Origin: Nitrospirota bacterium
Lineage (GTDB): Bacteria > Nitrospirota > UBA9217
Assembly: GCA_963737155.1 (NCBI GenBank)
Contig: CAVTRN010000001.1
Span: 1,056,001 to 1,120,000, forward strand
Length of the DNA stretch: 64,000 nt
Direction of reading: 5' to 3'
In this document: in pieces, positions 1 to 64,000 of the stretch
How positions within the stretch are numbered: the first letter of the stretch is position 1
Layout of the letters: each line of letters starts with the position of its first letter
Made by a program: the position numbers and the translations under genes
The notes under the pieces: model-generated
Told to the model about the DNA's origin: nothing
Databases searched by the model: none
The model's input: only the letters and a program-made list of their open reading frames with translations

Positions 1-1065
1 TGTCTCGTTGATATATGCAATGCGGTCGATGTCGAGGGCGAGTATGACAACGAGTCGCTTGCGGAACTCTCCGCGAGGGATTTCCAGTTTGATGCGATCG
101 AGCAGGAGCGTCCTGTTCGGTAATCCGGTTAGGCCGTCGTAATAGGCCAGATAGTTCAGCCGGTCCTCGAGCTGCCGCTGGTGGGTCAGGTCTTTTGATG
201 TTGCGATGAAATGGGTGATCTCGCCCTTCTCGTCCTTCAGGGGTGTTATGGTGTGGTATAACTCGAAGAGTTCGCCGTTTTTTTTGCGGTTCTTCAGGAT
301 CGCACGATAGGGCTGGCCGGAAATGATCGTTTCCCACATCTCTTTATACACCGCGGGTTCATTCTGGCCGGACTGGAGTATGCGTGGATTTTTGCCGATG
401 AGCTCCTCCCTGCAGTAACCGCTTATCTCAACAACGGCAGAATTGACATAGTCGATGGTGCCGTTCCTGTCCGTGATCAGGACCCAGTCCGATGTGCCTT
501 CAACGGCAAGCGACAGCTTTCGCAGTTCCCGTTCTGTTTTCTTGAGGTCCGTGATGTCCGTTAGGGAAGCGACGCTTTTTTTTGTTCCCGGGATCACGGC
601 CACACTCGCATAAACGTCCCTAAGGGCGCCCTGCTTGTGCCTGATCCTGAATTCGTAGCGCACCGGCGCGGCATCCGACTGCCTGCGCAGTGCATGATAG
701 GTCATCATTCGTTGCAGGTCGTCGGGATGGACGGCGATTGTCCATGCCAGCTTCCCTTCTATCTCCGCCTTCGTATAGCCCGTCATGGCCTCGAATTTGG
801 CATTGGCCAGGGAGATGATCATGTTATCTTCGATGATGATCGTTGCCGCCTCGGAATTCTCGAATATGGTGCGGTAGTAGACTTCCGATTCTCGCATCGT
901 CTGCTCGGTCTGGGCGTGCTCGGCGATTTCCCGTGCGTGCGCTGCATTGGCCGCTTCGAGCTCGGCGGTGAGATTGGCCAGTCTGGCCTGTAGGTCAGAA
1001 TAGTGTTGTTCTTGATTTGCTTTCTCATGCGAATTGAGGGCAGCAGTTTTGTCATCCTGTGTCAT
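1..1065 (-). CDS. PAS-PAS-GGDEF signalling protein (runs off the left edge of the window)
   Basis: Manually translated from ATG at 1065 (SD AGAGGT). Contains a coiled coil, a PAS domain (YRTIFENSEAATIIIEDNMIISLAN), a second PAS/PAC (ITDRNGTIDYVN...GKNPRILQSG) and a GGDEF start (YYDGLTGLPNR...LDIDRIAYINET). Not in the ORF track because it has no stop in the window. Confidence 0.85.
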   Translation of the reverse strand, partial: MTQDDKTAALNSHEKANQEQHYSDLQARLANLTAELEAANAAHAREIAEHAQTEQTMRESEVYYRTIFENSEAATIIIEDNMIISLANAKFEAMTGYTKAEIEGKLAWTIAVHPDDLQRMMTYHALRRQSDAAPVRYEFRIRHKQGALRDVYASVAVIPGTKKSVASLTDITDLKKTERELRKLSLAVEGTSDWVLITDRNGTIDYVNSAVVEISGYCREELIGKNPRILQSGQNEPAVYKEMWETIISGQPYRAILKNRKKNGELFELYHTITPLKDEKGEITHFIATSKDLTHQRQLEDRLNYLAYYDGLTGLPNRTLLLDRIKLEIPRGEFRKRLVVILALDIDRIAYINET

Positions 1066-1435
1066 GATTAAACGACCTCTCGAAAATCCGAAAAGATCTG
1101 CTTGCGGGATAAGGTGAAGCGCATAACGCCTGATGTGCTATTTTTTGTCCGCAGATGGGGGGAAACGTCCTGTTTCAGCGGCTCGATTCTCTACCTGCAA
1201 CTATAGCAAAGAAAAATGCTACAAACAAGGCATCAAGGGAAAAAGCATTAGTCGAACGCACTCGGAAGTCCGATGCTCAAAGTAGAGAGTCATAGGAAAG
1301 TAGGATAAATGCTGATATTCGGTTTACGGACCGTACGCATCTCTAGCTGTATAGTTTGCTATCACGTGCCCGCATCTTATTCATTCGTTCCTGCATCGAT
1401 CATCGAAAACCCTTGCAAATAAGCATTATTCAAAA

Positions 1436-1451
1436 TGGCACGCCTGTTGCT
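1436..1451 (+). promoter_or_regulatory. sigma54 (-24/-12) promoter of nifH operon
   Basis: TGGCACGCCTGTTGCT, exact GG-N10-GC spacing, 36 nt upstream of the nifH ATG. Confidence 0.85.
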
Positions 1452-1460
1452 ATACAGTAA

Positions 1461-2330
<870 letters not shown>

Positions 2331-2342
2331 CGGATGTTCAGG

Positions 2343-2387
2343 CTGTAAACCGTTTGAACCATTTGAGCTGCTAAACCGGTTTAAACT
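2343..2387. repeat. Degenerate 9-nt tandem repeat (GYTTRAACY-like)
   Basis: ctgtaaacc gtttgaacc atttgagct gctaaaccg gtttaaact; related arrays at 19892 and 55562. Confidence 0.6.
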
Positions 2388-2404
2388 GAATTTAAGGAGA
2401 CTCC

Positions 2405-3832
2405 ATGAGTACGAAGATCAAAGACACCCAAAAAATGATCGAAGAGGTTCTGGACGCATATCCTGAGAAGTCGAAGAAGGAGCGAGCCAAGCACCTCGCA
2501 GCCAACGATCCGACGGGACAGTGCATTACCTGCCAAGTGAAGTCGAACGTCAAATCCCGACCCGGCGTCATGACCGTTCGTGGCTGCGCTTACGCGGGAG
2601 CCAAGGGCGTGGTCTGGGGACCGGTGAAGGACCAGATCACGATCAGCCACGGCCCCGTGGGCTGCGGCCAGTACTCGTGGTGGTCACGCAGAAACTACTA
2701 CAATGGCCAGACCGGCATCGATGCCTTCGGCACTATGCACATTACTACGGACTTCCAGGAAAAGAATATCGTTTACGGCGGCGACAAGGGTCTTGAGGCC
2801 GCTATCAAGGAGCTGCATGCGCTCTTCCCACTTGGCCGCGGCATCGGAATCCTGTCCGAGTGTCCGGTGGGACTTATCGGTGACGATATCGAGGCGGTTT
2901 CGAAGCGAGTGGCAAAGGAGATAAACATCCCAATCGTGCCGGTGCGATGCGAAGGCTTCCGCGGCGTGTCTCAGTCCCTGGGTCACCACATCGCAAACGA
3001 TACAATCCGCGATTACGTGCTCGGCAAGGGCGAACTCAAGCGGTCAACGCCCTATGACGTGAACCTCATCGGGGACTACAATATCGGAGGCGATGCCTGG
3101 GCCTCGCGTAAAATTCTCGAGGAGATGGGCCTCCGCGTGATTTCCCAGTACACTGGCGACTCCACAATCAACGAGATCGGCATTGCGACGAAGGCGAAGC
3201 TGAACATTATCCATTGTTACCGATCCATGAACTACATCTGCCGACACATGGAAGAGACATATGGCATCCCGTGGATGGAGTTTAACTTTTTCGGCCCCAC
3301 GAAGACTTATGACAGTATCAGGAAAATCGCGGCCAAATTCGACGAGAAGATTCAGGCAAATGCCGAGGCGGTGATCGCAAAATACAAGCCACTCATGGAC
3401 AAGGTCGTGGAGTACTACCGCCCCAAACTCGAGGGCAAGAAGGTGATGCTCTATGTGGGCGGTCTCAGGCCTCGCCACACCATTGGCGCTTATGAAGATC
3501 TGGGCATGGAGGTGGTAGCATCGGGTTACGAGTTCGGCCATAGCGATGATTATAAGCGGACCTATCCCGAAATGAAGGAAGGCGCGGTGATTATGGACGA
3601 TGCCACGCTCTACGAACTGGAAGAGTTCACTCGGAGGCTAAAGCCGGACATGGTTGGCTCAGGCATCAAGGAAAAGTATTCGTACCACAAGCTCGGCGTG
3701 CCGTTCCGGCAGATGCATTCATGGGACTATTCCGGCCCTTATCATGGATTCGACGGATTTCCGGTCTTTGCCCGGGACATGGACATGACCGTGAACAGCC
3801 CGACGTGGAGTTTGATACGGAAAAAGAAGTAA
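2405..3832 (+). CDS. nifD: Nitrogenase MoFe protein alpha chain
   Basis: P-cluster Cys in GCAYAG, GPVGCG and SECPVG; FeMoco ligands in HCYRS and FRQMHSWDY; 475 aa, without the long group II insertion. Confidence 0.98.
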
Positions 3833-3958
3833 TTCCATCTCATACGGAGCTGCAGAGCATGCAGAGAAATCAAAGAAAAGAGATTAAGTATTGTTTTGAC
3901 TCCGCGTTCTCCACGCTTCTGCAAGAAAATTGAAGATTTTGTCCTTGGAGGTTTAATC

Positions 3959-5464
3959 ATGAAAGTCAGAGACCATAGCGAGCTGTTCAAACAGAAAGAC
4001 TACAAGGAGCAGTTTGAACGCAAGAAGGAGTTCGAGAACTGCTGGCCCGCGGAGAAGGTTCAGGAAATCGCCGAATGGACCAAGACAGAGGAATACAAGG
4101 AGCTCAATTTCAAGCGGGAGAATATCAAGATCAATCCCGCCAAGGCATGCCAGCCTTTGGGCGCGGTGTTCTGCGCCTCAGGATTTGCCGGCTCTATGCC
4201 ATTTGTGCAGGGCGCGCAGGGGTGCGTGGCCTATTTCCGGAGCCACCTTTCCCGCCACTTCAAGGAGCCTTTTGCCGCGATCTCCACGTCCATGACTGAA
4301 GATGCGGCGGTGTTCGGTGGCTTAAACAACATGCTCGAAGGCCTGGAGAACGCCTATACCCTGTACAAACCCAAGATGATCTCGGTCTCTACGACATGCA
4401 TGGCCGAGGTGATCGGCGATGACTTGAACGCCTACATCAAAACAGCGCGCGAAAAAGGAGTAATTCCCCAGGACCTGCCGGTGCCCTTCGCGCATACGCC
4501 GAGCTTCGTAGGTTCCCACATCGTGGGCTACGATAACATGTTGAAAGGTATTCTCAAGGCGCTCACAGCAGGGAAAAAGAGTGAGTCGAACGGGAAGATC
4601 AACATCATCCCGGGCTTCGATACATACACGGGCAACTATCACGAGATCAAGCGGCTCATGACCATGATGGGTGTTGAGTTTACACTGCTTGCGGATGTGA
4701 GCGACATATTTGATTCGCCGAACACAGGCGAGTATAAGCTATACCCAGGAGGGACACCGCTTCAAGATGCCATGGATGCGGTGAACGCACAGGCTACCGT
4801 GGCGCTCCAGAAATATTCGACTGTGAAGACCATGGACCAAATCCAAAAGGACTGGGAGCAGAAAACTCTCACGATGCCCTTGATAGGCATCAAGAACACG
4901 GACGCATTTTTCGAAGAACTAAGCAAGCTCACGGGCAAACCAATACCGGCTTCCATCGAAGCTGAACGCGGCAGGGCAGTAGATGCCATGGTGGACTCAC
5001 ATCCCTATGTCCACGGCAAACGCTATGCCCTGGTCGGCGATCCCGACATTCTGTTAGGGATGATGAGCCTCATCATGGAGATGGGAGGCGAACCCATTCA
5101 CGTGGTCTGCACAAACGGGGACAAAAACTTCGAGGCTGAAGCAAAAGGGCTGCTCGCATCTTCTCCCTTTGGAGCAAACGGTACAGTCTACGCGGGTAAG
5201 GACATGTGGCATCTGCGCTCGCTCCTGTTCACTGATCCAGTAGACATCCTGATCGGGAACTCCTACGCGAAATTCCTGACCCGCGATACGGGAACGCCGC
5301 TCGTCAGGATGGGATTCCCGATCTTTGACCGGCACCACTTGCACCGCCAGCCGATTGTCGGGTATCAGGGCGCGCTTAACCTTATTACCATGCTGGTGAA
5401 CACGTCGCTTGACGAACTGGATCGGAAAACCGAGGATTCAGCGAGCTTTGATGTGATCAGATAA
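3959..5464 (+). CDS. nifK: Nitrogenase MoFe protein beta chain
   Basis: INPAKACQPLGA, GAQGCVAY, TTCMAEVIGDD and GFPIFDRHH motifs; start moved to the ATG after SD GGAGG. Confidence 0.98.
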   Translation: MKVRDHSELFKQKDYKEQFERKKEFENCWPAEKVQEIAEWTKTEEYKELNFKRENIKINPAKACQPLGAVFCASGFAGSMPFVQGAQGCVAYFRSHLSRHFKEPFAAISTSMTEDAAVFGGLNNMLEGLENAYTLYKPKMISVSTTCMAEVIGDDLNAYIKTAREKGVIPQDLPVPFAHTPSFVGSHIVGYDNMLKGILKALTAGKKSESNGKINIIPGFDTYTGNYHEIKRLMTMMGVEFTLLADVSDIFDSPNTGEYKLYPGGTPLQDAMDAVNAQATVALQKYSTVKTMDQIQKDWEQKTLTMPLIGIKNTDAFFEELSKLTGKPIPASIEAERGRAVDAMVDSHPYVHGKRYALVGDPDILLGMMSLIMEMGGEPIHVVCTNGDKNFEAEAKGLLASSPFGANGTVYAGKDMWHLRSLLFTDPVDILIGNSYAKFLTRDTGTPLVRMGFPIFDRHHLHRQPIVGYQGALNLITMLVNTSLDELDRKTEDSASFDVIR

Positions 5465-5506
5465 TAATAGTTCAAAGTTCAGAGTACAGAGTGTACGGAG
5501 CATTTT

Positions 5507-8131
5507 ATGACTACGGCAATCGACAGGCTGACGCAGGATGGGTGTTCGACGGACGACAAGCACAAGGTTTGTCGCGCTCGAGGTGGCGAGTCCTGTGCAT
5601 TCGATGGAGCCATGATTGTGCTCCAGCCTATAGCTGACACGGCGCACATCGTGCATGGACCCATAGCCTGCTGCGGCAATTCCTGGGAAGGTAGGGGGAC
5701 GTTGTCAACGAAGGGTGAACTCCATACCATGGGATTCACTACGGACATGAGTGAGATCGACATCGTCTATGGGTCTGAAGAGAAACTTCGGGCCTCGATT
5801 AAACGGACGTTCGAAGCTGTAAAACCCAAGGCGATTTTTGTGTATTCAACCTGCGTGAGCGGGCTTACGGGAGAGGATATCGACGCCGCCTGTAAGCGGG
5901 CGGAGATCGAACTGGGGATACGGGTGATCCCGGTGAACGCGCCCGGTTTTGTGGGACCGAAGAACCTGGGCAACCGCATTGCAGGCGAAGTTTTGCTCGA
6001 AGAGGTGATCGGAACCGGAGAAACGCCGATCATGACGCACAGCGATATCAACCTGATCGGCGAGTATAATATCGCCGGTGACCTCTGGCTCGTGGAACCG
6101 CTCCTCGCAAAGGCCGGCATCCGTATCCTCTCGCGGATTACGGGCGACTCGACCTTCGAGGAGATTACCTGGGCACACCAGGCAAAGCTCAACGTGGTTG
6201 TGTGCAGCCGTGCGTTGATAAATGTAGCGAAGGAGATGGAGCGGAAATACGGCATTCCCTTTGTCGAGGTATCGTTTTACGGCAGCACTGAAATCGCCAA
6301 GGCTCTGCGCGCGATTGCGGATACGTTGCAGCGCAGGGTTGGTCGCGATGAGCCGCCGTTGACCGCAATGGTCGAGGATCTCATAAAAACCGAAGAAAAG
6401 CGGCTGAATCAGCAGCTCAGGCCGTATCAGCATCTTCACGGGAAAAAAGCAGTGCTATACACGGGCGGCGTCAAGAGCTGGTCCTTCATCTCGGCGCTTC
6501 GCGATTTGGGCATCGAGATCGTTGCCATCGGAACCAAGAAAAGTACGGCGGAGGACGAAGAGAAGATGAAAGCGATCCTCGGGCCTGACGCGCCGCTGGT
6601 GGAGGATGTAACGCCGAAGAACCTACTGAAACTCCTGAAAGATCGGAACGCGGACATTCTTGTTGCCGGTGGCCGGAACCAGTATTTGGCAATCAAGGAA
6701 GGTTATCCTTTTGTGGATGTGAACCAGGAGCGGCATACGCCCTATGCGGGCTACCTGGGGCTGGTGAATCTGGCCGAGCAGATAAGTAATGGAATCGATT
6801 TCTATGGACAGGGCAAGGATCAAAGCACAAGATTCAAGGAGAGTAACGCAAACATCGTGCGGACCGAAACTCGAAACTTGAAACAGCACCGCGAACTCTT
6901 GATTGATCCGTTGAAGCATTCACCGTCGATGGGCGCCGCAATGGCGCTCCAGGGAATCGACCGGGCTTTGCCGATTATTCACGGGGCGCAAGGCTGCACG
7001 TTCCTCGGCAAGGTGCTTCTGACCAAACATTTTCGCGACCCTATCGCGCTCGCCACGAGCAAGCTTTTTGTGGAAGACGTGGTCATGGGGAGCGAGGAAA
7101 AGCTTGTTCAGACGATTGAAGGGTTTATCGAGAAGAACGATCCGGCGCTTATCGGCGTCCTGACGTCGGGGTTGAGCGAAGTGAAAGGCGACGACGTATC
7201 GAGTGTGGTCAAACAACTCGGAAGCCGATACCCGAATCGACGAATTATTCATATCCCGACACCGGACTATGATGGCGGGTTGGAAACAGGATATGCTAGA
7301 GTGATTGAGAAAATAGTTTTGAGTCTTGAGTCCGGAGATCGAAGAAGTGAGGGAGAGCAGATCAACGTTTTTGCCGGGTCGCATTGTACCCCTGCAGATT
7401 TCAGCGAGATCCGGCAAATCATCGAATCCTTCGGCCTGAAAGCAATTATGCTCCCCGATCTATCCTCGCTCGATGGCAGCAGGCAGGGTGTTTCTCCTCT
7501 TGCTCTGGGCGGTACGAGCATAGATGAGTTAAGCACACTGGGAGCCTCATCGTTTACGGTCGCTTTTGGAAAGAGTCTGGAACCGGCGGCGCGCCTGCTG
7601 GAAGAGCGGACCGGTGTTCATTACCAGATGTTCGACAGTGCAACAGGCCTTGGCGACACAGACGAGCTACTTCGGACGCTCAGCCGGATCAGCGGCAAGC
7701 CCATTCCGCGGCAATACGACCGGCAGCGAAGGGTTCTGGTCGATGCAATGCGGGATGCAAACTTTTTCTTTGGTGGCAAAAAGGTCTGTCTTGCCTTGGA
7801 ACCGGATCACGCACTCCAGTCCGCAAAATGGATCTCAGCAATGGGCGCGTCCGTAAATCTGGCGATTATTCCAACATTGTCCGTCGCAGCGGAACACATT
7901 TCTGCTCGGGAAGTCCAGATCGGCGATCTGCATTCGATCACCGGAGAGTTCGATGTGCTCGTATCCAATTCTCATGCAGAGGGCACGGCAAAGCGGCTTG
8001 GCATCCCGTTATATGAAATGGGATTCCCAGTGTATAAATCTCTAGGGTATACATCGAAAATCATGAGCGGTTACCGGGGAATGCTGTCGATGGTGAACGA
8101 AATGGCCAATCTACTGATGAAGAAGCATTGA
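5507..8131 (+). CDS. nifEN: Fused FeMo-cofactor scaffold NifE-NifN
   Basis: N-half NifE (CAFDGA, HGPIACC, YTGGVKSWS) and C-half NifN (PLKHSPSMGA, HGAQGCT) in one 874-aa ORF. Confidence 0.95.
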   Translation: MTTAIDRLTQDGCSTDDKHKVCRARGGESCAFDGAMIVLQPIADTAHIVHGPIACCGNSWEGRGTLSTKGELHTMGFTTDMSEIDIVYGSEEKLRASIKRTFEAVKPKAIFVYSTCVSGLTGEDIDAACKRAEIELGIRVIPVNAPGFVGPKNLGNRIAGEVLLEEVIGTGETPIMTHSDINLIGEYNIAGDLWLVEPLLAKAGIRILSRITGDSTFEEITWAHQAKLNVVVCSRALINVAKEMERKYGIPFVEVSFYGSTEIAKALRAIADTLQRRVGRDEPPLTAMVEDLIKTEEKRLNQQLRPYQHLHGKKAVLYTGGVKSWSFISALRDLGIEIVAIGTKKSTAEDEEKMKAILGPDAPLVEDVTPKNLLKLLKDRNADILVAGGRNQYLAIKEGYPFVDVNQERHTPYAGYLGLVNLAEQISNGIDFYGQGKDQSTRFKESNANIVRTETRNLKQHRELLIDPLKHSPSMGAAMALQGIDRALPIIHGAQGCTFLGKVLLTKHFRDPIALATSKLFVEDVVMGSEEKLVQTIEGFIEKNDPALIGVLTSGLSEVKGDDVSSVVKQLGSRYPNRRIIHIPTPDYDGGLETGYARVIEKIVLSLESGDRRSEGEQINVFAGSHCTPADFSEIRQIIESFGLKAIMLPDLSSLDGSRQGVSPLALGGTSIDELSTLGASSFTVAFGKSLEPAARLLEERTGVHYQMFDSATGLGDTDELLRTLSRISGKPIPRQYDRQRRVLVDAMRDANFFFGGKKVCLALEPDHALQSAKWISAMGASVNLAIIPTLSVAAEHISAREVQIGDLHSITGEFDVLVSNSHAEGTAKRLGIPLYEMGFPVYKSLGYTSKIMSGYRGMLSMVNEMANLLMKKH

Positions 8132-8187
8132 TACTGCAGTGTCAGGCAGCACGGGCCAAGGAACAAGGACTGTTACAGGAGGAAAGC

Positions 8188-8580
8188 ATGAAAGTCGCAT
8201 TCGCAACGACCGATGGGAATAATGTGGATGAACATTTTGGCCGAGCTGGGATGTTCGCCATTTACGAAATGACGCAGGAAGGCCATCACTTCGTGGAAAT
8301 CCGGAAATTTTCCGACGGCATGGACAAGTCCGTGACGGACACAAAAGACATGGGCCCGCTTCATGATAGCGCGGTCCAGAGCAAGATCGACCGTCTTGCC
8401 GACTGCAAGCTTGTATACCTGACGGAAATAGGCGGGCCCTCGGCGGCTCGGCTAGTGAAAAAAGGCATGATGCCCCTGAAGGTGAAGGAACCGGTTGCTA
8501 TTGAAAGCGCTCTCGTAAAGCTCGAAGAAACGATAAAAAAATCACCGCCGCCGTGGCTGCGAAAAGCGTTGGAAAAGTAA
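8188..8580 (+). CDS. nifX: NifX family FeMo-cofactor carrier
   Basis: MKVAFAT...VDEHFGRA...IGGPSAARLV...PPPWLRK; follows nifEN; SD AGGAGG. Confidence 0.92.
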   Translation: MKVAFATTDGNNVDEHFGRAGMFAIYEMTQEGHHFVEIRKFSDGMDKSVTDTKDMGPLHDSAVQSKIDRLADCKLVYLTEIGGPSAARLVKKGMMPLKVKEPVAIESALVKLEETIKKSPPPWLRKALEK

Positions 8581-8614
8581 GAGTAGGAGATAATAAATCA
8601 GGAGGAGAGAAGCC

Positions 8615-8932
8615 ATGAAAATGATCAGAGCATTCATACGTCCCGAGAAGGAACAGGAAGTCGTGCTGGCACTGGAAGGCGCCGGTTTTCCGTCGCTCAC
8701 CAAGGTGCCCGTGTTCGGGCGGGGTAAGCAGAAAGGGCTGACCGTCGGGCCGGTGCATTATGATGAGTTGCCGAAAACGCTTATCATGACTGTTATTGAC
8801 GACAAGGATCTGGACAGGGTTTTGAAAGTTATCCAGGACAAGGCGCGGACCGGGTTCATCGGAGACGGCAAGATATTTATCAGCCCGGTGGAGAGCGCGT
8901 ACACGGTCAGGACCGGCGAAGCAGGTTTGTAG
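8615..8932 (+). CDS. nifI1: PII-family nitrogenase regulator NifI1
   Basis: MKMIRAFIRPEK, GRGKQKG, YDELPK (short T-loop), GDGKIF; first of a tandem PII pair in the nif cluster. Confidence 0.85.
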   Translation: MKMIRAFIRPEKEQEVVLALEGAGFPSLTKVPVFGRGKQKGLTVGPVHYDELPKTLIMTVIDDKDLDRVLKVIQDKARTGFIGDGKIFISPVESAYTVRTGEAGL

Positions 8933-9049
8933 TAGTATGGCACACTGGTTACTGTGGAAGCGCATAGAGCAGAAGGCGGGGTGCAAAACTTAACGCCGTG
9001 CGTCGTGCTTTCGCGCCTGCGTAGCCTTATCAAAGAGGGGGCCTTAATC

Positions 9050-9466
9050 ATGAAGGAAATCACAGCAATTATACGCCGGGACAAGCTTCCGGTAACTAAA
9101 AAAGCTCTTGAGGATCTCGGCTTTCCATCGCTTACGATTCAAAGCGTCGATGGCCGAGGAAAACAGAAGGGCGCCATGTGCGGTGAGATGGATTCCGAGC
9201 TTCCGGATAGTTACTGCACCTCGGCAAAGCTGAAGCCAACTCCATCAACGTATGCCTTGGAACATTCGCTGCCAAAAGTGGCGCTCTACGTACCAAAGCG
9301 GCTGCTCACGATCATAGTACCCGATGACGTGGTCATGGCCGTGGTAAAATCGCTCATCAAAGTGAACAAAACCGGCAAAGCCGGCGATGGTAAAATATTC
9401 GTATCGCCCATCGAAGGTGCGTTGCGGGTACGCACTGGTGAGAAGAATGGTGAAGCGATAGTGTAA
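9050..9466 (+). CDS. nifI2: PII-family nitrogenase regulator NifI2
   Basis: MKEITAIIR, GRGK, long T-loop, PKRLL, GDGKIFV..RVRTGE. Confidence 0.85.
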   Translation: MKEITAIIRRDKLPVTKKALEDLGFPSLTIQSVDGRGKQKGAMCGEMDSELPDSYCTSAKLKPTPSTYALEHSLPKVALYVPKRLLTIIVPDDVVMAVVKSLIKVNKTGKAGDGKIFVSPIEGALRVRTGEKNGEAIV

Positions 9467-9539
9467 TGCTCTGCAGAGGGCAGAGTCATATCCGCCTGTT
9501 TTGTACACTACCCATGCGTCATTCACATCAGGAGGTACC

Positions 9540-9818
9540 ATGTCACCGATTACTGGAAAAACCCGGGGCGGCAAGCCCTGGACTCCAAAATTCATTGATC
9601 AGATCGATATCCATAAGTGCATCGGCTGCGGACGGTGCTACAAGGTTTGCGGTTTCGAAGTCCTTGAACTTATCGAGAAACCTTTCGAAGGTGAGGATGA
9701 GTACGGGGACGATATGGGCAATAAGGTCATGTCCGTTGCACACCCCGAGAACTGCATCGGGTGCGAAGCGTGCAACCGGGCCTGCACCAAGAAGTGTCAT
9801 GTGCATGTGATGGCGTGA
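9540..9818 (+). CDS. fdxB: nif-specific ferredoxin III (2x[4Fe-4S])
   Basis: TRGGKPWTPKF N-terminus, CIGCGRCYKVC and CIGCEACNRAC; SD GGAGG. Confidence 0.88.
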   Translation: MSPITGKTRGGKPWTPKFIDQIDIHKCIGCGRCYKVCGFEVLELIEKPFEGEDEYGDDMGNKVMSVAHPENCIGCEACNRACTKKCHVHVMA

Positions 9819-9903
9819 TTGCAGGCTGCTGCTGGTGACAAAGGACGCGAAATCTCCCTCGTCCTTGCTGTAGAGGGTCGTCGGGAGGGACGGGATTACG
9901 TTT

Positions 9904-10356
9904 ATGAACGTCACCATTCGTACTGCCGGGACCGGAGATATCCCCCGGATGAGTGAGCTCCTCGAGAAGCTTTTTTCTCTCGAATCCGATTTTACACCGA
10001 ATAATGAGAACCAGACGCGCGGCCTTGATATGCTGGTCAATGAACCATCGGGAATGAGTCATGTCCTGGTTGCCGTCCATGAGGGAATCATTGTCGGCAT
10101 GGCCACGGTCCAGACGCTAATTTCCACGGCTGAGGGAGGTTGCGTCGGGTTGGTTGAAGACGTGATCGTTGACCGAGAATTCCGGGGTCGGGGCATCGGT
10201 ACGCTTTTGCTAAAATATATTGTGGAATGGAGCAGATCTCGAAACCTAAAGCGTCTCCAACTCTTGGCTGACCATGAAAACCATAGCGCCTTGGCTTATT
10301 ATGCAAAACATGGTTGGAGCACAACCAGCTTGATTTGCCTGCGAAAGACGTTCTGA
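9904..10356 (+). CDS. GNAT family N-acetyltransferase
   Basis: VEDVIVDREFRGRGIG acetyl-CoA motif A; N..ALAYY..HGW. Confidence 0.9.
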   Translation: MNVTIRTAGTGDIPRMSELLEKLFSLESDFTPNNENQTRGLDMLVNEPSGMSHVLVAVHEGIIVGMATVQTLISTAEGGCVGLVEDVIVDREFRGRGIGTLLLKYIVEWSRSRNLKRLQLLADHENHSALAYYAKHGWSTTSLICLRKTF

Positions 10357-10486
10357 GCATCATCAAAATAAGCAAGTTTTTACTGAAACATCCGCAGTTT
10401 GCCTTAAATCTACGCACGTGCCTCTTTTTTCCTTTTCATGCCCCCCCATCTGAAAGGCAACCCATTAATTCTTCTCGGTTTTCTCC

Positions 10487-10502
10487 TGGCAATGATATTG
10501 CT
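10487..10502 (+). promoter_or_regulatory. sigma54 (-24/-12) promoter of nifB-hesA
   Basis: TGGCAATGATATTGCT, GG-N10-GC spacing, 32 nt upstream of the nifB ATG. Confidence 0.75.
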
Positions 10503-10534
10503 ATAGTCATGAGTATTAGTGCAAGGAGGTTGCT

Positions 10535-11422
10535 ATGAAAAACCCAGTTCATGTTAATAAAGAGTTCATCAAGGTACACCCTTGTTTTACCGAGGAGGCG
10601 CATGAGAAGTTCAGCAGAGCCCATCTGTCAGTTGCGCCTGCATGCAATATCCAATGCCGCTATTGCGTCAGAAAATTCGACTGCGCCAATGAGTCCCGGC
10701 CCGGGATAACGAGCAGGGTCTTGACGCCGGACGAGGCGGTCGATCGCACCCGGGTGCTTGTCGAGCGGAGTGACCGCCTGAGCGTGATCGGGATCGCTGG
10801 CCCCGGAGATCCGCTTGTGAATGCGCCGACGTTCGTCGTGCTCAAGCACATCAACTGGGAATATCCGGACCTCACGCTTTGTCTTTCCACGAATGGCCTC
10901 CTCCTGCCTGACAAGCTGGAGGAGCTTCTCAAATCGGGCGTCCGCAGCTTGACCGTCACGATCAATGCCGTGAACCCTGAAATTGCTGAGAAGATCTATT
11001 CCTGGGTCAATTATCATGGGCGGCGATATGAGGGAAAAGATGCTGCGGAACTGCTCCTGGCGAACCAGTGGCGGGGGCTGGAGGCCGCGATCGATGCCGG
11101 TTTAATCGTCAAGATAAACACCGTCTTCATCCCCGGTGTCAACAACGGTGAACTGCCCCTTATTGCAGAGCGGGCCGGGAAACTCGGCGCGGATCTTATG
11201 AACATCATACCCCTTATCCCGCAAGCCGAGTTTGCCCACCTCGCGCGGCCGTCTCATGCTGAGCTCAACAGGATGAGGGAGCAGTGCAGGCCGCACATCC
11301 GGCAGATGACGCACTGCAAGCAATGCCGGGCCGATGCGTGCGGCATCCTCGGTGAGGACAAGGACATGGAACTCGAAGTGCTCATGCAGCGGATCGGCGA
11401 GGAATACTGCGAATCGGTGTAA
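10535..11422 (+). CDS. nifB: NifB radical SAM FeMo-co biosynthesis protein (stand-alone rSAM domain)
   Basis: HPC, CNIQCRYC, ESRPG, AGPGDPL, C-terminal CKQCRADACG; no NifX-like C-terminal domain. Confidence 0.93.
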   Translation: MKNPVHVNKEFIKVHPCFTEEAHEKFSRAHLSVAPACNIQCRYCVRKFDCANESRPGITSRVLTPDEAVDRTRVLVERSDRLSVIGIAGPGDPLVNAPTFVVLKHINWEYPDLTLCLSTNGLLLPDKLEELLKSGVRSLTVTINAVNPEIAEKIYSWVNYHGRRYEGKDAAELLLANQWRGLEAAIDAGLIVKINTVFIPGVNNGELPLIAERAGKLGADLMNIIPLIPQAEFAHLARPSHAELNRMREQCRPHIRQMTHCKQCRADACGILGEDKDMELEVLMQRIGEEYCESV

Positions 11423-12174
11423 TGATCATGGAACAACAACTTGCGCATACTGAACAAGAGCGCTACCGCCGCCAGTTGATGCTGCGAGGATTTACGGCTG
11501 ACCACCAGCGGTGGCTCAGAAATTCCACCGCACTTGTCGCCGGCGTGGGCGGACTCGGCGGCACCGCGGCGCTCTATCTCGCCGCCGCGGGTGTTGGCAA
11601 GCTGATCCTTGCGCACTCGGGAAATCTGACACTTTCGAATATGAACCGTCAGATTCTGATGAAGAACAGCGGGATAGGCAAGAGCAGGGTTGTCCAGGCG
11701 AAAAAAACTATCCAGGAAATGAACCCCGATACCGATATTGAGGTGCGGGACGAAAGGATTACAGACGGCAATGTCGGGCCTCTGCTTCGCACGGCGAAGG
11801 TAGCCTTGTCCGCACGGCCGAATTTTGACGAACGCAGGATCCTGAACCGCGCCTGTATTGAAAAGGGCGTTCCCATGGTGGAGGCGGCGATGAACGGGAT
11901 GGAAGGATATATCTTTAACGTTATTCCCAGGGTGACGTCCTGCGTTCATTGTGTCTACCCCGAGGACGATCCATCATGGGAGGAGCTGGGTTTTCCAGTC
12001 CTTGGAGCTGTATCGGGTATGCTCGGGTGTATGATGGCGATTGAAGCGATCAAGCTGCTAACCGGATACGGAAAGCCACTGATTTCCGAAATGCTCCTGT
12101 TCAACACCTTGGATATGGATTTCCGGAAAGTAAAGATTCCCCGGAATAACCGTTGCCAGGTTTGCGGGACATGA
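11422..12174 (+). CDS. hesA: HesA/MoeB/ThiF family adenylyltransferase
   Basis: RYRRQ, GVGGLG, HSGNLTLSNMNRQ (HesA-like variant), two CxxC motifs; coupled to nifB. Confidence 0.8.
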   Translation: MIMEQQLAHTEQERYRRQLMLRGFTADHQRWLRNSTALVAGVGGLGGTAALYLAAAGVGKLILAHSGNLTLSNMNRQILMKNSGIGKSRVVQAKKTIQEMNPDTDIEVRDERITDGNVGPLLRTAKVALSARPNFDERRILNRACIEKGVPMVEAAMNGMEGYIFNVIPRVTSCVHCVYPEDDPSWEELGFPVLGAVSGMLGCMMAIEAIKLLTGYGKPLISEMLLFNTLDMDFRKVKIPRNNRCQVCGT

Positions 12175-12356
12175 TAGATGCGAGAGCTCTTAGACTCACT
12201 GTTGAAGTGAAGAGGGGAGTGGTCCATGATGGCCATGGGTAGCTGATATTCACAACAGCGACCTTTTTATAGCTTTTTCTGATCGGGAAAGAAAATGCCC
12301 ATGACAGGGAATGATTGCAGCTTACCCGGCGTTCGCCACGGCCGCGCAACAGGCCG

Positions 12357-12980
12357 CTATAATTTTATTTCGTTGTACGAGGTATATATGAACAGGGTAA
12401 AGTCGTTCGGGATGCGGTCATGCCTTAGGACGACAGACGGGGACAGGGTTTCAATAGCGAATTTTACCATGTCCTCAGGTGACGTAAAATTGAGCTCCGC
12501 ATCCTTGACCGGCGAGTGTGACGAAAGGGCGCTCAGGGCCATTGCCTTGTTGCAATGCTTGAAGAGCGTAATGAGCGCGTTCCGAAGGTCGTCCTGGACG
12601 CCTGGCACCCGCAGGTTGAAGACCCCGCAGATGAAAATATAATCGTAATACCCTTCCAGATCTTCGTCGTCGATGTCCATCACCCTGAACGTACATTCGG
12701 GATATTTCTTCTTTGCCGCATTGATGAAGTTTTCGTTGATGTCGACGCCAGTGTACTGGACATTGATGCCCCGACGCTTCAGAAATTTATAAAAATCCGC
12801 CATACCACAGCCATAATCGAGGATCTTCTGGCTGTTCAGGTCCGGAGCGATATCTAGAAACGTGTGGTAACGCCTGAGTTGCCCTTGCGGTGTCCAGCGA
12901 AGCGCCTCCGGCCGGTCGCCAAATTTTTTATAATGCATATTGTAAAACGATAACAACTGCTCCTTTGAAAAGGGATCCAT
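12357..12980 (-). CDS. Class I SAM-dependent methyltransferase
   Basis: ILDYGCGMAD motif I, YTGVDIN motif; SD GGAGGG before ATG at 12980. Confidence 0.88.
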   Translation of the reverse strand: MDPFSKEQLLSFYNMHYKKFGDRPEALRWTPQGQLRRYHTFLDIAPDLNSQKILDYGCGMADFYKFLKRRGINVQYTGVDINENFINAAKKKYPECTFRVMDIDDEDLEGYYDYIFICGVFNLRVPGVQDDLRNALITLFKHCNKAMALSALSSHSPVKDAELNFTSPEDMVKFAIETLSPSVVLRHDRIPNDFTLFIYTSYNEIKL

Positions 12981-13100
12981 ATTCCCCCTCCATGCCGTCA
13001 TTGTACTTTATCAGTCGGACGAAAACAAGTAGGTGCGAATTATTGCCGCGCTCTTTTAACGAAACAACATATCCCGATATGGTGGTATAACTCTTTTTTA

Positions 13101-13129
13101 TTGACAAACGTTTTGAGTTGTCTTATCAT
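13101..13129 (+). promoter_or_regulatory. sigma70-type promoter of nuo operon
   Basis: TTGACA-17 nt-TATCAT, 61 nt upstream of nuoA. Confidence 0.65.
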
Positions 13130-13190
13130 GCATGCGCTTGAGAAGTTATGATAATTTAAAATTTAATACCAGCGTAACAGGGAGAAGCGT

Positions 13191-13555
13191 ATGACTCCAA
13201 GCAGCTATCTTCCGGAACACTTTTTGCCCGTAGTGGTGTTTCTTCTTCTAGGTACCGTGGTAGGCCTTGGGATGCTATTCGCCAGCTGGATTCTCCGGCC
13301 GCGAAATCCTTACCCTGAAAAGCTCGTCACCTATGAGTCCGGCATCATCCCCTTCATGGACGCCCATCAGAAGTTCTCCATCCGGTATTACATCATCGCA
13401 ATGCTGTTCCTCATCTTCGATATAGAAGCCGTGTTCCTCTATCCCTGGGCAGTAGCGTACAACTATTTAGGTCTCTATGGTTTTGTGGAAATGGTGATCT
13501 TCGTCGCCATCCTGGTCGTGGGGTACGTTTACGCATGGAAGAAAGGGGCCCTCGA

Positions 13556-13565
<10 letters not shown>
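13191..13565 (+). CDS. nuoA: NADH-quinone oxidoreductase subunit A
   Basis: YESG loop, [22 protein letters not shown]. Confidence 0.96.
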
Positions 13566-14035
<470 letters not shown>

Positions 14036-14121
14036 TAAGACACGAATAGCTAAATACCGCAAACAGAAATAGGAACCACGCACCACGAGCGTTCAGCAGG
14101 TGCGCTTGGGAACGAGGAAGT

Positions 14122-14592
14122 ATGGACCCCTCTCAGATCGCAAAGATGGTAGAAGAAAAATTTCCCGACCAGGTCCTTGGGATATTGAATTATGCCGGAC
14201 AGGTTGGAATTTTGCTCAGGAAGGACAGGATTCAGGACATCTGTCTCTTCCTCCGTGATGAACCCTCCCTCCGGATGGATCACCTCGCCGACCTCGCTGC
14301 TGTTGATTATTCGAAGTATCCCGGCGATGCGGGGCCTCGATTCGAGGTTGTCTACAACATGATTTCCATGGTGCATCACCACCGGATTCGCCTGAAAGTG
14401 AGGGTTACGGAGGAGGACCCACGGGTGGATTCGATTTCCTCGCTCTGGCACACGGCCGATTGGCATGAACGCGAGGCTTTCGACCTCATGGGGATCAAGT
14501 TTGACGGCCACCCCGACCTTCGCAGAATCCTGATGCCTGAGGATTGGGAGGGGCACCCGCTCAGGAAGGAATATCCACTGAAAGGATATTGA
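14122..14592 (+). CDS. nuoC: NADH-quinone oxidoreductase subunit C
   Basis: ADWHEREAFDLMGIKFDGHPDLRRILMPEDWEGHPLRKEYP. Confidence 0.96.
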   Translation: MDPSQIAKMVEEKFPDQVLGILNYAGQVGILLRKDRIQDICLFLRDEPSLRMDHLADLAAVDYSKYPGDAGPRFEVVYNMISMVHHHRIRLKVRVTEEDPRVDSISSLWHTADWHEREAFDLMGIKFDGHPDLRRILMPEDWEGHPLRKEYPLKGY

Positions 14593-14703
14593 TAAAACAA
14601 GTCCAAAGTGCAAAGCACTAGAAGGATTTCCATCGCGGAAAGATTTTATATTGCTTTTTGATTTGAACTTTGGATTTCGAAATTTGTCATATATGGTGAT
14701 TTT

Positions 14704-15897
14704 ATGTCCGCTACTGAAACCAAGGAAATAGTTCAAAAAGAAATTACTCTGAACATGGGCCCGCAACATCCGGCCACGCACGGTGTTCTGCGGCTGGTTG
14801 TCGATCTCCGGGGAGAAACCGTGGTCGGCTGCGATCCTCGTCCCGGCTATCTTCACCGCGGGATTGAGAAATGGATGGAGAGCAGAACCTATCACCAGAT
14901 CATTCCCATGACGGACCGGCTGGAGTACATCACTGGAATGAACAACAATCTCGGCTGGGTTGTTGCGGTGGAAAAGCTCGCTGGCATCACGGTTCCCGAA
15001 AGGGCACAATTCATCAGAACGCTGACCGCCGAGCTGTCCCGGCTTTCGGGCCACCTGGTGTGGCTCGGCACCCATGCGCTCGACATCGGTGCCATGACGG
15101 TCTGTATGTATACCCTGCGCGAACGGGAGCTTGTCCTCGATCTCCTGGAAATGGTGACAGGGGCGCGACAGACCGTAAGCTATGCTCGAATCGGCGGCGT
15201 GCGCAACGACGTGCCGCGTGACTTCATCGACAAGTGCAGAGAGTTCACGGAAATCTTCCCGAAGCGTCTTGAGGATTACGATACGCTCATCCGGCAGAAC
15301 CGCATCTGGCTGAAGCGTACCGTGGGCATCGGCGTAATGACAGCAGAAGAGGCGATCAACTATGGATTGACCGGAGGTTCCCTGCGCGGATCGGGTGTGA
15401 ACTATGATCTCCGAAAAGTGGAGCCTTATGCAGCCTATGACAAGGTTGAGTTCGATGTCCCTCTCGAGAAGGATGGCGATGTCTATGCCCGATACGTTGT
15501 GCGTATCAATGAGATGCGTCAGAGCAACCGGATCATCAAACAGTGCCTCGACATGATGCAGCCCGGTCCCATAACGACCGATGACACGCGTTATGCCATA
15601 CCGGAAAAAGTGAACGTGATGCAGAGCATGCAGTCGCTTGTGCACCAGTTCGTGATTATGAGCAAGTGGGTTCCCATGCCCAAGGGAGAAGTATATGTAG
15701 CCACTGAAGCGCCGAAGGGCGAACTCGGTTTTTATATTGTAAGTGACGGGAGCGGCAGACCCTATCGCGTCAAGATCCGTGCCCCATCGTACGTGCATGT
15801 GAGCGCCCTGCCGAAAATGGTGACCGGCCATATGGTGGCGGATGTGATCGCCTGTATCGGAACCATTGATATCGTGCTTGGTGAATGCGATCGGTAA
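14704..15897 (+). CDS. nuoD: NADH-quinone oxidoreductase subunit D
   Basis: NMGPQHPATHGVLR, GYLHRGIEK, DRLEY, EAPKGELG, DIVLGECDR; no NiFe CxxC pairs. Confidence 0.96.
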   Translation: MSATETKEIVQKEITLNMGPQHPATHGVLRLVVDLRGETVVGCDPRPGYLHRGIEKWMESRTYHQIIPMTDRLEYITGMNNNLGWVVAVEKLAGITVPERAQFIRTLTAELSRLSGHLVWLGTHALDIGAMTVCMYTLRERELVLDLLEMVTGARQTVSYARIGGVRNDVPRDFIDKCREFTEIFPKRLEDYDTLIRQNRIWLKRTVGIGVMTAEEAINYGLTGGSLRGSGVNYDLRKVEPYAAYDKVEFDVPLEKDGDVYARYVVRINEMRQSNRIIKQCLDMMQPGPITTDDTRYAIPEKVNVMQSMQSLVHQFVIMSKWVPMPKGEVYVATEAPKGELGFYIVSDGSGRPYRVKIRAPSYVHVSALPKMVTGHMVADVIACIGTIDIVLGECDR

Positions 15898-15913
15898 GCA
15901 AGAGGGAAACCGC

Positions 15914-16270
15914 ATGAAACTAAGAGAGATTGCCAGTCTTCTCCAGGCGCAGGTGCTTGTCGGAAATGGCCTCCTTGATGAAATCGAAGTGGACCAGTGC
16001 TTTAGTGCGGACCTGATGAGCGATGTGCTTGGCCGCTCGTATGCGAACGGCATCCTGATCACGGGGCTTACGAACCCCCAGGCGGTGCGGACTGCCGACA
16101 TAGCCGACATCAGGGCGGTCTGCGTCGTGCGTGGGAAACTGCCGGAACCAGACACTGTGGCATTGGCTAAACAGAAGGAAATCCCGCTTTTCACCACGAA
16201 GCTGACTATGTTCGAGGCCTGCGGTATTCTCTATCAAGGCGGCCTCAGGGGGGTTGCCGAACGGCAATAG
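15914..16270 (+). CDS. Small DRTGG-domain protein
   Basis: FSADLMSDVL, LITGLTNPQAVRTA, VRGKLP, TMFEACGILY: pattern of stand-alone DRTGG proteins from [FeFe]-hydrogenase operons. Confidence 0.8.
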   Translation: MKLREIASLLQAQVLVGNGLLDEIEVDQCFSADLMSDVLGRSYANGILITGLTNPQAVRTADIADIRAVCVVRGKLPEPDTVALAKQKEIPLFTTKLTMFEACGILYQGGLRGVAERQ

Positions 16271-16274
16271 GCTG

Positions 16275-17228
16275 ATGGCATTGCAGGGAAAAGAGCCGGA
16301 CACTCTGGACAGGGTGACCAAGACACAGGAAATGGCCTATGAGGTCACCGTCGGCGAGGTAATGGCCCCCAAGATGGTGACTGTAAGCCCGGAGCAGACC
16401 ATGGCGGAGTTCAGGTTTATTCTCCGGGACAACCGAATCTCCGGAACGCCGGTGGTCGAGTACGGCAGGCTCGTGGGCATGGTCAGTATTGAAGACTTGA
16501 TCAACGCTCTGTATGACAACGCTATCAATGCTCCCATCCGGGAGAGAATGAAAACAAATGTTCAATGTCTCTATGACGACGAACGCCTCGTTCACTGCAT
16601 CGCCAAATTTTCCAAGCTGGGATACCGACGGTATCCCGTACTGAACCGGAAGGAAGAGCTGGTCGGCATCATCACCAAGGGGAGTATTGTCGAGGGACTG
16701 CTCAAGATGCTTGAAATGGAGTATGAGCAGCATGAGACAAATACAGCCATTACTCGCCAGCGGCCCACGGTGCGAAAGTTCTTTGAAGATGTGACGGCCG
16801 ACGATATCAGCTTCACATTCAAATACAATGTTGCTGGGCAATCCCTGAAGGTGGCGGGTAAAGCTGCGAGCGAGCTGAAAAGCGCACTAAAAAAATTAGG
16901 TGTCTGTCCTCCGCTTCTCCGAAGAATCGGAGTGGCAACCTATGAAGCGGAGATTAATCTCGCATCCTATACCAAAGGGGGAGAGATTCGTGCCCAGGTA
17001 GAGAAATGGGGGGTCACGATAGAAGCTGTCGATTACGGACCAGGGATTCCCGATATCGAGCTGGCCATGCAGCCGGGATATTCCACGGCGCCTGACTGGG
17101 TGAGGGAGCTGGGTTTCGGAGCGGGGATGGGCCTGGTAAACATGAAGAAGTGCGCCGACGAAATGACCCTGAAATCCACTGTACCCGACGGAACGCACCT
17201 GACCATGCAATTCTATTATACAACGTGA
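16275..17228 (+). CDS. CBS-pair fused to RsbT/anti-sigma-factor-like Ser/Thr kinase (HATPase_c)
   Basis: Two CBS repeats (ISGTPVV..GRLVGMVS; RYPVLNRKEELVGIIT) followed by YEAEIN, DYGPGIPDIELAMQPGYSTA, GFGAGMGL. Confidence 0.85.
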   Translation: MALQGKEPDTLDRVTKTQEMAYEVTVGEVMAPKMVTVSPEQTMAEFRFILRDNRISGTPVVEYGRLVGMVSIEDLINALYDNAINAPIRERMKTNVQCLYDDERLVHCIAKFSKLGYRRYPVLNRKEELVGIITKGSIVEGLLKMLEMEYEQHETNTAITRQRPTVRKFFEDVTADDISFTFKYNVAGQSLKVAGKAASELKSALKKLGVCPPLLRRIGVATYEAEINLASYTKGGEIRAQVEKWGVTIEAVDYGPGIPDIELAMQPGYSTAPDWVRELGFGAGMGLVNMKKCADEMTLKSTVPDGTHLTMQFYYTT

Positions 17229-17316
17229 TCCCGTGGCTGGGATCGTTCGAGTGCTAGCGGGGAGCATCGTGAAAGGAACCTGCGCTGATCGCCGGAGGGG
17301 CTTCATAGAGTCAGAC

Positions 17317-17658
17317 ATGACCCTGAATGATTTAGTAAAAGAATTCGATCTTCAAGTGAAAGCTGGCACCGGCCTTCTCGACCGGGAAGTTGCCGGTGGA
17401 TATGTAAGCGATCTTCTTTCGGATGTGCTAGCCCACGCCGAAGATGGGGTTCTGTGGGTCACGCTCCATGTTCATCAGAACATTGTCGGCGTGGCTTCTC
17501 ACAAAGGGTTGGCGGGCATCGTGCTGGTGCAAGGAAGAGTTCCCGAAAAAGATACGGTGGCAAAGGCCGAAGAAGAGGAGATCCCGATTATGGTCACCGA
17601 CCTTTCGGCCTTCGAATTCGTAGGCAGGCTCTATAAGGCGGGGATCCGTGGCGCTTAG
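17317..17658 (+). CDS. Small DRTGG-domain protein (second copy type)
   Basis: GGYVSDLLSDVLA, LWVTLHVHQNIVGVA, KAEEEEIP. Confidence 0.78.
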   Translation: MTLNDLVKEFDLQVKAGTGLLDREVAGGYVSDLLSDVLAHAEDGVLWVTLHVHQNIVGVASHKGLAGIVLVQGRVPEKDTVAKAEEEEIPIMVTDLSAFEFVGRLYKAGIRGA

Positions 17659-18394
17659 GCGCATAAAGGCCGATCTGCACGTGCATACCTGCCTGTCCCC
17701 TTGCTCCGGTCTTGATATGTCGCCTCGTGAAGTGGTGAGCGCAGCGATGCGCAAGGGAATGGATCTGATCGGTGTGTGCGATCATAATTCGGCGGAAAAC
17801 GTTCTAGCCGTAAAAAAAGCAGGCGAGCGGAACGGTCTGATGGTGCTCGGCGGGATGGAAATCGCTTCTTCCGAAGAAGCGCACATCCTGACGTTCTTTG
17901 ACGATGACGACGATCTCCTAGTTTTCCAGGAATACGTCTATGAACACCTCGAGGGCAGAAATGATGAGCGTGCCTTTGGCCTGCAGGTCATCGCCGATGA
18001 TGAAGACGGCGTGACCGGTTTTTGTGACCGCCTCCTGATTGCAGCGACAACGCTTCCCGCGGAAGCAATCGTCGCGCAGGCGCGCGCGGCAAGAGGCGAG
18101 AGCCTGGTGATCGCCGCGCATGTGGACCGCGAATCTTTCAGCATTATCGGTCAGCTTGGATTCATCCCACCTTCGTTGGCCTTGGATGCCGTTGAAGTCT
18201 CAGCACACATGAGTGTGGACGAGGCGAGAAAGCGTTTTCCTGATTGCAGACACTACCCGGTGATTACCGGTTCCGATGCGCACGGGCCCGAGGACATTGG
18301 TAAACGATTTACCTGCTTCACCGTTGACGGTGGTACGGCGTCTGAAATCAAAAAGGCGCTTGCGGGCAGGGACGGTAGGAAGGCGGTATGCTGA
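17648..18394 (+). CDS. PHP-family metal-dependent phosphoesterase
   Basis: DLHVHTCLSPC, CDHNS, GMEI, AAHVDR, GSDAH. Confidence 0.9.
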   Translation: MALRRIKADLHVHTCLSPCSGLDMSPREVVSAAMRKGMDLIGVCDHNSAENVLAVKKAGERNGLMVLGGMEIASSEEAHILTFFDDDDDLLVFQEYVYEHLEGRNDERAFGLQVIADDEDGVTGFCDRLLIAATTLPAEAIVAQARAARGESLVIAAHVDRESFSIIGQLGFIPPSLALDAVEVSAHMSVDEARKRFPDCRHYPVITGSDAHGPEDIGKRFTCFTVDGGTASEIKKALAGRDGRKAVC

Positions 18395-18398
18395 GGCG

Positions 18399-18935
18399 GT
18401 GGAAGATATCTCGCTCCATATTCTCGATATCGCCGAAAACTCAGTCCGCGCCGATGCTAGAACAATAGAGATCACGGTAACGAGGGATATTCGGCAGGAT
18501 TTGCTTTTGGTCGAAGTAATCGACGACGGCAGGGGAATGGATTCAGCGACGCTTGCGAGGGTCCGGGACCCGTTCTTTACAACGAAGCACAAGAAAACCG
18601 GCTTGGGAATTCCACTTCTGTCCCAGACAGCGGAGCAGGCTGGCGGGAAAGTAACGGTAGAGTCCGCGCCGGGAAAAGGGACGAAAGTACTGGCCATCTT
18701 CGGCTGGAGCAACGTAGACCGGCCGGCGATCGGAAACGTGGCCGATACACTGATGACCCTCATAGCGGGGCATCCTGATCTCGATATCGTTTATACCGAA
18801 CAGGATGGCGAGCGGGTTTTCCATTTCGACACACGGGAGATTAAGAGCGAGCTCGAAGATGTCCCGATCAGCGCACCGGAGGCGCTCAGCGCGGTGCGAG
18901 ACCTGCTGCGGGAAGCGATACGAATCAAACAGTAA
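18399..18935 (+). CDS. Stand-alone histidine-kinase-like ATPase (HATPase_c, no DHp domain)
   Basis: DISLHILDIAENS (N box), DDGRGM (G1), DPFFTTK (F), GLGIPL (G2); GTG start. Confidence 0.85.
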   Translation: MEDISLHILDIAENSVRADARTIEITVTRDIRQDLLLVEVIDDGRGMDSATLARVRDPFFTTKHKKTGLGIPLLSQTAEQAGGKVTVESAPGKGTKVLAIFGWSNVDRPAIGNVADTLMTLIAGHPDLDIVYTEQDGERVFHFDTREIKSELEDVPISAPEALSAVRDLLREAIRIKQ

Positions 18936-18963
18936 TATTTTACGGGAGCGGAAGAGGTAGATC

Positions 18964-19476
18964 ATGAGTAACGATGCTGTTGCACAGCCGCCTGTCAGTG
19001 AAGATGTGGATATCATAACGTCAGATATGTACCAAAAAATCGACGTGATCATCGAAAAGTACAAGGACAAACCCGGTTCGCTCATCCCGGTACTCCAGCA
19101 GGCGCAGGATGTTTGCGGCTATCTACCCCATATCGTTCAGCGTTATATCGCGAAGGGGCTCAAGATGTCGCCGAGCGTGGTTTTCGGCGTAGCAACCTTC
19201 TATTCCTTCTTCACGCTGGTACCTCGCGGCAAGCACGTGATTCGCGTCTGTCTCGGAACGGCATGCTACGTGAAGCGAAGCGAGGAAATTCTCGATAAAA
19301 TTAAGGACGAGCTGGATCTTGAGGTCGGAGAAATCACGAGAGACAAGAAATATTCCCTGGAAGCTGTGCGATGCCTCGGCGCCTGCGGCCTAGCCCCCGT
19401 TGTGGTTGTGGGCCAGGATACCTACGGCGACGTGGTAGCCACAAAAGTTATGGACATTATCAAGAAGTACGAATAA
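18964..19476 (+). CDS. nuoE: NuoE/HndA/HydC-like [2Fe-2S] subunit
   Basis: GVATFYSFF, CLGTAC and CLGAC motifs. Confidence 0.9.
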   Translation: MSNDAVAQPPVSEDVDIITSDMYQKIDVIIEKYKDKPGSLIPVLQQAQDVCGYLPHIVQRYIAKGLKMSPSVVFGVATFYSFFTLVPRGKHVIRVCLGTACYVKRSEEILDKIKDELDLEVGEITRDKKYSLEAVRCLGACGLAPVVVVGQDTYGDVVATKVMDIIKKYE

Positions 19477-19500
19477 AAGTACGGAAAATACAGGTGAGCC

Positions 19501-19884
19501 ATGGCTAAACTGACGATTGCAGACTTGAAAAAAATCAAGGAAAATTATCACGCGAACCAGGCGCTGCGCGAGGGCGGTTTCCGCGTAAAGGTCACTGTAC
19601 ACATGGGGACCTGCGGGATTGCCGCTGGCGCCCGGAGCATCATGAACGTGGTGATGGAAGAAATGGCGAAATCCAATCTGAAGGATGTCGCGGTCACCAC
19701 GTCGGGCTGCGCCGGACTCTGCAGTAAGGAACCCATGGCAACCATCGAACTTGCCGGCGAACCGCCCGTGAAGTATATCTCTCTTACGGAAGACAAGATG
19801 CGTAAAATTTTTGCCGAACATGTCATCGGCGGGAAACCGGTGGCTGACTTTGCCCTGGTTATGGGGCATGAGACGACGTATTAA
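19501..19884 (+). CDS. HndB/HydD-like thioredoxin-fold [2Fe-2S] ferredoxin
   Basis: VHMGTCGIAAGAR, SGCAGLCSKEP, EHVIGGKPV. Confidence 0.85.
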   Translation: MAKLTIADLKKIKENYHANQALREGGFRVKVTVHMGTCGIAAGARSIMNVVMEEMAKSNLKDVAVTTSGCAGLCSKEPMATIELAGEPPVKYISLTEDKMRKIFAEHVIGGKPVADFALVMGHETTY

Positions 19885-19891
19885 GACGTCG

Positions 19892-19936
19892 GTTTGAACC
19901 GTTCGGACTGCACAAACAGCTTAAACTGCTAAATGG
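19892..19936. repeat. Degenerate 9-nt tandem repeat (GYTTRAACY-like)
   Basis: gtttgaacc gttcggact gcacaaaca gcttaaact gctaaatgg. Confidence 0.55.
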
Positions 19937-19947
19937 AGTAAGATATC

Positions 19948-21738
19948 GTGGAGACAACTTATCGCTCAAACATAATGATCTGCGCGGGCACGGGCTGCGT
20001 GGCAAACGGGTCACTTAAGGTCAAAGATGCGCTCGAGACCGAGCTTATCAAACGAAACCTTCAGAACGAGGTCAAGATCGTACTGACCGGGTGCAACGGA
20101 TTTTGCGCCAAGGGGCCGGTCATGGTGGTCTATCCCGAAGACATTTTTTACCAGGTCGTGAAGCCCGAGGACGTCCCGTATCTTGTAGAAGAACATTTCA
20201 TCAAAGGCAGACCAGTACAGAAATTCCTCTACACACCGCCGGCGGAAAAAAAGACGATTCCGGTGATGAACGAGATTCCCTTCTTCAAACACCAGGTGCT
20301 CCGCGCACTGCGAAACCGGAGTCTTATCGACGCCGAAAAGATTGAGGAATACATCGCCCGCGACGGTTATTTGGCTGCTGCTAAGGCACTCACCGAGATG
20401 ACTTCTGAACAAATCGTAAACGAGGTGAAGAAGTCAGGCCTCCGCGGACGCGGTGGCGCGGGATTTCTCACTGGCCTCAAGTGGGAACTTTGCGCGCGCG
20501 TTCCGGGGGAAGTCAAGTACATCCTGTGCAATGGCGACGAAGGCGACCCGGGAGCATTCATGGACCGTAGCGTCATGGAAGCCGATCCGCATTCCGTGCT
20601 TGAGGGAATGATCATTGCTGCAAAGGCTATCGGCGCCCATTTTGGCTATATCTATGTCCGGGCCGAGTATCCTCTCGCAGTGCACCGTCTCCAGCTTGCG
20701 ATCAATCAGGCCAAGGAGAATGGTCTGCTGGGGAAGGACATCCTAGGCACCGGGTTCGATCTCGATATTGAAATCTACCAGGGCGCCGGCGCGTTTGTCT
20801 GTGGCGAGGAAACGGCCCTTATGGCCTCCATCGAGGGGAAGCGCGGCATGCCGAAGCCCAAGCCGCCGTTCCCGGCAGTCAAAGGTCTGTGGATGAGGCC
20901 GTCAGTGCTCAATAACGTTGAGACTTTTGCGAACGTGCCGCCGATCATCCTGAACGGGGCTGACTGGTTTGCGAGCCTCGGAACTGAGAAGAGCAAGGGG
21001 ACAAAGGTCTTTGCGCTGTCCGGCGCTCTCAATAATATCGGCCTTGTCGAGGTGCCCATGGGCACCCCGCTCAAAACCATTATCTTCGACATCGGCGGTG
21101 GCATCAAGAACAATCGGAAGTTCAAGGCCGTGCAGATGGGTGGCCCGTCGGGTGGGTGTATCCCCAATACGCTAATCGATACGCCCGTGGATTTCGAGAA
21201 CATCAACAAAACCGGCGCTATCATGGGCTCAGGCGGGATGGTTGTCATGGATGAGACCACCTGCATGCCTGCCATGGCTAAATTCTTTCTCGAATTCACC
21301 GAGGACGAGTCCTGCGGCAAGTGTGTGCCCTGCCGCATCGGAAACAAAACGCTTCTCTCGATTCTCACCCGCATCACGAACGGAGAGGGCCGCGAAGGTG
21401 ACCTTGAGTTGCTGCTCGCCCTCTCGCAGCAGATCAAGGACACGTCGCTCTGCGGTTTGGGCCAGACATCGCCGAACCCGGTTTTGACGACGATCAAATA
21501 CTTCCGTGACGAGTACGAAGCTCACATCAAGGAACACAAGTGTCCTGCACGGGTATGTACGCCGCTGGTCAAGTTCGTGGTGGACCCGAACAAGTGCAAG
21601 AAATGCGGCCAGTGCTTCAAGGCCTGCCCGGCCGGTGCGCTTAAATGGGAAAAGGGCCAGGTTGCCTACATCGATCCGGAGAAGTGCACGAAGTGCAAGT
21701 CCTGCATCAAGGCGTGCCGGTTCTGGTCGATTGACTGA
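19948..21738 (+). CDS. nuoF: Long NuoF (HydB/HndC type) FMN/NADH-binding subunit
   Basis: GLRGRGGAGF, DEGDPGAFMDR, GAFVCGEETAL, GGPSGG, SCGKCVPCR; extra N-terminal [2Fe-2S] domain and C-terminal 2x[4Fe-4S] domain. Confidence 0.92.
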   Translation: METTYRSNIMICAGTGCVANGSLKVKDALETELIKRNLQNEVKIVLTGCNGFCAKGPVMVVYPEDIFYQVVKPEDVPYLVEEHFIKGRPVQKFLYTPPAEKKTIPVMNEIPFFKHQVLRALRNRSLIDAEKIEEYIARDGYLAAAKALTEMTSEQIVNEVKKSGLRGRGGAGFLTGLKWELCARVPGEVKYILCNGDEGDPGAFMDRSVMEADPHSVLEGMIIAAKAIGAHFGYIYVRAEYPLAVHRLQLAINQAKENGLLGKDILGTGFDLDIEIYQGAGAFVCGEETALMASIEGKRGMPKPKPPFPAVKGLWMRPSVLNNVETFANVPPIILNGADWFASLGTEKSKGTKVFALSGALNNIGLVEVPMGTPLKTIIFDIGGGIKNNRKFKAVQMGGPSGGCIPNTLIDTPVDFENINKTGAIMGSGGMVVMDETTCMPAMAKFFLEFTEDESCGKCVPCRIGNKTLLSILTRITNGEGREGDLELLLALSQQIKDTSLCGLGQTSPNPVLTTIKYFRDEYEAHIKEHKCPARVCTPLVKFVVDPNKCKKCGQCFKACPAGALKWEKGQVAYIDPEKCTKCKSCIKACRFWSID

Positions 21739-21892
21739 TTATTGAACGATCTGGAACCTCAGATCCGGCGCAGACGCATGACACACAGTGAAGCGAATAT
21801 CAGATCCAACGTTCGAAACCGCGGGCATCGGCGTATCCTATGACGAAGTCAGGATTCGTGGTTTCATAATATACAAAAAAAGGTAGAAATCT

Positions 21893-24013
21893 ATGCAGAA
21901 GATATCGGTTACAGTTGACGGAAAAAAAGTTGAAGTGCCTCTCGGAGCGACGATTCTCGAGGCGGCGAATGCTGCGGGATCGCGAGTCCCGACGTTGTGC
22001 CACGACAACAAACTCCACCCCTTCGGCGCGTGCAGGATCTGCCTCGTCGAAGTGGAAGGCACACCGCGCAAGTTCACGCCCTCCTGCACGACGCCGGCGA
22101 CGGACAACATGGTCGTGAAAACCTCCACACCGTCGCTCATCGAGGCGCGGAGGATGGTGCTTGAACTGCTGCTGATCAAGCATCCCCTTGACTGCCCGGT
22201 CTGCGACAAGGCAGGCGAGTGCTCACTCCAGGATTTGGTGCATGAGTACGGGCTGGGTACGAGTAGATTCGACGCGGAGAAGGGCTACCTTCCGCCGGAT
22301 TATGAAAGTGCAATTATCGAGCGCAACATCAGCCGGTGCATCCTTTGTGGAAAATGCGTCCGTATCTGCGACGAACAAAATGCCGTGGGCGAGTGGGCCT
22401 TCACACGGCGTGGAACGCGGGCACGGATTAGCACCGATTTCGACCGGCCCCTGGACTGCGAGTTCTGCGGAGAATGCGTGGAGATCTGCCCGGTGGGCGC
22501 GCTAACCACGCGCCAGTTTAAGTACAAGGCCCGGTCATGGAATCTCGAAGCGACCTCGTCGGTCTGCAATTACTGCGGCTGCGGCTGCAATGTTTCCTAC
22601 GAGACCCGTGACGGCAAAATCATGAGGGTGGGCCCCGCGAAAAACAATTATCTCTGCACCAAGGGGAGGTTCGGCTGGGATGCAACGCATCATGCCGATC
22701 GTCTCACCACGCCGAAGATGCGCGTGGGAGGAGAGCTCGTGGACTGCACATGGGAAGAGGCGCTGTCGGTCATTGCGACCAATCTCAACGTGATCAAGGG
22801 CAAGGGCGGTGCTGACAGCATCGGAGGTTTGGGATCGGTTAGGACCACGAACGAGGACAGCTATGTGTTCCAAAAATTCCTGCGCTCTGTCGTGGGGACT
22901 GCCAACGTAGACATGCTTGCAAGGCTCAAGACGCCGAAAGGACTTAATACGTCCTTCTTTTCCGGGGAACTGAACAGGATTATTGAGCATGAAGTTATTC
23001 TCGTGCTTGACCCGAATGTGGGTGAGATTAACCCGCTTACGGGCATCGAGATCGTTCGTGCGGTCAACAAGAAAGATCGGAAACTGATTCTCGTGAACGA
23101 CGACTATAACAAGTTCAATAAGATCGCGACTGTCGTGCTTCCTATGAGCACGGACAAGGCGCTCGATGAGCTCCTTTCGGCGCTCGCCTCACGGGTTGGC
23201 AATGAAGCAGACAAGGCCGTCCAACTGCTCAAGGGAGCAAAGAATGTGGCGGTCATTGTACCTGCGCAGCTTTCGGACAAAGCACACATGGGGATCAGGG
23301 ATTTGGCAGGAAAGCTCCAGAATGTTACCTTCTATCCCCTGGTGCGGAGGAGCAATTATCAGGGTTCGCTTGATATGGGTATCGTTTCCGGTTATCTCCC
23401 CGGTTACCGAAAAATGGATAAGCCGGGCATGAACGCCGTTGAAATGCTCGATGCGGCCAAGACCGGCAAGCTTGTCTCTCTCTATATCATGGGAGACGAT
23501 CCTGTGGGAAGCGATCCGGGCCTGAAGCAGACCCTCGAGAAGCTCGAATTTCTCGTGGTCCAGGACATCTTTATGACCGAGACCGCGAAGCTCGCCCATG
23601 TCGTGCTGCCCGCTGCCAGTTCAGCGGAGAAGTCAGGGACCTTCACCAATGTGGAGCGCAGGCTCCAGCAGTTGAACAAAGCGGAAGAACCTGTCGGGGA
23701 ATCGCGCTTGGACTGGGAGATCATCCAGGATATTGCGAAAAGGATGGGTGGCTCCTTAAGTTATGTGTCCGACCGGGACATCCTGAAGGAGATCCGGTCT
23801 GTCGTGCCGTCTTACGCCGATCTCGCTGTGGGTGCCTGCTGGGCGCGCGAAAAGTCACCAATTGCCGGCTCGTCAGAGGACCTCTCCCTGGAATCGGATA
23901 CAATCATGAAGCAGGAAGTAATCACCGCGGAACGGCTGCTTTTTTCCTCAGGGGTCAGCATCACGCGTTCTCACGAAATAGGAACGATCAGACATTACAA
24001 GATCGAAGTGTAG
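21893..24013 (+). CDS. nuoG: NuoG-like subunit (Fe-S domain plus degenerate molybdopterin-oxidoreductase fold)
   Basis: PTLCH..GACRICLVE..C, HPLDCPVCDKAGEC, CILCGKC, CEFCGEC, CNYCGCGC; no Mo-ligand Cys (NVDMLARLK) and no H-cluster motifs. Confidence 0.85.
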   Translation: MQKISVTVDGKKVEVPLGATILEAANAAGSRVPTLCHDNKLHPFGACRICLVEVEGTPRKFTPSCTTPATDNMVVKTSTPSLIEARRMVLELLLIKHPLDCPVCDKAGECSLQDLVHEYGLGTSRFDAEKGYLPPDYESAIIERNISRCILCGKCVRICDEQNAVGEWAFTRRGTRARISTDFDRPLDCEFCGECVEICPVGALTTRQFKYKARSWNLEATSSVCNYCGCGCNVSYETRDGKIMRVGPAKNNYLCTKGRFGWDATHHADRLTTPKMRVGGELVDCTWEEALSVIATNLNVIKGKGGADSIGGLGSVRTTNEDSYVFQKFLRSVVGTANVDMLARLKTPKGLNTSFFSGELNRIIEHEVILVLDPNVGEINPLTGIEIVRAVNKKDRKLILVNDDYNKFNKIATVVLPMSTDKALDELLSALASRVGNEADKAVQLLKGAKNVAVIVPAQLSDKAHMGIRDLAGKLQNVTFYPLVRRSNYQGSLDMGIVSGYLPGYRKMDKPGMNAVEMLDAAKTGKLVSLYIMGDDPVGSDPGLKQTLEKLEFLVVQDIFMTETAKLAHVVLPAASSAEKSGTFTNVERRLQQLNKAEEPVGESRLDWEIIQDIAKRMGGSLSYVSDRDILKEIRSVVPSYADLAVGACWAREKSPIAGSSEDLSLESDTIMKQEVITAERLLFSSGVSITRSHEIGTIRHYKIEV

Positions 24014-24022
24014 GAGCAGAAT

Positions 24023-25108
24023 ATGCCCGAAATGAACCAAATACTTCACCTTCTCTTCACTATAGGCATCCCCGCTGTTATACTGCTGGCATTCATCTTG
24101 GCCAACGCCATGTACCTGCAGCTCATGGAGCGCAAGGTGCTCGCGCATATGCAAGGACGTCTGGGGCCGATGCGTACCGGCTGGCATGGGATCCTTCAGC
24201 CGATCGCCGATGCCGTCAAGTTCATGATGAAAGAGGATATCATTCCTGCGAAAGCTGACAAGTGGGTGTTCAGCATAGCTCCCCTGATCCTGCTTGTGAT
24301 GGCGTTTGGTGCCATGGTGATAATTCCCTTTGGTCCGCCCACGAACTTCTTCGGACTTTTGTCGAAGAAGGTTCCGCTCTGGGTATCTAACCTGAACGTA
24401 GGCGTGCTTTTCATCCTTGCTTTTTCAAGCGTGGGAACCTACGGTGTGATCATGGCGGGTTGGTCTTCGAACAATAAATACTCGCTTATGGGCGGTTTCC
24501 GCTCTGCGGCGCAGATGATCAGCTACGAAATCCCGATGGCATTTTCGATTCTGACTGTGGTCCTCATGGCGGGATCGCTTAATTTATCCGATATCGTAAA
24601 CGCGCAGGCTCACCGGTGGTTTATCGTGGCACTGCCCGTCGGGCCGGTGGCCTTTTACCTCTACCTCATGTCGGGCATTGCCGAAACGAACCGCGTGCCC
24701 TTTGACCTGCCGGAAGCGGAGAGCGAACTGGTGGCGGGGTATTTCACCGAGTACAGTGGTATCCGGTTCGGTATATTCTACATGGCCGAATACATGAACA
24801 TGATCGTCGTTTCGCTGCTTGTTTCCATCATGTTCTTGGGCGGCTGGCTTCCGGTCCAGATTTTGCCGCACACACTCGGCCATATCGCCCCGATTGCATT
24901 TATCAACAAGATGCTTGCGGCCATCCCGCCGACGATCTGGCTGCTTGGAAAACTGTATTTCTTTATCTTCTTCTATATGTGGCTGCGCGCAACACTTCCG
25001 CGATACCGGTACGACCAGCTCATGGCGATATCCTGGAAGATCATGCTACCCATTTCTCTGGTTACGTTGCTGGTTGCAGCGGGCATGAAGCAGATAGGAT
25101 GGCTGTAA
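24023..25108 (+). CDS. nuoH: NADH-quinone oxidoreductase subunit H
   Basis: ERKVLAHMQGRLGP, QPIADAVK, AETNRVPFDLPEAESELVAG, RYRYDQL. Confidence 0.97.
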   Translation: MPEMNQILHLLFTIGIPAVILLAFILANAMYLQLMERKVLAHMQGRLGPMRTGWHGILQPIADAVKFMMKEDIIPAKADKWVFSIAPLILLVMAFGAMVIIPFGPPTNFFGLLSKKVPLWVSNLNVGVLFILAFSSVGTYGVIMAGWSSNNKYSLMGGFRSAAQMISYEIPMAFSILTVVLMAGSLNLSDIVNAQAHRWFIVALPVGPVAFYLYLMSGIAETNRVPFDLPEAESELVAGYFTEYSGIRFGIFYMAEYMNMIVVSLLVSIMFLGGWLPVQILPHTLGHIAPIAFINKMLAAIPPTIWLLGKLYFFIFFYMWLRATLPRYRYDQLMAISWKIMLPISLVTLLVAAGMKQIGWL

Positions 25109-25150
25109 AACAGTTCGGTGATCAGCGTTCGGAGTCAGGAGTATAAAACG

Positions 25151-25621
25151 ATGAGTAAAGTGAACAAGCTGCTCAAAACGATCTTTCTGGTCGAAATAGC
25201 TCAAGGCATGGTATTAACGCTTAAGACCATGTTGACCCCAGCCATTACACGGCAGTATCCAACGTTCAAGCGCAAACCGATCCCCGGATCGCGCGGACTC
25301 CACGCCATGAGGCGCGACGATTCGGGCCAGAAAGAGCGCTGCATCGGATGCGGCCTGTGCGAAGCAGTCTGTCCCTCGAAAGCCATCACGGTGGTGACGT
25401 CCGAGGGCGTGGAGCACGAGAAAGTCATAAACTCATACGAGCTCGACCTACTCCGTTGCGTATTTTGCGGTTTCTGCATCGATGCGTGCCCCGTATCGGC
25501 CATCATCATGACGCCTGAGTTCGAGCTGGCCTGCTATTCAAGAAAAGATGCGTTCTATACCAAGGATCGGCTTATCGCAGTGGGCGATCACTACCTCGGC
25601 GGGAAGGCGGTAAAAAAGTAA
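25151..25621 (+). CDS. nuoI: NADH-quinone oxidoreductase subunit I
   Basis: CIGCGLCEAVCP and CVFCGFCIDACP. Confidence 0.96.
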   Translation: MSKVNKLLKTIFLVEIAQGMVLTLKTMLTPAITRQYPTFKRKPIPGSRGLHAMRRDDSGQKERCIGCGLCEAVCPSKAITVVTSEGVEHEKVINSYELDLLRCVFCGFCIDACPVSAIIMTPEFELACYSRKDAFYTKDRLIAVGDHYLGGKAVKK

Positions 25622-25622
25622 T

Positions 25623-26129
25623 ATGATGAACCAGCTTATTTTCCTCTATTTTGCCACGGTCATCTTGGTATCTGCCGTGCTCACGGTCACACGCACTAAT
25701 CCCGTGCACAGCGTGATGTTCATGCTGCTCCTATTTTTCCACATTGCCGGGATCTTCGTGCTTCTGAATGCGGAGTTTCTCGCGGCGGTACAGCTGATCG
25801 TCTATGCCGGAGCCATTCTGATCCTGTATCTCTTTGTCGTGATGCTCCTGAACGTTGACCGGGAAAGCTCCGCCGCTCGGGCGAACCGTTTCTGGCCCTG
25901 GATGGTAGGCTTTGGCCTGTTGATCTCCGGTGAGGTGATGCTCCTTGTAGTGCGGGGCACGTTCCCGGCAGAGGAAGGGATTACCATGAGGCCTGCCGGC
26001 AGCGGCATTAAAGAGCTCGGCATAACGCTTTATCAGAATTACCTGGTGCCCTTCGAAGCTGCGTCCATCATTCTGCTTGTGGGCCTGGTGGGGGCGGTGA
26101 TGCTGGCGAAGAGAAGGGCGAATGATTAG
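25623..26129 (+). CDS. nuoJ: NADH-quinone oxidoreductase subunit J
   Basis: NPVHS, AEFLAAVQLIVYAGAI, PFEAAS. Confidence 0.96.
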   Translation: MMNQLIFLYFATVILVSAVLTVTRTNPVHSVMFMLLLFFHIAGIFVLLNAEFLAAVQLIVYAGAILILYLFVVMLLNVDRESSAARANRFWPWMVGFGLLISGEVMLLVVRGTFPAEEGITMRPAGSGIKELGITLYQNYLVPFEAASIILLVGLVGAVMLAKRRAND

Positions 26130-26182
26130 AGTATTAAGAGTCTGATGCGTTTGTAGAGTTTACTGAGTTGATAGTGTCCGGG
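26129..26182. repeat. Degenerate 9-nt-period array (GAGT-led units)
   Basis: gagtattaa gagtctgat gcgtttgta gagtttact gagttgata gtgtccggg. Confidence 0.6.
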
Positions 26183-26238
26183 ATTTTGGTTCCAATCCTA
26201 TGATCTCTTTAGACACTCAGATCCATTCTGGAGGTTTT

Positions 26239-26541
26239 ATGATTCCCTTGTCCTGGTATATCATGCTGAGCGCGGCGTTGTTCACCATTGGTGTCGTGGG
26301 CGTGCTGAGCCGACGCAATATTTTTATCATCCTAATGTCCATTGAACTTATGCTGAACGCCGCGAATATCAACCTTGTGGCGTTCTCGCATTACCTGCAG
26401 TCACTTACGGGTCAGATTTTCGTTATGTTCGTAATCACCGTGGCCGCAGCCGAGGCCGCCGTGGCGCTGGCAATCATCATCCTTCTCTCGCGCAACCGCG
26501 GGAGCGTTTATGTGGATGAGTTCAATATCATGAAAGGATGA
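26239..26541 (+). CDS. nuoK: NADH-quinone oxidoreductase subunit K
   Basis: [28 protein letters not shown]; SD GGAGG. Confidence 0.96.
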
Positions 26542-26591
26542 GATGAGTCGATAATGTCTAAAGAGCAACTTCGGCAAAAGTCCATCATCTC

Positions 26592-26663
26592 AAACCATAA
26601 GACTCCACAAACTCTTTAAACCCTTCAGGCTCTTGGGACTGATCGGACTCTATAGACTCACAA
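26592..26663. repeat. Degenerate 9-nt-period array (RACTC-led units, inverted relative to the 26129 array)
   Basis: aaaccataa gactccaca aactcttta aacccttca ggctcttgg gactgatcg gactctata gactcacaa. Confidence 0.6.
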
Positions 26664-26675
26664 CCGGGAGTGTTT

Positions 26676-28610
<1,935 letters not shown>

Positions 28611-28660
28611 CCGTTCCACGATCAAGATATAAAGTTCATAGTAAATAAAGGAGCTTCTCA

Positions 28661-30199
28661 ATGCTCGAATTAAAACCCGATCAGCTGGGGTATCCATTGC
28701 TGAGCTTTATGATCTTTCTACCCATACTCGGGGCGTTTCTGCTTCTGTTTGTCAGGAATGCATCCATGGCGCGCTGGTTCGCGCTTGGTATTTCGGTAGC
28801 CGAACTTGCTCTTTGTATTCCGCTTCTGGCGAACTTCGACGCGACCATCCCTCACATGCAGTTCGGCGAGAGCATGTCCTGGATCGCGGCATGGAACATC
28901 AATTACCGCCTCGGCGTCGATGGCATCAGCGTTCTGTTCGTGGTCCTGACTTCGCTGCTGACGACAATATCCATCATGGTGTCCTGGAGGGCCATTCAGG
29001 ACCGGGTCAAGGAGTTCATGCTCTCGCTGCTGTTCCTGGAAGCGGCGATTATTGGCGTGTTCGTGTCCCTGGATCTTTTCCTTTTCTATATCTTTTGGGA
29101 AGCCATGCTCATTCCCATGTACCTCCTGATCGGCGTCTGGGGAGGGCCGAACCGGCTGTATGCGGCGATTAAGTTCTTCTTGTATACCCTTGTGGGAAGT
29201 GTGCTCATGCTCGTCGCGATCATCGCGGTGTATTTCGCGGCGGGACATACATTTGACGTGCTGGCACTCATGAATTACAAATTCGGCCGTACATTCCAGA
29301 TGGTAGCGTTCGCCGCTTTCTTCGCGGCATTTGCGGTCAAAGTGCCTATGTTCCCGTTCCATACGTGGCTGCCGGATGCCCATGTGGAGGCACCGACAGC
29401 CGGCAGTATCATCCTGGCAGGTATCCTTATCAAGATGGGAGCCTATGGGTTCCTCCGCTTCTCGCTGCCCTTTTTCCCCGATGCGGCACTTGCCTGGACG
29501 CCTGCCATCATGACCCTGTCCGTGATCGCCATCATCTACGGGGCGTACATGGCCTTTGCGCAGACGGACTTCAAGAAACTTATCGCCTATTCAAGCGTGA
29601 GCCACATGGGATTCGTCACCCTCGGTATTTTCGCGTTGAACAGCCAGGGGCTCGAAGGTGGCATTCTCCAGATGCTGAACCACGGAATTTCAACGGGTGC
29701 TTTGTTTCTCGCCGTGGGCGTGATCTATGAACGGACGCATACAAGGCTGATTGCTGACTACGGCGGAATTGCGTCCCGGGTCCCGGTATATGCGACCTTT
29801 CTGCTGATCATCGTTTTTTCATCGATCGGTCTTCCGGGGACCAACGGTTTTATCGGTGAGTTTACGATCCTGCTTGGCGCATTCCTGCACGACAAGCCAT
29901 ACGCCGTGATCTCGTCCCTCGGTATCATCCTTGGCGCGGGGTACATGCTCTGGCTGTACCAGCGCGTGGCGTTCGGCAAGATAACCAACCCGCACAATGA
30001 ACACCTTGCCGATATGAACCTTCGTGAGGTGGCCGCGGCGCTGCCGCTCGTGCTGCTGGTGTTCGTGATCGGTCTTTATCCGAACGCGGCTTTCGGCATA
30101 ATGCATGTGTCCGTATCGAACCTGATTCAGCATATGCAAGCTAAGGCGGAGTCAGCGCCGGCTATGGCGCAGACGCTCGGTACGATATTAGGAAAATAA
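28661..30199 (+). CDS. nuoM: NADH-quinone oxidoreductase subunit M
   Basis: FYIFWEAMLIPMY, KVPMFPFHTWLPDAHVEAP, GLPGTNGFIGEF. Confidence 0.97.
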   Translation: MLELKPDQLGYPLLSFMIFLPILGAFLLLFVRNASMARWFALGISVAELALCIPLLANFDATIPHMQFGESMSWIAAWNINYRLGVDGISVLFVVLTSLLTTISIMVSWRAIQDRVKEFMLSLLFLEAAIIGVFVSLDLFLFYIFWEAMLIPMYLLIGVWGGPNRLYAAIKFFLYTLVGSVLMLVAIIAVYFAAGHTFDVLALMNYKFGRTFQMVAFAAFFAAFAVKVPMFPFHTWLPDAHVEAPTAGSIILAGILIKMGAYGFLRFSLPFFPDAALAWTPAIMTLSVIAIIYGAYMAFAQTDFKKLIAYSSVSHMGFVTLGIFALNSQGLEGGILQMLNHGISTGALFLAVGVIYERTHTRLIADYGGIASRVPVYATFLLIIVFSSIGLPGTNGFIGEFTILLGAFLHDKPYAVISSLGIILGAGYMLWLYQRVAFGKITNPHNEHLADMNLREVAAALPLVLLVFVIGLYPNAAFGIMHVSVSNLIQHMQAKAESAPAMAQTLGTILGK

Positions 30200-30209
30200 G
30201 GAGAAACCG

Positions 30210-31664
30210 ATGTCCAGCTTGCCTCAGGAATTCATGCAATTTCTCGCTCCGGTGCTGCCCGAGGCCGTTGTCCTTATTACGGCAATCCTCGTTCTTCTCT
30301 TCGATCTTTTCATCGAGAAGGAGGGCAAAGCACTCTTGGGCTGGTTGAGCGTGGCGGGAATCGCGGTCGCGGCCGTAGTCACTTACCACTCGATGGGATT
30401 GAATGAGGCCGTATTCAATGGCACCTTTCTCGTCGACCCCTTCTCAACGTTCTTTAAATTCGTTTTTTACATCGCCTGCGGGCTTGGGATATTAGTGTCC
30501 ATCAATTATCTGAAGGTTGAGGACATCCATCGAGGTGAGTACTATGCACTCATGCTATTCGCCACGAGCGGTATGATGCTCATGGCGTCGGCAGGCGACC
30601 TCATAACCCTCTATCTCGGTCTTGAGCTTATGGCGCTTTCGATTTACATCCTTGCGGGCTTCATGCGCCAGGATAACCGGTCGAATGAAGCCGCCATCAA
30701 GTATCTGGTTCTCGGTGCGTTCTCGTCGGGAATCATGGTCTACGGTATGTCGCTCGTCTATGGTCTTACCGGAACAACAAATCTTGGGCAGATTCTCGCG
30801 TTTCTGCATGACGCCAATCTCAATAATCCTGTCCTCTACTTGGCCATGATTATGCTGATCGTGAGCTTCGGCTTCAAGGTCGCGGCCGTACCGTTTCATA
30901 TGTGGGTGCCCGATGTATACGAGGGGGCGCCGACTTCCGTTACGGCCTTCATGTCCGCGGGCCCCAAGGTCGCGGGATTTGCCGTTCTGCTTCGGGTATT
31001 CCTGTATGCCTTCGAGCCGCTCCATGCTCATTCAACGGTCATTCTTTCGGGACTGGCTGTGCTCACCATGGCTGTGGGCAACATCATGGCATTGTCCCAG
31101 ACCAATATCAAGAGGATGCTTGCTTACTCGTCCATCGCCCATGCGGGCTATGCACTAGTCGGACTGGCTGCCGGCGGTCCTGAAGGAGCGGCCAGCGTGA
31201 TGCTTTATGTCTGTATCTACGCGCTCATGAACATGGGGGCATTTGGAGTAGTGATCATGCTTAGAAAGGCCGGCGCGCGGGGTGAGGAGATCACCGACTT
31301 CGCAGGGCTTGGCAAGACCAATAAGACTGCGGCCCTGCTCATGCTCATATTCATGTTCTCGCTTACCGGGATTCCGCCCACCGCGGGATTTATTGGCAAG
31401 TTCTACATCTTTAAATCAGCGATCCAGGCAGGACTCTTGTGGCTTGCAATCGCGGGTGTTCTCTTTTCGGCCATTAGCGCCTTCTTCTATCTCCGCATCA
31501 TCATGGTCATGTATATGAATGAACCGAAAGAGAGCATTGAACTCTCCATTTCGCCGTCCCTCGCGCTGGCGTTGGCGATATCGGTTACAGCCGTCATTGT
31601 CATCGGTGTCTATCCCGCCGAGCTCCTTAATTATGCGCGCGCGTCGATTTCGGGGATATTGTAG
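30210..31664 (+). CDS. nuoN: NADH-quinone oxidoreductase subunit N
   Basis: EAAIKY, FKVAAVPFHMWVPDVYEGAP, KRMLAYSSIAHAGY. Confidence 0.97.
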   Translation: MSSLPQEFMQFLAPVLPEAVVLITAILVLLFDLFIEKEGKALLGWLSVAGIAVAAVVTYHSMGLNEAVFNGTFLVDPFSTFFKFVFYIACGLGILVSINYLKVEDIHRGEYYALMLFATSGMMLMASAGDLITLYLGLELMALSIYILAGFMRQDNRSNEAAIKYLVLGAFSSGIMVYGMSLVYGLTGTTNLGQILAFLHDANLNNPVLYLAMIMLIVSFGFKVAAVPFHMWVPDVYEGAPTSVTAFMSAGPKVAGFAVLLRVFLYAFEPLHAHSTVILSGLAVLTMAVGNIMALSQTNIKRMLAYSSIAHAGYALVGLAAGGPEGAASVMLYVCIYALMNMGAFGVVIMLRKAGARGEEITDFAGLGKTNKTAALLMLIFMFSLTGIPPTAGFIGKFYIFKSAIQAGLLWLAIAGVLFSAISAFFYLRIIMVMYMNEPKESIELSISPSLALALAISVTAVIVIGVYPAELLNYARASISGIL

Positions 31665-32057
31665 CTCTGATGAGCGAAGCCTTTCAACTGTTTGTGTTCA
31701 TCTAGTGCTGTTACATGACAGTTCGGGTTAACATCGCGCCGGTAGCGCTTCTCTCTCTCCGACGTTCTCCGCGTTCGCGGGGGACTTATCCGCCAGGAAC
31801 CTCTTCTGGACTACCATGAAATCTTCCCCAGGCTGTAAGGCTGAACCCCCAGCTAGGTACAACAGTCTTTCTCCCGACCAGAGATATTTTCCGTTCTTTT
31901 ATTGGCGACCCGAAAGAGCCGAGATTCTATCCCCGCTTCACGGTTTCAATAAGATAGCATCTATGTCGCGCGGTTACGCAACGCTTTCTACGATATGCAA
32001 TCATGGAGTATTATTTCGTTCACAACATTCCGTGAAGTGCCGTGATATACTTTTTTC

Positions 32058-32759
32058 ATGAGAAAAGACGTAAAAGGGTTTTTTCTGAAAGAATATGGTT
32101 CTTGGAGCGTTCTGGTCATCGCCTCTCTCATCGGTGTGGGCGCCAGCCGGGCCTTCTCCTGGTCCGTCATTCCTCTTTTTATCGCCCTCGGTTTCCTTGC
32201 CAATTCCAAGCAGGCTTTTACAAAATTGAGGGGGCAAACCGAGAGAATAACTGCATATGCGGTCTTTTGCGTCCAAATTGCCGTTGCCGCTGTCATCTTG
32301 ATTTCCCTTTTCGGCAGCGGAGTAACAATGCTCCTGCCCCTTCTCGCATTTCCTGCAACTTACCTTATGTTCAACCGGCTAGCGGGTGAGCACGCTGTCC
32401 TGACCGAGGTGATCGGGTTTGCTCTTCTCAGCCTAGCATCAGTGCTCATGAAATACCTCATTACGGGAGGACTGGATGTCAGGTTGTTTTTGGGTGTAGC
32501 TCTCTATTTTTCTGCCGGTGTTTTCAAGGTAAAAGCGTTACTGCTAAAAAAAACCAGGTACAGAATTATGGCCGTGCTGTTTGTTCTGGTCACTCTCTAT
32601 ATCTATCACCGAATGTATATCCCGATGATCATACTTTTGCCCCTCTTGGACAACCTCATTGCTGCAGCGACACTTTACAAGGTCAGGCTCAAAACCACGG
32701 GTTGGATTGAAGTGGGTAAAAGTCTGGCTTTCATGGTGCTTTTCCTTTTTTACTACTAA
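32058..32759 (+). CDS. YwiC-like membrane protein
   Basis: N-terminal KEYGSW (cf. PxxHGAW), multiple TM helices, C-terminal GWIE. Confidence 0.65.
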   Translation: MRKDVKGFFLKEYGSWSVLVIASLIGVGASRAFSWSVIPLFIALGFLANSKQAFTKLRGQTERITAYAVFCVQIAVAAVILISLFGSGVTMLLPLLAFPATYLMFNRLAGEHAVLTEVIGFALLSLASVLMKYLITGGLDVRLFLGVALYFSAGVFKVKALLLKKTRYRIMAVLFVLVTLYIYHRMYIPMIILLPLLDNLIAAATLYKVRLKTTGWIEVGKSLAFMVLFLFYY

Positions 32760-32842
32760 AGACAGGCCCTTTACACAGACACATAATTATGCAATCTGCG
32801 CCTCCCGACCCTGAAGTGGTAAAATAATAAAAAAGGCAGAAG

Positions 32843-34588
32843 ATGAATGTAAAATATCCAGGTGCGTATTTAACGCAAAACGCACTTACCGTTCTCGAGA
32901 GACGATACCTCATAAAAGATGAAGAGGGGCGTGTAGGGGAATCTCCTGAGGAAATGTTCCGAAGAGTTGCTGCAAATATCGCACAGGCCGACCTGCGGTA
33001 CGATGGAGATGCGAAGATTCATGCAACGGAAGACGAATTTAATCGCGTCCTGTCAAATCTTGAATTTCTGCCCAATTCACCGACTCTCATGAACGCAGGC
33101 CGTCCCCTGCAGCAGCTCGCTGCTTGTTTTGTCCTGCCGGTGGAAGATTCTCTTGAATCGATATTTGAAGAAGTCAAGAACACCGCTCTGATTCATCAGA
33201 GCGGAGGCGGCACCGGCTTTTCCTTCAGCAAGTTACGGCCAAAGGACGATGTCGTACGCACCACGGGCGGGTCTGCCAGCGGTCCTGTCTCGTTCATGCG
33301 GGTTTTCAACATGGCCACCGAGGTTGTTAAGCAGGGAGGCACACGGCGGGGAGCGAACATGGGCATTCTGCGCGTAGACCATCCCGATATTCTAGATTTC
33401 ATCGCCGCCAAAGAAAACAATAGGGAACTGGCAAATTTCAATATTTCGGTAGCTGTGACCGAGCAGTTCATGGCCGCAGTGCAATCGGATTGCGTGATGC
33501 ACCTGGTGAATCCACATACCCGTCAACTCGTAAGGACGCTCAAGGCCCGCGACGTTTTCGACCGGATCGTCGAAATGGCATGGAAAACCGGCGATCCCGG
33601 TGTCGTATTTCTCGACCGCGTCAACCGGGAAAATCCTACCCCTCAGCTCGGCGACATGGAGAGCACCAACCCCTGCGGAGAACAACCGCTGCTCCCATAC
33701 GAACCTTGCAATCTGGGGTCTATCAATCTAATGCTCATGCTCGAGGAAAATCGCGACGGCCCTGAAGTAGACTGGAATAAGCTGGAGAGGACCGTGCGGA
33801 CAGCGGTGCATTTCCTGGATAATGTCATCGATGTGAGCCGCTATCCGCTAGTCGAGATAGATAGGATGGCGAAAGGCAATCGAAAAATAGGCCTGGGGGT
33901 CATGGGCTTCGCCGATGCGCTGATACGGCTTGGCATTCCTTACAACTCTGAGGAAGCGATCATGACCGGTGAAAGGATCATGAAATTCGTTCATGACAAA
34001 GGATGGGGCATGTCCGCTGAGCTTGCGCGAGAGCGCGGTGTCTTTCCGAACTATGTGGGAAGTACGTATGACCTCACAGGAGGGTTGAGACTCAGGAACG
34101 CCACGGTTACTACGATTGCACCGACGGGAAGCCTGTCCATTATTGCCGGCTGTTCGAGTGGGATCGAACCGTTGTATGCACTGTCCTTTACCCGACATGT
34201 GCTTGGAGATGTGGAGCTGCCTGAGATGAGCGAATACTTTCTGGAAACAGCAAGGGCGCGAGGGTTTATGAGCGATGTGCTCCTGATGCGTATAATGGCC
34301 GGCGAATCCATTCAGCGAATGCAGGAAGTACCTGACGATATTAAGCGACTGTTCGTGACGGCTTTCGATATCGCCCCGGAATGGCATGTTCGCATGCAGT
34401 CCGCATTCCAGCGCCATACGGATAACGCAGTGTCTAAAACCATAAATTTTCCGGAGCAAGCAACGAAAGACGATGTGCGAAAAGCTTTTTTTCTTGCGTA
34501 CCAGGAAGGCGTAAAGGGGATTACGGTATTCCGAAGCGGAAGTAAAAGTGATCAGGTACTGACCTGCGCCGACCCATTGTACTGCTGA
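32843..34588 (+). CDS. nrdJ: Adenosylcobalamin-dependent (class II) ribonucleotide reductase
   Basis: [42 protein letters not shown]; no adjacent nrdB. Confidence 0.92.
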
Positions 34589-34652
34589 TCGGCGCCGCCG
34601 CCCTATCGGCACCGGCAGCGGCGGTAGGTGCCTCTGCTCGTAGAAGGGTTGC

Positions 34653-34680
34653 TTGACGTGGGCGGAAGATGTGCTATGCT
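34653..34680 (+). promoter_or_regulatory. Putative sigma70 promoter of rpiB
   Basis: TTGACG-16 nt-TATGCT with extended -10 TG. Confidence 0.45.
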
Positions 34681-34773
34681 TGCGCTGAGGTGCTAAAAGA
34701 TTTTTTTCGCGTCCTTTTTGGATATGCGTCGGGATATTGACAGAAACGAGGAAAGGCGTCAGGTTTACAGACC

Positions 34774-35232
34774 ATGAATATCATTGTAGGTGCAGACCAT
34801 GGCGGATTCCCGCTGAAATCGGTCATCGTTAAGTATCTTGTACAGCTCGGCCATACGACTCAGGATGTCGGAACTTTTAGCAGCGATCCGGTTGATTATC
34901 CCGATTATGCGCGTATCGTGGCAAATGCAATAATCGATAGAAGGGAAGAGAGAGGGATTATCATTTGTGGAAGCGGAGTCGGTGCCTCTGTGGCTGCGAA
35001 CAAGTTTCCCGGCATACGCGCGGCAGTCTGTCACGACACATTTTCCGCACACCAGGGCGTGGAGGACGACGACATGAATGTATTGTGCCTGGGGGCACGA
35101 GTCGTGGGACCGGAGCTGGCCAAGGATATCGCACGATCCTTTGTGGCTGCAATATTCTCGGGCATGGAACGTCATGTCCGACGACTAGCAAAGGTCAAGG
35201 CGATCGAAAAGGAATTTACCGGCGACATCTAA
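34774..35232 (+). CDS. rpiB: Ribose-5-phosphate isomerase B
   Basis: GADHGG, VDYPD, ICGSGVG, ANKFPGIRA, NVLCLGARV, RHVRR. Confidence 0.96.
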   Translation: MNIIVGADHGGFPLKSVIVKYLVQLGHTTQDVGTFSSDPVDYPDYARIVANAIIDRREERGIIICGSGVGASVAANKFPGIRAAVCHDTFSAHQGVEDDDMNVLCLGARVVGPELAKDIARSFVAAIFSGMERHVRRLAKVKAIEKEFTGDI

Positions 35233-35497
35233 AAATGCCACGTGCGGCGGGGTAGTAGCGGGAGAGAAATTATGAAATCACAGAGGGCGCATAGTAATGC
35301 TGGTTAAATGCCGCGCCTGACTTTTTAATAAGATACGCTGTATTTTACTCGTTAAGAGAACGCTCAGAAACGCTGATAATAAGGGAGGCATAGAGGGGGA
35401 CAAATGAAAGTGACTGATTTGCTCACTGAATTCAAGGTGCTCTCTGTTTTCTCTGCTTAACAGTTTGACAATACGATTTGGCATGAAAGGATAACCA

Positions 35498-36403
35498 ATG
35501 AAAGTGGGATATATCGGTTTGGGGAAAATGGGATTCAATATGGTGGAACGGCTCTTGGAAAAGGGGCATCAGGTAGTCGCCTTTGACAGGAACAGGGACG
35601 TTGTTCATGACATTACTATGAAAGGCGCTCAGCCTTCTGGTTCAATTGCGGAGGTTGTACGGTCGCTTGTCGCGCCACGTCTGATCTGGATCATGGTCCC
35701 TTATGAGGCAGTCGATGCGGTTCTTACGGAACTAACGCCGCTGCTCGGGAAAAAAGACGCGGTTATCGACGGCGGTAATTCACCTTACAAAGAATCGATA
35801 CGTCGGGCATCGGAACTCGAAGAGAGAGGTATCGATTTTCTTGATGCGGGTGTGAGCGGGGGTCCGTCAGGAGCGCGAAACGGCGCATGTGTCATGATCG
35901 GCGGCAGCAAAGAGGTATTCGAGCATTACGAAATCCTTTTTCGTGATATTTCAGTTGCTGGCGGCTACGGGTTCATGGGCCGGTCGGGAGCAGGCCATTT
36001 CGTGAAAATGGTGCACAACGGCATTGAATACGGCATGATGCAGGCTCTGGCTGAAGGTTTCGCGGTCATGAAAGCCTCTGGCTTCGAACTCGATCTCGCG
36101 GGAATCGCCGATCTTTATAACCACCGGAGTGTGATCGAGTCGAGGCTCGTAGGCTGGCTCAAGAATGCCTATGATCAATACGGGAGGGATTTGAGCTCGA
36201 TCTCGGGCTCCGCGGCGCAGAGTGGTGAGGGGACGTGGACCGTTGATGCAGCGAGGGAATTGGGTATCCCCGTGCCGATCATCAAGGGGGCACTCGATTA
36301 CCGGCTACAGTCGCAGAAAGACCCGAGTTACACTGGCAGGATCATTTCTGCCCTGAGACATCAGTTTGGAGGACATGAGGCGAAGGAGCACAAGCAGCAG
36401 TAA
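35498..36403 (+). CDS. gnd: 6-phosphogluconate dehydrogenase, short YqeC type
   Basis: GLGKMG, IDGGNS, DAGVSGG, GHFVKMVHNGIEYG, RHQFGGH. Confidence 0.95.
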   Translation: MKVGYIGLGKMGFNMVERLLEKGHQVVAFDRNRDVVHDITMKGAQPSGSIAEVVRSLVAPRLIWIMVPYEAVDAVLTELTPLLGKKDAVIDGGNSPYKESIRRASELEERGIDFLDAGVSGGPSGARNGACVMIGGSKEVFEHYEILFRDISVAGGYGFMGRSGAGHFVKMVHNGIEYGMMQALAEGFAVMKASGFELDLAGIADLYNHRSVIESRLVGWLKNAYDQYGRDLSSISGSAAQSGEGTWTVDAARELGIPVPIIKGALDYRLQSQKDPSYTGRIISALRHQFGGHEAKEHKQQ

Positions 36404-36573
36404 AGGAACAGGCTGCAGTCCCAGCCGGCTCCGCGTGACTAACGCAGGACTGTTGGACGAAAGGAAAAATAAGAGGCTTTCTCACATGTGAATTGGACAG
36501 GGAGGTGCCGGTGTTGCGAACCTATTAAAGCGTCTCCTGCGCTGGCCTACTATTGAAAAAGGAGGCGATTTCT

Positions 36574-37470
36574 ATGAAACAAGATAATCTCAAAACGAAA
36601 ATATTTCTTGATGGCGGCGACCCCGAGGAGACAAGGGAGATCACAAAACTCCTCGGGTTTCTGGACGGACAGACCACGAATCCGACGTTGGTATCGAAAA
36701 ACCCCGAGGTGCGCAAGAGGCTCGGGCAGGGCGAGAAGTTCGAGGCGGGGGAAATCCTCGATTTGTATCGGAGCGTTGTTACGACTCTTTGCGCTCTCAT
36801 TCCCGATGGATCGATTTCAATCGAGGTCTATGCTGATGCCGTTTCGAAAGCCGAAACGATGCTTCAACAGGGCAAGGAGATGTTCTCCTGGATCAAGAAT
36901 GCCCATATAAAATTTCCGACGACAAGGGAAGGCCTCAAAGCTGCGGAGCAGGCCGTAGGGGCCGGCATGCGCGTCAACATGACGCTTGCCTTCTCGCAGG
37001 AACAGGCGGCGGCGGTTTATGCGGCAACGCGGGGAGCTCGCAAAGGACAGGTTTTCATTTCACCCTTTGTCGGCAGGCTTGACGACCGTGGAGAGAATGG
37101 AATGGACTTGATCACCAATATTCTCAGGATGTACGAGGGCGGTGATGGTCATGTTGAAGTGCTAACCGCGAGCGTGCGCAGCCTTGATCATATTCTGCAG
37201 GCCCTCAGTTTGGGGTCGGATATTATAACCGCGCCCTATGAAGTCCTGAAAAGCTGGGGAGAGAAAGGATTGCCCGTTCCCGGGCCGGACTTCCGGTATG
37301 ACAGCGGAGGGCGCAGTCCTATTGTTTACCGCCATATCGATCTCAGTAAACACTGGCTGGACTACGATATTCATCACGAACTCACGTACAAAGGTATGGA
37401 AAAATTCTCCGCGGACTGGAATGCTTTGATCCGGGAACAGAAAGCGAGGGCCTATGGATCCGCTCGATGA
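36574..37470 (+). CDS. tal: Transaldolase
   Basis: IFLD, TTNPTL, SIEV, IKFP (Schiff-base Lys), NMTLAFS, SPFVGRLDD (Glu/Phe pattern of transaldolase rather than FSA). Confidence 0.88.
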   Translation: MKQDNLKTKIFLDGGDPEETREITKLLGFLDGQTTNPTLVSKNPEVRKRLGQGEKFEAGEILDLYRSVVTTLCALIPDGSISIEVYADAVSKAETMLQQGKEMFSWIKNAHIKFPTTREGLKAAEQAVGAGMRVNMTLAFSQEQAAAVYAATRGARKGQVFISPFVGRLDDRGENGMDLITNILRMYEGGDGHVEVLTASVRSLDHILQALSLGSDIITAPYEVLKSWGEKGLPVPGPDFRYDSGGRSPIVYRHIDLSKHWLDYDIHHELTYKGMEKFSADWNALIREQKARAYGSAR

Positions 37471-39025
37471 TCCCGTGGAAGTAACGGCCAAGACAACGAT
37501 CATTACGGGTCGTGCAGAAAAAGAGGAAGGCAAATGCACAATCGATGTGCCACCCCCATCGGCCGTTATTATTTTTGGCGCCTCGGGGGATTTAACGCGA
37601 CGAAAGCTTCTCCCTTCGCTCTTCCGACTGTATAAGAATAAAATGTTGTCCGACCGTTTTTTCATCCTTGGCACGAGCCGGGTCGAGATGACGACGGACC
37701 AGTTCCGCGCCGCCATGTTGGATGCCATGAAAGCTGCTTTCCCGGCAGGCATTGACGCAAGCGTGTGGGATACCTTCGCTCCCCGCCTCTATTACTTGAC
37801 TTTTGACTATGGGGACCTGAAATCCTATACCGATTCACTGCGGGACCGTCTTCCGGAGCTGGAACGGAAGTATCATACGGAAGGAAACCGTATCTTTTAT
37901 CTTGCCATCCCACCCACAGTTTTCGTGGAGGTGATCAATAATCTCGGGGCCGCGGGATTATCACGGGAAGATAATGGCCGCAGCAACATCGTCATAGAGA
38001 AGCCCTTCGGCCAGGACCTTAACTCCGCCCGGAAACTTAACCAACTGGTGCACACCCATTATCGAGAAAGCCAGATTTTCCGGATTGACCACTATCTTGC
38101 CAAGGAAACTGTGCAGAACGTCCTGATGTTCCGTTTCGCGAATTCGATTTTCGAGCCGCTGTGGAACAGAAGATATATCGACCATGTTCAGATTACGGCG
38201 GCGGAAACCTTGGGTGTCGAACATCGGGCCGGCTATTACGAGGAAGCAGGGGTGTTGCGCGATATGTTCCAGAATCATATGTCCGAGCTTCTGGCGCTCA
38301 CAGCAATGGAACCCCCGGCCGGTTTTGAGTCAAACCTGGTGCAGGATGAGAAGGTCAAGGTGTACCGGGCAATCCGGCAGCTTCCCCTCAACGCGCTGGA
38401 ACAGCATATGGCCCTTGGACAGTATACCGAGGGGACCATCGATAACAACCACGTACCGGGCTATCGTGAGGAACCGGGTGTCGCGGAGCAGTCGGCAACG
38501 CCGACCTTTGCCGCCATGAAATTGTTCATCGACAACTGGCGGTGGCATGACGTGCCGTTCTATCTTCGCTCGGGGAAACGGCTCGCGCGGCGCACGACTG
38601 AAATCTCCATTCACTACAAACAGGTGCCTCACTCCATGTTTCCCGAAACTGTCGGCGGCCCCATTGATCCGAACGTTCTCATACTGCGGGTGCAGCCCGA
38701 TGAAGGCATGAGTCTCTTCATTCAGGCAAAAAAACCGGGCTCAAAGATTTGTCTAAGCCCGATGCTGATGAACTACTCTTATCCGCGGGACGTGCTTCTT
38801 GACGCCTACGAGTGGGTGCTTCTCGATTGCATGCAGGGAGACCATATGCTCTTTACAAGGGAGGACGGCGTGGAACAGACATGGTTAATGCTCACGCCGC
38901 TACTCAACAGGCTGTCTTCAACACTGACGGGAGCGAATATCCCATTTTATGTCGCCGGGTCGGATGGACCCGCCGGCGCGCACTGGTTGATCAAGCAGGA
39001 CGGCCGGTCCTGGAGGTCCCTGTGA
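37454..39025 (+). CDS. zwf: Glucose-6-phosphate 1-dehydrogenase
   Basis: GASGDL, IEKPFG, RIDHYLAKE, RDMFQNH. Confidence 0.96.
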   Translation: MDPLDDPVEVTAKTTIITGRAEKEEGKCTIDVPPPSAVIIFGASGDLTRRKLLPSLFRLYKNKMLSDRFFILGTSRVEMTTDQFRAAMLDAMKAAFPAGIDASVWDTFAPRLYYLTFDYGDLKSYTDSLRDRLPELERKYHTEGNRIFYLAIPPTVFVEVINNLGAAGLSREDNGRSNIVIEKPFGQDLNSARKLNQLVHTHYRESQIFRIDHYLAKETVQNVLMFRFANSIFEPLWNRRYIDHVQITAAETLGVEHRAGYYEEAGVLRDMFQNHMSELLALTAMEPPAGFESNLVQDEKVKVYRAIRQLPLNALEQHMALGQYTEGTIDNNHVPGYREEPGVAEQSATPTFAAMKLFIDNWRWHDVPFYLRSGKRLARRTTEISIHYKQVPHSMFPETVGGPIDPNVLILRVQPDEGMSLFIQAKKPGSKICLSPMLMNYSYPRDVLLDAYEWVLLDCMQGDHMLFTREDGVEQTWLMLTPLLNRLSSTLTGANIPFYVAGSDGPAGAHWLIKQDGRSWRSL

Positions 39026-39780
39026 AGACTGGTGGAGAAACGGAGGTTCGTGTTTTTGCGGACTTGGAGGCGCTGAGCCGGATTGCAGCGGATATCTTCG
39101 TATTGCTATGCAAGGATGCATCAGCTTCGAAAGGTAGGTTTGCCGTTGCACTCTCAGGCGGATCCACACCGCGGCGCTTTCTTTCCCTTCTTGCAGGAAG
39201 TCCCTATCAGGAACAAATCACCTGGTCCACTGTACATATTTTCTGGGCTGATGAACGTTGCGTTGCCCGGGAAAATCACGAGAGCAATTATAAACTCGCT
39301 TATGAGACATTGCTATCCAAAGTCCCTATCCCGGAGGAAAACATCCACCGGATCAAGGGAGAAATGAACCCGGAACAGGCCTCGCGGGATTATGAAGATT
39401 CTCTGCGGATGTTTTTCGGAACACAGCCAATTCCGGTTTTTGACCTCATTGTCCTGGGGGCGGGAGAAGACGGACATACGGCATCCCTTTTCCCAGGTTC
39501 TACGGCTGTGCATGAGCGGACAAGAATTGTCCTTCCAGTATATGTTGAGGCTCCGAAGCTGAACCGGGTTACACTGACACTCCCTATTTTGGACAGTGCC
39601 TCGTACGTTCTTTTTCTGGCGTCGGGGCGCATAAAAGCAGCGGTACTGCACGAGATCCTCGAAGATGGAAACCCGAAGTATTATCCTGCCGGTTTAGTGC
39701 GGCCCGTTCATGGCCGCTTAACGTGGCTGATTGATCGCGATGCCGGAAGCCTGCTGACGAAACAGTATTTTCACCGATGA
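39022..39780 (+). CDS. pgl: 6-phosphogluconolactonase
   Basis: ALSGGSTP, FWADERCV, LGAGEDGHTASLFP; GTG start overlaps the zwf stop. Confidence 0.95.
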   Translation: MKTGGETEVRVFADLEALSRIAADIFVLLCKDASASKGRFAVALSGGSTPRRFLSLLAGSPYQEQITWSTVHIFWADERCVARENHESNYKLAYETLLSKVPIPEENIHRIKGEMNPEQASRDYEDSLRMFFGTQPIPVFDLIVLGAGEDGHTASLFPGSTAVHERTRIVLPVYVEAPKLNRVTLTLPILDSASYVLFLASGRIKAAVLHEILEDGNPKYYPAGLVRPVHGRLTWLIDRDAGSLLTKQYFHR

Positions 39781-39899
39781 CGTGGACGCGCAATTTTGCC
39801 TCGGTATCCACCGAACCGCATCTCGGAGTGACAGCAGACGCAGGTTTTTTATGGTATCTTTTATATAACGATTTGGCTAGGAAAGGAGGTGAAGAGAGG

Positions 39900-40022
39900 G
39901 TGAAAAAGATCATGAGCAAAGAAGCAACAGCCAAGGAGGCAGCCTACTGGAACCTCATGAAACAGCTGGCAAAACAGAACCCCGGTACGGTATGCCACAA
40001 ATGAAAGGGCTGAAAGAGCTAG
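39900..40022 (+). CDS. Putative 40-aa selenocysteine-containing RiPP precursor MKKIMSKEATAKEAAYWNLMKQLAKQNPGTVCHKUKGUKS (selenobiotic/SbtA-like)
   Basis: Strong SD AAAGGAGGTG, GTG start at 39900, in-frame TGA at 40002 and 40011 giving CxxUxxU, TAG at 40020, SECIS-like hairpin directly after, rSAM/SPASM gene downstream. Confidence 0.8.
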
Positions 40023-40040
40023 TGTTGCTGGTCAGCAACA
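40023..40040 (+). promoter_or_regulatory. Bacterial SECIS-like hairpin
   Basis: Perfect stem TGTTGCT/AGCAACA with GGTC loop, close to the E. coli fdhF SECIS upper stem-loop (GGUUGCAGGUCUGCACC). Loop starts 17 nt after the second UGA and 26 nt after the first. Confidence 0.72.
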
Positions 40041-40185
40041 GCAGGGAAACCGGCGGACAGGACTGGTTCGCTACGATGTTGTAGTATGTTCCTGACCGGC
40101 TATGTCCGTCTGTTTCCGTTTTTCCCGATTCAATGCATTGATCATCCCTAATGGCGAAGTCATTCTCAACAATCATCGGGCCGCG

Positions 40186-41229
40186 ATGTCAACCAACAAA
40201 CCCTTCGATTTTTTTATTCAGTGGCATCTGACCGAGAACTGCAACCTCTCATGCCGCCATTGCTATCAGGGAGAGCAGGTCACCGATGAAATGCCGCTGG
40301 CCGATATTAAAAGAGCCATAGCTGAAGCTGCGGACATGGTCACTGCCTGGTCGGAAGACTACGGCGTCACTTTTTCCCGGAGCATAAACATCACCGGCGG
40401 GGAGCCCCTTTTAAGGCGGGACCTCTTTACCATACTCGACGACGTCCGGAGACAAGGCTTTGGCTGCTACTTGCTCACGAATGGGACGCTCGTCACGAAT
40501 GACGTTGCCAAAGCGCTCGTCGAGCTGAAGATCAAGGGTGTCCAGGTCAGCATAGAAGGACCTGAAGAAATCCATGATTCCATTCGGGGCAAGGGAAGCT
40601 TCACCGCAGCAGTATCGGGGGTCGAGCATCTCGTTGATGCTGGGATCTCGGTTACGATAAACGTTACGCTGTCCAGTCTGAACGCATCTTTCCTGAAACA
40701 TATCATCGCCCTCGCTTCCCATATTGGCGCAAGACGGATTGGTTTTTCGCGCCTCGTTCCCGCAGGCAAGGGACAATTCCTGCTCTCCCGCATGCTGGGG
40801 CCGTACGAAGTAAAGGAATTATACGAGTCAGTGCTGCCGCTCGAGATCAGGGCTTTGGAGGTTGTGACCGGCGACCCCCTTGCAGCGCAGATCAAGCATC
40901 TGTCGAACGGCGATGATGGAAATACGGCAATAAGTGGCTGTTCCGCGGGCGTATCGGGGCTGACAATACTTCCCAACGGCAATGTGATGCCCTGCAGAAG
41001 GCTGCCACTGTCCCTTGGAAATGTCCGAAGAGATTCACTTCGCGAGATCTGGGCCACGTCGCCCGTACTGGAGGCTCTCAGGGATCGGCGCAGATACAAA
41101 GGTAAATGCGGAACTTGCCACCGCTGGGCACGTTGCCGCGGATGCCGGGCTATCGCTTATGCTTACTCGCGCTCCCAGGGCAACGACGATTTTCTCGCCG
41201 ACGATCCGCAATGCTTTATTCCAGCGTGA
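40186..41229 (+). CDS. Radical SAM/SPASM-domain protein, probable peptide maturase
   Basis: QWHLTENCNLSCRHC, TGGEP, LTNG; SPASM Cys pattern CSAG...GNVMPC...GNV...CGTC....CRGCR...DPQC. Start uncertain (40186 preferred over 40102). Confidence 0.9.
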   Translation: MSTNKPFDFFIQWHLTENCNLSCRHCYQGEQVTDEMPLADIKRAIAEAADMVTAWSEDYGVTFSRSINITGGEPLLRRDLFTILDDVRRQGFGCYLLTNGTLVTNDVAKALVELKIKGVQVSIEGPEEIHDSIRGKGSFTAAVSGVEHLVDAGISVTINVTLSSLNASFLKHIIALASHIGARRIGFSRLVPAGKGQFLLSRMLGPYEVKELYESVLPLEIRALEVVTGDPLAAQIKHLSNGDDGNTAISGCSAGVSGLTILPNGNVMPCRRLPLSLGNVRRDSLREIWATSPVLEALRDRRRYKGKCGTCHRWARCRGCRAIAYAYSRSQGNDDFLADDPQCFIPA

Positions 41230-41308
41230 GGTAGAACAGCATAGTGTAGAAAGAGAACGTCTGATTCAAGAGTCGTGTACTTTGTGCACCGTGCACTGAG
41301 GTTTTTCC

Positions 41309-42348
41309 ATGAAAGCACTTGTAACGGGTGGGACAGGATTTATAGGGAATAACGTCATCGATCTACTTGCCGCAGACGGCCACAGCGTCCGTCTTTCAGC
41401 CGGAAAACCGGAATTCCGGCACGGTTTTCGGAAAAAGATGTTTCGGTATATAGCGGCGATCTTGAAGATGCCGAATCAGTTCTGCGCGCCATGAAGGGAA
41501 TGGATGTCTTATCACATTGGCGAAATCAAAAACACTTCCCCCCGCACTGTAAAAAACAATTTAAAACTGATGGAGAGCGTGGTCGGTCATCTGGAAGCAT
41601 CAGGCGTAAAGCGTATTGTCTTCTTTATCAGGTCCATTACTGTTGCAGGAATCTCCGGGGTAAAACCGCCACTGAGGATACTCCGCCCCAACGTCTACTA
41701 AGGGATCCCTATACGCGGTATAAGGAACAATGCGAGAAACTCCTCTGGGAAAAGACCGCCGGGACACCGTATACCGTGATCCGTCCGGTGTGGTCTACGG
41801 TTCCGCTTCCCGGTATCTTGGCGGCTTAATCTCGGCGGTTGATCGGCTGGGGAAAATCGGGACCCCTTTATCGGGCAGGGCAGGAGTATTGCCCCACTTG
41901 TGCACGTGAAGGATCTTGCACGCGCCATATACCGTGCAGGGATAGAAGAAGCAGCCGCCGGCATGATTTTCAATATTACAGATGGAATGAATGACACCTG
42001 GTCTGATTTCCTGCATGCGATCGGGAGCGCACTTGGGAAAGAGATCACGATCCTGCCGGTTCCGCCTCTTTTGTTCAACCTCCCGGCGCGTTTTTTTGAC
42101 CTCTTCGCCGGGATCGCCGGCTCGACCGTGAGTCCGGAAGCCTTTGTGAGCTATGTCACAACAGACCTACTTTTCACGAACGACAGTCGCAGCGGCTTCT
42201 CCATTGGAAGCCGGAATATTCGCTTGCGCTGGGTGCCGAAGAAATGGTGAGCGACTACAGGCAGCGGCGGGGACAGGCGAAGCATAGGATAATTTATCAG
42301 CAGGCCGGCGTTGCTCAGAGCACCCCCCGAGATAGGTGGAAAAAATAG
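41309..42348 (+). pseudogene. Frameshifted NAD-dependent epimerase/dehydratase (extended SDR)
   Basis: VTGGTGFIG, GDLED, YTRYK, VIRP, VHVKDLARA and FNITDG are spread over at least four ORF fragments in different frames; end approximate. Confidence 0.8.
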
Positions 42349-42389
42349 GCCGTTTGTGCACCCCTGCGCATAAGGCATGCCCTTTCCCG

Positions 42390-42418
42390 TTGACAAGCAG
42401 TGGCGGGTATGTTATCTT
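42390..42418 (+). promoter_or_regulatory. Putative sigma70 promoter of pal
   Basis: TTGACA-17 nt-TATCTT with extended -10 TG. Confidence 0.55.
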
Positions 42419-42503
42419 CATTATCGGCGTTTCATGCTGCCTATAGAGGATTGATTTGTCCGGAACCATAATTTAACACATATCATAATTAGAGGAGGAG
42501 TAC

Positions 42504-43049
42504 ATGAAGAGCAGAAGTTTTGTGTATGTTATGATGGTATTGCTTGTAAGCGCTTTCACTCTCTGGGGATGCCCCAAAAAAGCTGAAGTGACCAGCGCGC
42601 CTGAGGTCCAGAAAGAATCAGTGCCAGCCCAGCCGCCGGCAAAGGAAGAGATGAAAGCCGCTCCTCCAATGGAAACGCCAGCAGCTGGACCAAAAGAGGA
42701 AATGCCGGCCTCGGCAATGGCGGGACTCCAGCCGATTTATTTCGATTTTAACGAATCCTTTCTTCGGAGCGATGCAACGGCGGTTATGAAGGCTAATGCC
42801 GACTGGCTGAAGGCCAACCCGACGGCAATGATCAAAATTGAGGGTAATTGCGACGAGCGCGGGACGGAAGAATACAATCAGGCCCTCGGCCAGCGGCGCG
42901 CATCCAGCGCTAAAAAATATCTGACCGACATGGGCATATCCGCAAATCGCATCTCGCTTATCAGCTATGGCAAGGAAAAACCGGTCTGCGGAGAGCATAC
43001 GGAAGAATGCTGGCAGAAGAACCGGCGCGACGATTTCGTGGCGCAATAG
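42504..43049 (+). CDS. pal: Peptidoglycan-associated lipoprotein
   Basis: Lipobox LWGC, IYFDF, IEGNCDERGTEEYNQALGQRRA, SYGKEKP, NRR. Confidence 0.95.
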   Translation: MKSRSFVYVMMVLLVSAFTLWGCPKKAEVTSAPEVQKESVPAQPPAKEEMKAAPPMETPAAGPKEEMPASAMAGLQPIYFDFNESFLRSDATAVMKANADWLKANPTAMIKIEGNCDERGTEEYNQALGQRRASSAKKYLTDMGISANRISLISYGKEKPVCGEHTEECWQKNRRDDFVAQ

Positions 43050-43078
43050 CCAGCAGCGGGTTTTATAAACCGGATCGC

Positions 43079-43130
43079 AAGAGAACCGGTCGGTTAGCGT
43101 GGCTTAGGCTGCCCGGTTCTTTTTTTCTTT
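43079..43130 (+). terminator. Putative intrinsic terminator/attenuator after pal
   Basis: AAGAGAACCGG...CCGGTTCTTTT stem followed by a long T tract. Confidence 0.55.
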
Positions 43131-43184
43131 TTCTTGAACATTGATAGTTCTCCACGGCTCGGGAACGGAGGAGTACCCGATCAT

Positions 43185-44054
43185 ATGTCAATCAAACCCC
43201 TCGTTATCATCGCACTGTTTCTTTTTCCCTTGGCGGCCTGCGCCCCCCAGTCGGCAATCGTCAAGACGAGTGCCGATATAAACGACCTGCGCGAGGACGT
43301 GAAAACGACGAGCGCGCGCGTCCAGGAGATACAGCGGAAGCTGGACCAGGATAGAGCGAATATCCAGAAGCGCATCGATGCGCTTGATGCGAACAGCAGG
43401 GGGTCCAGCGACGTCCAGAAGACCATGGCTGACTACGGCGTCAAGACGGACCAGCTCACCATGGACATCCAGATGCTGCAAGGTAAGCTCGAGGAGAACA
43501 ATTTTCGAATTGCTGAACTTGGTCAGAAATTAGATGACCGCGGCGTCAAGATCGCGGAACTTAATGCGCGGATCGAGGCGCTTGAGGCAAAAGTAAATCT
43601 CCTGAGCGGCGGGACATGGACTGCCGCAACCTCACAAACCGGGACCGCCTCGGTCAAGCAGTCTTCCGAGAAGACTATCGAACCGACCGACGCCTACCGT
43701 GAGGCGAAAAGTGATTATGACAAGGGTGATTTTGAACTTGCCCTCAAAGGTTTTCAAAATTACGTCGTTCAATTTCCTGATACCAGCCAAACAAACATGG
43801 CGCAATACTGGATCGGTGAATGCTATTATTCCTTGAAGGACTTCAATAAGGCCATTGCGGCTTTTGATAAGGTCATCACAATCTATCCTAAAAGTGGTAA
43901 GATAGCCGGTGCGAAACTCAAGATCGGGCTGTCTTATCTGAACGAGAGAAATCCGGCTAAAGCGAAAGAGTACTTTTATAAGGTTATCAAGGAGCATCCG
44001 GGTACGAACGAAGCTGGGATCGCAAAAAGCCGGCTTGACAAGATGGGAAAGTAG
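43185..44054 (+). CDS. cpoB: Tol-Pal system protein CpoB/YbgF
   Basis: Lipoprotein signal (LAAC), coiled coil, C-terminal TPRs (AQYWIGECYY); directly follows pal. Confidence 0.88.
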   Translation: MSIKPLVIIALFLFPLAACAPQSAIVKTSADINDLREDVKTTSARVQEIQRKLDQDRANIQKRIDALDANSRGSSDVQKTMADYGVKTDQLTMDIQMLQGKLEENNFRIAELGQKLDDRGVKIAELNARIEALEAKVNLLSGGTWTAATSQTGTASVKQSSEKTIEPTDAYREAKSDYDKGDFELALKGFQNYVVQFPDTSQTNMAQYWIGECYYSLKDFNKAIAAFDKVITIYPKSGKIAGAKLKIGLSYLNERNPAKAKEYFYKVIKEHPGTNEAGIAKSRLDKMGK

Positions 44055-44095
44055 CGATCCTCGTTTTGTTTGACGGTAGCGCAGGAAGGTTTGTA

Positions 44096-44317
44096 ATGCC
44101 GGTTTATGAATATCGCTGCAAAGCCTGCAATGTTAATTTTGAGAAACTTGTTTTCGGTGCCAATCCATCCGTAAGCTGCGAGAAGTGCGGTTCGGACAAG
44201 ACAGAGAAACTCCTGTCGCACTTCGGCATGGGGAGATCGACCAGTGCATCAATAAGCACGTCGAGCGGATCGGGTTGCGGTGGCTGTTCATCCTCCTCCT
44301 GCGTCGGCTGTAAATAG
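44096..44317 (+). CDS. FmdB-family zinc-ribbon protein
   Basis: MPVYEYRCKAC..FE...CEKCGS; Cys-rich tail CGGC....CVGC. Confidence 0.85.
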   Translation: MPVYEYRCKACNVNFEKLVFGANPSVSCEKCGSDKTEKLLSHFGMGRSTSASISTSSGSGCGGCSSSSCVGCK

Positions 44318-44887
44318 TCTTTCGAGTTCTCATTGATTTTACCAATTCCTCTTTCAAACACGCAGTAAGACAGTCATCCTGCCTTTTCCGAATTAAAAAA
44401 GTCTGACCGCGCCGTTTACCGTACTGTGCCTGAGATAGCTACAGTAATGGATTGGGTAAAGATTATTACCTGTTTCACCCTCATGTTCAGCTCGCCTAAG
44501 CGTAATGGCCTAGAGTCTGATACGGACTATGAAGAGAAACGTTGCGTGGATTCCGACCGCTGCGGCTATCAAGCTGACGGCTTTTTGACGCATTGGATCT
44601 CTTTCGCTGCTTGTTACCAGCGGTCCGGTGCGCGGACCCGACCTGCTTTTTGAATCATCAGACTTATCATTTTGTTTTTGATTCTCTTCGGCATGTGCCT
44701 ATTTTTACGAAGTTTGAATTTGGAGAAAAAATACACAGCCAGGGAATTTTGCTACTCGGTTATTCTCTCCACAGATCTGTACGTAACCTTGCCAGTAATC
44801 ACCATTTTTCAATATGTTATGCGGTAGTATGATTCGCTGTTACACTGGGTTAATAGCATGCATCTTCTCCTTTCTCTTACTTTTATA

Positions 44888-44916
44888 TTGACGTGATTAA
44901 AAAGAAGAGGTAAAAT
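44888..44916 (+). promoter_or_regulatory. Putative sigma70 promoter
   Basis: TTGACG-17 nt-TAAAAT upstream of the 44984 ORF. Confidence 0.5.
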
Positions 44917-44983
44917 ATCTATGAAATGTCGTTTTGCCTTACTAAGTCATTGAACTGAATAGTTTAATATATATTAAAATAGC

Positions 44984-45670
44984 ATGTCATTCATATTATT
45001 TCTAGCAGCTGGATTTATTCTAATCCCTTCATTTGCCTTCGCATGGGGTCCTTTGACCCATCTCTACCTTGGCAATGAACTCCTGAATCTGACGCCATTA
45101 ATACCCGCCGGGATCCTCGGTCTTCTTCAGAAGCATAAACAGGATTTTCTGTATGGCAATCTCATGGCCGATATCATTCTCGGTAAAAAATATCTTCCTG
45201 ATGACAAGAGCTCACATTGTTGGGACGTGGGGCTCAAGCTCCTTGATCAGGCTGGGACTTGGCCTGAGCGTGCTTTTGCCTATGGCTATCTCAGCCATCT
45301 TGCCGCCGACACGGTCGCGCATGAGACTCTGACCGATGATATGGGGAACATGGGACATACCTGGATGGAGATGAAGGCAGATAGCCTGATCGATAAGACC
45401 TACTGGCTTCAGATCATAACTTTCAACAAAGCAATGCGCAGGAGGAGCGATCTTCTGCTAGAGAACTCCTTGGACAGCTACATTTTCTCGTTCAAGACAA
45501 ACAAACGAATCTATAAAAGCATGGTTTTTCTCTCTCTCCTGAACAAGAAACGCAAACGTGGTGTGGACCATGCTCTAATCAGCGAACTCCATGACGAATC
45601 CCTTGCCCGCATGCTTGATCTTCTCCAGAACGGAACCGACTCCACGGTTCTGAACAGAAATCCACTATAA
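44984..45670 (+). CDS. Zinc-dependent phospholipase C-like protein
   Basis: Signal peptide then AWGPLTH, GNLMAD, SHCW, GYLSHLAADTVAH, H..ME..AD. Confidence 0.75.
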   Translation: MSFILFLAAGFILIPSFAFAWGPLTHLYLGNELLNLTPLIPAGILGLLQKHKQDFLYGNLMADIILGKKYLPDDKSSHCWDVGLKLLDQAGTWPERAFAYGYLSHLAADTVAHETLTDDMGNMGHTWMEMKADSLIDKTYWLQIITFNKAMRRRSDLLLENSLDSYIFSFKTNKRIYKSMVFLSLLNKKRKRGVDHALISELHDESLARMLDLLQNGTDSTVLNRNPL

Positions 45671-46694
45671 TTCAACTTGCTGCATTGTGTTATTGACCTC
45701 GAAATAAAGTCTGGAGTCTTTGTAAAAAAGGGCTTTATCTACCTTAGCTGCTGCTTTTTAGCACCATCGTCTCTCATTTCTAATTTCTATTTACTAAGAC
45801 GGGAGCATAACAGGACTGTTACCGGTTACTGTCAGGGGTTACCGTCCTGATTCAACCAAACCCCGTTTTTTTGTAATTGGGATTCACCTCGGCGCTTTTT
45901 TAATAAGACTATGGTGAGCATTCTGGGAATTCTTATAACTGCAGGTACACTGAGCCGCCAAAATTAAATCTCATTTTGCCCGACGTAGACCTCATTCTCG
46001 AGAATCCTTCTAAACGAACCTATGACATTCATCTGAACAATGTGCCAGCTTGGGCCGTTATTCTTGTACCAAAAATGAGGAACTCGACAACTAGCCAGGA
46101 GGTGTATATGCCGGTGTCTTTCAGGATGGATACAGGACCCGGCTATCGACATGTACCGGTTTTAAATGCTGCGATTGTACATGCTTCATGAATAGAACAC
46201 TGCTGAAAAACAAACTGGATGACTCATACATGAACTGCAGAGCATGCATTGCTGCCTGTCGTAAGGGATTCGGCGCCGGCAAGGAACTTTCCATCTTTTA
46301 TTTGCGCAGGGCTAGTTTTTCCCGCAATACTATTGTGGAGTTGCGCTAGAAAACGCTGTGACAAGTTGGCGTCCAATAGTGAAGTGAATGGAAACCGAGG
46401 GCATTCAATCTTTTTTTCCTATTCGCTTTATGTTATTACCACGAATCCCCGTCACCCTGCAGGTTTATCCGAGAGATGGTTTCCGAAATGAGACCTTACC
46501 GTCTGCTATACTTGAGGTAATCCTAATCTCGATACAGTCAAAATTCTCACGATAAAAAAGAAAAAATGCAAGGCATGAATACACTGATAGCATTGCAGGT
46601 AGCGAGATGCTATCACCATCAGGAGATCTGAAGATTTCTTCGTGAACTCTGTGGCTAACCTTTGACTGTACTTCTTCGCAACCAGGAGGCTGAC

Positions 46695-47177
46695 ATGGAC
46701 ATGTGTTTCATTCGCGTGGCAATTCCCGAAGGCTGTAACGTGATTCTCGGCCAGACCCACTTCATCAAAACCGCTGAGGACCTTTACGAAATTATCGCCA
46801 CTACCGTTCCACAGGCTCGCTTCGGCATCGCCTTTACTGAGGCTTCGGGACCCTGTCTCATACGAACCGAGGGAAATGACGAGGGCTTAATCAGTGTCTG
46901 CGCCGCAACACTTTTATCCATCGGGGCCGGGCATGTGTTCTGCATATACCTGAAGGATGCCTTTCCGGTCAATGTCCTGAATCAGATTAAAAACTGCCCG
47001 GAGGTCTGCAGGATATTCTGCGCCACGGCAAATCCCCTTGAGGTTGTGGTCTGCTCCTCTGCGCAGGGGAGAGGAATCCTCGGCGTCATTGACGGTTTCT
47101 CGCCGAAAGGCGTGGAAACTCCGGTGGACAGGACTGCGCGGAGAGGATTCCTGAGAAAGATTGGATACAAACTCTGA
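46695..47177 (+). CDS. Adenosine-specific kinase family protein
   Basis: NVILGQTHFIKT, FGIAFTEASG, IFCATANP, GRGILGVIDG, IGYKL. Confidence 0.85.
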   Translation: MDMCFIRVAIPEGCNVILGQTHFIKTAEDLYEIIATTVPQARFGIAFTEASGPCLIRTEGNDEGLISVCAATLLSIGAGHVFCIYLKDAFPVNVLNQIKNCPEVCRIFCATANPLEVVVCSSAQGRGILGVIDGFSPKGVETPVDRTARRGFLRKIGYKL

Positions 47178-47286
47178 TTGAGAGGCTCATTCTCCACTAC
47201 CGGATCATTCGAGTTGAACCGCGAAAACTCACAGTAACATCCGCATCCGCTTGAATCGATTGTCACAACATGATACACTTCGGCCC

Positions 47287-48954
47287 ATGGTGACCGCGCT
47301 CTTCATTTTTCTCATAACCTACATTTTCATTGGCCTGCGCCAGGTTCCCCGGCTACACATAGACCGGACAGCAGGCGCACTTGTGGGCGCTGTGTTGATG
47401 ATCATCTTAGGCGTGGTGAGTCTAGACCAGGCGTTTGCCGCAATAGACATGCACACCCTGTTGCTGCTCCTCGGGATGATGATCATCACCGTCTACCTAA
47501 GAACCGCCGGTTTTTTCGAGCTCATGGCCGACAAAATCCTCTCTCTTTCGCGCACGCCTTTTCAGCTTCTTGTTTTTGTCACGCTCTCCTCGGGGTTGCT
47601 CTCCGCCTTGTTCGTCAACGATACGATATGCCTCCTCTACACTCCGATTATCCTTGAAGTGACCGCACAGCTTGGGGTGAACCCCATGCCGTACCTGCTG
47701 GCGCTCGCGACTTCGTCGAATGTCGGCAGCGTCATGACCGTGACCGGCAATCCGCAGAACATGCTGATAAGCGTCAGTTCGAAAATAACCTATCTGTCCT
47801 TTCTCGGAGCGCTTTTTCCGGTTGCGTTAATTGGACTCTGCGTCTGCATTGCTGTCATCAGATTTATCTACCACAAAGAGATGAAGGCAGGCACGATCCT
47901 CGCAAGGCCGCAGATGCCGGCTTACCTGGTCAGAAAGCCTTTACTCGCAAAGTCACTTCTGGTCTGTGCAGGCGTGCTCTCCGCATTTTCAATGGGATAT
48001 CCCTATTCACTTGTCGCAGTCACAGGCGCAGCCACTCTTTTGCTTATCGGCGGGGTGCGAACGGAGACTATCCTTGAAGGTGTCGACTGGACACTTCTAC
48101 TGTTTTTTTCAGGACTCTTCGTGGTGATGCACGGGGTGGAGGCGTCTGGACTTTCCGGAGCGGCCATCAGCCGCGCCCGCTATCTTTCGATATTTTCCCC
48201 TATTGGCCGCATCGTGGGCCTGTCTGCTGTATCGACGATTCTCTCAAATATGGTGAGTAATGTTCCCGCAGTGATGCTGCTGAAGCCGTTGATAGGGACG
48301 TTGGGAAACGACAGAATTGCCTGGCTTGCACTGGCCATGAGCAGCACTCTGGCCGGGAACCTGACGCTCATCGGTTCGGTGGCGAACCTGATTGTCGTCC
48401 AGCAAGCCCGGAGGAGGGTGGAAATCGGGTTTCTGGAATACTTCCGTGTTGGTGCTCTGATCACGATTATTACGCTAGCCATAGGTATTCTTGTTCTGGC
48501 CATTGAAATCAGGGTGGCGCGGTGCGCGGAATCCTCTTTTCCCGGGCAGCCTGTGCAGTATTTGACAGCGACGGTTATCTCCGCTTCCTCCGCCTCGAAA
48601 ACGTTCAGGATTGTAATGTTGTGTGATACGGCCGAAACACGGACGAAAGGACTACAAGGCTTTCGGGAATTGAATATCGGCGAAGCCGCTCTTTTTGCTT
48701 TTCCAGAGCCCGAGGCAGTGACATTTTGGATGGGAAGCGTTGGCTATCCGATCGATATTGTCTTCATCGACCACGATAAGATGGTTATCCGTGTCTATCA
48801 GAGGTGCCGACCAGGTAGCATGAATTATTACCCTTCGATACAAAGGGTCTCCTGGGTGCTCGAAACCGCAGCAGGGTCAGGGATTAAGGTCGGTGATGAA
48901 GTGTACCTTGAAGAGCCAAAGATTATGAGGCCGCGGGCGATGGAGGGAAAATAA
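47287..48954 (+). CDS. ArsB/NhaD (YbiR-like) anion permease with C-terminal DUF192-like domain
   Basis: SALFVND, SNVGS..T.TGNPQN, VSNVPA, STLAGNLTLIGSVAN; tail DT...RTKGL...FWM...PIDIVFID...VLE.AAG. Confidence 0.8.
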   Translation: MVTALFIFLITYIFIGLRQVPRLHIDRTAGALVGAVLMIILGVVSLDQAFAAIDMHTLLLLLGMMIITVYLRTAGFFELMADKILSLSRTPFQLLVFVTLSSGLLSALFVNDTICLLYTPIILEVTAQLGVNPMPYLLALATSSNVGSVMTVTGNPQNMLISVSSKITYLSFLGALFPVALIGLCVCIAVIRFIYHKEMKAGTILARPQMPAYLVRKPLLAKSLLVCAGVLSAFSMGYPYSLVAVTGAATLLLIGGVRTETILEGVDWTLLLFFSGLFVVMHGVEASGLSGAAISRARYLSIFSPIGRIVGLSAVSTILSNMVSNVPAVMLLKPLIGTLGNDRIAWLALAMSSTLAGNLTLIGSVANLIVVQQARRRVEIGFLEYFRVGALITIITLAIGILVLAIEIRVARCAESSFPGQPVQYLTATVISASSASKTFRIVMLCDTAETRTKGLQGFRELNIGEAALFAFPEPEAVTFWMGSVGYPIDIVFIDHDKMVIRVYQRCRPGSMNYYPSIQRVSWVLETAAGSGIKVGDEVYLEEPKIMRPRAMEGK

Positions 48955-49381
48955 TTCAGGGCAAGAAAAACATCAAGAAAGCAAGTATTGTAACAATCCG
49001 GGGCTTACGTTTCTAACGTCGTCCCGGTTTACCCTGAATCGATTCTTATCATCATGTTAATCTCCAAAACGATTCCCGACAACGGGGAAGGACGATTCCC
49101 TGAAGGACAAAATGCAATCAGGAATCGAAATGAGGTTGTATGAATAAGGAGATCTCACGATAAGGCCTGCTGACACAGGCTCTCGAACACTCATTCTGAC
49201 GCATTAATAAAAAGTCAGTCTTTTCGGGCACTTGCTTAAAGAGGGCAGAGTTTGCTTCGATCACATCCCTTACCCGGTGTTTCAAGGATTGGGGGAATAC
49301 ACTTGTTTTTATAAGCGTTATTGTTTATAATAACGATTCCGACTATGATAGTATGTAATTTTTGCAAATGGAGGTTCTTGT

Positions 49382-49672
49382 ATGCCGATTTATGAATATG
49401 AATGCGGAAGCTGCGGTGGCCGTTTCGAGGTCACCCGGAAATTTAGCGATCCAGTGCTGACAATCTGTAAACTCTGCAATGCTTCATCGCTCAGGAAGGT
49501 ATTGTCACCCACTGCATTTGTTTTAAAAGGAAGCGGCTGGTATGCGACAGATTACCCATCGAAAGACAGGAAAGAAGTGAATTCGACGGGGACAACCCCA
49601 AGCGAACCGAAGCCAGCCGCCTGCACTTCAGGATGCTGTTCAGGTTCCTGCCTGCCAAAGGCCGAGCCCTGA
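49382..49672 (+). CDS. FmdB-family zinc-ribbon protein
   Basis: MPIYEYECGSCG, CKLC, FVLKGSGWYATDY. Confidence 0.88.
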   Translation: MPIYEYECGSCGGRFEVTRKFSDPVLTICKLCNASSLRKVLSPTAFVLKGSGWYATDYPSKDRKEVNSTGTTPSEPKPAACTSGCCSGSCLPKAEP

Positions 49673-50463
49673 TGGAGCACATTCATATCCACATACCTTA
49701 TCCGAAGCTGAAGGATTTTTTTGAAATGATCAGGCTCCGACGCTACGATCTTGAAATATACTTCTCAGCGGCCGTCCTTGATCAGATTGAAAAGCAGGAC
49801 TTGGAGAATCTGATCGAGCGTTTTGATTGGAACCCCCAGTTGACGCTCCACGCTCCTTTCGTGGACCTAAATCCCGGCGCCATCGACCCCATGGTGCGCA
49901 CCGTAACCCAAGTGCGTTTCCGGCAGCTCCTGAATGCCGCCGCCATCCTCAAGCCGCGGGCAGTTGTATTTCATGCGGCCTATGACCGGTGGCGGTACAA
50001 CGGACGCAGAGACGTGTGGCTTGATTACTGTGTCGATACATGGTCCAATGTCATGGAGTCTGCCTCCAGGATCGGCCTGCGTGTTGCCGTCGAAAATGTA
50101 TACGATGAGGATCCCGATGCACTTCAGATGCTCATTGAAAAAATCAACAATCCGGACTTCGGTTTTTGTTTCGACACCGGGCATTTCAATCTTTTCTCCT
50201 CGGTCCCGATGGAACGATGGTTCGAGGTTCTGGGACGTCATCTAGTGGAGGTGCACCTCCACGATAACGATGGCACGGCGGACTCCCATTGGGCGCTGGG
50301 TCGGGGGAAGGTCGATTTTGACAAGTTTTTTGCCCTTATGGGCGTCCATGCGCCACTGCCTGTTTTTACGATCGAGGCCCATGACAAGGACGATATCGAG
50401 AGGAGCCTCGAACGGGTGAAGACTCTCATCAGCACTCACCATCGTCCGTCCGCCATATCGTAG
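49672..50463 (+). CDS. Sugar phosphate isomerase/epimerase (xylose isomerase-like TIM barrel)
   Basis: LHAPF, VFH, AVENV, CFDTGH, HLHDNDG..DSH, TIE. Confidence 0.85.
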   Translation: MEHIHIHIPYPKLKDFFEMIRLRRYDLEIYFSAAVLDQIEKQDLENLIERFDWNPQLTLHAPFVDLNPGAIDPMVRTVTQVRFRQLLNAAAILKPRAVVFHAAYDRWRYNGRRDVWLDYCVDTWSNVMESASRIGLRVAVENVYDEDPDALQMLIEKINNPDFGFCFDTGHFNLFSSVPMERWFEVLGRHLVEVHLHDNDGTADSHWALGRGKVDFDKFFALMGVHAPLPVFTIEAHDKDDIERSLERVKTLISTHHRPSAIS

Positions 50464-50558
50464 AGGCCTTCAACTCCGGTTCGAAATCTTGGGAATATAT
50501 GGTGAATGAATCTATGTATGCCTTGACACCCCATAACGCTTCGCATAGACTGAGAGCC

Positions 50559-52307
50559 ATGAAAAAAAATGTCGCCGTCATTGTGCTTGTTTTATTCACT
50601 TTTTCCTGTGCGACGTTGCCTGCACACATGCCGGAGACAATGACGGGGAAGGAACCGGCAGTCGACCGCGATCAGGCTGATGCCTATTATCATTTCATGG
50701 TCGGCAACATGTTGGAGCAGGATGGCAATTACGACGGGGCGCAAAAGGAGTTCGAAAAAGCGTATAGTCAGGACCCGAAGTCGGCTGAAATTTCACTTGC
50801 TCTGGCTACCATTGCCGCGCGCAAGGGACAATTGGATGACGTGGCCCGGTATGCACGGATTGCGGCAAAAGCCCCAGCCACGAAAACGCAGGCGCTCATG
50901 TTGCTGGCCGGTATATATTCAGCCCGGAAACAATACGACGAAGCGATTGCCGCTTATCGCGAGGTGATTAACACCGATCCGAAGCAAGAAGACGCCTATA
51001 TATACCTCGGATCTCTCTTTGCATCACTGAAACAGTACGATGAGGCAATTAAAACATTTCACGCTCTTAAAGCGGTGAATCCCAACTCCATTATGTCTTC
51101 CTACTATCTCGGAAGAATTTACACGGATCAACAAATGTACGAAGAAGCGCTCGCCGAATTCAACCGAGTAGTATCCTTGCGCGGTGACTTTGATCCCGGA
51201 TACACGAGTATGGGCCTGGTCTATGAATTGATGGACAAAGCCCCCAAAGCGATAGAGGCATACAGAAAGGCGCTCAGCATCAATCCCCACAACCCTGAGG
51301 TCCGGCTGCATCTTGGGCAGCTCTATATCCAGCAGAATGAACTCGATGACGCACTGGAGCAGTTCAAGCAAGTGGTTGCTGAGGACCCCCGGAATTACGA
51401 CGCCATTGTAAAAATAGGACTTATTTATGCCGAGCAGAAGAAGTATGAGCAGGCTGTTCAATCCTTCAAAACGGTATCTCAGGCAATCCCCAACGACCTG
51501 AAGATCAGGCGATATCTCGCATCGACACTCCTGTCGCTCAACCGGTATGATGAAGCGCTTACCGAATACAAAACCATTCTGACAGCCGCTCCGGATGATA
51601 TCGATGCTGCTCTTCAGATAGCCTATATTTATTCTCAGCAGGGCAAGACCGCAGAAGCAGTGCCGATCCTGGAAAAGATGGTTTCCGAGCAGCCGGGGAA
51701 ACCGGAGCTATATCTTTATCTCGCCAATGCCTATATGGATATTGGAAAATACCTAAAGGCGGTCGATACCCTAAACGGTGCTCTCAAGCTTGCGCCAGAT
51801 CGCGATGATCTTTTTTTTGAGCTCGCCATCGCCGACGAAAAACTGGGCAGGCGTGATGCGATGATCGAGGCCCTCAAGAAGGCTATTGCGCTGAAGCCGG
51901 ACAACGCCGACACCTTGAATTATCTCGGCTACTCCTATGCGGAAAAGGGGGAAAACCTGGACGAGGCAATTATGCTCATAAAGCGCGCCCTCGTGCTCAA
52001 GCCTGACAACGGGTACATTCTCGATAGCTTGGCCTGGGCTTATTATCAGAAAGGCATGCTGAATGATTCGCTGGAGGTCATGCAGAAAGCCATTGCAAAG
52101 GTGCCCGAAGACCCCCTCATGCGAGAACACTACGGAGACATTTATCTGAAACTTTCCAACATGGTTAAGGCCCGAGAGCAATGGCTCAAATCCTTGGAGC
52201 TGGACCCCCAGAACAAGAAACTTCGGGAGAAATTCAATGAGATGAAGTTCGGCAATCTTGATGAACTCCTGAAGGATATAAAACCGGGGGCAAAAGACAA
52301 GAAGTGA
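50559..52307 (+). CDS. TPR-repeat lipoprotein
   Basis: Lipobox TFSC, many TPRs, C-terminal LNYLGYSYA...ILDSLAWAYY...EHYGD. Confidence 0.9.
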   Translation: MKKNVAVIVLVLFTFSCATLPAHMPETMTGKEPAVDRDQADAYYHFMVGNMLEQDGNYDGAQKEFEKAYSQDPKSAEISLALATIAARKGQLDDVARYARIAAKAPATKTQALMLLAGIYSARKQYDEAIAAYREVINTDPKQEDAYIYLGSLFASLKQYDEAIKTFHALKAVNPNSIMSSYYLGRIYTDQQMYEEALAEFNRVVSLRGDFDPGYTSMGLVYELMDKAPKAIEAYRKALSINPHNPEVRLHLGQLYIQQNELDDALEQFKQVVAEDPRNYDAIVKIGLIYAEQKKYEQAVQSFKTVSQAIPNDLKIRRYLASTLLSLNRYDEALTEYKTILTAAPDDIDAALQIAYIYSQQGKTAEAVPILEKMVSEQPGKPELYLYLANAYMDIGKYLKAVDTLNGALKLAPDRDDLFFELAIADEKLGRRDAMIEALKKAIALKPDNADTLNYLGYSYAEKGENLDEAIMLIKRALVLKPDNGYILDSLAWAYYQKGMLNDSLEVMQKAIAKVPEDPLMREHYGDIYLKLSNMVKAREQWLKSLELDPQNKKLREKFNEMKFGNLDELLKDIKPGAKDKK

Positions 52308-53086
52308 AAACCGTTGGATTGATCGCGTGTCTCATCGTTCCTCTCCTGTTCGCCTGCTACCCGCAAAAACCGGAGATTGCCATGATTGCCGTCCCCCCCG
52401 CCCCACTGATTGAAGTGCTGAATCAGCAGCGGCATGCTTTCACCAGCCTCAAAGCTGTGGCGAGCGCGACTATAGTGAAGGACGGACGGAAACGCTTCTT
52501 CGACACTGTCGGCGTTGTGGTTGACGATCAGCGCCGATTCAGGCTGGACGCTTACGGCCCGCTGGGCCAGTCAATAATGGTCATTGTCTGGGACGGACAG
52601 GAAGTTGTGCTCCGTCTTCCTGAAGAGAACAGAATTGACCATAAAGGGCCTGCAGGTTTGGAGCAGCTTCTAGGGCAGGGTCTGGAACCAGCCGAATTAT
52701 GCGCGATTCTCTCCGGGAATATACCGGATGTCGGCAAGATCGCGTCGCCCGTTTTATTGTGCGGAACAACTAACGACTGCATTCTGAAGCTGAACAGCGG
52801 CACCCTTCTTCGGACGGTCAGGGTCTCTTACCCGGTTAATCAGCCTGGCCGGCAACCGCGGATTCGCTCCTATGAATTATCTCGTTCAGGCAGACTCCTC
52901 TTTAAAGCGCGGTTCGACCGCGTCGAGGAAATCTCTCACTACCCCTTGCCGATGCAGATCGAGATCGAAAACCCCGGTCAAAACCTTAAATTAACGGTTG
53001 TTTATCGCGAAGCCGATGTGAACATGGCGATTAGCAACGATGTCTTTAGCCTTACAGAAGATTCAGAAGACGAAAATAGTAAATAG
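52304..53086 (+). CDS. LolB-like / DUF4292-like lipoprotein
   Basis: Lipobox LFAC, RFRLDAYGPLGQ; sits at the lolB position between the TPR gene and ispE. Confidence 0.55.
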   Translation: MKTVGLIACLIVPLLFACYPQKPEIAMIAVPPAPLIEVLNQQRHAFTSLKAVASATIVKDGRKRFFDTVGVVVDDQRRFRLDAYGPLGQSIMVIVWDGQEVVLRLPEENRIDHKGPAGLEQLLGQGLEPAELCAILSGNIPDVGKIASPVLLCGTTNDCILKLNSGTLLRTVRVSYPVNQPGRQPRIRSYELSRSGRLLFKARFDRVEEISHYPLPMQIEIENPGQNLKLTVVYREADVNMAISNDVFSLTEDSEDENSK

Positions 53087-53131
53087 AAAATCGAGTTCAG
53101 AAGAGTCATAATATAAGTATGAGGGAGTGCG

Positions 53132-54028
53132 ATGAAGACAATCACACTTCGATCCCCTGCAAAGATAAATCTCTGCCTGTCGGTTCTTGGCAAGCGGACC
53201 GATGGATACCATGATGTGGAGATGCTGATGCAGATGGTGGAGCTCTGCGACGAAATAGCCGTCTCCACCTGCGGTGGAACAGGCATCCGGGTTAGTTGCG
53301 ATGCAAAGTCGGTACCGTCGGGCGAAGGGAATACAGCGTGGAAAGCGGCACATGAGATGCTCAAAGCAGCTGGAAGCGGAGAGGGTCTTTCAATCGATAT
53401 TAAAAAAAATATCCCTGTTGCAGCCGGGCTGGCAGGCGGAAGCGGTAATGCCGCAGCTGTACTTGCGGCGGCGAACAGTCTGCTCGGGACACATTTTGGG
53501 GCAGATCGATTGGCCGCGATTGGAGCGAAGATCGGAATGGATGTGCCTTTTTTCTTCTTCGGACCGACCGCTATGGCTAGGGGACGGGGAGAATTGGTGA
53601 CGCCGATTGCTCCGGTACCGATATGTTGGGTTCTGCTCGTAAATCCGGGGCTTGAGATCTCTACGGCGTGGGTCTATAAAAACTTAAATTTGAGGTTGAC
53701 AAAGAAAGTTGACTGTAATAAAATTGCTCGGCTTACGGTCCGAAATATTGCCGAGGGGCTTCACAATGACCTTGAAGCTGTAACTGCGGTCGCTCACCCC
53801 GTGATTATCAGAATAAAAGAAGCTCTTCTGGTCCAGCAGGCGCTGGGTGTGTGCATGAGCGGGAGCGGACCGACGGTCTTTGGCATTTTCGAGAAGGAGT
53901 CTTCATGTCGTGCTGCCGCGGCAAACCTCTCACAGAAGGGGTGGCGAATTTTTGTGACACGGACTTTAACCGAATCGCCGCTTGCAAAATACTCGGAGAG
54001 AAGCGGGCGCCATCAGAATAATGATTAG
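53132..54028 (+). CDS. ispE: 4-diphosphocytidyl-2-C-methyl-D-erythritol kinase
   Basis: SPAKINL, DGYH, KNIPVAAGLAGGS.NAA, G.DVPFF, NDLE, MSGSGPTVF. Confidence 0.96.
   Translation: MKTITLRSPAKINLCLSVLGKRTDGYHDVEMLMQMVELCDEIAVSTCGGTGIRVSCDAKSVPSGEGNTAWKAAHEMLKAAGSGEGLSIDIKKNIPVAAGLAGGSGNAAAVLAAANSLLGTHFGADRLAAIGAKIGMDVPFFFFGPTAMARGRGELVTPIAPVPICWVLLVNPGLEISTAWVYKNLNLRLTKKVDCNKIARLTVRNIAEGLHNDLEAVTAVAHPVIIRIKEALLVQQALGVCMSGSGPTVFGIFEKESSCRAAAANLSQKGWRIFVTRTLTESPLAKYSERSGRHQNND
53696..53724 (+). promoter_or_regulatory. Intragenic sigma70 promoter inside ispE
   Basis: TTGACA-17 nt-TAAAAT in a locally AT-rich patch of ispE. Confidence 0.55.
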
Positions 54029-54081
54029 ATTAGTGCCTCCACACACACGAGCTGCTTTTTTTCACCATGAGGAGGTGTCAT

Positions 54082-54387
54082 ATGGAAGTTACCGAGGTCA
54101 GAGTATTTCCGGTCAATAACGAGGAACGGCTCAAAGCCTATGCAACGATAACGATTGACAACGTTTTTTTAATCCGGGACCTGCGGGTCATCAATGGAAA
54201 CGCGGGCCTGTTTGTAGCCATGCCAAGCCGCAAAATGAAGGACGGTACATTCAAAGATATAGCCCACCCGCTAAACAGCGAAACGAGACAGATGATCGAA
54301 AAGAAGGTCCTTTCGGAGTATGAGCGAGAATTGGCTAATCCTACGATCAGGGAACGTACTCCTCCGAAAGACGCTGAAGCGCATTGA
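54082..54387 (+). CDS. spoVG: SpoVG family nucleic-acid-binding protein
   Basis: MEVTEVRV, LKAYATITID, GLFVAMPSRK, FKDIAHPLN. Confidence 0.93.
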   Translation: MEVTEVRVFPVNNEERLKAYATITIDNVFLIRDLRVINGNAGLFVAMPSRKMKDGTFKDIAHPLNSETRQMIEKKVLSEYERELANPTIRERTPPKDAEAH

Positions 54388-54433
54388 CATGTACTAAAGT
54401 AATGAGTTTTGCCGATTCTACATTCGAGATGAG

Positions 54434-54458
54434 AGGATAGGCGTAAGCCTATCCTTTT
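54434..54458 (+). terminator. Intrinsic terminator-like hairpin after spoVG
   Basis: AGGATAGGC-GTAA-GCCTATCCT followed by TTT. Confidence 0.7.
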
Positions 54459-54496
54459 GATGTTTTTTCAGGCCGATGGAGCAAGGCGGCTTCTAT

Positions 54497-54570
54497 TCGG
54501 GGATCGTCTAATGGTAGGACAGAGGCCTTTGAAGCCTTTAATCGGGGTCCGACTCCCTGTCCCCGAACCA
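54497..54570 (+). tRNA. tRNA-Gln (anticodon TTG)
   Basis: Acceptor TCGGGGA/TCCCCGA, anticodon arm GAGGC-CTTTGAA-GCCTT, T arm CGGGG-TCCGACT-CCCTG, encoded CCA; usual position upstream of prs. Confidence 0.92.
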
Positions 54571-54593
54571 GAATTCCGAGGAATGAGGTTCTG

Positions 54594-55547
54594 ATGGTAA
54601 AATTACGAGGTCAGGAAATCAAGATTTTTTCCGGGAATGCCAATACGCCGCTGGCGAAGGAGATCTGTCAACGGATGAATCTTCCACTGGGAAATGCCCT
54701 CGTTGGCCAGTTCAGTGACGGTGAGATTAACGTGCAGATCGTGGACAACGTGCGCGGCATGGATGTGTTCGTGGTACAGCCCACGGCAAGCCCGGTAAAT
54801 CGGCATCTTATGGAGCTTCTGATCATGATTGACGCGCTTAAACGCGCGTCTGCGGCGAGGATCACAGCCGTACTCCCCTACTATGGGTATAGCAGACAGG
54901 ATCGCAAGGTGCAGCCACGCGTTCCCATTACCTCAAAGCTCGTGGCCGATCTCATAACCGCGGCGGGAGCGAACCGGGTGTTAACTGTGGATCTTCACGC
55001 TGGGCAGATTCAGGGATTCTTCAACATTCCCGTTGACAACCTGTTTGCCGCTCCGGTGATCCTTGATTACTTTCGGGGGAAGAAATTCAGCAACCTGACT
55101 GTCGTTTCGCCCGATGCCGGCGGCGTGGAACGCGCTCGAGCGTTTGCAAAGCGGCTCGACGCCACGCTGGCGATCATCGACAAACGGCGCGACAAGCCGA
55201 ATGTGGCCCAGGTTATGCATATCATCGGAGATGTAAAGGGACACGATTGCCTGTTGCTTGACGACATGGTGGACACGGCAGGCACTCTGACTGAGGGCGC
55301 AGGAGCGCTCAAGGCAAACGGTGCGGGCCATATTTATGCTGCCTGCACCCATGCGGTGCTCTCGGGACCGGCCATCCAGAGGATAAACAACTCTCCGCTC
55401 GATGAACTCATAACTGCCAACACAATCGCCCTTGACAGCAAGCAGCAGGAGTGCAAGAAACTGACGGTTCTTTCCGTCGCGCCGCTTCTTTCCGAGGCGA
55501 TAACGAGGATACACGAGGAGACGTCGCTCAGCTCGTTGTTTGTGTAA
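54594..55547 (+). CDS. prs: Ribose-phosphate pyrophosphokinase
   Basis: FSDGEI, PYYGYSRQDRK, DLHAGQIQGFF, VSPDAGG, DDMVDTAGT. Confidence 0.98.
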   Translation: MVKLRGQEIKIFSGNANTPLAKEICQRMNLPLGNALVGQFSDGEINVQIVDNVRGMDVFVVQPTASPVNRHLMELLIMIDALKRASAARITAVLPYYGYSRQDRKVQPRVPITSKLVADLITAAGANRVLTVDLHAGQIQGFFNIPVDNLFAAPVILDYFRGKKFSNLTVVSPDAGGVERARAFAKRLDATLAIIDKRRDKPNVAQVMHIIGDVKGHDCLLLDDMVDTAGTLTEGAGALKANGAGHIYAACTHAVLSGPAIQRINNSPLDELITANTIALDSKQQECKKLTVLSVAPLLSEAITRIHEETSLSSLFV

Positions 55548-55552
55548 TAGCA

Positions 55553-55597
55553 ACGAAAACAGTTTAAACCGTTTAAACTGATCAAGCCGTTTAAACG
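55553..55597. repeat. Degenerate 9-nt tandem repeat (GTTTAAACY)
   Basis: acgaaaaca gtttaaacc gtttaaact gatcaagcc gtttaaacg. Confidence 0.7.
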
Positions 55598-55618
55598 GCT
55601 CATTATTACGGAGGAGAA

Positions 55619-56380
55619 ATGGAAAAGTTTGCATTATCAGCGCAAGTCAGGGAAAAGGCTGGCAAGGGAGTTGCCAGGGGTCTGAGAAGAGATCAGAGGG
55701 TGCCGGCGGTTCTTTACAGCCACGGTAAATCCGTGCCTATCTCGATGGGTAACAAGGATATTACGAGCATTCTCAATAAGGAGGGCGGCGAGCACGCGCT
55801 TATCAATCTCACACTTGACGGAAAAGATGGTTCGGAGAAGCTGGCCTTGATCAAGGATTACCAGGTCGATCCCAGGAGCGGCAAGCTCATACATGTCGAC
55901 CTCATGGAAGTGGCGCTAAACGAGAAGGTGAAAATCCAGGTGGCGGTCCACATCTTGGGTAATGCCCTGGGCGTGAAGGAAGGCGGCATCTTCCAGTATG
56001 GCCAGCGGTCGCTTGATATCGAATGTCTACCGAACCTGATTCCCGATTTCATCGAGGTAAATATTTCGGAACTCAAGATTAACGAGTCGCTCCATGTGCG
56101 TGATATCAAAGTGATGGAGGGCATCAGGATCCTGACCGACGGTGATGCAACGGTCGCGACGATTCAGCCGCCGATTTCCGAGGCCAAGCTTGAGGCCATG
56201 CTTACCGCTACTCCTGCAGTGGGCGCGGAGGCAGGCGAGCCGGAGCTGGTCAAAAAACCGAAGAAAGAAGGCGAAGCCGCTGTTGCTCCGGCTGCCGAGG
56301 CCAAGGGCAAAGAAGGGGCCAAGGAAGCCGCTCCAAAGAAGGAAGCCGCCCCCAAGAAAGAAGCTGCCCCCAAAAAGTAA
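55619..56380 (+). CDS. rplY: 50S ribosomal protein L25/Ctc
   Basis: GKGVARGLRR..RVPAVLY, HVDL, GVKEGG, LHVRDI; C-terminal KEAAPK x3. Confidence 0.95.
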   Translation: MEKFALSAQVREKAGKGVARGLRRDQRVPAVLYSHGKSVPISMGNKDITSILNKEGGEHALINLTLDGKDGSEKLALIKDYQVDPRSGKLIHVDLMEVALNEKVKIQVAVHILGNALGVKEGGIFQYGQRSLDIECLPNLIPDFIEVNISELKINESLHVRDIKVMEGIRILTDGDATVATIQPPISEAKLEAMLTATPAVGAEAGEPELVKKPKKEGEAAVAPAAEAKGKEGAKEAAPKKEAAPKKEAAPKK

Positions 56381-56409
56381 GGCCGCCTGTACTGTTCTCC
56401 GGGGGGTGA

Positions 56410-56973
56410 ATGAAGATCATCGTCGGGCTCGGCAACCCGGGCAGAAAGTACGAACATACTCGTCACAACGCTGGATTCATGGCTATTGACGAGCTCGCAA
56501 AAAACCTGTATGTCGATATTGCCCAGGAAAAATACTTCGCGCTTATCGGCAAGGCCCGTATAGATTCGGAACAGGTTGTCCTGATCAAGCCGCAGACTTA
56601 TATGAATGAGAGCGGCAGGGCCGTGGCGGCTGCAGTTAGGGGCTCTTACGCGGACGTGGCTGATCTTCTCGTGATCCATGACGAGTTGGATCTGCCATCG
56701 GGGTCCGTGCGCGTAAAAATCGGCGGTGGTCACGGTGGTCACAATGGGCTTCGCTCCATAATAGAGCATCTGGGTTCAGCGGAATTTGTTAGGGTCCGCA
56801 TCGGCATCGGTCGGCCAGCGCCGGATAGGGATACTGCGGATTATGTCCTCAGCCCTTTTCTTGCGGAAGAACGGGAGGCCGCTACCAAAGCTGTAAATAG
56901 GGCTGCTGAAGCGGTGAAAGCTTTTATGAAGGAAGGTCTCACCGCAGCAATGAACAAGTTCAATCAGTGGTAA
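56410..56973 (+). CDS. pth: Peptidyl-tRNA hydrolase
   Basis: GLGNPG..Y..TRHNAGF, KPQTYMNESG, HDELD, GGHNGL. Confidence 0.97.
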   Translation: MKIIVGLGNPGRKYEHTRHNAGFMAIDELAKNLYVDIAQEKYFALIGKARIDSEQVVLIKPQTYMNESGRAVAAAVRGSYADVADLLVIHDELDLPSGSVRVKIGGGHGGHNGLRSIIEHLGSAEFVRVRIGIGRPAPDRDTADYVLSPFLAEEREAATKAVNRAAEAVKAFMKEGLTAAMNKFNQW

Positions 56974-57008
56974 CGCACCTTCAGGGTGCGATCCTCATTT
57001 TTATGAAC

Positions 57009-57050
57009 AAGCCCGGACCTGAAGTATTAGGCGACAGCTCCGGGTTTTTT
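57009..57050 (+). terminator. Putative terminator after pth
   Basis: AAGCCCGGA...TCCGGGTTT stem with T tract; large loop. Confidence 0.45.
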
Positions 57051-57181
57051 GTTGTCAAAAAGCGTCAAAAAATCTTTCCCACGGGTGGAAACGAAAGACA
57101 GTGATAAAAAGAGGTATTTGCATGTTCTGCGCTTCCACGGCTGTTAACAGGGTCCTAAAAAATTAATAAAACAACCGGATG

Positions 57182-57250
57182 GTTATTCTGATGTCGGTGA
57201 AGAATCCCGTTTTCCCGGATACTTTAATCCCTCACTTGGTTCAGGATGAC
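57182..57250. repeat. Palindromic REP/RPE-like intergenic element
   Basis: Terminal arms GTTATTCTGA / TCAGGATGAC with internal GTGAAGAATC...ATCCCTCAC. Confidence 0.45.
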
Positions 57251-57318
57251 TCCTTAAAAGTGTTTTTTTTTGCAGACTAATTGTAGTTACACTGTATCTC
57301 AGGCAAAAGGAGTTTCTC

Positions 57319-58413
57319 ATGGGTTTCAATTGCGGTATTGTTGGCCTCCCTAACGTTGGCAAATCCACCATTTTTAACGCCCTCACCTCAGCAGGTGCAC
57401 AGGCATCGAATTACCCCTTTACGACCATCGATCCCAATATAGGCGTTGTAGATATGCCAGATGAGCGGCTCGATACACTCGCTAAGATTTACCAACCTAA
57501 GAAACTGACGCCGACGAGTATGGAGTTCGTCGATATCGCCGGACTGGTAAAAGGCGCAGCTCAAGGCGAGGGACTCGGGAATAAGTTTCTCGCAAATATT
57601 AGAGAAGTAGATGCCATTGCCCATGTGGTGCGCTGTTTTGACGATCCCAATGTTGTGCACGTTGCTGGCCATGTTGATCCCAAGGCAGATATTGAAGTTA
57701 TCGAGGCGGAACTCATGCTCGCCGATCTCGACTCGATCGAGAAACGTCTATTTAAGGCGGAGAAAATGGTTAAGACTGGGGATAAAAAGACGGCTGATGA
57801 AGTGGCCTTCATGCGGACGCTTAAAGATATGCTTGCGAAAGGCGAGCCAATCCGCCGCGCATCCCACTCCGAAGAGGAGGCACTATTGCTCCGGGGCTAT
57901 GCCCTGCTGTCTGCCAAACCGGTGCTATATGTGGCGAATGTAGCTGAGAACATGGTGGATAAGCCGAATCTCTATGTGGACGCCGTAAAAAAAATCGCTG
58001 CCGAAGAAGGCGCAAAAGTAGTCATTATCTCCGGCCAAGTGGAGGGGGAAATTGCGCAGCTGCCAAAAGAAGAGCGTAAGGAATATCTCGCCGGCATGGG
58101 GCTTAGAGAATCAGGCCTTGATCGCATGATCAGAGCGGGGTATGACCTGCTTGGCCTTATCACATATTTTACTGCAGGCGAGAAAGAAGTACGTGCATGG
58201 ACCATCACCAAGGGCACTAAGGCGCCCCAGGCGGCCGGCAAGATCCATACAGATTTCGAAAAAGGATTCATCCGAGCCGAGGTGTTCCACTACGATGACC
58301 TGATGAAGCTGAAAACCGAGCAGGCGGTGAAGGCAGCCGGACTGCTCCGCTCAGAAGGCAAGGACTATGTGGTGAAGGACGGCGATATTATGCTGTTCCG
58401 GTTTAACGTGTAA
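57319..58413 (+). CDS. ychF: Redox-regulated ATPase YchF
   Basis: GLPNVGKST, NYPFTTIDPN, DIAGLV, AGKIHTDFEKGFIRAE, FRFNV. Confidence 0.98.
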   Translation: MGFNCGIVGLPNVGKSTIFNALTSAGAQASNYPFTTIDPNIGVVDMPDERLDTLAKIYQPKKLTPTSMEFVDIAGLVKGAAQGEGLGNKFLANIREVDAIAHVVRCFDDPNVVHVAGHVDPKADIEVIEAELMLADLDSIEKRLFKAEKMVKTGDKKTADEVAFMRTLKDMLAKGEPIRRASHSEEEALLLRGYALLSAKPVLYVANVAENMVDKPNLYVDAVKKIAAEEGAKVVIISGQVEGEIAQLPKEERKEYLAGMGLRESGLDRMIRAGYDLLGLITYFTAGEKEVRAWTITKGTKAPQAAGKIHTDFEKGFIRAEVFHYDDLMKLKTEQAVKAAGLLRSEGKDYVVKDGDIMLFRFNV

Positions 58414-58426
58414 GCGCGGCATTTTT

Positions 58427-59353
58427 TTATAAGGATATATCCGCACGAAGCATTTCCCCGATTTCCTGCAGGCGTTTCACCCCCCTGATTTCGGTAAGTG
58501 AGAGCGGTAAAGTGGCAACAGGACACTTGCCCGCCATTCTTCTTAATTCCTCAATATATGTTCCCTGACGATCCTGCAGTGCTGCGAGCGACGGGGAGTC
58601 TGGCTCTTCGATAACACGGTTGATGACAACACCATGGATCGTGAGATTATAGTCCAGAAGCGTAGCAATCAGCCTGCGGGTCTGGTTCACTACCAGGGCT
58701 TCGGGATTCGCCACGATAAGAAATGCCGAAGAAGCATGAAGGAACCTGCTGATCTTCTCGGATGCCCGACACCATTCATTCATGATCTCAGCAATAGCCC
58801 GTTTCCCAATCAACTGTTTGCCGATTCTGTCCAGCCCCTCGAACACCCGGGCGCCGGCGCGAAGATGTTTTCTTATGTTTGTGGGCATATCGAGGAGGTT
58901 CAGCGTTTCACCGGCTGGCGCCGTGTCCCAGACGACTCGGTCGTATCCCCAGCTTTCTGACATATCTCTGACGACGTCGAGCATGGTTTCTTCCCGAAGG
59001 GCAGGGGCGGAGCCGATATAATCGAGCAGTTGATGTTGAGATTCCTTATCTAGTGATTCTAGATCCACGATGTGTTCGAGTATATCCGAGAAGTCCTGGC
59101 CGAAGCGGTTTCTCCACCATGAAACAATGGTCTCTTGGCTGATTTCATAGGCATCGAGATTCTTGCAGACGGAAGTGACGTTGCTTCCGATCTGCTGCTC
59201 AAGAACGTCGGACAGGGAAGGAGTCATGTCCGAGGTAATGAGCAGCGTTTTACGGCCCATGGCTGCTATATGCGAGGCAATCGCCGCTGCGCAGGTTGTC
59301 TTGCCCACACCGCCTTTGCCGCCTACTAGCAGCATCTGTTTTCGGTCGGCCAT
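58427..59353 (-). CDS. ArsA/GET3-family single-domain ATPase
   Basis: GGKGGVGKTT, TSD..PSLSD, WDTAPAGETL.LL, VVINRV; start uncertain. Confidence 0.85.
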   Translation of the reverse strand: MADRKQMLLVGGKGGVGKTTCAAAIASHIAAMGRKTLLITSDMTPSLSDVLEQQIGSNVTSVCKNLDAYEISQETIVSWWRNRFGQDFSDILEHIVDLESLDKESQHQLLDYIGSAPALREETMLDVVRDMSESWGYDRVVWDTAPAGETLNLLDMPTNIRKHLRAGARVFEGLDRIGKQLIGKRAIAEIMNEWCRASEKISRFLHASSAFLIVANPEALVVNQTRRLIATLLDYNLTIHGVVINRVIEEPDSPSLAALQDRQGTYIEELRRMAGKCPVATLPLSLTEIRGVKRLQEIGEMLRADISL

Positions 59354-60429
59354 GGCGAGCCCGGCGTTTCCAGTCTTCATTGTTTTCATAGTAGCACAAT
59401 CGTACGGTAAAGGGAATGATCCCAAAGCGTGATGTATTGTCGATGGATATAAAAACATGGTAGGGATAAAACAACCATTAAAAAAATATTTAACTTCTGA
59501 TTGTCAAATATCAGGACATCGGTTACCCGATTCTAATAGTCCCAAATATTAAAATATCGATTACCCAAAAGGAGATAATGGAGTCATCAAGTAGCAGGCC
59601 TTCGGGCATTTGGTACTCAAAAATATCGACGATGATTAATTTCCTCGAATGTGCCAAGCATACTTGTTGTAGTCTATTTACCTTTAAAGCATGAATATGA
59701 TAGTTTTAGAGTTCTTGAATTCACGGTATTTTCATATCGTAAATTTTTCAACCTAAAATTAAAGTACCTGCAAACACTATCCACTCAACATGAGATAGAA
59801 TCACAATGTTTTGGGTTGCCGATGTATTGACACTTGTTAGTTGATGAATAAAGGTTTTTTCAACGTGTAAAGCAATATCGAAAATCATGGAATTGTAGAG
59901 ACTGATTCTGATGCAGGTTCCTGTTTTCGACTCTGTTGGTGGTTACAAGCGGTTTCTGAGCTTTTTTAGATTACGGCCGGGAAGGTACGATCATCACTGC
60001 AATTGTTCGGAGCGGAGAACGTTATTTCTTGTCAACGTATGTCATTCCCGGCAGAACGCCGATGTGGATCTACATCAGCATCGGCACGGCTGAGTTGGCA
60101 GGCCAACTTTGAAGTTGGTCCTTTTTGTGATGTTTACATTGTAGTGCGTAAAAAAAGATCGAGGGCTTGATATCCATGTTTCGGGCGCCGGTGGCGAGAA
60201 GGAGCGGCATATATATAGGTCACGTCAAGAGTCCTTTTCGAAGCAGTTATCGTAGTGTGGTTTTTGTGGGTGTGGAGTGCGACTTCCTGGACTTCGATTC
60301 TATCACCTATATTTTCTGGTTGATGACAACATACACCTACCGCGATGCTTCGATGATAAGCTGATCAAAGTGCTTATTCAAATGCGCTTTCAGTTTCTGG
60401 TCCAGCTCCTTGCCACATTAATTGCCATA

Positions 60430-61532
60430 CTATCCACCCGAGCTTGTTAATTCCTGCATAAGAGATTTGACTGACATAATTTTGTCAACACGGTAGGCAT
60501 TTGTGCCGATCGTATAAAGAGCTTCCTCTTCTGCCGGATTGTACCCAGCTGAACTCAGCAGGCCATTGCAAATGCAGAAATAGTCTTTATTGTCCTCTTT
60601 GGCGGGACAGACAGTGAACTTCCCGTCAGCGTCCTTCATCAGAACATAGCCCTTGTCACACTTGGGTTTTCGAAGGCGTTGAAGCGAGGAAACATACATC
60701 GGTGACTGCTTGATGACTCGGAACGGAAGCCCACAGGGCGAGCCGGGTCGATGAGCTACGACAATGTCTTCTGCTGCAGCGTCAATTACGGCTTTCTTAT
60801 AGACATCGGACGCACTGCTTTCATTGGTTGCAAGGAAGCGTGTGCCCATCTGGACACCGTCGGCTCCCATGCTCATAAAGCGAATTATATCATCATGCGT
60901 GTAGATTCCGCCGGCAACGATGACGGGAAAATCCCCGAATTTTCGCGCTATATCTTTGACCGGAGGCAGGAGATTCTCGAGCTTATTAGAGTCCAGATCG
61001 ATTTGGTCTATGCGGAAACCGAGATGTCCGCCTGCAAGGGGCCCCTCAAGCACGACGGCATCGGGTTGGTAACTTACCTTACTCCATTTTTTGCAGATAA
61101 TTTCGAGCGCCCGTGCGGATGAGACGATAGGTATCAGTGCCGTGTCCTTAGGATGCTGAATAATGGGTAGATTGAGCGGGAGGCCAGCCCCGGAGATTAT
61201 GACGTCAACGCCGGCATCAAGGGCTCCCCGTACGGAGTCGTTGAAGTCTCTCGCCAGCGCTCCCATGATATTGATGCCGACGACGCCACCCCGAATATTG
61301 ACAGAGAGACTTCTTCGTAGGCGGCTTCATAGGTGTTCACTTTTTTGTTACTTCTTTTTTCAATAATCCTATCGAGACAGGCGCTGGAGACGATGCCAAC
61401 TCCGCCTTCGCTCGCAACAGCTTTCGCTAGGGGGTGCAGTGACACGCCGACACCCATGCCGCCCTGGATAATGGGAATCTTAATATGTAAGCCTTTGATA
61501 ATAAGAGGTTTTAACACTGAATCAGATTTCAA
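60430..61532 (-). pseudogene. Nitronate monooxygenase/FabK-like flavoprotein split by one frameshift near 61290
   Basis: N-part PIIQGGMGVGVS...GGVG (61532-61290) continues in another frame as GGVVGINIMGAL...SGAGLP...EGPLAGGHLG...GVQMGTRF. Confidence 0.8.
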
Positions 61533-61757
61533 ATCGCCCCCTTGATATATTCACCACAAACCGGAAGGTTGGAATGTGTTCCGTGGTTAAATTATTTATC
61601 GCTTCTCTTCAAATCAAGATAAAAAAACTTAATAAGTATACCATAGTAAAAGCCTTTATACAACATGAAGTTAGGTGCCTGGCCGTGGCATAACCGAACG
61701 GGGCGATCAAAGCGGTGGTTGACAATTTTTGCTCATTGTGCGATTATCCCTTCGCAT

Positions 61758-62684
61758 ATGAGGATTGTTCGAGGTCTTAAAAGCTTCACGGAACGGTTGC
61801 CGAAACCAGTGCTCACGCTAGGGAATTTTGACGGAGTTCACCTCGGGCACCAAGCTATTTTCAGAAAAGTCATCGCTCGTGCGTGCGATATCGGCGGCAC
61901 CAGTATCGCCTTCACATTCGAACCACATCCGCTCAAGGTAATTGCACCCGAACGTTCTCCCCGCCTCTTGAATACATTTCACGGTAAAATGAAGCTTCTT
62001 GCTGCATCGGGAATCGACGTGGTCATCTGTGCCAATTTTACGAGGGTGTTTGCCGACCAGAATCCGGACGATTTTGCGCGCGGAGTTCTCCACGAAAAAA
62101 TCGGCGTACGGGAAGTTTACGTCGGCTACGACTATGCTTTCGGCAAGGGTCGCGAGGGCAGCATCGAATCTCTGAAGCGCATGGGCCAGACATACGGATT
62201 TGAAGTAGGCGTTATCGAAGCGGTCCAGGCGAACGGGATGGTGGTCAGCAGCTCCACGATTCGTGATATGATCGCCGAGGGCAGGGTGGATGACGCCGCA
62301 AGACTGCTCGGCAGGCACTACACGATCGAAGGCGAGGTTGTACCAGGGGCGCAGCGGGGCCAGAAACTTGGTTTTCCGACGGCGAATCTGAGCACCGCCA
62401 ACGAACTTCTTCCGGCCTATGGCGTCTACGCTGTTCTTGCTTACATCAACGGGCGCAGCGCGAAGGGGGTGGCCTCCATTGGAGTGAGGCCGACGTTTGA
62501 CTCGGGTCCTGTTTCTGTTGAGGTCTATCTTCTGGATTTCGCGGGCAACCTCTACGGTAAACAGATAGATGTTTCATTTATCAAACGTCTTCGCGGGGAG
62601 GAAAAATTTACCGACGCGGAAGGGCTGGTGCGTCAGATCAGGATAGATGTGAAAGAAGCTGAATTGGTTTTGAAGGATCGCTGA
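61758..62684 (+). CDS. ribF: Bifunctional riboflavin kinase/FAD synthetase
   Basis: GNFDGVHLGH, TFEPHP, VSSSTIR, LGFPTAN, GVRPTF. Confidence 0.97.
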   Translation: MRIVRGLKSFTERLPKPVLTLGNFDGVHLGHQAIFRKVIARACDIGGTSIAFTFEPHPLKVIAPERSPRLLNTFHGKMKLLAASGIDVVICANFTRVFADQNPDDFARGVLHEKIGVREVYVGYDYAFGKGREGSIESLKRMGQTYGFEVGVIEAVQANGMVVSSSTIRDMIAEGRVDDAARLLGRHYTIEGEVVPGAQRGQKLGFPTANLSTANELLPAYGVYAVLAYINGRSAKGVASIGVRPTFDSGPVSVEVYLLDFAGNLYGKQIDVSFIKRLRGEEKFTDAEGLVRQIRIDVKEAELVLKDR

Positions 62685-62783
62685 AGTCTGATGTTTCGGC
62701 GGGATAGTGAAGAGGGGAACCGAAAGGCGCAAGAATAGCAAAGTGATCGCATAGTAGACCGGATTGGGAGGAGGTGATTCATT

Positions 62784-62861
62784 ATGGCATGCGGATCGAA
62801 GTGCGGCGCAAAAAAAGCTACAAAGAAAAAAGTGGCAACGAAAAAAACGACAAAAAAATAG
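62784..62861 (+). CDS. Putative 25-aa Cys/Lys-rich small protein MACGSKCGAKKATKKKVATKKTTKK
   Basis: Very strong SD GGAGGAGGTGA, ATG at 62784, TAG at 62859, own terminator hairpin; below the ORF-track cutoff. Confidence 0.65.
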   Translation: MACGSKCGAKKATKKKVATKKTTKK

Positions 62862-62876
62862 GCTTAATATTTTAGT

Positions 62877-62904
62877 AGGGCGGGAACGTAATCCCGCCTT
62901 ATTT
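62877..62904 (+). terminator. Intrinsic terminator after the small peptide
   Basis: AGGGCGGGA-ACGTAA-TCCCGCCTT then ATTT. Confidence 0.6.
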
Positions 62905-63101
62905 CATCTGCAATGTCCGCCTCCGGTCGGAGCCTGCCAAACAGTTTTTTTCTCATCCTGCTGCTGTAAACTTCCTTACTCTTTTGTTTTCTGCGCGATA
63001 GGAGCCGTTCATTTATACCTGTCTTTCGCTCAATATTAAAATTGACTTTTCTGGCAGGCTGTGATAGATACAGCAGACTGTGAAATGAGGAGAATGAGAC
63101 G

Positions 63102-63470
63102 GTGAGGACCGCAGTTATTATTTTATTTCACGGGAGCAGGGCCGAGGGGGCCGGCGAAACAGCGCGAAGAATTGTGGACGAGGTCGGAAAAAGAGGGAAG
63201 TTCGGTGTCGTCACAACCGCGTTTCTGCAGCATGTAAAGCCGGACCTTATTGAGGCTGTCCATTCCTGTGTCCGGCAGGGCACAAACAAAATCGTCGTTG
63301 TGCCTTTCTTCCTGCAGTTGGGCATACACGTTACCGCTGACATTCCCGCTCTCATGGATCATATCAAGAAACAATATCCCGATATTACGATCGTTGCAAC
63401 CGGTGCAGTTGGCTCACATCCCCTGATGGCGGAGATTGTTGTGGAACTGGCCCGGGAGATTGACGCTTGA
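63102..63470 (+). CDS. Small CbiX/SirB-type sirohydrochlorin chelatase
   Basis: FHGSR, AFLQ..KP, VPFFL..G.H...DIP, G.HP; single-domain 122 aa. Confidence 0.82.
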
Positions 63471-63502
63471 ACATGAGTGAAAGAAGCGAAACAGTCTACA
63501 AT

Positions 63503-64000
63503 ATGCTTACGGCAAAAGAACAATTTAACATCATAAAACGTGGAGCGGTGGAAATCATCGTCGAGGACGATCTTCGGAAGAAACTCGAGCGCTCTGTTGC
63601 AACGAGGAAATCTCTTCGGGTCAAAGCAGGTTTCGACCCCACGGCCCCCGACATACATGTAGGCCACACCGTACTGCTGAACAAGATGCGCCAGTTTCAG
63701 GAACTGGGTCATGAGGTTATTTTTCTGATCGGTGATTTTACCGGCATGATCGGCGATCCCACCGGAAAATCCGAAACGAGGAAGCATCTGACGCGGGAAG
63801 AGGTGCTGGAGAATGCCAAGACCTATGAGACGCAGATCTTTAAAATTCTCGACCCGGTGCTAACAAAAATAACATTCAACAGCGAATGGATGTCGAAGAT
63901 GTCCGCCGCGGACTTGATCCAACTGGCGGCGAAGCACACTGTAGCGCGCATGCTTGAGCGGGAAGATTTCAGAAAACGTTATAAGGCCGAACATCCCATT
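63503..64000 (+). CDS. tyrS: Tyrosine--tRNA ligase (partial, runs off the right edge)
   Basis: Manually translated: [15 protein letters not shown] (HIGH), [23 protein letters not shown]; alternative in-frame ATG at 63473. Confidence 0.95.

Follow-up and report, generated by a model that had tools for sequence, protein, structure and literature searches.

The two genes and their signals

The locus lies within the window, by which we mean the whole 64,000-nucleotide stretch of Nitrospirota DNA analysed, and comprises a short gene with two in-frame TGA codons, two predicted hairpins and a gene for a radical SAM (rSAM)/SPASM enzyme, all on the forward strand. The short gene, a candidate selenopeptide precursor (39900..40022, +), has 40 codons closed by TAG: GTG at 39900 opens 34 sense codons, followed by TGA, AAG GGC, TGA, AAG AGC and TAG (40020-40022). 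Read through both TGAs, the product would be MKKIMSKEATAKEAAYWNLMKQLAKQNPGTVCHK-U-KG-U-KS-stop. The putative selenocysteine (Sec) codons (TGA, 40002..40004, +, residue 35; TGA, 40011..40013, +, residue 38) occur in all genuine homologues from searches that did not select for TGA. Since a Cys codon, TGC, lies three codons upstream of the first TGA, the motif is C-x-x-U-x-x-U, and the codon positions bear out the three-residue Cys/TGA/TGA spacing pointed out in an earlier note on this DNA.

That note had described a GTG-start ORF behind a strong Shine-Dalgarno sequence, with two in-frame TGAs and a TAG close, and the coordinates agree. The Shine-Dalgarno sequence AAAGGAGGTG (39882..39891, +) stands 8 nt upstream of the start codon, and a GGAGGTG-type block also precedes the aligned start in related loci. 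GTG is used at the window locus and ATG in 27 of 30 family loci. A 75-aa in-frame ORF from the ATG at 39777 was rejected; homologues begin at the aligned M-K-K after the Shine-Dalgarno sequence and the parts upstream are unrelated. In an alignment of 30 peptide sequences (A1; mean column identity 80%), residues 1-31 form a conserved leader-like part with E13, W17, K21 and P28 invariant, and residues 32-40 form the core, C-H-K-U-K-G-U-K-S.

Behind the stop comes a small SECIS-type hairpin, treated below, and between the two genes a long interrupted hairpin (40045-40117) runs into a U-rich stretch (40045..40124, +). The second hairpin has a folding energy of -33.6 kcal/mol (z -2.72), a value matched by 4 of 200 shuffles. 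Of 90 related loci, 34 have a conserved GCAGATATG-like motif 40-60 nt past the first UGA; in 30 of these 34 the motif is the start of an inverted repeat of at least 7 bp, with T-runs often behind it. A simple terminator scan called nothing at this hairpin, which is probably a terminator or attenuator.

The enzyme gene (40186..41229, +) encodes 347 aa with matches to PF04055 (77.7 bits) and PF13186 (47.2 bits). The earlier note was right that the next gene is an rSAM/SPASM protein; the ORF it implied opens at 40102, and this start is replaced by 40186. We place the gene at 40186-41229 because an aligned ATG, before M-[SAP]-x-x-x-P-F-[DE]-F-F-I-Q-W-H, is present in 27 of the 29 family loci having the gene and equals 40186 in the window; of the two exceptions, one has no ATG in range and one runs off its locus. 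The CxxxCxxC motif is formed by C19, C23 and C26 and the SPASM motif by C252, C270, C308, C311, C317, C320 and C343, and all ten cysteines are invariant in 39 and in 36 aligned orthologues.

Contigs of relatives (<95% alike) from two RNA-library runs of one study cover 39880-40313 and 39880-40039; they are a hint at most, and show neither transcription, its start nor its level. None of the sequencing runs contained half of the stretch.

The enzyme and its pairing with the peptide

In 29 of 30 family loci the peptide gene is immediately followed by the rSAM gene, the one exception being truncated at a contig end; among 28 loci of other lineages the same holds for 22. The two are not adjacent in the remaining 6 of 28, and all five genomes tested in which they lie apart have an rSAM orthologue elsewhere. 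Across 401 genomes both occur in 71, the peptide only in 2, the rSAM only in 2 and neither in 326 (orthologues taken at E <= 1e-90), a table that overstates the weight of the association because related genomes are not independent. Orthologues score at least 395 bits and paralogues at most 163 bits; of the two peptide-only genomes, one has its match at a contig end and the other is a weak non-member match. The short gene thus neighbours the enzyme gene, points the same way and is inherited with it, as expected of a precursor-maturase pair, and the pairing claimed in the earlier note is well supported by adjacency and co-occurrence. A peptide-rSAM fusion or frameshift was rejected, since relative to the peptide the rSAM is in frame 0, 1 or 2 depending on the locus; in some lineages the rSAM frame overlaps the ORF end.

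The nearest solved structures to the enzyme are SkfB (E 2.3e-13), PqqE in second place, CteB (E 5.4e-9), MoaA and anSME. Its best curated-family scores are for heme-pathway enzymes (AhbD 185.7 bits, NirJ2 176.7 bits), not peptide maturases; it reaches 146.6 bits for MftC, 87 for PapB (cut-off 340) and 117 for StsB (cut-off 625). Database proteins matching it at E <= 1e-60 number 1,854, and public records name the orthologues 'radical SAM protein' or, in some cases, 'AdoMet-dependent heme synthase'. Assignment as AhbD heme b synthase (TIGR04545) was rejected: this is the best-scoring curated family, yet the score is far under the 500-bit cut-off, a genuine AhbD is encoded elsewhere in the same genome (526.5 bits), and AhbD-type paralogues occur in family genomes with or without the peptide. 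About 13 residues precede the rSAM core, and no RRE/PqqD-like N-terminal domain was found in the enzyme, nor a separate PqqD-like family among 142 neighbouring ORFs. Such an absence is unusual for leader-dependent SPASM maturases.

Binding of the peptide by the enzyme is supported by a modelled complex with an ipSAE of 0.86 (best of three controls, 0.54). In calibration, 58 of 80 solved complexes attained this mark, as did 2 of 110 mismatched pairs; the model used custom alignments and riding ligands, which lie outside the calibration's coverage. At least 83% of contacts are shared between runs, and the partner pLDDT is 80 or more. The modelled peptide was the table-11 product, which ends at K34 and so lacks the Sec core. 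Its E13 and W17 are placed on rSAM W55, 58-61 and 286-291, and its residues 28-34 beside 229-231, 249-253 and 270-272, including SPASM Cys252 and Cys270. Resemblance to rSAM-peptide complexes already solved can also produce such a pass.

We consider it likely that the locus represents a new selenopeptide precursor family modified by a SPASM maturase. An alternative, which we regard as unlikely, is that the peptide is a finished small C-x-x-U-x-x-U redox or metal selenoprotein that aids the rSAM as Se donor, electron or metal carrier or chaperone and is itself unmodified. A role as metal ligands or redox motifs has been proposed for UxxU and C-terminal 'UXX-star' selenoproteins (PMC13188914). 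The recurring neighbours are redox proteins (YceI in 5 of 28 loci, Fe/Mn SOD and DsbH-thioredoxin in 2 of 28 each, and zwf/pgl in the window's family), and the neighbour survey found no exporter, protease or immunity gene travelling with the cassette. The missing RRE and the separation of peptide and rSAM in 6 of 28 loci also speak for this reading, and the modelled binding and the co-occurrence are as compatible with a partner role as with a substrate role. Against an unmodified partner stands the architecture itself: 31 conserved residues and a 9-residue core, docked in the model with the core at the SPASM clusters, form the leader/core layout of rSAM-peptide systems. In addition, SPASM enzymes of such size with a small adjacent peptide gene have proved to be maturases where tested (PMC9204691, PMC10177961).

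Decoding and conservation of the two UGAs

The SECIS-type hairpin (40023..40040, +) lies entirely 3' of the stop and has a 6-bp stem, GUUGCU/AGCAAC, with the apical loop GGUC. It begins two bases past the stop (GTTGCT 40024-40029, GGTC 40030-40033, AGCAAC 40034-40039); an extra U-A pair (40023/40040) is possible, and RNAfold from the second UGA gives 7 bp (40023-40029 with 40034-40040). Measured to the GGU loop, the distance is 31 nt for the first UGA and 22 nt for the second. The whole-region fold of 39990-40100 is no better than shuffles (z -0.52); because the hairpin is too small for such a test, comparative counts were used, from anchored counting and covariance-model alignment, the MAFFT alignment A2 having misplaced the 3' arm where loops are 5 nt. 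By anchored counting the hairpin is found in 90 of 91 distinct sequences, and the loop U of GGU falls at +22 or +23 from the second UGA in 72 of 91. A covariance model matched 76 of 91 loci; in its alignment, which was fitted to the model's own structure, 99.3% of cells are paired, three of six pairs have compensatory double changes, the closing pair is C-G in 38, U-A in 34 and A-U in 3, and the covariation score is reached by none of 500 shuffles. The SECIS-like hairpin that the earlier note saw directly after the ORF is thus borne out by comparison. An Rfam search of 39700-40300 gave nothing relevant, its sole match being a chance miRNA family (E 0.91), which is not evidence against a SECIS.

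The genome also encodes the Sec machinery that the earlier note had wished to see: selB (374 bits), selA (604 bits), selD (370 bits) and tRNA-Sec (65 bits) all score above curated cut-offs. The selD gene itself has one TGA and a GGU-loop hairpin with its U at +26. Taken together, the comparative data suggest that Sec would be inserted at both UGAs and that one hairpin may serve them. SelB of E. coli is sensitive to the spacing between UGA and hairpin. The distance here fits the second UGA, and the first lies 9 nt further, so the first could be decoded poorly.

A protein search of 64 same-family genomes, which read through stops and counted them without selecting for them, gave a full-length match with exactly two TGAs in 37, at identities from 95% down to 51%. 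Profile A1 matches 73 of 401 sampled Nitrospirota genomes, 72 of them genuine. The motif C-x-K-U-x-x-U-[KR]-x is present in 26 of 27 loci read individually (L067-L093), and the profile-search matches flagged with fewer than two TGAs all carry it except one weak match in genome G317 (L083; E 8.2e-4); this match, the only Cys-like one, is part of a longer frame and was rejected as a non-member. Scanning 185,579 species genomes with a DNA pattern gave at least 120 stretches, and 52 of the 80 loci listed are genuine members. The lineage labels among the matches listed are Nitrospirota, Thermodesulfovibrionales, Dissulfurispiraceae, Syntrophorhabdaceae, Syntrophobacterales, Desulfobaccales and Thermodesulfobacteriota. 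Deltaproteobacteria-type MAGs also carry the peptide gene, and one genome has it in three copies.

Conservation extends past both TGAs. K-x-x-U-[KR]-[STAG] is kept between and beyond them, the residue pairs before the second Sec in related cores being KS, NS, SS, KE, KA and KK. Codons 36, 37, 39 and 40 differ synonymously from locus to locus, as do Lys, Gly, Ser and Cys codons near or after the first TGA. The first two TGAs never vary and the third stop does: of 52 distinct loci, 30 have TAA, 5 TAG and 17 TGA. A third Sec at the 17 closing TGAs was considered, but it does not hold as a rule, since the other 35 of 52 loci close with TAA or TAG. Homologues ending at the first TGA, or with TAA or TAG in these places, had been named in the earlier note as counter-evidence, and the opposite is seen. 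By sequence comparison, then, the predicted double-Sec ORF is confirmed as real and conserved beyond chance.

Public databases hold only 34-residue products that end at the first TGA, in line with the earlier expectation that gene callers truncate or miss the ORF. Nearly all of the 94 profile matches among 1.84 billion representative proteins end at profile position 34, and the only full-length one reads the TGAs as W. None has Cys for Sec, although bacterial selenoproteins usually, if not always, have Cys homologues; the TGC or TGT codons that the earlier note proposed to look for at the TGA positions of homologues did not appear. This appears to be a selenoprotein family without a Cys counterpart, an argument for the product requiring selenium itself.

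Two further readings of the small ORF were weighed against these data. It might be a selenium-sensing leader, in which ribosome passage of the UGAs sets hairpin folding and rSAM expression and the peptide has no function. Two UGAs, a SECIS and a terminator-like second hairpin upstream of the rSAM are what such a device would contain, and the rSAM frame overlapping the ORF end in some lineages fits too. We nevertheless hold it to be very improbable: the amino acids are conserved with synonymous codon changes across the whole ORF, the ORF and its SECIS lie away from the rSAM in at least six loci and occur in three copies in one genome, and the modelled complex passes its controls. Equally improbable is that translation ends at the first TGA to give the 34-residue peptide, with downstream conservation reflecting RNA structure only. 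This matches all public gene calls but runs counter to the synonymous changes around a retained K-x-x-U-[KR]-[STAG], to the invariance of the first two stops beside a varying third, and to the presence of a SECIS-type hairpin and Sec machinery.

Relation to known systems and a proposed function

To our knowledge SbtA/SbtM is the only selenium-containing rSAM-modified peptide system described so far, and the earlier note had suggested that the peptide may be a new member of this selenobiotic family. This assignment fails. The peptide matches neither TIGR04081 (cut-off 30.5 bits) nor any other NCBIfam model, and a six-frame genome search for TIGR04081 gave nothing at this locus; on the other contig of the same genome lies a genuine SbtA (38.9 bits, GGUSG), beside a long SbtM-like rSAM. 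Membership in the SbtA/SbtM thio(seleno)oxazole family is therefore extremely unlikely: the layout of short Sec peptide, SECIS and SPASM rSAM is similar (PMC9204691) and the enzyme aligns to the SbtM model (TIGR04082) at 137 bits, but the cut-off is 350 bits, only model positions 198-516 of 516 are matched with the N-terminal part missing from the 347-aa enzyme, none of 30 family members matches TIGR04081 even at E <= 10, and the Sec contexts are K-U-K and G-U-K with no GGUG/SGUG.

The two systems nevertheless share a plan. Like SbtA/SbtM of Geobacter and Desulfobacteria, the present locus combines a short UGA-bearing peptide, a SECIS, an adjoining rSAM/SPASM gene and truncation by gene callers in Sec-competent anaerobes. 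The peptides are unrelated in sequence: the core here is C-x-K-U-x-x-U-K-x at the C-terminus and that of SbtA is Gly-rich (GGUG/SGUG), and the leader here is a charged helix whereas the SbtA of this genome is hydrophobic and Gly/Ser/Thr-rich. The enzyme lacks the N-terminal extension of SbtM, and both systems coexist in this genome.

Other parallels are partial. (i) Tte1186/SCIFF, PapB, CteB and SkfB likewise have a SPASM enzyme with two auxiliary clusters, a Cys-rich C-terminal core and a conserved leader. Sec is accepted for Cys in such ranthipeptide/sactipeptide systems and binds an auxiliary cluster (PMC10177961); their natural cores are all-Cys and their maturases have an N-terminal RRE, whereas here Sec is obligatory and there is no RRE. 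(ii) MftA/MftC and PqqA/PqqE share a tiny conserved precursor, a fixed C-terminal core, a SPASM rSAM, no exporter and tight co-occurrence. Mycofactocin and PQQ depend on additional enzymes and on a PqqD-type chaperone as a protein of its own, none of which is linked here, and their cores lack Cys and Sec. (iii) UxxU/'UXX-star' selenoproteins share two Sec three apart, a Sec three residues from the C-terminus and a SECIS past the stop, but belong to other families or form domains within larger proteins (Prx-like, NF041115, FmdB, NF041114, NF041211); none of these families matches the peptide, and none is described as SPASM-paired in the part of PMC13188914 available. Our literature search found no description of the peptide family; supplementary tables of selenoproteome papers might list it.

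We propose that the two-gene cassette yields a ribosomally made selenopeptide, its 40-codon ORF being translated through both UGAs as Sec under the direction of a single SelB-binding hairpin behind the stop. The conserved N-terminal 31 residues would act as an amphipathic leader that docks on the 347-aa enzyme and puts the C-terminal C-x-K-U-x-x-U-K-x core beside the auxiliary Fe-S clusters, where the enzyme would apply SAM-derived radical chemistry to the Cys/Sec core. In published work, PapB and Tte1186 also work on Sec at the cross-link site, with Se binding an auxiliary-cluster Fe (PMC10177961), and SbtM oxidises Cys/Sec in SbtA (PMC9204691). Modification would be expected at Cys/Sec, most likely as seleno-/thio-ether ring formation, with SbtM-like Sec oxidation as the alternative. 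The product may be an intracellular Se-dependent redox- or metal-active peptide rather than a variable bacteriocin, since no exporter, protease or immunity gene is linked, leader and core are near-invariant across many families and no Cys version occurs.

This would be a second, unrelated and much more widespread Se-peptide/rSAM system, carried by no fewer than 72 of the 401 Nitrospirota genomes sampled and also by deltaproteobacterial lineages. The cassette is invisible to current annotation, with the peptide truncated or missed and the enzyme misnamed 'heme synthase' or given a generic name, and it is a missing entry for catalogues of prokaryotic selenoproteomes and for RiPP mining tools, which pass over ORFs interrupted by in-frame stops. 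With two UGAs nine bases apart and one hairpin past the stop, it also offers a compact natural case useful for SelB spacing and multi-Sec engineering. We suggest, tentatively, that the cassette might provide anaerobic Nitrospirota (Thermodesulfovibrionia) and several Desulfobacterota lineages with an obligately Se-containing peptide-derived redox cofactor or metal carrier that belongs to their core physiology. A cofactor fits better than an antibiotic because of the near-invariant leader and core, the lack of Cys forms and of export or immunity genes, and the redox neighbours. If true, it would be the selenium counterpart of mycofactocin or PQQ.

The peptide gene and its SECIS element

The peptide gene lies at 39900-40022 (+), behind the Shine-Dalgarno sequence AAAGGAGGTG (39882-39891, +), and reads (V/M)KKIMSKEATAKEAAYWNLMKQLAKQNPGTVCHKUKGUKS-stop, with TGA as U (Sec). 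The in-frame TGA codons are at 40002 and 40011 (+) and TAG closes the frame at 40020 (+). Each element that the earlier note had described at the locus (Shine-Dalgarno sequence, two TGAs, TAG, hairpin and radical SAM/SPASM gene) is present. Upstream are the oxidative pentose-phosphate genes gnd, tal, zwf and pgl.

A six-frame protein search, in which stops were read through and merely counted, showed that 37 of 64 same-family genomes contain a full-length homologue carrying exactly two TGAs, at identities running from 95% down to 51%. All 30 family loci fetched share the core C-[HR]-K-U-K-G-U-K-[STA]-stop, and their leaders keep M1, K2, K3, E13, W17, K21 and P28. A profile of these sequences matched 73 of 401 phylum genomes, in 12 families including the window's own; one match (G317), which is weak, contains Cys and lies within a longer frame, was rejected, leaving 72 true members. 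We inspected 27 loci (L067-L093), which take in every profile row reported with under two TGAs together with other members, and 26 carry C-x-K-U-x-x-U-[KR]-x, where x-x is KG, KS, NS or SS. One genome (G343) has three copies of the peptide gene (L078, L079, L080) and one orthologous enzyme gene, which only L079 adjoins.

A degenerate DNA pattern, run on one genome per species (185,579 species), matched at least 120 stretches. The full leader is also present in 52 of the 80 loci listed, the remaining 28 being chance matches or at locus edges. Members among the matches listed belong to Nitrospirota (Thermodesulfovibrionales, Dissulfurispiraceae and 'Nitrospiraceae' MAGs), Syntrophorhabdaceae, Syntrophobacterales, Desulfobaccales and other Thermodesulfobacteriota. 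The 52 distinct core sequences vary in closing stop (TAA 30, TAG 5, TGA 17) and show synonymous codon variants at Cys32, Lys34, Lys36, Gly37, Lys39 and Ser40; because the pattern behind these codon counts demanded both TGAs, the invariance of the TGAs rests on the homologue and profile searches and the inspected loci.

The family is largely hidden in protein databases. A word-indexed search returned nine relatives, none of which extends beyond the first 85% of the query; those with a name are called 'hypothetical protein'. An exhaustive profile search of 1.84 billion representatives gave 94 matches, nearly all ending at profile position 34, where the first TGA falls, which bears out the earlier claim that gene callers truncate or miss the peptide; a few are unrelated repeat proteins. 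The lone full-length match reads three TGAs as W and therefore comes from gene calling under another code setting. The earlier note had suggested looking for TGC or TGT at the TGA positions, and none of the 94 matches from the 1.84 billion representatives has Cys at position 35 or 38. The peptide matched no NCBIfam or Pfam model.

The SECIS hairpin, GUUGCU-GGUC-AGCAAC (40024-40039, +), begins two bases after the stop. Its 4-nt apical loop is that of the E. coli fdhF SECIS. A hairpin follows the peptide gene in 90 of 91 distinct sequences, and in 72 of the 91 the U of the second UGA is followed at +22 or +23 by the U of the GGU loop. In the window the second UGA is 22 nt from the hairpin and the first is 31 nt from it; we infer that a single hairpin serves both codons. 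A covariance model built from 24 gap-free examples matched 76 of 91 loci (E <= 0.01), and in its alignment pairing holds in 99.3% of 450 cells. Both sides change in three of the six hairpin pairs, the loop-closing pair being C-G in 38, U-A in 34 and A-U in 3. No shuffle of 500 reached the covariation score and slid registers were all at most 61% paired, in an alignment that was fitted to the model and so favours the structure. The sole distinct sequence without the hairpin (L140) has unrelated sequence in place of the 3' arm, which could point to misassembly or to a dead copy.

The earlier note had named selA, selB, selC and selD as a check on Sec decoding; the genome carries adjacent selB and selA, selD and tRNA-Sec, all above curated cut-offs. 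Its selD (own genome contig 1, 1242985-1243899; L010) holds one TGA and encodes a selenoprotein (G-A-G-U-A-C-K), with a hairpin whose GGU apical loop has its U at +26, a useful internal SECIS reference for this genome. A 2026 review (PMC13188914) tabulates UxxU double-Sec motifs from other bacterial families. Taken as sequence evidence, these data make it almost certain that the peptide gene is a genuine, widely conserved, Sec-only double-selenocysteine gene with its SECIS.

The partner enzyme and its linkage to the peptide

The radical SAM/SPASM gene (rSAM) starts at 40186 (+) and encodes 347 aa, the start being taken from aligned downstream ORFs. In 27 of the 29 family loci having the gene, the start is an ATG before M-[SAP]-x-x-x-P-F-[DE]-F-F-I-Q-W-H; of the other two, one has no ATG in range and one runs off the locus. 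The reading frame from peptide to rSAM varies, so these are two separate genes. CxxxCxxC and seven SPASM cysteines are invariant among aligned orthologues, and three [4Fe-4S] clusters are therefore expected; an N-terminal RRE is lacking.

Linkage is tight. Of 30 family loci, 29 have the enzyme gene behind the peptide gene in the same orientation, and the remaining one breaks off at a contig edge. Of 35 loci with enough flank in other lineages, seven were left out; in 22 of the remaining 28 the enzyme gene comes next after the peptide. Orthologues (at least 395 bits) separate cleanly from paralogues (at most 163 bits). Among the 401 phylum genomes, 71 have both peptide and orthologue, two the peptide only, two the enzyme only and 326 neither; carriers span 11 families, and related genomes are not independent. 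The peptide-only genomes are G053 (contig end) and the non-member G317; of the enzyme-only genomes, G039 and G047, the latter has a copy with an internal TAA and no N-terminus. Where the peptide is not beside the enzyme, an orthologue occurs elsewhere in all five genomes tested (433-474 bits). One of these five genomes (G397; L218, contig 93) has, just upstream of its rSAM orthologue, a remnant core ...GKVCHK-U-KS-U that runs into the hairpin with neither K-S-stop nor recognisable leader; an intact peptide gene is on another contig.

A complex model was computed from the window enzyme with 35 database orthologues and the peptide with nine relatives, including three 4Fe-4S clusters and SAM. The modelled peptide was the table-11 product, whose 34 residues end at K34 and thus before the Sec core. 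It scored 0.86, against 0.54 for the best of three controls, with run agreement of at least 83% of contacts and partner pLDDT of at least 80. In calibration, 58 of 80 solved complexes and 2 of 110 mismatched pairs reach this mark; these proportions hold just roughly here, because custom alignments were used and ligands were present. The passing score may reflect likeness to solved rSAM-peptide complexes. The model supports binding of the peptide to the enzyme: invariant E13 and W17 are predicted to rest on invariant W55 and residues 58-61 and 286-291 of the enzyme, and peptide residues 28-34 would pass 229-231, 249-253 and 270-272, beside SPASM Cys252 and Cys270. We conclude that the SPASM enzyme is, with strong support, the functional partner of the peptide, and that the peptide is likely to be its substrate.

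Neighbouring genes and a second RNA element

Pfam annotation in the other lineages covered 142 of 153 called ORFs, the 11 left out being short ORFs that either overlap the peptide region on the opposite strand or are truncated by a locus end. A PEMT/ICMT-type membrane methyltransferase of ~190 aa, which could be a further tailoring enzyme such as a carboxyl or selenol methylase, occurs in 3 of the 28 loci: behind rSAM in L074 and L107, and directly behind the peptide in L091, with rSAM elsewhere in that genome. Other neighbours are YceI-like (5/28), ADP-forming acyl-CoA synthetase (3/28), Fe/Mn SOD (2/28) and DsbH-type thioredoxin (2/28), and zwf/pgl are found in the window's own family only. 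Among the 142 ORFs of these 28 loci we found no exporter, protease, immunity or PqqD-like gene that recurs.

In the window, 41309-42250 holds nothing but short ORFs between rSAM and an OmpA-like gene (42504-43049). The first of them (41309-41494) matches the NAD-dependent epimerase family over its N-terminal 29 positions only, and the region resembles an epimerase gene that has decayed or been frameshifted. In L125 and L173, the two same-family loci that were annotated, the next Pfam-annotated gene after rSAM is the OmpA-like gene.

In a subgroup with the core U-S-S-U-K-S (L076, L077, L082, L103, L166), the rSAM core motif comes ~10-30 nt after the SECIS and its frame is open back into the peptide core. 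In that frame the TGAs read GTG A and TTG A, possible rSAM start codons, which suggests that peptide and enzyme genes overlap and may be translationally coupled.

Behind the SECIS by ~12-15 nt, 40-60 nt after the first UGA, 34 of 90 loci have a GCAGATATG-like motif, which in 30 of the 34 opens an inverted repeat of 7-17 bp, often next to T-runs. The window variant (40045-40117, +; -33.6 kcal/mol, z -2.72) is followed by GUUUUUCC, the region extending to 40124. This second hairpin, with a T-rich tail behind it, would be a terminator or attenuator through which more peptide message than enzyme message is made; a simple terminator scan made no call there. Its stem sequence (GCAGATATG...CATATCTGC) is kept across families, and a palindrome so conserved could be a protein-binding site rather than just a terminator.

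Relation to known systems

SbtA and its maturase SbtM are the described selenium RiPP, with Sec in a GGUG motif and a long maturase, reported from Geobacter and Desulfobacteria (PMC9204691); a review entry lists SbtA as a 'selenobacteriocin' (TIGR04081, SGUG; PMC13188914). The earlier note had suggested that the window peptide may be a new member of this family, which our comparison does not support: the peptide lacks each defining feature of SbtA and the enzyme falls below the SbtM cut-off (137/350). A true SbtA (38.9 bits to TIGR04081), hydrophobic, Gly/Ser/Thr-rich and with one Sec in GGUSG, is encoded on the genome's contig 2 (745269-745346; L222). It lies ~1 kb upstream of a long SbtM-like paralogue (746315-747274, open frame 609 aa) that is 31% identical to the window enzyme. 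Two unrelated Sec-peptide/rSAM systems therefore coexist in this genome.

The window enzyme is also below every other curated cut-off (AhbD 185.7/500, NirJ2 176.7/500, GeoRSP 158/400, MftC 146.6/265), and the nearest solved structures, SkfB, PqqE, CteB, MoaA and anSME, are all distant. Database matches at E <= 1e-60 number 1,854 proteins among the 8,000 candidates scored. Public orthologues are named 'radical SAM protein', 'radical SAM protein with 4Fe4S-binding SPASM domain' or 'AdoMet-dependent heme synthase'; the last is wrong for this clade, since the true heme b synthase AhbD is another gene of the genome (526.5 bits).

A literature search, in which supplementary tables fell outside the text covered, found no description of a C-x-x-U-x-x-U peptide paired with an rSAM enzyme. 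Mechanistically, the window's peptide-enzyme pair comes closest to the thioether-forming SPASM maturases; these accept Sec, which they ligate at an auxiliary cluster (PMC10177961). Biologically, it comes closest to the peptide-derived cofactors mycofactocin and PQQ. The window cassette is a new family among rSAM-associated selenopeptides, absent from current annotation resources.
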